A DNA stretch of 6,883 nt, taken from Salmonella phage IKe. Where the stretch lies: the sequence record NC_002014.1; one strand, given 5' to 3'. The position numbers were made by a program, and so were the translations under genes. Every line of letters begins with the position of its first letter. Positions within the stretch are counted from its first letter, which is position 1. Of the stretch, positions 1 to 6,883 are shown piece after piece. The notes beneath the pieces are model-generated. The model worked only from the letters and a program-made list of their open reading frames with translations. It did no database searches and was not told the origin of the DNA.

Positions 1-6
1 GAATTC

Positions 7-1272
7 ATGATCGACATGCTGGTGTTAAGGATACCTTTTAAAAGCTCTCTTGTGTCGGAGCGTCTTGATTCTAAGGGAAATTATGTTTCCCATGTGAATC
101 TTGCTGAGGTTGCACGACTCTCCGGTCTGACTCTCGCAGCACATACCGTTGAATATGCCATTGATGGTGATTTAACTGTATCCGGCCTTAAGCATCCTTA
201 CGAATCTCTTCCGTCTCATTATGCGGGTATCGCGCTGAAAATTTTTGAGGGCGGTAAAAACTTCGAGCCTTGTGTAGAGTTGAAAGCATCTCCGGCGAAG
301 TTGTTACAAGGTCACAACGTTTTTGGCCCGACTTCCTTTGAATTGTGTGGATTGGAGTTTTTCGGCGCTTTTGCGGCGGCTATGCCTGAACTGTATGACT
401 TGTGCGATGTAACTAATACTGTAGTTGGTCGTATTGACGTTACATTTAGTGCAAAGGTTGCTAACGATCATATTGCTAATCAGGTCATTTCCTTCCTTCG
501 TAATGTTTCTAATGGTCAGACCAAAAAGACTCGCGCCCTTGATTATGAAACCACTGTTATGTGGAACGAAGGGAGTCGCCATCGTACCCTTGTTGCATAT
601 TTGAAACATCATGAGGTACAGGCTCAGATCAAGAGACTACAAAAAAAGAAAAGCTCTCATCTTACGATCTACGAAAAAAATTGCTTGGAAGTATTAAGCA
701 ATCCTGATTTGCAATTATATGCAGTTGGCCTTGTTAGATTTGAGGCTAGACTTCATACACGTTTTTTTGAAAATTTTGGCTTGCCTAGAAAGTTCTTTGA
801 TATAGTTAAATATCAAGATAATTATGAAAGTGGCTCATTTAATTTAATTTGTGACCTGTGGAAAAAATCGTTTAAAGATCTGTTTGATGCCTTTAAAGGT
901 TCTGATATGAATGTTTATGATGATTCTAAAGTTTATGATGCTTTAATAAATAACTTTTCTTCTGTTACTAAATCAGGCAATATTTCTAATTCCAAAGCTA
1001 ACCGTTTATTTGGTTTTTATCGTCGCTTGGTGAATGAAGGTTATGATAATGTAGCTCAAACGATGGAACGCACTACATTCTGGCGCTCTCTAAAGGAATT
1101 AACTTCTGTAGGTTTGTCAAAGGCTCAATTAATGAACCTTTCGACGGATAATAATGTAGTGCCGTTGGTTCAAATGATTAATGTTGATTTTTCTCAGCAA
1201 TATCCTGAATGGTATGTTGAACCGGTATCTATTTTTAATCGTTCTAATGTAGTCAGCATTAACGCTGCTTAA
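7..1272 (+). CDS. II: Gene II protein (pII), replication initiator: site-specific nickase/ligase for rolling-circle replication
   Basis: 421-aa ORF starting MIDMLVLR; N-terminus and long blocks (GHNVFG, SRHRTLVAYLKH, LVRFEAR, FGFYRRLVNEGYD, LMNLS..NNVVPLV..INVDFS) match M13/f1 pII from memory. TAA stop at 1270-1272. Confidence 0.95.
   Translation: MIDMLVLRIPFKSSLVSERLDSKGNYVSHVNLAEVARLSGLTLAAHTVEYAIDGDLTVSGLKHPYESLPSHYAGIALKIFEGGKNFEPCVELKASPAKLLQGHNVFGPTSFELCGLEFFGAFAAAMPELYDLCDVTNTVVGRIDVTFSAKVANDHIANQVISFLRNVSNGQTKKTRALDYETTVMWNEGSRHRTLVAYLKHHEVQAQIKRLQKKKSSHLTIYEKNCLEVLSNPDLQLYAVGLVRFEARLHTRFFENFGLPRKFFDIVKYQDNYESGSFNLICDLWKKSFKDLFDAFKGSDMNVYDDSKVYDALINNFSSVTKSGNISNSKANRLFGFYRRLVNEGYDNVAQTMERTTFWRSLKELTSVGLSKAQLMNLSTDNNVVPLVQMINVDFSQQYPEWYVEPVSIFNRSNVVSINAA
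907..1272 (+). CDS. X: Gene X protein (pX), in-frame internal translation start within gene II, C-terminal 121 aa of pII
   Basis: In-frame ATG at 907 (MNVYDDS), equivalent to the M13 pX start MNIYDDS; AAGG at 896-899 gives a 7-nt spacer. Same stop as gene II. Confidence 0.8.
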   Translation: MNVYDDSKVYDALINNFSSVTKSGNISNSKANRLFGFYRRLVNEGYDNVAQTMERTTFWRSLKELTSVGLSKAQLMNLSTDNNVVPLVQMINVDFSQQYPEWYVEPVSIFNRSNVVSINAA

Positions 1273-1295
1273 TTTAAATAATCGAGAGATATATT

Positions 1296-1562
1296 ATGTT
1301 AACTGTTGAAATTCACGATTCTCAAGTTTCTGTTAAAGAGCGCTCTGGCGTTTCTCAAAAGTCCGGTAAGCCTTATACTATTCGTGAGCAGGAAGCCTAT
1401 ATTGATCTCGGCGGCGTTTATCCTGCGCTGTTTAACTTTAATCTTGAGGACGGTCAGCAACCTTACCCCGCTGGCAAGTACCGTTTACATCCTGCATCTT
1501 TCAAGATTAATAATTTTGGTCAGGTTGCTGTTGGTCGCGTTCTGCTTGAATCGGTTAAATGA
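1296..1562 (+). CDS. V: Gene V protein (pV), ssDNA-binding protein
   Basis: 88-aa ORF (M13 pV is 87 aa). Motifs RSGVS..GKPY, DLG..YP and GxY..H..SFK align to M13 pV. GAGAG at 1284-1288 is 7 nt upstream of the ATG. Confidence 0.93.
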   Translation: MLTVEIHDSQVSVKERSGVSQKSGKPYTIREQEAYIDLGGVYPALFNFNLEDGQQPYPAGKYRLHPASFKINNFGQVAVGRVLLESVK

Positions 1563-1657
1563 GCATGACTAGTGACGATATAATTTATGTTGTATTTGCT
1601 CTTGGCCTTGTTGTTTCATTTGGGTTAGGTGCAATTACTGCTGGAGTGTTCCGATGA
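1559..1657 (+). CDS. VII: Gene VII protein (pVII), minor coat protein at the virion tip assembled first; 32 aa
   Basis: Short hydrophobic ORF (MSMTSDDIIYVVFALGLVVSFGLGAITAGVFR) directly after gene V. Its ATG at 1559-1561 overlaps the gene V TGA stop (1560-1562), the same position and size class as M13 gVII. An alternative start at ATG 1565 is possible. Confidence 0.75.
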   Translation: MSMTSDDIIYVVFALGLVVSFGLGAITAGVFR

Positions 1658-1755
1658 TTGATTATGTTGGTTCTTTCCTCGGTGCATATTTCTTGGGCTT
1701 TGCCCTCTTTTATGGAATTGGTTTTTTCAAATCAATTTCGAATCGTATCATTTAA
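1654..1755 (+). CDS. IX: Gene IX protein (pIX), minor coat protein; 33 aa
   Basis: ATG 1654-1656 overlaps the gene VII TGA (1655-1657) as ATGA. Product MIDYVGSFLGAYFLGFALFYGIGFFKSISNRII is hydrophobic, like M13 pIX. TAA stop at 1753-1755. Confidence 0.75.
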   Translation: MIDYVGSFLGAYFLGFALFYGIGFFKSISNRII

Positions 1756-1765
1756 GGAAAATAAA

Positions 1766-2014
1766 ATGCGTGTTCTCTCTACCGTTTTAGCTGCTAAAAA
1801 CAAAATTGCTCTGGGTGCTGCTACTATGCTGGTTTCTGCTGGTTCCTTCGCTGCTGAACCTAACGCAGCTACTAACTATGCTACCGAAGCAATGGACAGC
1901 CTTAAAACTCAGGCTATTGATCTCATTTCTCAGACTTGGCCTGTTGTAACGACTGTTGTAGTTGCTGGTCTTGTAATTCGCCTCTTTAAGAAGTTCTCTT
2001 CTAAAGCTGTTTAA
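1766..2014 (+). CDS. VIII: Gene VIII protein (pVIII), major coat protein precursor: 29-aa signal peptide plus 53-aa mature protein
   Basis: ATG at 1766 with AAGGA at 1754-1758. Signal peptide MRVLSTVLAAKNKIALGAATMLVSAGSFA, then mature AEPNAATNYATEAMDSLKTQAIDLISQTWPVVTTVVVAGLVIRLFKKFSSKAV, which matches the IKe major coat protein as I recall it. Acidic N-terminus, hydrophobic core and basic C-terminus are typical of pVIII. Confidence 0.95.
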   Translation: MRVLSTVLAAKNKIALGAATMLVSAGSFAAEPNAATNYATEAMDSLKTQAIDLISQTWPVVTTVVVAGLVIRLFKKFSSKAV

Positions 2015-2029
2015 TTTTCAGCGTTATTT

Positions 2030-2057
2030 AAGGGGCGCTATTGCGCCCTTTTTTTTA
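2030..2057 (+). terminator. Rho-independent terminator downstream of gene VIII
   Basis: GC-rich hairpin: aaggggcgc (2030-2038), loop tatt (2039-2042), gcgccctt (2043-2050), running into an 8-T tract (2049-2056). Same position as the strong central terminator of Ff phages. Confidence 0.85.
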
Positions 2058-2081
2058 CTTTAATTCAGCTAAGGCGTAATT

Positions 2082-3386
2082 GTGAAAAGAAAAATAATAG
2101 CAATTTCTTTATTTTTATACATCCCTTTGTCTAATGCTGATAATTGGGAGTCTATTACTAAAAGCTATTACACTGGCTTTGCCATTTCTAAAACTGTTGA
2201 ATCAAAAGATAAGGATGGTAAACCAGTTCGTAAAGAGGTTATAACTCAGGCTGATTTAACTACCGCCTGTAATGATGCTAAAGCCTCCGCACAAAATGTT
2301 TTTAATCAAATCAAGCTAACATTATCTGGTACATGGCCTAATTCTCAGTTTCGCCTTGTAACTGGTGATACCTGCGTTTATAACGGTTCGCCTGGTGAAA
2401 AAACTGAATCTTGGTCTATTCGCGCTCAGGTTGAGGGTGATATACAACGTTCTGTACCAGATGAAGAACCTTCTGAACAAACGCCAGAAGAAATTTGTGA
2501 AGCCAAACCTCCTATTGATGGCGTTTTTAATAACGTCTTTAAGGGTGACGAAGGAGGCTTTTATATTAATTATAATGGCTGTGAATATGAGGCAACTGGC
2601 GTTACTGTTTGCCAGAATGATGGAACTGTCTGTTCCTCCTCCGCTTGGAAGCCAACAGGTTACGTTCCCGAATCTGGAGAACCTTCCTCCTCTCCTCTGA
2701 AAGACGGTGACACTGGCGGTACTGGTGAAGGTGGTTCTGATACTGGCGGTGATACCGGTGGCGGTGATACTGGTGGTGGTTCTACTGGCGGCGATACTGG
2801 CGGTTCTTCTGGTGGCGGTTCGTCTGGTGGCGGTTCGTCTGGTGGATCAACTGGTAAATCACTGACAAAGGAAGATGTAACCGCAGCAATACATGTTGCT
2901 TCCCCTTCTATTGGTGATGCTGTTAAAGATTCTCTTACAGAAGATAATGACCAGTACGACAATCAGAAGAAAGCAGATGAACAATCAGCTAAAGCCTCTG
3001 CTTCTGTATCTGACGCTATCTCTGATGGTATGCGTGGCGTTGGTAATTTCGTTGACGATTTTGGCGGTGAGTCGTCGCAATACGGTACAGGCAATTCTGA
3101 AATGGATCTTTCCGTTAGCCTGGCTAAAGGGCAACTTGGAATTGATCGTGAGGGTCATGGTTCAGCTTGGGAATCTTTTTTAAATGATGGTGCTTTACGT
3201 CCCTCCATTCCTACTGGTCATGGTTGCACTAATTTTGTCATGTATCAGGGTTCTGTTTATCAGATTGAAATTGGCTGTGACAAATTAAATGATATTAAAT
3301 CAGTATTATCTTGGGTTATGTACTGTTTAACATTCTGGTATGTATTCCAGTCTGTTACTTCATTACTTCGTAAAGGTGAACAATAA
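2082..3386 (+). CDS. III: Gene III protein (pIII), minor coat / adsorption protein with signal peptide, receptor-binding N-terminal domains, Gly-rich linker and C-terminal membrane anchor
   Basis: GTG start at 2082 (M13 gIII also starts with GTG) with AAGG at 2071-2074. Signal peptide [19 protein letters not shown]. Gly/Ser/Thr/Asp-rich linker encoded around 2700-2860. Hydrophobic C-terminal anchor [21 protein letters not shown] stop at 3384-3386. Confidence 0.93.
2700..2860 (+). repeat. Gly-rich low-complexity linker of pIII, encoded by short tandem or near-tandem nucleotide repeats
   Basis: Repeated ggtgat/ggcgat-actggYggY units and an exact tandem duplication ggtggcggttcgtct (2811-2825 and 2826-2840), encoding DTGG and SSGGG repeats. 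Confidence 0.6.
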
Positions 3387-3736
3387 TGCCAGCTTTATTG
3401 GGTATACCGGCTTTAATTCGTTTTATTATGGGGCTTGTTCCCATTGCTATTGGTTACTTTGCTAAGTTTCTCGGAATGATAATTACTCGCAATGGGTTAA
3501 TGGCGTCCGCTTTAATTGGCGCTATTCTTTCAGTTGTTTCGTTTTCCATTCAGCTATTGGGTGATGCTTTATCATCTTCGATGGGTGGGATATCTGCTGA
3601 TTTTGGTAATTTAATGTCGTCTGTGTTACCTGATGGCACTACAACCTGTATTACAGTAATTATTACTACTAGAATTGCCGTTTTTGTTTTTGACATTAAA
3701 GATCGTTTACTCGGCATTGCTAATAAGGTTATTTGA
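3386..3736 (+). CDS. VI: Gene VI protein (pVI), minor coat protein at the pIII end of the virion
   Basis: ATG at 3386-3388 overlaps the gene III TAA by 1 nt. 116-aa hydrophobic protein beginning [13 protein letters not shown] (M13 pVI begins MPVLLGIPLLLRF). Confidence 0.88.
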
Positions 3737-3737
3737 T

Positions 3738-4835
3738 ATGGCTGTTTATGTTGTTACAGGTAAATTAGGTGCTGGTAAAACTCTGGTTGCTGTATCACGT
3801 ATTCAGCGCACATTAGCGAAAGGTGGCATTGTTGCCACCAATTTAAATCTTAAACTGCATCATTTTCCTCAAGTTGGAAGATATGCAAAACAATGCCGTG
3901 TTATGCGTATTGCTGATAAGCCAACTCTGGAGGATTTAGAATCTATTGGTCGCGGTAATTTAACTTATGATGAATCAAAGAATGGCTTATTAGTTCTTGA
4001 TGAATGTGGTACTTGGTTTAACTCAAGAAACTGGAGCGATAAATCAAGGCAGCCTGTTATTGATTGGTGTTTACATGCACGTAAATTAGGTTGGGATATT
4101 ATCTTTATTATTCAGGATATTTCTCTGATGGATAAGCAAGCGCGTGATGCTTTGGCTGAGCACGTTGTCTATTGTCGTCGCTTGGATAAATTGAATATAC
4201 CAATCATCGGTGGGTTAATATCTGTATTATCTGGTGGTAGATTACCGTTACCAAAAGTGCATTTTGGTATTGTTAAATATGGTGATAATCCTCAATCTTT
4301 AACTGTCGATAAATGGGTTTATACGGGTACAGATTTATATGCTGCTTATGACACTAAACAGATATTCACCAGTGACCGCGAGATAAGCCCTCCTTACTGC
4401 CCGCTTTCTCCTTATTATACTCATGGTATTTTTTCTGTAAAAAGGGATGCAAAATATTATATGCGCATGACTAAAATCTATTTCAAAAAAATGAATCGCG
4501 TTTTTTTAATGGCCTCTTTTCTTGCTCTTGGTGCTGCCTGTGGCATTTTTTATAAATCTCAAGCCTATTCTAATCAGCTTCAACATATCCAAGACAATTC
4601 TAAAACATCTGTGATCAGCAAAACCGATCAAAGCGCGGAAATATTACCTAGATTATCGATCAACTCATATTCTCAAATGGGTTATGATGTATCTGTTACG
4701 TTTAAAGACGCTAAAGCCAAAATCTATAACTCATTCGATTTGATTAAAGATGGTTATAGAGTGGATATTAAAGATGCGTGCCATGTAACCATTGTTAAGA
4801 AATCATATATACAACAAATTACTTGTGAAGGTTGA
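3738..4835 (+). CDS. I: Gene I protein (pI), inner-membrane assembly ATPase
   Basis: ATG at 3738 (MAVYVVTGKLGAGKTLV; M13 pI begins MAVYFVTGKLGSGKTLV). Walker A motif GKLGAGKT encoded at 3759-3782. Conserved blocks LLVLDECGTWFN, IDWCLHARKLGWDIIF and ALAEHVVYCRRLD. TGA stop at 4833-4835. The ORF-track start at 3675 is an upstream TTG extension. Confidence 0.93.
   Translation: MAVYVVTGKLGAGKTLVAVSRIQRTLAKGGIVATNLNLKLHHFPQVGRYAKQCRVMRIADKPTLEDLESIGRGNLTYDESKNGLLVLDECGTWFNSRNWSDKSRQPVIDWCLHARKLGWDIIFIIQDISLMDKQARDALAEHVVYCRRLDKLNIPIIGGLISVLSGGRLPLPKVHFGIVKYGDNPQSLTVDKWVYTGTDLYAAYDTKQIFTSDREISPPYCPLSPYYTHGIFSVKRDAKYYMRMTKIYFKKMNRVFLMASFLALGAACGIFYKSQAYSNQLQHIQDNSKTSVISKTDQSAEILPRLSINSYSQMGYDVSVTFKDAKAKIYNSFDLIKDGYRVDIKDACHVTIVKKSYIQQITCEG
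4461..4835 (+). CDS. XI: Gene XI protein (pXI), in-frame internal start within gene I; membrane assembly protein
   Basis: In-frame ATG at 4461 (MRMTKIYFKK) corresponds to the M13 pXI start (MKLTKIYLKK), followed by the transmembrane segment FLMASFLALGAACGIF. The SD is weak or distant, so the start is assigned by homology; ATG 4467 is an alternative. Confidence 0.7.
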   Translation: MRMTKIYFKKMNRVFLMASFLALGAACGIFYKSQAYSNQLQHIQDNSKTSVISKTDQSAEILPRLSINSYSQMGYDVSVTFKDAKAKIYNSFDLIKDGYRVDIKDACHVTIVKKSYIQQITCEG

Positions 4836-4837
4836 TT

Positions 4838-6151
4838 ATGAAATTACAGGCTGAAAAGAAATTAATTTTTGGGTATGTTGCTCTCTGTTTCCTTATGACA
4901 TTAGGCATTGCATTTAATGTTCTGGCTGATCCGGTCAATTTAAATAACGCTCCGGTGCGTTCGTTTGTGCAATGGTATTCGCAAAAATCTAATAAAGCTG
5001 TTGTTGTAAATCCTGATGTTAAAGGAAATATTACTGTATTTAATGCAGATGTTAATCAGGCCAATATTGATGATTTCTTTAAGTCTGTTCTTAACGCTAA
5101 TGGCTTTGTTCTTATGGCTGGTGATCCTTCAGGTGTGTCTACTCCGTCAAAGCTGCCTTCTCAACAGACCGATAATGATGATGATTATGAAGATTCCGCG
5201 GATTATGTTCCGGTTGGTGATTCTGTTCCGGTATCTGCCCAACCGCAAAAGCCTTTAGATCTTACCGTTCGCAATTTTAAGTTAACCCGCGTGCGTTCTT
5301 CTGACGTTCTTCCGCTTGCCAAAATCTTTGTCGATTCCAACGGTGGCGGCGATGTTATTGATTACCCAGGCAATAACAGCCTGTTGGTTTCTGGTTCTGC
5401 TGCTATCATGAATGCCCTGGCTGATTTCATTACGTCAATCGACGTTGCCCGTGATCAGGTTCTTATTCAGTCGCTTATGTTTGAAACCAGCTTAGTTAAT
5501 GGCGTGGATCTTTCTTTTGCTGCCGGTTCTGCTTCTGGTGATAAGGTCGCAGGCGGTTTCAATACATCTGCTCTTGGCACTGCACTTTCAACTGCTGGCG
5601 GTTCCTTCGGCATCTTTAACGGTAATGTTTTAGCGTTATCCATTCAGGCGGTAAAAAATGACTCTAATTCAAAAGTTATTTCTACCCCGCGCATCCTGAC
5701 GCAATCAGGTCAGACAGGTTACATCTCTGTAGGTCAAAATGTGCCGTTTGTCACTGGTAAGGTAACGGGTGAGGCTGCAAATGTTAACAACCCTTTCCAG
5801 ACCATTGAGCGCCGCGATGTTGGTGTTTCTCTTAAGGTGACGCCTGTTGTCATGGGTAATGGTCAGCTTGTTCTTACCATTGATACCAAAGCTGACTCCC
5901 TAACCAGTCAAATGACTGCTAGCGACATCATTACTAATCAGCGTCATATGCAAACGACAGTGCAGATAAAAGACGGTCAGACGCTTTTGCTTGGTGGTCT
6001 TATCGATTCCAATACAACTGACGGTAATCGCTCTGTACCTTGGTTTGAAAGCGTACCTGTGATTGGCTGGTTGTTCCGCAGCCATAGTGATTCGCATAAC
6101 GAAAGAACTATGTTTGTTCTCCTTACCGCGCACGTTATTAAGGCGCTTTGA
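4838..6151 (+). CDS. IV: Gene IV protein (pIV), outer-membrane secretin for phage extrusion
   Basis: ATG at 4838 (AAGG at 4827-4830), 3 nt after the gene I stop. N-terminal signal peptide, then blocks matching M13 pIV: LDFSFAAGS, SAGGSFGIFNG, STPRILT, VGQNVPFVTG.VTGE.ANVNNPFQTIER, DGQTLLLGGL. TGA stop at 6149-6151. Confidence 0.93.
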   Translation: MKLQAEKKLIFGYVALCFLMTLGIAFNVLADPVNLNNAPVRSFVQWYSQKSNKAVVVNPDVKGNITVFNADVNQANIDDFFKSVLNANGFVLMAGDPSGVSTPSKLPSQQTDNDDDYEDSADYVPVGDSVPVSAQPQKPLDLTVRNFKLTRVRSSDVLPLAKIFVDSNGGGDVIDYPGNNSLLVSGSAAIMNALADFITSIDVARDQVLIQSLMFETSLVNGVDLSFAAGSASGDKVAGGFNTSALGTALSTAGGSFGIFNGNVLALSIQAVKNDSNSKVISTPRILTQSGQTGYISVGQNVPFVTGKVTGEAANVNNPFQTIERRDVGVSLKVTPVVMGNGQLVLTIDTKADSLTSQMTASDIITNQRHMQTTVQIKDGQTLLLGGLIDSNTTDGNRSVPWFESVPVIGWLFRSHSDSHNERTMFVLLTAHVIKAL

Positions 6152-6340
6152 GGCTGCCGGGTAGGTGCGCTAGCCCTGCCCGTAGACTCTTGCGCCTCTC
6201 CGTGTGCGCGGCTTCGATACAACGTATGTTCCTCGGTTTTCACATCCATAATGGCTGCGGTGCTAACGGCTAGTTAGTACGTGATAATTTTCACGTACTC
6301 CGCCCTTCTCTTTCGGCGTTCTCCGGCGTCGAATCGTCAA
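6152..6340 (+). other. GC-rich noncoding segment at the position of the Ff morphogenetic (packaging) signal; includes a 9-bp-stem hairpin at 6276-6299
   Basis: Lies immediately after gene IV, where the hairpin A packaging signal sits in Ff phages. GC-rich against an AT-rich genome. Perfect inverted repeat agtacgtga (6276-6284) / tcacgtact (6291-6299) with loop taattt. The exact packaging hairpin could not be folded by eye. Confidence 0.3.
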
Positions 6341-6344
6341 ACGC

Positions 6345-6460
6345 TAAATCGTGGGGGCCCCTTTGGGCCGATTTAGTGATTTACGACACTCCATAAATAT
6401 CCTTGTTATGGGTGATGGTTCACGTAGTGGGCCATCGCCTTGTTAGACGTTTTTTTCTTT
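6345..6460 (+). other. Minus-strand (complementary-strand) origin region, the site of RNA-primer synthesis by host RNA polymerase on the ssDNA
   Basis: Strong similarity to the Ff minus-strand origin as I recall it (aaatcg.ggggc.ccctttgggccgatttagtg...). The 30-nt block 6410-6439, gggtgatggttcacgtagtgggccatcgcc, appears identical to M13. Confidence 0.6.
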
Positions 6461-6473
6461 TGGTGATCGATAA

Positions 6474-6550
6474 GCGATTTTGTAGTTTGACGGTCGTAGA
6501 CGAAAGGACGTGGAAGCGGCGATTTTGGATCTGGCAGTCGGCTCGGTCGT
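6474..6550 (+). repeat. Imperfect direct duplication within the inter-origin spacer
   Basis: gcgattttg occurs at 6474-6482 and 6519-6527; cggtcgt occurs at 6491-6497 and 6544-6550. The spacing is consistent with an imperfect duplicated unit of about 45-53 nt. GATC sites at 6465-6468 and 6528-6531. Confidence 0.4.
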
Positions 6551-6553
6551 GGT

Positions 6554-6600
6554 GAGTCCACTATGTTTAATAGTGGACTCTTGTTGCATTTTGCAACGTG
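6554..6600 (+). other. Plus-strand replication origin core: pII nick-site hairpin and adjacent pII-binding hairpin
   Basis: Perfect 11-bp inverted repeat gagtccactat (6554-6564) / atagtggactc (6570-6580) with loop gttta, homologous to the M13 nick hairpin (gagtccacgttctttaatagtggactc). By analogy, the nick is between T6568 and A6569. Second hairpin gttgca-ttt-tgcaac at 6583-6597, at the position of Ff hairpin E. Confidence 0.8.
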
Positions 6601-6798
6601 CTACAGCCCTCTCTCCTTCAAAACTCCTTCGATTGCTTCTTCAAGTTTATGTTTTATAAGATAATTTATCAGTTCTGATTTTTTTATAGGCAAACCAGCT
6701 CTTTTTGTTGCTTCGACAGTTGCCGTTACCAGTAAATTTTGCATGTGCCTATTGATAGTTACTGTAGTTCTACTGCCTCTTTTACCTAGTGTATTCAT
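6601..6798 (-). CDS. Hypothetical small basic protein (65 aa) encoded antisense in the intergenic region; putative ribbon-helix-helix (CopG/Arc/MetJ-like) DNA-binding protein
   Basis: Minus-strand ATG (plus 6796-6798), preceded on the minus strand by AGGA (plus 6807-6810) with an 8-nt spacer. The ORF stays open in AT-rich noncoding DNA. The product has a basic N-terminal tail, a predicted beta-strand (TTVTI), helix A (NRHMQNLLVTATVEATKRA), a G-containing turn (GLP) and helix B (KKSELINYLIKHKLEE), resembling the RHH pattern. No homology search was possible. Confidence 0.35.
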   Translation of the reverse strand: MNTLGKRGSRTTVTINRHMQNLLVTATVEATKRAGLPIKKSELINYLIKHKLEEAIEGVLKERGL

Positions 6799-6828
6799 AA
6801 AATAAATCCTAAAGATCTTTACAAATAG

Positions 6829-6856
6829 TTGCGTTTAAATTTACATGTGTTAAATT
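6829..6856 (+). promoter_or_regulatory. Putative gene II promoter (circular context): -35 TTGCGT, 16-nt spacer, extended -10 TGtTAAATT
   Basis: -35-like TTGCGT at 6829-6834 and TGnTAAATT at 6848-6856, about 35 nt upstream of the gene II ATG once the window is circularized. Weak match, assigned by eye only. Confidence 0.3.
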
Positions 6857-6883
6857 ACGCACATGGTGAGTGTTTGAGTGCTT

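What the first reader, a model, noticed from the sequence alone, without database searches (positions are those of the whole stretch)
1559..1766. Tightly packed, translationally coupled small-gene cassette V-VII-IX-VIII
The gene V stop and gene VII start overlap (aATGa at 1559-1562). The gene VII stop and gene IX start overlap (ATGA at 1654-1657). The gene IX stop TAA (1753-1755) lies within the gene VIII Shine-Dalgarno AAGGA (1754-1758). Gene III stop and gene VI start also overlap by 1 nt (3384-3388). This implies that translation of the tiny minor coat proteins depends on upstream translation, a feature conserved with Ff and relevant if the cassette is engineered.
Basis: partly seen in the sequence, partly recalled or inferred. 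Interest (0 to 1): 0.2.

Follow-up and report, generated by a model that had tools for sequence, protein, structure and literature searches.

The report
Phage IKe minor-coat gene junctions
This is the well-studied gene V-VII-IX-VIII block of filamentous phage IKe; the gene overlaps are real, but they are ordinary and already known, and published experiments on this phage indicate that gene VII depends only slightly on upstream translation.

Summary
The window is the complete genome of phage IKe. It is 6883 nt long, and pV, pVII and pIX are identical to the deposited IKe proteins.

Two corrections:
- **Gene VII start.** The ATG at 1559 is the deposited start (32 aa), but only IKe-type genomes have it. 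In PEar phages, an E. coli plasmid, a Tatumella-type contig and an IMG/VR contig, gene V runs on (TCA/TCT where IKe has TGA). The pVII start in those genomes, and in I2-2, a Klebsiella plasmid and a Salmonella/E. coli prophage, aligns with the second in-frame ATG (1565), 2 nt past the gene V stop.
- **Overlap does not prove dependence.** Gene VII has no Shine-Dalgarno (SD) sequence, but genes IX (GGAG), VIII (UAAGGA) and VI (AGGUGA) do. A 2025 review reports that changing IKe gene V translation barely affects gene VII. Tight V-to-VII and VII-to-IX coupling was shown for f1/M13.

The VII/IX overlap is conserved across three genera, and the gene IX ribosome-binding site sits in a partly conserved predicted hairpin. 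Coupling of IX to VII is therefore plausible but untested for IKe. The stop-inside-SD feature is lineage-specific.

Verdict: already known, low interest.

The parts
1296..1562 (+). Gene V (ssDNA-binding protein pV, 88 aa); stop TGA at 1560-1562
   Evidence: ORF. Pfam PF02303, 82.9 bits. Sequence identical to IKe G5P.
1559..1561 (+). First in-frame ATG ('ATG1'), overlapping the gene V stop as ATGA. This is the deposited IKe gene VII start (32 aa) but it is found only in IKe-type genomes.
   Evidence: Absent in PEar, Ec572, L006/L007/L013 and L014, where the triplet is ATC or AGT. The single base G1561 creates both this ATG and the TGA stop.
1565..1657 (+). Gene VII read from the conserved ATG ('ATG2', 30 aa), 2 nt after the gene V stop. 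Minor coat protein pVII; no Shine-Dalgarno.
   Evidence: Start alignment across relatives. Pfam PF19978, 63.2 bits. phrog_19107 matches residues 2-30 to profile positions 1-29 of 29. No SD of 4 or more Watson-Crick pairs.
1566..1568 (+). Second TGA, in frame with gene V (TGA GCA TGA). It is the gene V stop in PEar-type relatives, where it overlaps ATG2 as ATGA.
1592..1638 (+). Predicted mRNA hairpin 1 inside gene VII, ending about 15 nt before the gene IX AUG
   Evidence: Fold of 1590-1700 gives z = -3.8, with 0 of 200 shuffles folding as well. The consensus helix is 95% paired with 2 compensatory pairs in 6 sequences.
1640..1683 (+). Predicted mRNA hairpin 2, which pairs the gene IX SD (1643-1646) and AUG (1654-1656)
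   Evidence: 92% of cells paired, 1 compensatory pair. The unfolding cost of the gene IX ribosome-binding site is 9.0-10.7 kcal/mol, the highest (60-nt context) or second-highest after gene X (120-nt context) in the genome, and similar to f1 gene IX.
1643..1646 (+). GGAG Shine-Dalgarno for gene IX, 7 nt before the AUG, lying inside gene VII codons for Ala-Gly-Val
   Evidence: GGAG, GGGG or GGGGG sits at the same place in all relatives, including f1.
1654..1755 (+). Gene IX (minor coat protein pIX, 33 aa). Its ATG overlaps the gene VII stop as ATGA (1654-1657); stop TAA at 1753-1755.
   Evidence: Identical to IKe G9P. phrog_28333, E = 1e-23. Protein conserved in I2-2, Klebsiella p4, the Salmonella element and L014.
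1753..1758 (+). UAAGGA: the gene VIII Shine-Dalgarno, which contains the gene IX stop codon
   Evidence: The arrangement is shared by PEar, Ec572, L006/L007 and L014, but not by I2-2, Klebsiella p4 or the Salmonella element.
1766..2014 (+). Gene VIII (major coat protein precursor, 82 aa)
   Evidence: Pfam PF19199, 97.7 bits.
2030..2051 (+). Intrinsic-terminator-like hairpin plus T run, closing the V-VII-IX-VIII transcription unit
3374..3388 (+). Gene III/VI junction: AGGUGA SD (3374-3379), then TAATG (3384-3388, a 1-nt overlap)
   Evidence: The identical junction is found in PEar4 and I2-2; f1 and If1 have +2 spacing.

Best explanation
The region is the gene V / VII / IX / VIII block of filamentous phage IKe. 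It is read from polycistronic mRNAs that end at the terminator at 2030-2051. The junctions act as a step-down and step-up device for translation.

1. **Gene V** is translated heavily and stops at UGA 1560-1562.
2. **Gene VII** most likely starts at the conserved AUG 1565, 2 nt downstream. It has no Shine-Dalgarno, so it receives very few ribosomes. They come from weak independent initiation plus an inefficient hand-over from ribosomes terminating gene V. The AUG at 1559 is a by-product of the single base (G1561) that also created the early gene V stop in the IKe lineage.
3. **Gene IX** starts at an AUG overlapping the gene VII stop (AUGA). It has a GGAG SD, but both SD and AUG are predicted to be paired in a hairpin. 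It is therefore probably opened, or re-initiated on, by the rare ribosomes finishing gene VII, as was shown for f1. This keeps pIX as scarce as pVII.
4. **Gene VIII** has its own strong, unstructured UAAGGA site 10 nt further on and initiates independently at high level. That this SD contains the gene IX stop is incidental.
5. **Gene VI** likewise has a strong AGGUGA SD in front of its 1-nt overlap with gene III.

Shown here: the sequence features, their conservation, SD strengths and predicted folds. Taken from second-hand accounts of the literature: weak coupling of VII to V in IKe, and tight coupling in f1. Inferred: the use of AUG 1565 and the coupling of IX to VII in IKe.
For: - **Identity.** The proteins exactly match IKe entries. 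The 6883-nt length equals that of IKe. The closest records are PEar phages at 92% and I2-2.
- **Start of gene VII.** ATG2 is conserved while ATG1 is not, in nine related sequences from about six lineages.
- **Ribosome-binding sites.** Gene VII has no SD. Gene IX has GGAG at 7 nt, gene VIII UAAGGA at 7 nt, gene VI AGGUGA at 6 nt. Unfolding costs are 9-10.7 kcal/mol for IX and about 5 for VIII. The f1 genes show the same pattern.
- **Hairpins around the gene IX start.** z = -3.8. 93% of cells are paired, against 40-51% in slid controls, with 3 compensatory pairs.
- **VII/IX overlap.** It is conserved at -4 or -1 in IKe, PEar, I2-2, Klebsiella p4, the Salmonella/E. coli prophage, L014, f1 and If1.
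- **Literature.** f1/M13 gene VII is coupled to gene V from an inherently defective site. f1 VII-to-IX coupling works through a hairpin. IKe gene V translation level has little effect on gene VII.
- **From my memory, not retrieved here.** The abstract of Yu et al. 2001 (Mol Microbiol 42:821) describes the IKe gene VII AUG as two nucleotides beyond the gene V stop, which matches 1565. It also gives a coupling efficiency of about 1% and says the site has weak intrinsic activity.
Against: - The deposited IKe annotation and UniProt use ATG 1559, and nothing here excludes its use. It lies in the same frame and within reach of a terminating ribosome.
- The hairpin evidence rests on 6 sequences from about 3 lineages, and on a structure derived from those same sequences. 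In the Salmonella element the single-sequence fold differs.
- No experiment on IKe gene IX, VIII or VI coupling was found.
- The two primary IKe papers could not be read. Their content is known only through citing papers and my memory.
Confidence: 0.8

Rival explanations
1. Gene VII starts at ATG 1559 inside ATGA, and genes VII, IX, VIII and VI are translated essentially only by ribosomes handed on from the upstream gene. This would be strict termination-reinitiation along the cassette, as in Ff.
For: The ATGA and TAATG motifs are present. The deposited annotation uses 1559. Gene VII lacks an SD. Strict V-to-VII coupling is documented for f1/M13. Spacings of -4 and -1 are the classic coupling spacings.
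Against: For IKe, gene V translation changes barely affect gene VII, and the 1998 IKe paper is cited for independent downstream translation. ATG 1559 is missing in close relatives. Genes IX, VIII and VI have good SD sequences, and gene VIII's site is unstructured. An ATGA overlap does not guarantee full coupling, as the sigR-rsrA pair shows.
Confidence: 0.12
2. The overlaps are simply genome compaction in a size-limited ssDNA phage and have no regulatory role. Each gene is expressed from its own initiation site, and low pVII and pIX levels come only from weak sites.
For: The whole genome is about 98% coding between 7 and 6151, and all junctions are short. V/VII, IX/VIII and III/VI spacings drift freely between relatives. 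IKe gene VII is largely independent of gene V.
Against: The VII/IX start-stop overlap is held at -4 or -1 across three genera whose cassette DNA gave no match in the distant search (f1/If1 vs IKe). The gene IX site is buried in a hairpin whose pairing is maintained. Coupling of IX to VII was demonstrated in f1.
Confidence: 0.15
3. Both AUGs (1559 and 1565) are used, giving 32-aa and 30-aa pVII isoforms. The first would be used by ribosomes terminating gene V and the second by free 30S subunits.
For: Both are in frame and within 5 nt of the UGA. 32-aa forms are called in several Salmonella and Citrobacter phage copies with MSM, MTM or MSMN N-termini.
Against: Those are gene-caller outputs, not protein data. 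Neither AUG has an SD. Relatives function without the first AUG.
Confidence: 0.15

Closest known systems
Phage IKe genes V-VII-IX-VIII (Peeters et al. 1985 genome; Steege laboratory translation studies 1998 and 2001)
   Same: It is the same object. pV, pVII and pIX are identical to the IKe entries and the genome length is 6883 nt.
   Different: Nothing differs in sequence. The only point of difference is which ATG is called the gene VII start: database entries use 1559, while comparative data here, and the Steege papers as I recall them, point to 1565.
Ff phages (f1/M13/fd) gene V-VII-IX-VIII cassette
   Same: Same gene order, tiny hydrophobic pVII and pIX, and a VII/IX ATGA overlap. Gene VII has no SD, and a G-rich SD for gene IX lies in the last gene VII codons. 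The unfolding costs of the gene VII and IX sites are similarly high.
   Different: In f1, V/VII is TAA-C-ATG (+1) and tightly coupled, whereas IKe is reported as only marginally coupled. IX/VIII is an ATGA overlap in f1 and If1 but +10 with a separate SD in IKe. III/VI is +2 in f1 and -1 in IKe. The cassette DNA gave no match to Ff in the distant search.
Lineavirus relatives: I2-2, PEar1/2/4/6, and plasmid or prophage copies in Klebsiella, Salmonella and E. coli
   Same: Homologous pVII, pIX and pVIII. VII/IX overlap of -4 (or -1). III/VI TAATG preceded by AGGTGA.
   Different: Gene V ends at a different place in nearly every lineage: -11, -4, -1, +2 or +3 relative to the conserved pVII ATG. 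The gene IX stop is separate from the gene VIII SD in I2-2, Klebsiella p4 and the Salmonella element.
Generic prokaryotic translational coupling at NTGA (-4) and TAATG (-1) junctions
   Same: These are the same spacing motifs, which are the commonest in bacteria and archaea.
   Different: Here coupling would serve to keep expression very low (3-5 copies per virion, from general knowledge) rather than to equalise subunit amounts. For V-to-VII in IKe, coupling is reported to be nearly absent.

Membership tests
Phage IKe (Lineavirus) genome | Protein sequences identical to the deposited IKe proteins | tested here: met
   Exact look-up finds pV (CAA26069.1), pVII (CAA26070.1, NP_040573.1, P03676) and pIX (CAA26071.1), all named Salmonella phage IKe.
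Phage IKe (Lineavirus) genome | Genome length of 6883 nt and gene order II-X-V-VII-IX-VIII-III-VI-I-IV | tested here: met
   The window is 6883 nt. The IKe length is given as 6883 nt in PMC7697814. ORF order comes and agrees with the PEar and I2-2 annotations. The IKe nucleotide record itself is not in the searched phage collection.
Pfam PF19978 Inovirus_G7P_2 (pVII) | Score above the curated cut-off | tested here: met
   63.2 bits against a cut-off of 27.
pIX of IKe-type filamentous phages (phrog_28333) | Profile match over the full length, and position between genes VII and VIII | tested here: met
   E = 1e-23 over 1-33 of 33, in the position shown. No Pfam or NCBIfam model matches.
Translationally coupled gene pair (termination-reinitiation) | Co-oriented ORFs with the stop and start overlapping or within a few nucleotides | tested here: met
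   V/VII -4 or +2, VII/IX -4, III/VI -1, VI/I +1, I/IV +2.
Translationally coupled gene pair (termination-reinitiation) | Downstream translation falls when upstream translation is blocked or moved away | not testable with these tools
   This needs reporters. Secondary accounts say IKe gene VII is little affected by gene V translation. No data were found for IKe IX, VIII or VI. The dependence is shown for f1 V-to-VII and VII-to-IX.
Translationally coupled gene pair (termination-reinitiation) | The downstream site has little independent ribosome-binding capacity (no SD, or a masked one) | tested here: inconclusive
   Gene VII has no SD. Gene IX has an SD that is predicted to be masked. Genes VIII and VI have strong SD sequences, and gene VIII's is accessible.
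Coupling by RNA unfolding (f1 VII-to-IX type) | A stable hairpin within the upstream gene that occludes the downstream ribosome-binding site | tested here: inconclusive
   Two hairpins at 1592-1638 and 1640-1683; z = -3.8. 93% of cells paired and 3 compensatory pairs, but only 6 sequences, and the structure was derived from them.

The most novel reading that the evidence does not exclude
The tandem ATGA-GC-ATGA at 1559-1568 may be a functional two-state junction. A single C/G change at 1561 moves the gene V stop between -4 and +2 relative to the conserved gene VII AUG, and at the same time creates or removes a second AUG. IKe-type phages would then make a 32-aa pVII isoform by reinitiation in addition to a 30-aa form. 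This substitution could also contribute to the much weaker V-to-VII coupling in IKe than in f1. UGA read-through to the second in-frame UGA (1566-1568) could further modulate hand-over.
Probability: 0.12. Interest if true: 0.25.

Novelty: already known. Interest (0 to 1): 0.08.

Why it matters
There is little new here. The IKe genome and its overlapping small genes were published in 1985, and the translation of this cassette was examined experimentally in f1 and IKe between 1987 and 2001.

The practical value is a caution for anyone engineering or re-annotating the cassette:
- The database start of IKe gene VII (1559) is probably 6 nt too early.
- Overlap motifs should not be read as proof of dependence. 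For IKe gene VII, published experiments point the other way.
- Only the VII/IX junction, with its hairpin-embedded SD, is conserved strongly enough to suggest it must be preserved when recoding.

Tried and rejected
- **Key papers not held.** Madison-Antenucci and Steege 1998 (PMC106909) and Yu et al. 2001 could not be read. I relied on what citing papers say and on my flagged memory of the abstracts.
- **First SD scan discarded.** The scan with a gapped duplex against a 13-nt anti-SD gave bulged pairings at unrealistic spacings. I replaced it with an ungapped scan restricted to 3-13 nt spacing.
- **Collection scans gave little.** The pVIII scan of genome contigs returned one 799-bp contig. The pV scan of metagenome contigs returned nothing. 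The viral-contig scans added L007/L013 and L014; L015 and L016 were too distant to place genes VII and IX.
- **Databases with no match.** NCBIfam gave no hits for any cassette protein, and Rfam gave no family in the window.
- **Promoter scan uninformative.** It found 5 sites against 2.4 +/- 1.7 expected. The one at 1724-1751 would start transcription too close to the gene VIII SD to be its promoter, so I did not use it.
- **No fold at the V/VII junction.** z = -1.0 in IKe and +1.1 in PEar4. Structure therefore does not explain the weak gene VII site.
- **In-frame TTG extension of gene VIII rejected.** The 1658-2014 ORF (118 aa) is closed by a stop in PEar and Ec572.
Full report
**What the window is**

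The 6883-nt window carries the standard filamentous-phage gene set in one orientation:

| Gene | Coordinates |
|---|---|
| II | 7-1272 |
| V | 1296-1562 |
| VII | 1559 or 1565 to 1657 |
| IX | 1654-1755 |
| VIII | 1766-2014 |
| III | 2082-3386 |
| VI | 3386-3736 |
| I | 3738-4835 |
| IV | 4838-6151 |

An exact-sequence look-up finds the window's pV, 32-aa pVII and pIX under the name Salmonella phage IKe (CAA26069-71, NP_040573.1, UniProt P03676). A paper on PEar phages gives the IKe genome length as 6883 nt. The IKe record is not in the searchable phage collection. The nearest records there are Erwinia phages PEar1/2/4/6 (92% identity over 91-95% of the window) and I2-2 (86% over 1581-4843).

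Family checks agree with this identification:
- pV matches PF02303, pVII matches PF19978 and pVIII matches PF19199.
- pIX matches phrog_28333 and pVII matches phrog_19107.

**Checking the observation**

All four junction statements are correct at the stated coordinates.
- 1559-1568 reads ATGAGCATGA. The gene V stop is TGA 1560-1562 and an ATG lies at 1559-1561.
- 1654-1657 reads ATGA, formed by the gene VII stop and the gene IX start.
- The gene IX stop TAA (1753-1755) overlaps AAGGA (1754-1758). Read as UAAGGA, the SD contains the whole stop codon. The gene VIII ATG is at 1766.
- Gene III and gene VI meet as TAATG at 3384-3388.

The rest of the genome is packed just as tightly. Spacings are II/V +23, VIII/III +67 (this gap holds the terminator-like hairpin at 2030-2051), VI/I +1 and I/IV +2. 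About 98% of 7-6151 is coding.

A single ATGA is not surprising, since 26% of all TGA triplets in the window are preceded by A. Spacings of -4 and -1 are the commonest in prokaryotes generally.

**Which ATG starts gene VII**

There is a second in-frame ATG at 1565. The relatives show the following:

| Genome | Sequence around the junction | First ATG present? | Gene V stop relative to the 1565-equivalent ATG |
|---|---|---|---|
| IKe (window) | AAATGAGCATGA | yes | +2 |
| PEar1/4/6 | AAATCAGCATGA | no | -4 (ATGA) |
| E. coli 572 plasmid | AAGTCAGCATGA | no | -4 (ATGA) |
| Tatumella-type contig (L006/L007/L013) | AAGTCTGCATGA | no | -4 (ATGA) |
| IMG/VR contig L014 | AAATCATAATGA | no | -1 (TAATG) |

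In the relatives gene V is one or two codons longer, and pVII begins at the ATG equivalent to 1565. The more distant pVII proteins also align with the 1565 start:
- I2-2: MSDELIHVV, spacing -11
- Klebsiella p4: spacing +3
- Salmonella/E. coli prophage: MDDVIQIL, spacing +2

The PHROG profile for this protein is 29 positions long and matches residues 2-30 of the 30-aa form.

So G1561 is a single base that creates both the early TGA stop and the first ATG in the IKe lineage. Three other lineages have a serine codon (TCA or TCT) at that position, so the IKe state looks derived. This polarity is an inference.

From memory, the abstract of Yu, Madison-Antenucci and Steege (2001) describes the IKe gene VII AUG as two nucleotides beyond the gene V stop codon. 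That fits 1565 exactly, but I could not retrieve the paper. The deposited 32-aa annotation is therefore probably 6 nt too long. Use of 1559 cannot be excluded from sequence alone.

**Ribosome-binding sites**

I scanned for ungapped pairing to the 16S rRNA 3' end at 3-13 nt spacing.

| Gene | SD | Spacing | Cost to unfold -15..+5 (kcal/mol) |
|---|---|---|---|
| VII (either ATG) | none of 4 or more Watson-Crick pairs | - | 7.0-8.6 |
| IX | GGAG | 7 nt | 9.0-10.7 |
| VIII | UAAGGA | 7 nt | about 5 |
| VI | AGGUGA | 6 nt | 6-8 |

The unfolding cost for gene IX is among the highest of the IKe genes: highest in the 60-nt context, and second to gene X in the 120-nt context. The f1 genome gives the same pattern when treated the same way. 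Its gene VII has no usable SD and costs 10.3 to unfold, gene IX has GGGGGU and costs 9-10, and gene VIII costs 3-5.

The V/VII junction has no significant fold: z = -1.0 in IKe and +1.1 in PEar4. Weak gene VII initiation is thus a property of the site itself, as was concluded for f1.

**Structure around the gene IX start**

The segment 1590-1700 folds into two hairpins at -33.1 kcal/mol, with z = -3.8 and none of 200 shuffles folding as well.

On an alignment of IKe, PEar4, Ec572, I2-2, Klebsiella p4 and the Salmonella element, the consensus keeps two helices:
- Helix 1, 1592-1607 with 1622-1638: 95% of cells paired, two pairs with changes on both sides.
- Helix 2, 1640-1656 with 1665-1683: 92% of cells paired, one compensatory pair. 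This helix pairs the GGAG SD and the AUG of gene IX.

Overall, 93% of cells are paired, against 40-51% when partners are slid by 1-3 columns. This is suggestive only. There are six sequences from about three lineages, the structure was derived from them, and the region is also under protein-coding constraint. It does parallel the hairpin that Blumer et al. (1987) invoked for f1, where gene IX translation depends on ribosomes traversing gene VII.

**Conservation of the junctions**

| Junction | IKe group | f1 / If1 |
|---|---|---|
| V/VII | -11 to +3 across lineages | +1 / +2 |
| VII/IX | -4 (ATGA); -1 (TAATG) in the Salmonella/E. coli prophage | -4 / -4 |
| IX/VIII | +10 IKe, +11 PEar, +12 L014, +13 I2-2 and Klebsiella p4, +19 Salmonella element | -4 / -4 |
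| III/VI | TAATG preceded by AGGTGA (IKe, PEar, I2-2) | +2 / +2 |

The stop-inside-SD arrangement occurs only in the IKe/PEar/L014 lineage. Only the VII/IX junction is a conserved feature shared with Ff.

**What the literature says about coupling**

- For f1/M13, gene VII has an inherently defective site that works only by coupling to gene V, at about 10% of gene V's level.
- For f1, gene IX is coupled to gene VII.
- For IKe, a 2025 review summarises Yu et al. 2001. Altering the elongation rate of gene V, or the number of ribosomes completing it, had little impact on gene VII translation.
- Yoo and RajBhandary cite Madison-Antenucci and Steege 1998 for a downstream gene that is translated independently and is unaffected by intercistronic distance.
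- From memory, those abstracts report weak intrinsic activity of the IKe gene VII site and about 1% coupling.
- An ATGA overlap in general does not guarantee full coupling, as the sigR-rsrA pair shows.

**Mechanism proposed**

1. Gene V is translated at a high level.
2. Translation drops sharply at the SD-less gene VII start (AUG 1565). Ribosomes arrive by weak independent initiation plus inefficient hand-over from gene V.
3. Gene IX is translated mainly by, or thanks to, the few ribosomes finishing gene VII. They either reinitiate at the AUGA or open hairpin 2.
4. Gene VIII initiates independently and strongly at UAAGGA.
5. Gene VI uses its own AGGUGA, with the 1-nt overlap possibly adding some coupling.

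Steps 1 and 2 rest on second-hand accounts of the literature plus the sequence. Step 3 is inferred by analogy with f1 and from the predicted folds. Steps 4 and 5 are inferred from SD strength and accessibility.

**Verdict**

It holds for Ff and is plausible for IKe gene IX. It is contradicted by published work for IKe gene VII, and it is not implied by the sequence for genes VIII and VI. Novelty: already known. Interest: low.

Noticed in passing
window 6601-6798, minus strand: A 65-aa ORF (MNTLGKRGSRTTVTINRHMQ...) lies on the opposite strand in the large intergenic region. It has no Pfam or NCBIfam match and a weak match to phrog_2503 of unknown function (E = 2e-7). It is present at 71% amino-acid identity in PEar4, but tblastn finds it in none of the other loci then held (PEar1, PEar6, I2-2, f1, If1 and the partial loci). 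It therefore looks like a variable accessory gene.
   Followed up: partly
window 1560-1568: Gene V has two in-frame stops, TGA GCA TGA. The second is the functional gene V stop in PEar-type relatives. UGA read-through in IKe would add two residues and terminate exactly on the conserved ATGA.
   Followed up: partly
window 1658-2014: The gene VIII reading frame stays open upstream through all of gene IX, giving a 118-aa ORF from TTG 1658. PEar4 and Ec572 have a stop in this frame, so it is probably not meaningful.
   Followed up: yes
window 1643-1646 and the equivalent position in relatives: A G-rich run (GGAG, GGGG or GGGGG) sits 5-8 nt before the gene IX AUG in every phage examined, including f1. 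It encodes the conserved Ala-Gly-Gly/Val near the pVII C-terminus. The same bases therefore appear to serve as both protein codons and SD.
   Followed up: partly
L010 (NZ_CP183160.1), L008 (NZ_CP132687.1), L009 and L011: IKe and I2-2 relatives occur as 'plasmids' in clinical isolates. The E. coli 572 plasmid pCREC572-6 is 14,488 bp with two matching places, possibly a dimeric replicative form. The Klebsiella p4 plasmid is 6,814 bp. More distant copies (about 66% identity) match in 53 of 5,426 complete E. coli genomes, almost all on chromosomes. Gene IX is not annotated in the four RefSeq/PLSDB records inspected.
   Followed up: partly
L006 (NZ_JTDN01000010.1, 799 bp): A 799-bp contig in a Croceibacterium mercuriale (alphaproteobacterium) assembly matches the Tatumella-associated IMG/VR phage contig in the three junction stretches I compared. 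This is probably contamination of that assembly.
   Followed up: no
window 2082 and 2700-2860: Gene III starts with GTG, preceded by UAAGG, as in Ff. It contains a long Gly/Ser/Thr-rich repeat linker (GGDTGG..., GGSSGG...).
   Followed up: no
L001 and L005 (PEar4, PEar6): Gene IV is annotated as truncated in PEar4 (4845-5990) and split into two ORFs in PEar6 (pIVa and pIVb), unlike the intact 437-aa pIV in this window.
   Followed up: no

What the first reader, a model, noticed from the sequence alone, without database searches (positions are those of the whole stretch)
6462..6553. About 90-nt insertion with internal imperfect duplication between the minus-strand origin and the plus-strand nick hairpin
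In Ff phages (from memory) the conserved minus-origin block ...ggccatcgccctgatagacggtttttcgccctttgacgttg is separated from the nick hairpin gagtccac by only a few nucleotides. Here the homologous flanks (6410-6460 and 6554 onward) are separated by about 90 extra nucleotides. The extra segment contains two copies each of gcgattttg and cggtcgt in the same order, suggesting a duplicated unit, plus two GATC Dam sites. This is not present in the Ff sequence as I recall it and could affect primer-RNA termination, origin spacing, or serve as a binding site array.
Basis: partly seen in the sequence, partly recalled or inferred. Interest (0 to 1): 0.4.

Follow-up and report, generated by a model that had tools for sequence, protein, structure and literature searches.

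The report
pSC101 par-like element beside phage origin
The ~90 extra bases between the two replication origins of this IKe-type filamentous phage are not a private insertion: they are a conserved copy of the core of the pSC101 plasmid "par" element, a non-coding, origin-adjacent DNA that in pSC101 binds DNA gyrase.

Summary
Compared with M13, the window (phage IKe by length and G+C) has about 83 extra bases between the Ff-like minus-origin block and the nick hairpin. GCGATTTTG and CGGTCGT each occur exactly twice in the genome, both times inside the segment.

The "IKe-specific insertion with an internal duplication" reading does not hold.
- The segment is present in I2-2, in I2-2-like and IKe-like metagenomic phages, and partly in PEar4.
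- It is more conserved than four-fold degenerate sites of gene II.
- It shows no coding constraint and folds no better than shuffled sequence as single-stranded DNA.

A profile built only from plasmids, including the pSC101 par locus, hits window 6468-6520 at 27.7 bits (E 4e-8). The best of 2000 shuffles scored 7.0 bits. M13, G4, ColE1 and F scored nothing.

The family shares a nearly invariant core, GGTCGnAGACrAAAGG, flanked by AGCG boxes at -19 and +23.

Homology is well supported. The mechanism is inferred from pSC101: gyrase recruitment keeps the adjoining gpII nick site negatively supercoiled. The main rival is a single-strand role in minus-strand priming.

The parts
6335..6445 (+). Ff-type minus-strand origin block (hairpins B and C). 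Context only; lies left of the finding.
   Evidence: About 80% identical to f1/M13 5625-5750. The hairpins are predicted in single-stranded DNA and conserved in L009 and L019 with some compensatory changes.
6438..6461 (+). CCTTGTTAGACG followed by a T-run. This motif ends the minus origin and also begins the region that matches the plasmid par-type profile.
   Evidence: The profile that included phage L008 aligns from window 6438. The same CCTGnTArrC + T-run is seen in L008-L012, I2-2, pYR8, pEU30, Pantoea, L036, L039 and L043.
6462..6553 (.). It is non-coding, G-rich on the viral strand, unstructured, and conserved.
   Evidence: 77% identical to L008 and 72% to L009, against 57% and 54% at four-fold sites of gene II. 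Single-stranded DNA folding z-scores are +0.8, +0.3 and -1.2. G 35 against C 14, the second-highest G-C excess in the genome.
6472..6482 (+). Left flanking box AAGCGATTTTG (AGCG at 6473, which is -19 from the core start).
   Evidence: An AGC(G/C) box at -19 is present in IKe, L008, L009, L036, pSC101, pEnMCR4, the Providencia plasmid, pCKF, pEU30, Pantoea, Shewanella and L043.
6492..6508 (+). Core GGTCGTAGACGAAAGGA, matching the nearly invariant core of the par-type family (GGTCGnAGACrAAAGG).
   Evidence: Fifteen consecutive invariant columns across six plasmids and L008. Plasmid-only profile hit at 6468-6520, 27.7 bits, E 4e-8. Shuffle maximum 7.0 bits. pSC101 core at 4857.
6515..6527 (+). 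Right flanking box AGCGGCGATTTTG (AGCG at 6515, which is +23 from the core start). It corresponds to pSC101 CAGCGATTTG at 4879.
6528..6553 (+). Linker between the par-like core region and the nick hairpin. Conserved only among IKe, PEar4, L008 and L009, and loosely in the Shewanella plasmid.
6554..6580 (+). gpII nick hairpin GAGTCCACTATGTTT/AATAGTGGACTC. The nick is inferred between 6568 and 6569 by analogy with Ff. Context only.
   Evidence: 11-bp perfect inverted repeat. Aligns with the M13 nick hairpin. 96-100% conserved in L008 and L009. The nick position rests on my memory of the Ff literature.

Best explanation
Window 6468-6527, the centre of the reported segment, is a phage-borne copy of the core of the pSC101-type par element. 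It consists of an AGCG box, a 17-nt core (GGTCGTAGACGAAAGGA) and a second AGCG box 42 bp from the first. In pSC101 and other Rep_3 iteron plasmids this non-coding element lies 400-600 bp upstream of the initiator gene, in the same orientation; in pSC101 it is about 130-150 bp from the origin (DnaA box). Here it lies 76 nt upstream of the gpII nick site, which is followed by gene II. Shown here: the homology, the conserved geometry, the lack of coding constraint or single-strand structure, and sequence constraint above the synonymous rate. Inferred: that it acts as duplex DNA in the replicative form. By analogy with pSC101 par, it would recruit DNA gyrase (or another host factor that reads the core) and keep the adjoining origin negatively supercoiled. 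gpII needs that state in order to nick (from my memory of the Ff literature). Ff phages do without it.
For: A profile built from 7 plasmids only, with pSC101 par included and no phage rows, hits window 6468-6520 at 27.7 bits, E 4e-8. It also hits L008, L009, L019 and I2-2 at comparable E-values. The best of 2000 dinucleotide-preserving shuffles of the intergenic region scores 7.0 bits, and M13, G4, ColE1 and F 40-70 kb score at most 1.3 bits. The earlier plasmid profile, which included the pSC101-like pEnMCR4 and phage L008, hits pSC101 4709-4883 at E 8e-24. That stretch lies inside the published delta-par deletion that destabilises a pSC101 derivative (PMC4041236). The review PMC5043065 states that par binds gyrase, raises negative superhelicity at the origin and enhances replication. 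Box-core-box spacing (-19/+23) is identical in IKe and pSC101 and in most family members. The order element, then origin, then rep gene is the same in pSC101, pEnMCR4, pYR8, the Providencia p4kb plasmid and the phages. The segment is 77% and 72% identical between IKe and L008/L009, against 57% and 54% at four-fold sites (binomial p 3e-5 and 3e-4). L008 keeps the segment although its minus-origin block is different, so the segment travels with the nick hairpin and gene II side. No stable single-strand fold, no Rfam family, no Pfam hit for its ORFs.
Against: Only part of par is present. There is no inverted partner of the core (pSC101 has TCCTTTTGT at 4968), there are two rather than four CAGCG boxes, and the par left half is replaced by Ff-type hairpins. 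Pairwise pSC101 against the window is weak on its own (E 0.19), so the link needs the family profile. I could not obtain the gyrase cleavage position within par, so I do not know whether the shared core is the part gyrase uses. A 15-nt nearly invariant block is more specific than gyrase normally requires. L010, L011, L012 and Ff lack the core yet are presumably viable. The conservation test compares an optimised alignment with codon third positions, and modules may have different histories.
Confidence: 0.45

Rival explanations
1. The segment works on the single-stranded viral DNA as a 3' accessory domain of the complementary-strand (minus) origin. It could, for example, position RNA polymerase or a primosome at the primer start, and par-type elements in plasmids would then be single-strand initiation signals.
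For: The homology with the plasmid family begins at CCTGnTArrC + T-run, which in Ff is the template of the RNA primer (from memory: pppAGGGCGAAAAACCGUCUAUCA...). That motif directly follows a G+C-rich hairpin in both phages and plasmids. The element is on the viral strand, in one orientation, in all seven phage genomes seen. In L008 it adjoins a non-Ff minus-origin block. The left half of the plasmid element contains hairpins with some compensatory changes. GTTTGACG 6485-6492 can pair with CGTCAAAC 6335-6342 and so close hairpins B and C; this pairing appears in the centroid fold.
Against: The segment itself folds no better than shuffles. It is absent from Ff, whose minus origin is fully functional, and from L010-L012. 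There is no similarity to the G4 oric, the ColE1 primosome site region or the F leading region. In pEU30 the element lies on the strand that is not transferred, by my inference from gene orientation. From memory, pSC101 par works in either orientation. With the plasmid-only profile, the left halves of L008, L010 and L011 are not significantly par-like.
Confidence: 0.25
2. The segment is a Rho-dependent terminator (rut site) for the antisense transcript of the conserved 65-codon ORF at 6798-6601. It would stop that transcript from running into the minus origin and gene IV.
For: On the minus-strand RNA the segment is 38% C and 15% G, about 90 nt long and unstructured. A conserved antisense gene ends 48 nt upstream of it on that strand. 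No intrinsic terminator was found for that strand.
Against: The same core and boxes are conserved in plasmids with no such antisense gene. A rut site does not need a 15-nt nearly invariant block. L012 has the antisense gene but only about 33 nt of unrelated spacer.
Confidence: 0.07
3. The segment is functionally neutral spacer DNA: an old insertion or tandem duplication tolerated between the two origins.
For: Ff, L010, L011 and L012 do without it, and L010 has about 180 nt of unrelated DNA at the same place. Self-similarity within the segment is weak but present.
Against: It is conserved well above the synonymous rate. It shares a nearly invariant core and fixed box spacing with unrelated replicons. 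The homologous region of pSC101 has a deletion phenotype.
Confidence: 0.05
4. The segment encodes a small protein on the minus strand: ATG at 6589 to TAA at 6443, 48 codons, possibly coupled to the upstream 65-codon ORF.
For: The frame is open in IKe, L008, L009 and L011, and similar ORFs start at the same ATG in L010 and L012 (L010 and L012 read by eye).
Against: IKe against L008 shows 18 non-synonymous and 2 synonymous codon changes (plus a synonymous stop-codon change). IKe against L009 needs two out-of-frame indels. There is no ribosome-binding site and no Pfam hit, and the first 12 codons are simply the nick hairpin.
Confidence: 0.03

Closest known systems
pSC101 par (partition) locus, a cis-acting strong gyrase site next to the pSC101 origin
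   Same: Non-coding. Shares the core GGTCGGAGACAAAAGG (pSC101 4857) and CAGCGA boxes at -19 and +23. Lies upstream of an origin and its initiator gene in the same orientation. Profile homology at E 4e-8 with a plasmid-only model.
   Different: IKe has only the central 60-90 nt. It has two of the four CAGCG boxes, no inverted partner of the core and no par left half. It sits beside a rolling-circle nick site rather than an iteron origin. Gyrase binding and any phenotype are untested in the phage.
Ff (M13/f1/fd) intergenic region: minus-strand origin hairpins B and C, then the gpII nick hairpin
   Same: The flanks of the segment are homologous to Ff (about 80% over 6335-6455, and the nick hairpin). 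The gene order and origin order are the same.
   Different: Ff has about 8 nt where IKe has about 90. The par-type profile scores nothing on M13.
I2-2 intergenic region (X14336) and I2-2-like genomes (K. pneumoniae 'plasmid p4', L044)
   Same: The same core (GGTCGCAGACGAA(C)AGG) and the +23 box lie between an Ff-like minus origin and the plus-origin region.
   Different: These genomes lack the -19 box and have a different plus-origin/gene II module. From memory, the I2-2 paper reported no homology between the I2-2 and IKe origin regions.
Plasmid single-strand initiation signals (phiX174-type primosome sites, G4-type sites, F Frpo)
   Same: Origin-adjacent, non-coding elements found in plasmids and single-stranded DNA phages, sometimes next to ssb in leading regions (pEU30 and Pantoea contexts).
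   Different: No sequence similarity to the G4 oric, the ColE1 primosome site region or the F leading region. The segment has no stable hairpin.

Membership tests
pSC101-type par element | Sequence homology to the par core region | tested here: met
   Plasmid-only profile (including pSC101 4700-4905) hits window 6468-6520 at 27.7 bits, E 4e-8. Shuffle maximum 7.0 bits; negative controls at most 1.3 bits.
pSC101-type par element | Core flanked by AGCG boxes at fixed spacing | tested here: met
   AGCG at -19 and +23 from the core start in the window, exactly as in pSC101 and most family members.
pSC101-type par element | Non-coding, cis-acting DNA | tested here: inconclusive
   The non-coding part is met: 18 non-synonymous against 2 synonymous codon changes in the only open frame, and no Pfam hit. 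Cis action cannot be tested here.
pSC101-type par element | Lies beside a replication origin, upstream of the initiator gene, in the same orientation | tested here: met
   Window: core 6492, then inferred nick at 6568/6569, then gene II at 7. pSC101: core 4857, DnaA box 5006, iterons 5102+, repA 5273. Same order in pYR8, the Providencia plasmid and pEnMCR4.
pSC101-type par element | Full par architecture: four CAGCG boxes, an inverted copy of the core about 110 bp downstream, and left-half hairpins | tested here: not met
   Only two boxes and one core are present. No inverted partner lies before the nick hairpin. The left half is occupied by Ff-type hairpins.
pSC101-type par element | Preferential binding and cleavage by DNA gyrase; raises local negative supercoiling | not testable with these tools
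   Known for pSC101 from the literature (PMC5043065, PMC6379681). The gyrase position-weight matrix and the cleavage coordinate were not available.
pSC101-type par element | Deletion destabilises the replicon or lowers its replication | not testable with these tools
   Shown for a pSC101 derivative (PMC4041236). No data for IKe.
Ff-type minus-strand origin (RNA-polymerase-primed) | Stable hairpins in the viral strand | tested here: not met
   The segment alone has z-scores of +0.8 (IKe), +0.3 (L008) and -1.2 (L009). The hairpins lie in 6335-6445, outside it.
Ff-type minus-strand origin (RNA-polymerase-primed) | Present in Ff phages | tested here: not met
   The segment has no counterpart in M13.
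Ff-type minus-strand origin (RNA-polymerase-primed) | Primer RNA start or stop maps inside it | not testable with these tools
   No primer mapping for IKe was available.
G4-type or phiX174-type single-strand initiation signal | Sequence blocks shared with the G4 oric or the ColE1 primosome assembly site | tested here: not met
   No hit of the family profile in G4, ColE1 or F 40-70 kb.
Tandem duplication / insertion | Two units significantly alike within the segment | tested here: inconclusive
   Best self-alignment is reached by 15/300, 38/300 and 11/300 shuffles. The two short words are unique to the segment and correspond to conserved flanking boxes.
Rho-dependent terminator (rut) | C-rich, G-poor, unstructured RNA downstream of a gene | tested here: inconclusive
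   The composition and lack of structure fit, and an antisense gene lies upstream. But the conserved core also occurs where no such gene exists.

The most novel reading that the evidence does not exclude
pSC101 par is not unique to pSC101. It is one member of a widespread family of origin-adjacent elements: Rep_3 plasmids, some conjugative plasmids, and IKe/I2-2-like filamentous phages. The family is defined by a nearly invariant core of about 16 nt, GGTCGnAGACrAAAGG, between AGCG boxes four helical turns apart. That degree of invariance across unrelated replicons points to a specific host factor, or to a single-strand priming function, rather than the loose sequence preference of gyrase. If so, the accepted gyrase-site explanation of par is incomplete, and the phage version provides a minimal form in which to test it.
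Probability: 0.3. Interest if true: 0.7.

Novelty: new member of a known kind. Interest (0 to 1): 0.5.

Why it matters
A recent review still describes the par locus as unique to pSC101 (PMC5043065), and how par works has been debated since 1980. A conserved family with a nearly invariant core and fixed geometry, occurring in iteron plasmids, conjugative plasmids and rolling-circle phages, gives a comparative definition of the functional core. It also offers a very small, easily mutated test system: a 6.9-kb phage whose close relatives lack the element. For filamentous phages, it explains a long-known length difference between the IKe and Ff intergenic regions. It also suggests that IKe-type origins carry their own supercoiling or accessory element, which matters for IKe- or I2-2-based vectors and for reading origin modules in metagenomic inoviruses. 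No paper in the searchable library mentions the core sequence or links par to IKe or I2-2. Older subscription literature could not be checked.

Tried and rejected
- Rfam, permissive threshold, on the window and four plasmid or phage loci: nothing relevant.
- Sigma-70 promoter and intrinsic terminator scan of 6100-6883: no promoter-like site on either strand; one weak terminator-like hit that overlaps the nick hairpin.
- Coding hypotheses for three ORFs over the segment: no Pfam hit; substitution pattern not that of a coding sequence.
- Single-strand hairpin within the segment: not better than shuffles. The alifold third hairpin (T-run with GACGAAAGG) relies on G-T pairs and has no compensatory support.
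- Hammerhead-like reading of CUGAUGGUCGGAGACGAAAGG: one core residue is missing and stem II is too short. Rejected by inspection.
- G4-type, phiX174-type or Frpo-type initiation signal: no similarity.
- pHW126/pIGRK 'ssi + conserved region' as the same element: could not be checked, because no sequence is given in the text, and those plasmids have very low G+C.
- Genome-contig scan with gpII: no relatives. A nick-site pattern found only a distant Zobellella element without the segment.
- PEar1, PEar2 and PEar6 as evidence that the segment is dispensable: rejected, because those records also lack the nick hairpin itself.
- Gyrase motif scan: the Topo-Seq matrix and the pSC101 cleavage coordinate were not held.

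Full report
**What the window is.** It is a complete 6883-nt filamentous phage genome with the Ff gene order. Its length and 40.5% G+C match the figures given for phage IKe in PMC7697814. The closest records in the phage collection are the Erwinia PEar phages (about 92% identity), then I2-2. Ff phages match at the DNA level only over the minus-origin block. The IKe record itself is not in that collection.

**Checking the observation.** Aligned with M13, 6300-6460 matches the M13 minus-origin block and 6554 onward matches the nick hairpin and gpII site. Between them the window has about 83 more bases than M13, in two blocks that flank an Ff-like TTTGACGGT at 6486-6494.
- GCGATTTTG occurs at 6474 and 6519, and CGGTCGT at 6491 and 6544. 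These are the only copies of each word in the genome.
- GATC occurs at 6465 and 6528.
- A gapped self-alignment of the segment is only marginally better than shuffles: 15/300 in IKe, 38/300 in L008 and 11/300 in L009.

So the description is accurate. The "duplication" is weak as a one-genome statistic.

**Relatives.** gpII-based and pattern searches of IMG/VR gave five related phage genomes. The table summarises what lies between the minus origin and the nick hairpin in each.

| Genome | gpII identity to window | What lies between minus origin and nick hairpin |
|---|---|---|
| L008 | 97% | The segment, although its minus-origin block is different |
| L009 | 94% | The segment |
| L010 | 82% | About 180 nt of unrelated DNA |
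| L011 | 72% | About 75 nt that is only loosely similar |
| L012 | 66% | About 33 nt |

The segment therefore belongs to a sub-lineage and travels with the nick hairpin and gene II side. PEar4 has most of it in a permuted order. PEar1, PEar2 and PEar6 lack it, but they also lack the nick hairpin, so I do not treat those records as evidence.

**Constraint.** The segment is 77% (L008) and 72% (L009) identical to the window. Four-fold degenerate sites of gene II in the same pairs are 57% and 54% identical (binomial p 3e-5 and 3e-4). The nick hairpin and gpII site are 96-100% identical. The segment is therefore under selection, though less strict than at the nick site. One caveat applies: an optimised nucleotide alignment is being compared with codon third positions.

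**What it is not.**
- *Coding sequence.* A 48-codon minus-strand ORF (ATG 6589) is open in several relatives. But 18 of 20 changed sense codons between IKe and L008 are non-synonymous, and IKe against L009 needs out-of-frame indels. No Pfam family matches.
- *A hairpin in the viral strand.* Folding energies equal those of shuffles, in contrast to the flanks.
- *A known RNA family, or a consensus promoter or terminator*.

The segment is strongly G-rich and C-poor on the viral strand, with the second-highest G-C excess in the genome.

**The link to plasmids.** blastn of the segment against plasmids gave weak hits, all stacked on its centre. The hits were in pEU30 and a Pantoea plasmid (between ssb and an stb operon), in the Shewanella MR-1 megaplasmid, and in a 6.8-kb Klebsiella "plasmid" that is really an I2-2-like phage RF. 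A 36-nt consensus then found 49 plasmid records, all in unannotated DNA. Among them were small Rep_3 iteron plasmids in which the site lies 400-600 bp upstream of rep, on the same strand. Aligned, these elements are poorly conserved overall (57% mean column identity). They nevertheless share a block of 15 invariant columns, GGTCGGAGACGAAAG, and an upstream CCCTGnnAnGC motif.

Hits in E. coli lab strains led to pSC101. The family profile matches pSC101 4709-4883 at E 8e-24. This stretch lies between traD and the origin (DnaA box 5006, iterons from 5102, repA 5273). It is the classical par locus: it lies wholly inside the delta-par deletion (4612-4894) that makes a pSC101 derivative unstable (PMC4041236).

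**Is the window really a member?** A profile made from seven plasmids only, with no phage rows, hits window 6468-6520 at 27.7 bits, E 4e-8. It hits L008, L009, L019 and I2-2 similarly.
- The best of 2000 dinucleotide-preserving shuffles of the intergenic region reaches 7.0 bits.
- M13, G4, ColE1 and F 40-70 kb reach at most 1.3 bits.
- Pairwise pSC101 against the window is weak (E 0.19), but it aligns the same bases.

The geometry is also the same. An AGC(G/C) box lies at -19 and another at +23 from the core start in IKe, pSC101 and most members. I2-2 and its relatives carry the core and the +23 box at the equivalent place. The element is thus shared by the IKe/I2-2 group and absent from Ff.

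**Mechanism.** What is shown: homology to the par core, conserved spacing, position and orientation relative to an origin and its initiator gene, sequence constraint, and the absence of coding constraint or single-strand structure.

What is taken from the literature: pSC101 par is a strong gyrase site that raises negative superhelicity at the origin and enhances replication (PMC5043065, PMC6379681).

What is inferred: in the IKe replicative form the element does the same for the nick site 76 nt away. From my memory of the Ff literature, gpII nicks only negatively supercoiled RF.

I put about 0.85-0.9 on the homology and about 0.45 on this mechanism. Three weaknesses remain.
- Only the central part of par is present.
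- I could not find where gyrase cuts within par.
- A 15-nt nearly invariant block is more than gyrase usually needs.

**Main rival.** The homology starts at CCTGnTArrC + T-run, which in Ff is (from memory) the template of the minus-strand primer. The element always lies on the viral strand. In L008 it adjoins a non-Ff origin block. The plasmid left half has hairpins with some compensatory changes. So the family might be a single-strand initiation signal, with the segment as its 3' domain. Against this:
- The segment is unstructured, and Ff manages without it.
- It has no similarity to known ssi types.
- In pEU30 it lies on the non-transferred strand, by my inference from gene orientation.

A Rho-dependent terminator for the conserved antisense ORF, neutral spacer DNA and a small ORF are minor rivals (see those entries).

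**Novelty.** The IKe sequence and its longer intergenic region have been known since 1985. What seems to be new is that the extra DNA is a par-type element, and that pSC101 par belongs to a family with a nearly invariant core that spans plasmids and filamentous phages. The searchable library has no paper containing the core sequence or linking par to IKe or I2-2. A 2020 paper treats this region as simply intergenic. Older subscription papers on the IKe origin were not available. I therefore file it as a new member of a known kind, of moderate interest.

Noticed in passing
window 6601-6798, minus strand: A 65-codon ORF (MNTLGKRGSRTTVTINRHMQNLL...) lies antisense in the 'intergenic' region between the nick site and gene II. 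It is conserved at the protein level in all seven relatives examined (28-85% identity to the IKe protein). It matches phrog_2503 (unknown function; E 2e-7 for IKe, 4e-17 for the Klebsiella p4 copy, which RefSeq annotates as hypothetical). It is absent from the annotated PEar and I2-2 records and has no Pfam or PDB sequence hit. By eye it looks like a ribbon-helix-helix regulator; that was not tested..
   Followed up: partly
L002, L003, L004 (PEar2/1/6) and L001 (PEar4) against window 6474-6735: The PEar1, PEar2 and PEar6 records lack the equivalent of window ~6479-6735, including the gpII nick hairpin. PEar4 has two adjacent blocks in swapped order, with one breakpoint exactly at the inferred nick site (TTT/AAT) and another inside the par-like core. 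These are either assembly artefacts or rearranged, defective genomes. None of these four records shows an intact plus origin.
   Followed up: partly
window 6335-6342 and 6485-6492: CGTCAAAC just 5' of hairpin B is perfectly complementary to GTTTGACG inside the segment. It appears as a closing stem around hairpins B and C in the centroid fold. Ff has the shorter CGTCAA/TTGACG at the equivalent places. It competes with the lower stem of hairpin B.
   Followed up: partly
window 6443-6589, minus strand: A 48-codon ORF starting at the ATG inside the gpII-binding repeat TTGCATTTTGCAA stays open in IKe, L008, L009 and L011, but without protein-level conservation.
   Followed up: yes
window 6844-6865: An inverted repeat, CATGTG-N10-CACATG, lies in the short divergent region between the antisense ORF and gene II. 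It is conserved in the PEar phages and nearly so in L007, and is a candidate operator.
   Followed up: no
L019 (NZ_CP132687.1) and L036 (IMG/VR 2869113522_000001): A 6814-bp K. pneumoniae 'plasmid p4' is an I2-2-like filamentous phage RF deposited as a plasmid. L036 carries two par-like cores 6526 nt apart, suggesting a tandem dimer of a ~6.5-kb element.
   Followed up: partly
L005 (I2-2, X14336) 2419-2432: Compared with its close relatives L019 and L044, the 1989 I2-2 record lacks about 80 nt spanning the right arm of hairpin B and most of hairpin C (gtgggggcccc|atcgccctg). Its antisense ORF is cut short at 44 codons. These may be errors in the old sequence.
   Followed up: no
L020 (pEU30) 2340-2560 and L021 (Pantoea plasmid) 2350-2565: In two conjugative-type plasmids the par-like element lies between convergent ssb-hyp and stb operons in the presumed leading region, not next to a rep gene. 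It sits on the strand I infer is not transferred.
   Followed up: partly

What the first reader, a model, noticed from the sequence alone, without database searches (positions are those of the whole stretch)
6601..6798. Antisense 65-codon ORF in the replication-origin intergenic region with a ribbon-helix-helix-like product
Ff-type filamentous phages are described as encoding all their proteins on the viral (+) strand, with the intergenic region regarded as noncoding. Here a 198-nt ORF runs on the minus strand from just upstream of the gene II start to the nucleotide adjacent to the plus-strand origin hairpins (stop codon at plus 6601-6603; hairpin ends at 6597). It has an AGGA Shine-Dalgarno-like motif 8 nt upstream of its ATG. 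It stays open through AT-rich DNA where stop codons should be frequent. Its product (MNTLGKRGSRTTVTINRHMQNLLVTATVEATKRAGLPIKKSELINYLIKHKLEEAIEGVLKERGL) is basic and follows the beta-strand / helix / G-turn / helix layout of RHH repressors; the segment GLPIKKSELINYLIK resembles the G-x-S/T-x-S-E-L-I-R-x-A-L helix B of CopG/ParG/Arc-type proteins. If expressed from the replicative form, it would be a divergently transcribed small DNA-binding protein sitting on origin domain B and the gene II promoter. That is a plausible replication or copy-number regulator, analogous to repressors in other inovirus lineages but undescribed for Ff/IKe as far as I know. I could not identify a convincing sigma70 promoter for it by eye.
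Basis: partly seen in the sequence, partly recalled or inferred. Interest (0 to 1): 0.8.

Follow-up and report, generated by a model that had tools for sequence, protein, structure and literature searches.

The report
Overlooked repressor-like gene in phage IKe

The parts
6601..6798 (-). 65-codon gene (ATG 6798-6796, stop 6603-6601) for a small basic ribbon-helix-helix protein of the RstR(env)-like family / phrog_2503
6807..6811 (-). Shine-Dalgarno TAGGA, 8 nt upstream of the ATG
   Evidence: TAGGA is invariant in the alignment of 13 upstream regions, including the divergent lineages. AGGA or GAGG is also present in the pII-sampled relatives.
6866..6883 (.). First two and a quarter units of a period-8 direct-repeat array (plus strand GTGAGTGT | TTGAGTGC | TT..; minus strand ACTCAAAC type). 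Candidate operator. It continues across the circular junction into 1-6.
   Evidence: The array is seen in all IKe-type control regions. TRF finds 3.1 perfect ACTCAAAC copies at the same place in L015. Other lineages have other period-8 arrays there. The array type follows the protein's beta-strand, not pV or pII. The operator role is inferred.
1..6 (.). End of the third 8-bp unit (TTGAATTC = 6882-6883 + 1-6), abutting the gene II ATG at 7
   Evidence: sequence across the circular junction.
6830..6861 (.). Imperfect dyad TGCGT-N22-ACGCA centred on ACA|TGT (6845|6846). It contains CATGTG-N10-CACATG and overlaps both candidate divergent promoters. Alternative or additional operator.
   Evidence: Read. 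CATGT is invariant across lineages. Its function is inferred only.
6825..6853 (-). Weak candidate promoter for the small gene: TTAACA (6853-6848), 17 nt, AACTAT (6830-6825)
   Evidence: Found by eye, 8 of 12 matches. It is below the scan's threshold, and one search found no site. It is mostly conserved in the IKe clade. Unproven.
6818..6856 (+). Candidate gene II promoters: TTTACA-17-TTACAT (6818-6846) or TTGCGT-16-TAAATT (6829-6856)
   Evidence: Found by eye. TTTACA and the downstream block are invariant between IKe and the PEar phages. Not found by the scan. Inferred.
6554..6597 (+). Plus-strand origin hairpins. The first is GAGTCCACTAT/ATAGTGGACTC, with the presumed pII nick TTT^AAT at 6568|6569 by analogy with Ff. 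The second is GTTGCA/TGCAAC. The gene's stop codon lies 4 nt beyond.
   Evidence: The same ORF-stop/origin juxtaposition occurs in all metagenomic relatives. The nick position rests on my knowledge of the f1 origin and was not tested.
7..1272 (+). Gene II (Phage_CRI replication initiator), the divergent neighbour and presumed regulatory target
   Evidence: PEar annotation. Pfam PF05144/PF05155 on the homologous genes.

Best explanation
The minus-strand ORF is a genuine eleventh gene of IKe. [quoted passage not shown]

It would be transcribed from the double-stranded replicative form, divergently from gene II. Its two-stranded beta-ribbon would read short repeats in the roughly 90-bp control region between the two genes. 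The most likely target is the period-8 array A(C/T)TCAA(A/G)C that fills the gene II leader right up to the ATG. The dyad at 6830-6861, which overlaps both promoters, may also be bound.

Binding would lower transcription of gene II/X and probably of the small gene itself. That would set replicative-form copy number and could block superinfection by phages with the same operator. This is the role RstR plays at the rstA promoter of CTXphi, and the gene order is the same: origin, small gene pointing left, control region, initiator pointing right.

Shown here: the gene is real and under selection; the fold and dimer are predicted; homology to rstR(env)-type genes; conserved synteny; repeat arrays that co-vary with the beta-strand.

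Inferred: expression, DNA binding, the identity of the operator, and repression.
For: - Real gene.
- Constant position and orientation next to Phage_CRI/RstA-type initiators, across IKe-like and clearly different inoviruses.
- Homology: the IKe-family profile matches pre-CTX RstR, the VAI2 RstR-like protein and the phiAFP1 regulator at E 2e-9, 6e-9 and 3e-10, computed for an assumed database of 1e6 sequences, over about 58 residues. All three are divergent from the initiator gene.
- Function of relatives: in PMC11509585, each rstR allele tested repressed its cognate rstA promoter. The tested rstR6 is 192 bp, and its primer-encoded termini (MKKKYTSLRV.. and ..QKTDLKR*) resemble this family.
- Operator: period-8 arrays lie next to gene II. 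L036 has both a changed beta-strand (RTNVTLS) and a changed array. L013, its closest relative here (pII 89%, pV 69% identical), keeps RTTLTMN and ACTCAAAC. Five lineages whose pV is only 41-61% identical share both RTTVTIN and ACTCAAAC.
Against: - No sigma-70 promoter passes the scan on either strand, and there are no transcript or protein data.
- IKe is non-integrating and is not known to form lysogens (PMC7307601), so a CTXphi-style immunity repressor has no obvious lysogenic state to maintain.
- The repeat array lies in the gene II leader, so it could instead be an RNA-level signal.
- The covariation rests on few independent switches.
- The repressor activity of the exact 'environmental' rstR allele was not found tested. 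Placing rstR6 in this family rests only on its primer-encoded ends and its length.
- f1/M13 manage without the gene.
Confidence: 0.6

Rival explanations
1. Origin-accessory factor. The RHH protein binds near the plus-strand origin and helps pII nick or assemble there, as RHH accessory proteins (TraY, NikA, ArtA-like) help relaxases at oriT. It would functionally replace the protein-free 'domain B' enhancer of Ff, whose position the gene occupies.
Against: The lineage-specific repeats lie at the gene II end of the gene, not the origin end. The ACTCAAAC motif is absent from the origin region. Homologs are annotated as RstR repressors, and tested rstR alleles act on the rstA promoter.
Confidence: 0.15
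2. The protein is made but acts mainly as a superinfection-immunity or exclusion determinant between competing IKe-like phages, with little effect on the phage's own copy number.
For: The family includes rstR alleles, whose diversity underlies CTXphi heteroimmunity (PMC11509585). The gene evolves faster than pII: 71% against 98% identity for L010. Its N-terminal half looks like an exchanged allele, with dS above 1 inside 92%-identical genomes.
Against: The IKe and PEar4/L010 alleles differ greatly in helix A yet keep the same beta-strand type and the same repeat array, so they would not be heteroimmune. This reading overlaps the best explanation mechanistically.
Confidence: 0.12
3. Partition or antitoxin-type RHH: a ParG/omega-like centromere binder, or the antitoxin of a toxin-antitoxin pair.
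Against: There is no partner ATPase or toxin gene. The 6.9-kb genomes hold only the ten canonical genes plus this one. The protein lacks the C-terminal toxin-binding extension.
Confidence: 0.04
4. Not a gene. The ORF is a chance open frame, and its conservation reflects DNA-level constraints of the origin or enhancer region.
For: ORFs of this length are common in shuffled sequence. There is no promoter consensus. The ORF is unannotated in IKe, PEar, If1 and I2-2. It is truncated in the PEar1/2/6 records.
Against: Third-position-biased variation, dN/dS 0.12-0.30 at saturated dS, and 0 stops against 18-103 in the other frames. The ORF is intact at down to 20-40% protein identity in unrelated genomes in the same position. 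The Shine-Dalgarno is invariant. The fold prediction is confident. The PEar1/2/6 gaps also remove the origin nick hairpin, so they are probably assembly gaps rather than viable deletions.
Confidence: 0.02

Closest known systems
RstR of CTXphi / pre-CTXphi, 'environmental' allele (GQ466611 strain IB1617, KR063268), and the RstR-like ORF11 of Vibrio anguillarum phages VAI1/VAI2
   Same: The sequences are homologous (profile E about 1e-9 over about 58 residues). The core is the same size, about 64 aa. The layout is the same: small gene pointing left, control region, then an RstA/pII-type initiator pointing right. The control region carries lineage-specific short repeats.
   Different: Identity to IKe is only about 20-25%. 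The DNA-facing beta-strand residues differ (D-T-R-N against R-T-T-N). The candidate operator is GCATGC palindromes rather than a period-8 array. The host phages integrate and form lysogens, and IKe does not (PMC7307601). From my knowledge, the well-studied RstR alleles (ET, classical) are about 112 aa and helix-turn-helix, so they are not this family; this was not tested here. No paper in the library links RstR with ribbon-helix-helix.
CopG (RepA) of rolling-circle plasmid pMV158 and CopG-family RHH repressors
   Different: From memory, CopG is co-transcribed with repB from one promoter and binds a 13-bp pseudo-symmetric element. Here the gene is divergent and the candidate operator is a direct-repeat array. 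No Pfam CopG/RHH_1 match reaches threshold. Helix B is longer (23 residues) and the interhelix loop is longer (G-L-P-I-K-x-S).
Omega (pSM19035) and ParG (TP228): RHH proteins that bind arrays of short tandem repeats; also the omega-like ORF13 of episomal Pseudomonas inovirus PMBT54
   Different: There is no partner partition ATPase. No significant sequence similarity: ParG E=0.47. PMBT54 ORF13 was not compared directly.
Ff (f1/M13/fd) origin 'domain B' and gene II control region
   Same: Same genomic slot, between the plus-strand origin core and the gene II promoter.
   Different: Ff has no ORF of this family in any frame, and its slot is about 100 nt shorter. From my knowledge, Ff regulates gene II through pV/pX and uses IHF at domain B.

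Membership tests
Ribbon-helix-helix (MetJ/Arc/CopG) superfamily | Strand-helix-helix topology in a domain of about 45-60 residues | tested here: met
   AF2, pLDDT 87: extended 10-16, H17-34, H40-62.
Ribbon-helix-helix (MetJ/Arc/CopG) superfamily | Obligate dimer whose two N-terminal strands pair into an antiparallel beta-ribbon | tested here: met
   In the tandem monomer-linker-monomer AF2 model, E11-15 and E106-110 appear only in the dimer context, with pLDDT 88-92 in the folded parts. This is a prediction, not an experiment, and the coordinates were not inspected.
Ribbon-helix-helix (MetJ/Arc/CopG) superfamily | Structural similarity to solved RHH proteins | tested here: inconclusive
Ribbon-helix-helix (MetJ/Arc/CopG) superfamily | Match to a curated RHH sequence profile (Pfam RHH_1/3/5 and others) above the gathering score | tested here: not met
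   No Pfam hit for the IKe protein even at E<=10. Homologs hit RHH_3/RHH_5 only at 13-16 bits, against cut-offs of 21.6-26.
Ribbon-helix-helix (MetJ/Arc/CopG) superfamily | Sequence-specific binding of repeated DNA sites through the beta-ribbon | not testable with these tools
   Only indirect evidence: lineage-specific repeat arrays that co-vary with beta-strand residues.
RstR-type inovirus repressor (functional class, CTXphi RS2 layout) | Small gene between the plus-strand origin region and the rstA/gII initiator gene, transcribed divergently from it | tested here: met
   That the CTXphi origin lies in ig-1 is from my knowledge.
RstR-type inovirus repressor (functional class, CTXphi RS2 layout) | Sequence homology to a gene named rstR | tested here: met
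   Profile against pre-CTX RstR E=1.9e-9 and against the VAI2 RstR-like protein E=6e-9, computed for an assumed database of 1e6 sequences. This holds for the 'environmental' allele class only.
RstR-type inovirus repressor (functional class, CTXphi RS2 layout) | Represses the initiator promoter and confers allele-specific immunity | not testable with these tools
   Shown for other rstR alleles in PMC11509585. Not shown for IKe or for the environmental allele.
RstR-type inovirus repressor (functional class, CTXphi RS2 layout) | Maintains a prophage or lysogenic state | not tested
   IKe is described as non-integrating (PMC7307601). A repressed episomal state has not been examined.
phrog_2503 (PHROGs, unknown function) | Significant match to the family profile over most of its length | tested here: met
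   E=2.1e-7, residues 9-60 on profile positions 4-55 of 65. Distant members score 1e-12 to 5e-7.
ParG/omega partition-operator RHH | Partner Walker-type partition ATPase encoded alongside | tested here: not met
   The gene maps of about 20 genomes show only canonical inovirus genes.

The most novel reading that the evidence does not exclude
IKe, I2-2 and If1 are textbook 'non-temperate' coliphages thought to encode everything on one strand. This reading says they all carry a working CTXphi-type repressor module. IKe-like phages could then enter a repressed, low-copy carrier state and form immunity groups. A whole class of rstR alleles would be ribbon-helix-helix proteins that read period-8 repeat arrays, rather than helix-turn-helix proteins.
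Probability: 0.3. Interest if true: 0.75.

Novelty: new member of a known kind. Interest (0 to 1): 0.6.

Why it matters
IKe has been a reference filamentous phage since its 1985 sequence. It is described, like Ff, as having ten genes on one strand and a non-coding intergenic region. A conserved eleventh gene on the other strand changes the gene map of IKe, If1 and probably I2-2.

It places a regulator exactly between the origin and the replication gene. It also links the 'lytic-like' chronic coliphages to the repressor modules of temperate vibriophages such as CTXphi.

In practical terms:
- It gives a directly testable handle on how IKe-type phages set copy number and exclude competitors.
- It flags that IKe-derived vectors and origin fragments may carry, or cut through, a DNA-binding protein gene.
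- It suggests that some rstR alleles used for typing cholera phages belong to a different fold class from the studied ones.

Tried and rejected
- **Pfam on the IKe protein:** nothing, even at E<=10. On homologs, only sub-threshold RHH_3/RHH_5 hits.
- **PDB sequence and profile searches:** nothing meaningful. ParG helix B at E=0.47.
- **Foldseek against the PDB:** no significant hit.
- **Promoter scan:** no sigma-70 site on either strand of 6150-6883. The promoters listed under parts are by-eye candidates only.
- **Rfam on 6100-6883:** no RNA family.
- **ORF length as evidence:** rejected, because long ORFs are common in shuffles.
- **PEar1/2/6 truncations as proof the gene is dispensable:** rejected. 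The same gaps remove the origin nick hairpin, have three different end points, and come from short-read assemblies.
- **Mapping the 'environmental' rstR onto an allele tested in PMC11509585 using primer sequences:** no exact match. Only rstR6 resembles the family, in its termini and its 192-bp length. The database search with the Vibrio protein did not return rstR6.
- **Searching for the ACTCAAAC unit elsewhere, for example at the origin:** only the control-region copy, fewer than chance expects.
disfavoured, because the array is shared by lineages whose pV is only 41-61% identical. Not excluded.
- **Weak tblastn hit to the ClpA-like protein of phage A4 (E=8):** dismissed as noise.

Full report
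**What the window is.** The 6883-nt window is the genome of filamentous phage IKe. IMG/VR holds a 6883-nt contig with a 100% identical pII. The published Erwinia PEar phages are about 92% identical to the window, and their paper gives IKe as 6883 nt (PMC7697814). Gene II starts at base 7, so the finding lies at the far end of the large intergenic region, just upstream of gene II on the circular map.

**The observation.** The ORF listing returns 6601..6798 (-), 65 aa, ATG.
- The stop codon is at 6601-6603, four bases beyond the second origin hairpin (GTTGCA 6583-6588 / TGCAAC 6592-6597).
- AGGA lies 8 nt before the ATG.
- The product is basic.

Length alone means little. An ORF of at least 65 aa arises in 59% of shuffles of the whole intergenic region and in 4% of shuffles of its AT-rich part.

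**It is a real gene.** A search of 5.8 billion protein clusters found 14 close homologs, almost all 62-66 aa, on contigs of about 6.5-7.5 kb.
- In every contig fetched, the gene lies between gene IV and a Phage_CRI gene II, on the opposite strand, about 92-104 nt from the gene II start.
- Four of these genomes (L012, L013/14, L015/16, L018) are not IKe-like in their structural genes (DUF2523-type pVI, unrelated pIII, short secretin), yet they keep the gene.
- One apparently short homolog (47 aa) was a start-codon miscall. The true ORF is 62 aa with the same AGGA-N8-ATG.
- Codon-level analysis of 14 distinct sequences gives dN/dS of 0.12-0.30 at dS of about 1-1.8, and variable columns of 31, 18 and 53 of 66 at codon positions 1, 2 and 3.
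- The ORF frame has no stop in any sequence, while the other five frames accumulate 18-103. Synonymous versus non-synonymous tables give Fisher p of 1e-6 to 1e-9.
- That set was found through the protein itself, so I resampled through pII. All five non-IKe relatives in IMG/VR (pII 97-66% identical) carry an intact 62-66-codon ORF with an AGGA or GAGG ribosome-binding site.
- TAGGA is invariant in the alignment of upstream regions.
- DNA-level constraint from the origin cannot produce third-position-biased variation. Rfam finds no RNA family there.

**Fold.**
- Pfam finds nothing for the IKe protein and only sub-threshold RHH_3/RHH_5 hits on the beta-strand of some homologs. PDB sequence searches are empty.
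- AlphaFold2 with the family alignment gives a confident monomer (pLDDT 87): extended residues 10-16, helix 17-34, a five-residue loop, helix 40-62.
- Foldseek gives no significant match, so the structural evidence is consistent but not overwhelming.
- I built a tandem monomer-(GGGGS)6-monomer version of 20 family members and modelled it. Residues 11-15 of both copies become beta-strands, and the folded parts score pLDDT 88-92. These are the only two strands in the model, so they must pair with each other. That is the RHH ribbon.
- The DNA-facing residues would be R10, T12, T14 and N16.

**Relatives with names.** An exhaustive HMM search of 1.84 billion representatives found only three further small relatives of 60-61 aa. 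Two were placed in genomes, again divergent from a Phage_CRI gene II. All members hit phrog_2503, a PHROG of unknown function.

tblastn with these distant members reached genes annotated rstR or 'RstR-like transcriptional regulator' in Vibrio phages VAI1/VAI2, in CTXphi strain IB1617 ('environmental RstR') and in a pre-CTX phage. It also reached a 'putative regulator' of Alteromonas phage phiAFP1. Each is divergent from the RstA-type initiator. A profile built from the IKe-type family matches them end to end at E of 3e-10 to 6e-9, computed for an assumed database of a million sequences.

Searching back with the Vibrio protein found several more copies:
- An unannotated copy inside the annotated 'major intergenic region' of coliphage If1.
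- A human saliva inovirus, where the record annotates a truncated version.
- An Aeromonas phage and several 'Dulem' viruses.

A six-frame profile scan shows that I2-2 also has a copy 170 nt upstream of, and divergent from, its unrelated gene II. It is split by a one-base frame slip in the deposited sequence: MKKPVRTTASIT...VTWTD / IHLNYVIENY...KKGGV. f1 has none.

**Is it known?**
- The UPphi paper states the region 'is intergenic in I2-2, IKe, and M13'.
- The exact IKe protein is not in a 15-billion-protein collection that includes nr. Near-identical proteins from Salmonella, Citrobacter, Klebsiella, E. coli and Tatumella assemblies are all 'hypothetical protein'.
- No paper in the library contains both 'RstR' and 'ribbon-helix-helix'.
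- An omega-like RHH ORF has been proposed as a copy-number regulator in the episomal Pseudomonas inovirus PMBT54, so the idea has precedent.

**How it probably works.** The roughly 90-bp region between the two start codons carries a period-8 direct-repeat array that runs right up to the gene II ATG.
- Plus strand: GTGAGTGT | TTGAGTGC | TTGAATTC, at 6866-6883 and 1-6.
- Minus strand: A(C/T)TCAA(A/G)C.
- It also carries an imperfect dyad, TGCGT-N22-ACGCA, centred on ACA|TGT at 6845|6846. This overlaps the by-eye candidate promoters for both genes.

Other lineages have other repeats in the same place:
- TAAATGAA, 4.4 copies, in L022 (TRF).
- ACTCAAAC, 3.1 perfect copies, in L015.
- GCATGC palindromes in the Vibrio phages, and AGAATA/TATTCT in phiAFP1.

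The array type follows the protein's beta-strand.
- IKe, L012, L013, L015 and L037 share RTT(V/L)T(I/V/M)N and the ACTCAAAC array, although their pV proteins are only 41-61% identical.
- L036 has a changed strand (RTNVTLS) and a different period-8 array (TRF). Its pII and pV are closest to those of L013 (89% and 69%).

It rests on few independent switches, and an RNA-level role for the leader is not excluded.

By homology and layout, the likeliest function is repression of the gene II promoter and autoregulation, as shown for several rstR alleles at their cognate rstA promoters (PMC11509585). One tested allele, rstR6, is 192 bp, and its primer-encoded ends resemble this family. I could not confirm its membership.

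**What argues for caution.**
- No promoter passes the consensus scan, and nothing shows that the gene is expressed.
- IKe is not known to lysogenise.
- The gene evolves faster than pII: 71% against 98% identity for L010.
- Its N-terminal half in PEar4/L010 looks like an exchanged allele, with dS above 1 inside genomes that are 92% identical.
- The PEar1/2/6 records lack the gene's 3' half. The same gaps remove the nick-site hairpin and have three different end points, so I read them as assembly gaps, not as evidence that the gene is dispensable.

**Rival readings.** The main rival is an origin-accessory role, suggested by the invariable abutment of the stop codon on the origin hairpins. The repeats lie at the other end of the gene, and the ACTCAAAC unit is absent from the origin. 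An antitoxin or partition role lacks a partner gene. The 'not a gene' reading is contradicted by the codon evidence.

**Verdict.** This is a new, unannotated member of a known kind: small divergent repressor genes of inovirus replication modules. Two things add to its interest. It sits in three textbook coliphages thought to have non-coding intergenic regions, and it shows that one class of rstR alleles has a ribbon-helix-helix fold. Interest 0.6.

Noticed in passing
L029 (If1, NC_001954.1 reverse complement of 2643-7792): 707-2405: The If1 reference genome carries an IS200/IS605-type insertion inside its 'major intergenic region'. An unannotated 147-aa ORF (1962-2405) matches Y1_Tnp at E=1e-27. 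The annotated 'ORF348, homologous to eryA' matches OrfB_IS605 plus the Cas12f1-like TNB domain, i.e. it is a TnpB. This explains much of If1's extra length (8454 nt).
   Followed up: yes
L031 (I2-2, NC_001332.1) 2720-2918, minus strand: I2-2 has a copy of the same small gene, split by a one-base frame slip after ..VTWTD. This is either a real pseudogene or an error in the 1992 sequence. Its control region contains a perfect 14-bp palindrome, ACGTGTATACACGT, just upstream of gene II.
   Followed up: partly
L001 (PEar4) 6130-6801; L002-L004 (PEar2/1/6) intergenic regions; window 6460-6700: In PEar4 the 3' half of the plus-origin (AATAGTGGACTCTTGTTGCATTTTGCAACGTGCTA) sits about 100 nt upstream of its 5' half. 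All other relatives have the IKe order. The rearrangement removes the small gene's stop codon, so the ORF reads on for about 25 more codons. PEar1/2/6 lack the nick hairpin altogether, with three different deletion end points. These are probably assembly artefacts of short-read Unicycler assemblies, but this is unexplained.
   Followed up: partly
window 6700-6798 compared with L001/L010: The N-terminal half of the small gene is far more diverged between IKe and the PEar4/L010 type than the flanking genome. The intergenic stretch is 80% identical against 92% genome-wide, and the gene's dS is 1.3-1.8. There are no indels. This looks like allele exchange by recombination.
   Followed up: partly
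L026 (pre-CTX KR063268) 2917-3177; L028 (CTXphi IB1617): The 'environmental' rstR is annotated as 86 aa. The conserved family core starts at the internal Met (MEKRGDTT.., 64 aa), which is the annotated start in VAI1/2. The 22-residue N-terminal extension is probably a start-codon miscall.
   Followed up: no
L015 (12.7-kb JGI contig), L022-L024 (9.5-11 kb): Several metagenomic 'long' inovirus contigs are head-to-tail repeats of one genome, with the same gene order appearing twice. They are either assemblies running round a circle or true tandem RF or prophage dimers.
   Followed up: no
L018 658-801; L030 2552-2704: Gene callers and annotators repeatedly pick an internal ATG for this small gene: 47 aa in a Salmonella Agona assembly, and a truncated CDS in Inovirus D_HF5_61. 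Family members are therefore under-length in the databases.
   Followed up: yes
window 6866-6883 + 1-6 (gene II leader): The 5' untranslated leader of gene II consists almost entirely of the G/T-rich 8-mer array (GGTGAGTGTTTGAGTGCTTGAATTC). Besides being a candidate operator, it could be the IKe counterpart of the pV translational operator on Ff gene II mRNA (the Ff operator is from my knowledge).
   Followed up: partly

What the first reader, a model, noticed from the sequence alone, without database searches (positions are those of the whole stretch)
6834..6866. Repeat and palindrome cluster between the antisense ORF start and the gene II start: candidate shared operator
The segment ttaaatttacatgtg (6834-6848) is followed by ttaaattacgcacatgg (6850-6866), an imperfect direct repeat of the form TTAAATT-AC-(GC)-ACATG. 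It contains the palindrome ACATGT (6843-6848) and the self-complementary TAAATTTA. It lies within the putative gene II promoter on the + strand and, at the same time, about 40-70 nt upstream of the antisense ORF on the minus strand. RHH proteins typically bind short direct or inverted repeats in their own promoter region. The arrangement would allow one protein to control both divergent transcription units, including pII synthesis and hence replication. Alternatively these are host-factor sites, as IHF binds the equivalent domain B in Ff.
Basis: inference. Interest (0 to 1): 0.55.

Follow-up and report, generated by a model that had tools for sequence, protein, structure and literature searches.

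The report
Phage IKe gene II promoter core
The "repeat cluster" is essentially the ordinary bacterial-type promoter that drives the replication gene (gene II) of filamentous phage IKe; the repeat itself is not conserved, although a real, overlooked small DNA-binding-type gene sits next to it and could still regulate this promoter.

Summary
The window is the 6883-nt genome of filamentous phage IKe. The described sequences are there (copy 1 is 6835-6849, one base off; copy 2 at 6850-6866 and ACATGT at 6843-6848 are correct). As repeats they are barely above chance: the 7-mer direct repeat gives p=0.045, the dyad p=0.24, and no k-mer is enriched in the spacer.

In 16 IKe-like relatives the only invariant columns in 6829-6866 are TTG (6829-31), T6846, TG (6848-49), T6851, A6852, T6856 and A6863. 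That is a sigma-70 promoter with -35 TTGCGT, a 16-bp spacer, extended -10 TGTGtTAAATT, and a start near A6863, 27 nt before the gene II ATG. Copy 1 is promoter spacer. Copy 2 is -10, discriminator and start site. TTAAATT (copy 1), TAAATTTA and ACATGT vary even in the closest relatives.

A geometrically better operator candidate is the set of three conserved tandem 8-bp boxes in the gene II leader (6866-6883 plus 1-6). The IHF / domain B alternative is not supported.

The parts
6829..6834 (+). -35 hexamer TTGCGT of the gene II promoter (P2)
   Evidence: TTG is invariant in 16 relatives at a fixed 16-bp distance from the -10. It is the top plus-strand PWM hit in 10 of 13 spacers and is present in all 13.
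6835..6849 (+). Positions 6835-6845 are variable. Positions 6846-6849 (TGTG) are the TRTG extended -10 motif.
   Evidence: Fixed-register table: only T6846, T6848 and G6849 are invariant. TTAAATT is replaced by TTATATT, TAAAAAT, TGGGAAT, TAGATTT, ATTGGGT and others.
   Evidence: T6851, A6852 and T6856 are invariant (the TAnnnT pattern). The hexamer reads TAAATT, TACATT, TACTTT, TACTGT, TAGATT or TACAGT in relatives. TG lies at -15/-14.
6857..6865 (+). Discriminator ACGC plus the predicted transcription start region CACATG. The start is predicted at A6863 (possibly A6861).
   Evidence: A6863 is invariant, 7 nt after the -10. ACATGG is kept in at least 80% of relatives. The start is inferred, not mapped.
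6844..6865 (.). Dyad CATGTG (6844-6849) / CACATG (6860-6865) bracketing the -10.
   Evidence: Kept in the IKe/PEar/L008/L018/L014 group (extended to 7 bp in L010 and L018, p=0.03-0.05). Absent in L013, L017, L005, L020 and L027. The arms never vary where present, so there is no covariation evidence. All 4 CACATG sites of the genome lie within 238 nt.
6866..6883 (+). Gene II leader: tandem 8-bp boxes GTGAGTGT and TTGAGTGC, plus the start of the third box (TTGAATTC continues at 1-6)
   Evidence: This is the most conserved stretch of the spacer. Lag 8 is the best autocorrelation lag in all 11 RHH-bearing lineages tested and not in M13.
1..6 (+). End of the third 8-bp box (GAATTC), directly before the gene II ATG
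7..1272 (+). Gene II (replication initiator pII, 421 aa)
   Evidence: 98.8% identical to the annotated pII of the PEar phages.
6601..6798 (-). Conserved 65-aa antisense gene with a predicted ribbon-helix-helix fold. It is not among the genes annotated in the deposited PEar genomes.
6807..6811 (-). Shine-Dalgarno sequence of the antisense gene (TAGGA on the minus strand), 8 nt before its ATG
   Evidence: TCCTA (plus strand) is kept in 11 of the 12 aligned spacers; CC is invariant and the flanking T, T and A are at least 90%.
6818..6846 (+). Weaker alternative or tandem promoter P1: TTTACA (6818-6823), 17 bp, TTACAT (6841-6846)
   Evidence: Its distance to the ATG (43 nt) matches that of M13 TTTACA-17-TACAAT. 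It lacks A at -11 and is not conserved in L007, L017, L027, L022 or L034-L038.

Best explanation
Positions 6829-6866 are the core of the sigma-70 promoter of gene II, the rolling-circle replication initiator of phage IKe. The elements are -35 TTGCGT (6829-6834), a 16-bp spacer, a TRTG-type extended -10 (TGTG 6846-6849, n, TAAATT 6851-6856), discriminator ACGC, and initiation at about A6863. This gives a roughly 27-nt leader made of three 8-nt boxes before the ATG at window 7.

Copy 2 is the -10, discriminator and start site. The TTAAATT...TTAAATT direct repeat and the small palindromes are incidental features of an AT-rich promoter in this particular isolate.

Shown: positional conservation of exactly the promoter-defining bases across lineages whose synonymous sites are saturated. 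Inferred: that RNA polymerase uses it and starts at A6863. Whether the neighbouring RHH protein also binds here, for example at the CATGTG/CACATG dyad around the -10, remains open.
For: 1) Identity and layout. The window is IKe (6883 nt). Gene II starts at 7.

2) Fixed-register comparison of 16 spacers (MAFFT alignment of 12). The only invariant columns in 6829-6866 are TTG 6829-31, T6846, T6848, G6849, T6851, A6852, T6856 and A6863. These correspond to -35 TTG, TRTG, TAnnnT and +1 A. Spacing is a constant 16 bp (17 in L022).

3) PWM scan. This promoter is the best plus-strand hit in 10 of 13 spacers, within 0.1 bit of the best in 2 more, and present in all. Its -10 ends 33-36 nt before the ATG (70 in L021).

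4) Control. The same PWM picks TTTACA-17-TACAAT (score 13.0) upstream of M13 gene II, which I recall as the known Ff gene II promoter.

5) Divergence is large enough for conservation to be meaningful: dS is 0.6-1.8 in the adjacent ORF.

7) The segment 6834-6883 is kept almost unchanged (two variable columns in the aligned stretch) in the PEar1/2/6 records, which lack most of the ORF.
Against: - The built-in consensus scan found no promoter in 6100-6883. Its rule needs 9 of 12 hexamer matches, and this promoter relies on the TG extension.
- The single-sequence PWM score (9.4) is reached by 26% of shuffles of this AT-rich spacer. The case therefore rests on conservation, not on score.
- No mapped 5' end could be consulted. 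Stump et al. 1997 and Madison-Antenucci & Steege 1998 are not in the library.
- A second candidate promoter, TTTACA-17-TTACAT, lies 10 nt upstream at the position equivalent to the Ff promoter.
- The PEar1/2/6 records also lack the plus-origin nick site, so they may be defective or misassembled. Point 7 above is therefore weak.
- ACATGG around +1 is more conserved than start-site selection alone requires.
Confidence: 0.75

Rival explanations
1. Operator overlapping the promoter. The RHH protein from the antisense gene binds the ACATG-type sites at 6843-6849 and 6860-6865 (the dyad bracketing the -10), occludes RNA polymerase, represses gene II, and possibly represses its own divergent promoter. 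This is compatible with the promoter reading rather than exclusive of it.
For: - RHH fold prediction.
- The gene is always divergent from gene II with a 91-136 nt spacer.
- The dyad is kept in the IKe/PEar/L008/L018/L014 lineages and is 7 bp long in L010 and L018 (p=0.03-0.05).
- ACATGG at the start site is kept in at least 80% of relatives.
- All 4 CACATG sites of the genome, and all 3 in PEar4, cluster within 238 and 136 nt around this promoter. A rough post-hoc estimate is p about 2e-4.
- Outgroup inoviruses with homologous or analogous small divergent ORFs have obvious repeated boxes over their gene II promoters.
- L022 has a perfect 12-bp palindrome, ATAACATGTTAT, at the same place.
Against: - The left arm is largely explained by the TRTG extended -10 motif, and the right arm by the start site.
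- The arms never vary where present, so there are no compensatory changes.
- The dyad is absent in L013, L017, L027 and the L005/L020/L040 group, although their proteins keep the same beta-strand (RTTVTIN).
- Centre-to-centre spacing is about 17 bp, unlike adjacent RHH subsites (7-11 bp).
- No k-mer enrichment in the spacer.
- The CACATG copies at 6742 and 91 are codon-constrained (His-Met and His-Val).
Confidence: 0.25
2. Tandem promoters. Copy 1 carries the -10 (TTACAT, 6841-6846) of an upstream promoter P1 with -35 TTTACA (6818-6823). Copy 2 carries the -10 of P2. The 'repeat' would then reflect two -10-like AT-rich hexamers 10 nt apart.
For: - P1 sits 43 nt before the ATG, as M13's TTTACA-17-TACAAT does.
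- In L013 and L014 the equivalent P1 (TTAACG-17-TAACGT / TAATAT) scores as well as P2 (9.4-9.5).
- TTTACA recurs with period 22 (6818 and 6840).
Against: - IKe's TTACAT lacks the near-essential A at -11 (score 5.0).
- It becomes TTGCAT in the nearest relatives L034-L038.
- It is absent from L007, L017, L027 and L022.
Confidence: 0.15
3. Host-factor (IHF) site equivalent to the Ff replication enhancer, domain B.
For: The segment is AT-rich (GC 0.23-0.32).
Against: - No match to WATCAANNNNTTR with up to 1 mismatch anywhere in 5004-6883.
- The element is about 265 nt from the nick site (GTTT^AATAGTGGACTC, 6565-6580).
- The region directly 3' of the core origin, where domain B lies in Ff, is occupied in IKe by the antisense gene.
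Confidence: 0.04
4. Structural element in single-stranded viral DNA or in RNA (a hairpin formed by the dyad).
For: A DNA fold pairs TTGCG/CGCAC and AATTTA/TAAATT.
Against: - The DNA fold is not better than shuffles (-5.7 kcal/mol, z=-1.25).
- The leader RNA fold gives z=+0.22.
- No Rfam match.
- The left arm lies upstream of the predicted start.
Confidence: 0.03

Closest known systems
Gene II promoter and leader of Ff phages (M13/f1/fd)
   Same: Same gene (pII is 60% identical). Same position at the end of the intergenic region. An AT-rich sigma-70 promoter followed by a short G/U-rich leader. In Ff that leader is the target of gene V protein translational repression (my knowledge: Michel & Zinder 1989).
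   Different: Ff uses TTTACA-17-TACAAT, 43 nt before the ATG. IKe-like phages use TTGnnn-16-TGnTAnnnT, 33-36 nt before the ATG. Ff has neither a divergent small gene nor the 8-nt periodic leader. In Ff the space between origin and promoter is the domain B enhancer.
CopG (RepA) / Pcr promoter of rolling-circle plasmid pMV158
   Same: A small RHH protein encoded next to the gene for a rolling-circle initiator. CopG-family proteins are among the top structural hits. Its beta-strand pattern, R-x-T-x-T (RLTITLS), resembles IKe's RTTVTIN. CopG's operator overlaps its promoter (my knowledge).
   Different: copG is co-transcribed upstream of repB, whereas the IKe gene is divergent. CopG binds a 13-bp pseudosymmetric element at the -35. 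There is no significant sequence similarity (no Pfam RHH family above its cut-off). Binding of the IKe protein is untested.
RstR / PrstA of CTXphi and similar repressors of temperate filamentous phages
   Same: A small repressor gene transcribed divergently from the replication-initiator gene, with operators in the intervening spacer (my knowledge).
   Different: RstR is a helix-turn-helix protein of a lysogenic, integrating phage. IKe is a non-integrating episomal phage and its protein is RHH-like.
ORF13 of Pseudomonas filamentous phage PMBT54 (omega-like RHH)
   Same: An RHH-type regulator annotated in an episomally maintained inovirus and proposed to act in copy-number control (PMC10534721).
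   Different: A different protein family and phage lineage. No operator is defined there either.
MetJ metbox and omega heptad operators
   Same: Arrays of 7-8 bp tandem boxes bound by RHH dimers. The IKe gene II leader has three tandem 8-bp boxes.
   Different: They are transcribed and could instead act at the RNA level.

Membership tests
Sigma-70 promoter, extended -10 class | -35 element with TTG, 16-18 bp from the -10 | tested here: met
   TTGCGT at 6829-6834 with a 16-bp spacer. TTG is invariant in 16 relatives.
Sigma-70 promoter, extended -10 class | -10 hexamer with T at -12, A at -11 and T at -7 | tested here: met
   TAAATT at 6851-6856. T6851, A6852 and T6856 are invariant.
Sigma-70 promoter, extended -10 class | TG at -15/-14 (TRTGn) | tested here: met
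   TGTG at 6846-6849. T6846, T6848 and G6849 are invariant in the 16 sequences with 16-bp spacing. L022 (17-bp spacer) lacks it.
Sigma-70 promoter, extended -10 class | Transcript 5' end 6-8 nt downstream of the -10 | not testable with these tools
   Predicted at A6863 (invariant). The papers that mapped IKe mRNAs are not in the library.
Ribbon-helix-helix (RHH/MetJ/Arc) superfamily (the 65-aa ORF product) | N-terminal beta-strand followed by two helices | tested here: met
   AF2 monomer, pLDDT 85: extended residues 9-16, helices 17-34 and 40-62. The strand is not scored as beta in the monomer.
Ribbon-helix-helix (RHH/MetJ/Arc) superfamily (the 65-aa ORF product) | Structural similarity to solved RHH proteins | tested here: met
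Ribbon-helix-helix (RHH/MetJ/Arc) superfamily (the 65-aa ORF product) | Sequence match to a curated RHH family above threshold | tested here: not met
   - Pfam: no hit for the IKe protein. RHH_3 matches 5 of 15 members only at E>=0.013, below the cut-off.
- PHROG 2503 (unknown function) matches at E=2e-7; Arc-like PHROGs only at E 0.2-0.5.
- No PDB sequence hit.
Ribbon-helix-helix (RHH/MetJ/Arc) superfamily (the 65-aa ORF product) | Obligate dimer that binds DNA through the paired beta-ribbon | not testable with these tools
   Needs biochemistry or a complex structure prediction.
   TTAAATT has period 15, and the ACATG sites are about 17 bp apart. Spacing norms are from my knowledge of MetJ, omega, Arc and CopG.
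   TTAAATT (copy 1), TAAATTTA and ACATGT vary among relatives that keep the RTTVTIN-type strand. The dyad is absent in L013, L017, L027 and the L005 group. The ACATGG at the start site is conserved, but that is confounded with promoter function.
   Direct repeat p=0.045 and inverted repeat p=0.24 in IKe. Inverted repeat p=0.03-0.05 in L010 and L018. K-mer test p>0.2.
IHF site / Ff domain B enhancer | Match to WATCAANNNNTTR | tested here: not met
   No match with up to 1 mismatch in or near the element.
IHF site / Ff domain B enhancer | Position immediately 3' of the core plus origin | tested here: not met
   The nick-site motif is at 6565-6580. The element lies about 265 nt away, with the ORF in between.

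The most novel reading that the evidence does not exclude
IKe-like inoviruses, unlike Ff, carry a previously unannotated RHH repressor gene between the plus origin and gene II. Its product would bind the gene II control region, either at the CATGTG/CACATG dyad around the -10 or, more plausibly, at the three tandem 8-bp boxes at +4 to +27. This would throttle synthesis of the replication initiator and give a CopG-like copy-number circuit in a classical 'simple' filamentous phage. The overlapping divergent promoters would make the gene autoregulated.
Probability: 0.3. Interest if true: 0.6.

Novelty: new member of a known kind. Interest (0 to 1): 0.33.

Why it matters
As a promoter it is routine. 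It fixes where gene II transcription of IKe-like phages most likely starts, and it shows that these phages use an extended -10 promoter shifted about 10 bp from the Ff one.

The surrounding context is of more value. A small RHH-type gene under purifying selection sits in what has been treated as the non-coding intergenic region of a phage sequenced in 1985. It is always paired divergently with the replication-initiator gene. If it controls this promoter, IKe-like phages have a layer of replication control that the Ff paradigm lacks. That would affect how IKe-derived vectors and "intergenic region" fragments are used.

Tried and rejected
- The built-in promoter scan found nothing in 6100-6883. 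I replaced it with my own PWM that includes a TG bonus.
- A consistent minus-strand promoter for the ORF could not be found. The best IKe candidate is TTAACA-17-AACTAT, which fully overlaps P2 (score 7.2). It is largely a mirror-image by-product of the plus-strand TGnTA and TTG, and it is not positionally conserved.
- Foldseek against the PDB gave no significant hits. A PDB sequence search gave only spurious hits.
- Scans of GTDB genomes and of metagenome contigs added nothing or one locus.
- Literature on IKe transcripts was not retrievable. No paper linking IKe to an RHH or repressor was found.
- An apparently invariant A at -20 (6843) in the first alignment was overturned by closer relatives, which have G in L034-L038.
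- The apparent A-to-G change in both ACATG copies of L027 does not fit the inverted-repeat register, so I did not count it as covariation.
- The PEar1/2/6 'ORF-less' genomes were demoted as evidence because they also lack the plus-origin nick site.
- IHF, hairpin and Rfam explanations were rejected.

Full report
**What the window is.** The 6883-nt window is the complete genome of the N-pilus-specific filamentous phage IKe. Its length and gene order match the description of IKe in the PEar phage paper (PMC7697814). The Erwinia phages PEar1/2/4/6, reported there as about 92% identical to IKe, are its nearest relatives in the phage collection. Gene II (pII, 421 aa) starts at window 7. Because the genome is circular, the reported element at 6834-6866 lies 24-55 nt upstream of gene II. 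It also lies 36-68 nt upstream of a 65-aa ORF on the minus strand (6601-6798).

**Observation.**
- TTAAATT occurs at 6835-6841 and 6850-6856. Copy 2 is 6850-6866 as stated.
- ACATGT (6843-6848) and TAAATTTA (6836-6843) are correct.
- There is also an inverted repeat, CATGTG (6844-6849) / CACATG (6860-6865).
- In dinucleotide shuffles of the 44-nt promoter segment, a direct repeat of at least 7 nt arises in 4.5% and an inverted repeat of at least 6 nt in 24%.
- No 5- to 8-mer is over-repeated in the 97-nt spacer (p=0.25-0.83).
- The sequences are real, but the repeat is at most marginally above chance.

**Relatives.** The ORF protein has 14 homologs (68-97% identity) among 5.8 billion clusters. 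All lie on IKe-like contigs of about 6.6-7.5 kb. A full HMM search of 1.84 billion representatives found only 9 proteins at E<=1e-3. In every locus fetched, the ORF is divergent from gene II with a 91-136 nt spacer. Its stop codon lies about 20 nt from the plus-origin nick-site motif AATAGTGGACTC.

**The ORF is a real gene with a predicted RHH fold.**
- Pairwise dN/dS against IKe is 0.12-0.26, with dS 0.6-1.8. The ORF is therefore under purifying selection, and neutral sites between these lineages are close to saturated.
- An AlphaFold2 model (pLDDT 85) shows an extended N-terminal segment followed by two helices.
- Sequence methods do not reach curated thresholds. RHH_3 matches at E>=0.013 in 5 of 15 members. 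PHROG 2503, of unknown function, matches at E=2e-7.

**What is conserved in the element.** I aligned 12 spacers and then placed 16 in a fixed register. The consensus over 6829-6866 is TTG...........acaT.TG.TA.a.T....acAtGg. The invariant positions are:
- TTG at 6829-6831
- T6846
- T6848 and G6849
- T6851 and A6852
- T6856
- A6863

These are exactly the determinants of a sigma-70 promoter of the extended -10 class: -35 TTG, a 16-bp spacer, TRTGn, TAnnnT, and a purine start 7 nt after the -10.

A PWM scan ranks this promoter first on the plus strand in 10 of 13 spacers and finds it in all. The same PWM recovers TTTACA-17-TACAAT upstream of M13 gene II. The IKe score alone is not significant, since 26% of shuffles reach it. 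The argument is the positional conservation.

Copy 2 is the -10, discriminator and start site.

Copy 1's TTAAATT reads TTATATT in L034, TAAAAAT in the PEar phages and L010, TGGGAAT in L018 and TAGATTT in L008, and is unrelated in more distant lineages. ACATGT is GCATGT in the nearest relatives L034-L038. TAAATTTA is IKe-specific.

**What could still be an operator.**
- The CATGTG/CACATG dyad around the -10 is retained in the IKe, PEar, L008, L018 and L014 lineages. It is 7 bp long in L010 and L018 (p=0.03-0.05).
- It is missing in L013, L017, L027 and the L005/L020/L040 group, even though their proteins keep the same beta-strand (RTTVTIN).
- Its left arm coincides with TRTG and its right arm with the start site. 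The arms never vary where present, so there is no covariation either way.
- All four CACATG sites of the IKe genome, and all three of PEar4, fall within 238 and 136 nt around this promoter. That is suggestive, but it is a post-hoc observation, and two of the sites are codon-constrained.

**Context from outgroups.** Phages and elements with pII 43-47% identical to IKe's also have a small divergent ORF next to gene II. These are Dulem virus 52, Inovirus D_HF5_61, Dulem virus 57 and an Arsenophonus nasoniae plasmid-borne element. For Dulem virus 52 the hhalign probability is 73%; the others are judged similar by eye. Their spacers contain obvious repeated boxes over the predicted promoters:
- GTGAGC x5 in both orientations in Dulem virus 52 (p=0.014)
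- TGTATACAAA x2 in Dulem virus 57
- GACATGTTTA x2 in Arsenophonus (ACATGTTTA matched twice), with a shorter CATGTTTAC copy nearby

This makes a repressor-operator circuit at the gene II promoter a reasonable general model. It also shows what a clear operator signal looks like, and the IKe element does not show one.

The gene II leader (6866-6883 plus 1-6) consists of three tandem 8-bp boxes: GTGAGTGT, TTGAGTGC and TTGAATTC.
- It is the most conserved part of the spacer.
- Lag 8 is the best autocorrelation lag in all 11 RHH-bearing lineages examined, and not in M13.
- Dulem virus 52 has GTGAGCAA x2 at the same place, and further copies of that box upstream in both orientations.
- An 8-bp array is MetJ-like geometry for RHH dimers.
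- The equally plausible rival is an RNA-level role, as a gene V protein translational operator (as in Ff) or in ribosome binding.

**Rejected alternatives.**
- IHF: no consensus match.
- Ff domain B: the segment is not positionally equivalent. That region abuts the nick site (about 6568/6569), and in IKe the ORF occupies it.
- Structure: no significant ssDNA or RNA fold.
- RNA families: no Rfam hit.
- Tandem promoter: the upstream candidate TTTACA-17-TTACAT is weak and not conserved.

**Verdict.** The element is the core of the gene II promoter (confidence about 0.75). The repeat is incidental. Regulation of this promoter by the neighbouring RHH protein is plausible (about 0.25-0.3 for binding within or adjacent to the element) but unshown. 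Interest is modest for the element itself. The unannotated RHH gene and the 8-bp boxes are the parts worth an experiment.

Noticed in passing
window 6866-6883 + 1-6: Three tandem 8-bp boxes (GTGAGTGT, TTGAGTGC, TTGAATTC) fill the gene II leader up to the ATG. They are conserved in all IKe-like relatives (L017 has three TTGAGTGT-type units, two of them identical). Dulem virus 52 has a parallel arrangement, GTGAGCAA x2, plus three more copies of that box upstream. They could be an RHH operator array (MetJ-like 8-bp period) or a gene V protein / ribosome target on the mRNA. Their TGA triplets place a stop codon in all three frames just before gene II.
   Followed up: partly
window 6601-6798 (-): A 65-aa gene under purifying selection with a predicted RHH fold lies in the 'intergenic region'. 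It occupies the position of the Ff domain B enhancer, and its stop is about 20 nt from the plus-origin nick-site motif. It is not annotated in the PEar genomes. Homologs in public records are 'hypothetical protein'.
   Followed up: yes
window 6864-6878: A mini-ORF, ATG GTG AGT GTT TGA (MVSV*), begins at the predicted transcription start and would therefore be leaderless. An equivalent short ORF ending at a box TGA is present in most relatives (MVSA* in several; TTG-started in L022 and L027).
   Followed up: no
L002-L004 (PEar6, PEar2, PEar1) versus window 6478-6730; L001 (PEar4) 6400-6520: The deposited PEar1/2/6 genomes lack about 230-280 nt. The missing stretch includes most of the RHH gene and also the plus-origin nick-site motif AATAGTGGACTC, so they are probably defective variants or misassemblies. 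In PEar4 the origin is rearranged exactly at the nick site (GCGAT|AATAGTGG... and ...CTATGTTT|CAACCC), and the RHH ORF runs on to 90 aa.
   Followed up: partly
L006 (NZ_CP047661.1, E. coli pLD39-1-6kb) 148-336: PLSDB/RGI labels the 62-aa homolog of the RHH ORF as 'FONA-6 beta-lactamase, identity 100%'. This is clearly a spurious resistance-gene annotation on an IKe-like replicative form recorded as a plasmid.
   Followed up: no
window 91-96, 6742-6747, 6844-6849, 6860-6865: All four CACATG/CATGTG hexamers of the IKe genome lie within one 238-nt circular stretch around the gene II promoter. PEar4 has three, within 136 nt. Two of the IKe sites are in coding sequence (His-Met in the RHH gene, His-Val in gene II).
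   Followed up: partly
L029 (Dulem virus 52), L030 (Inovirus D_HF5_61), L032 (Dulem virus 57), L033 (Arsenophonus nasoniae pArsFIN5): Distant pII relatives (43-47% identity) also carry a small ORF divergent from gene II. For Dulem virus 52 the homology is weakly supported by hhalign (probability 73%); the others are only similar by eye. Each has its own repeated boxes over the predicted promoters, so the module looks older than the IKe clade and is absent from Ff.
   Followed up: partly
L007 (NZ_CP019266.1, E. coli p13C1065T-7, 18,287 bp): This 'plasmid' contains three copies of the RHH gene and pII matches. It is apparently a multimer of an IKe-like replicative form.
   Followed up: no
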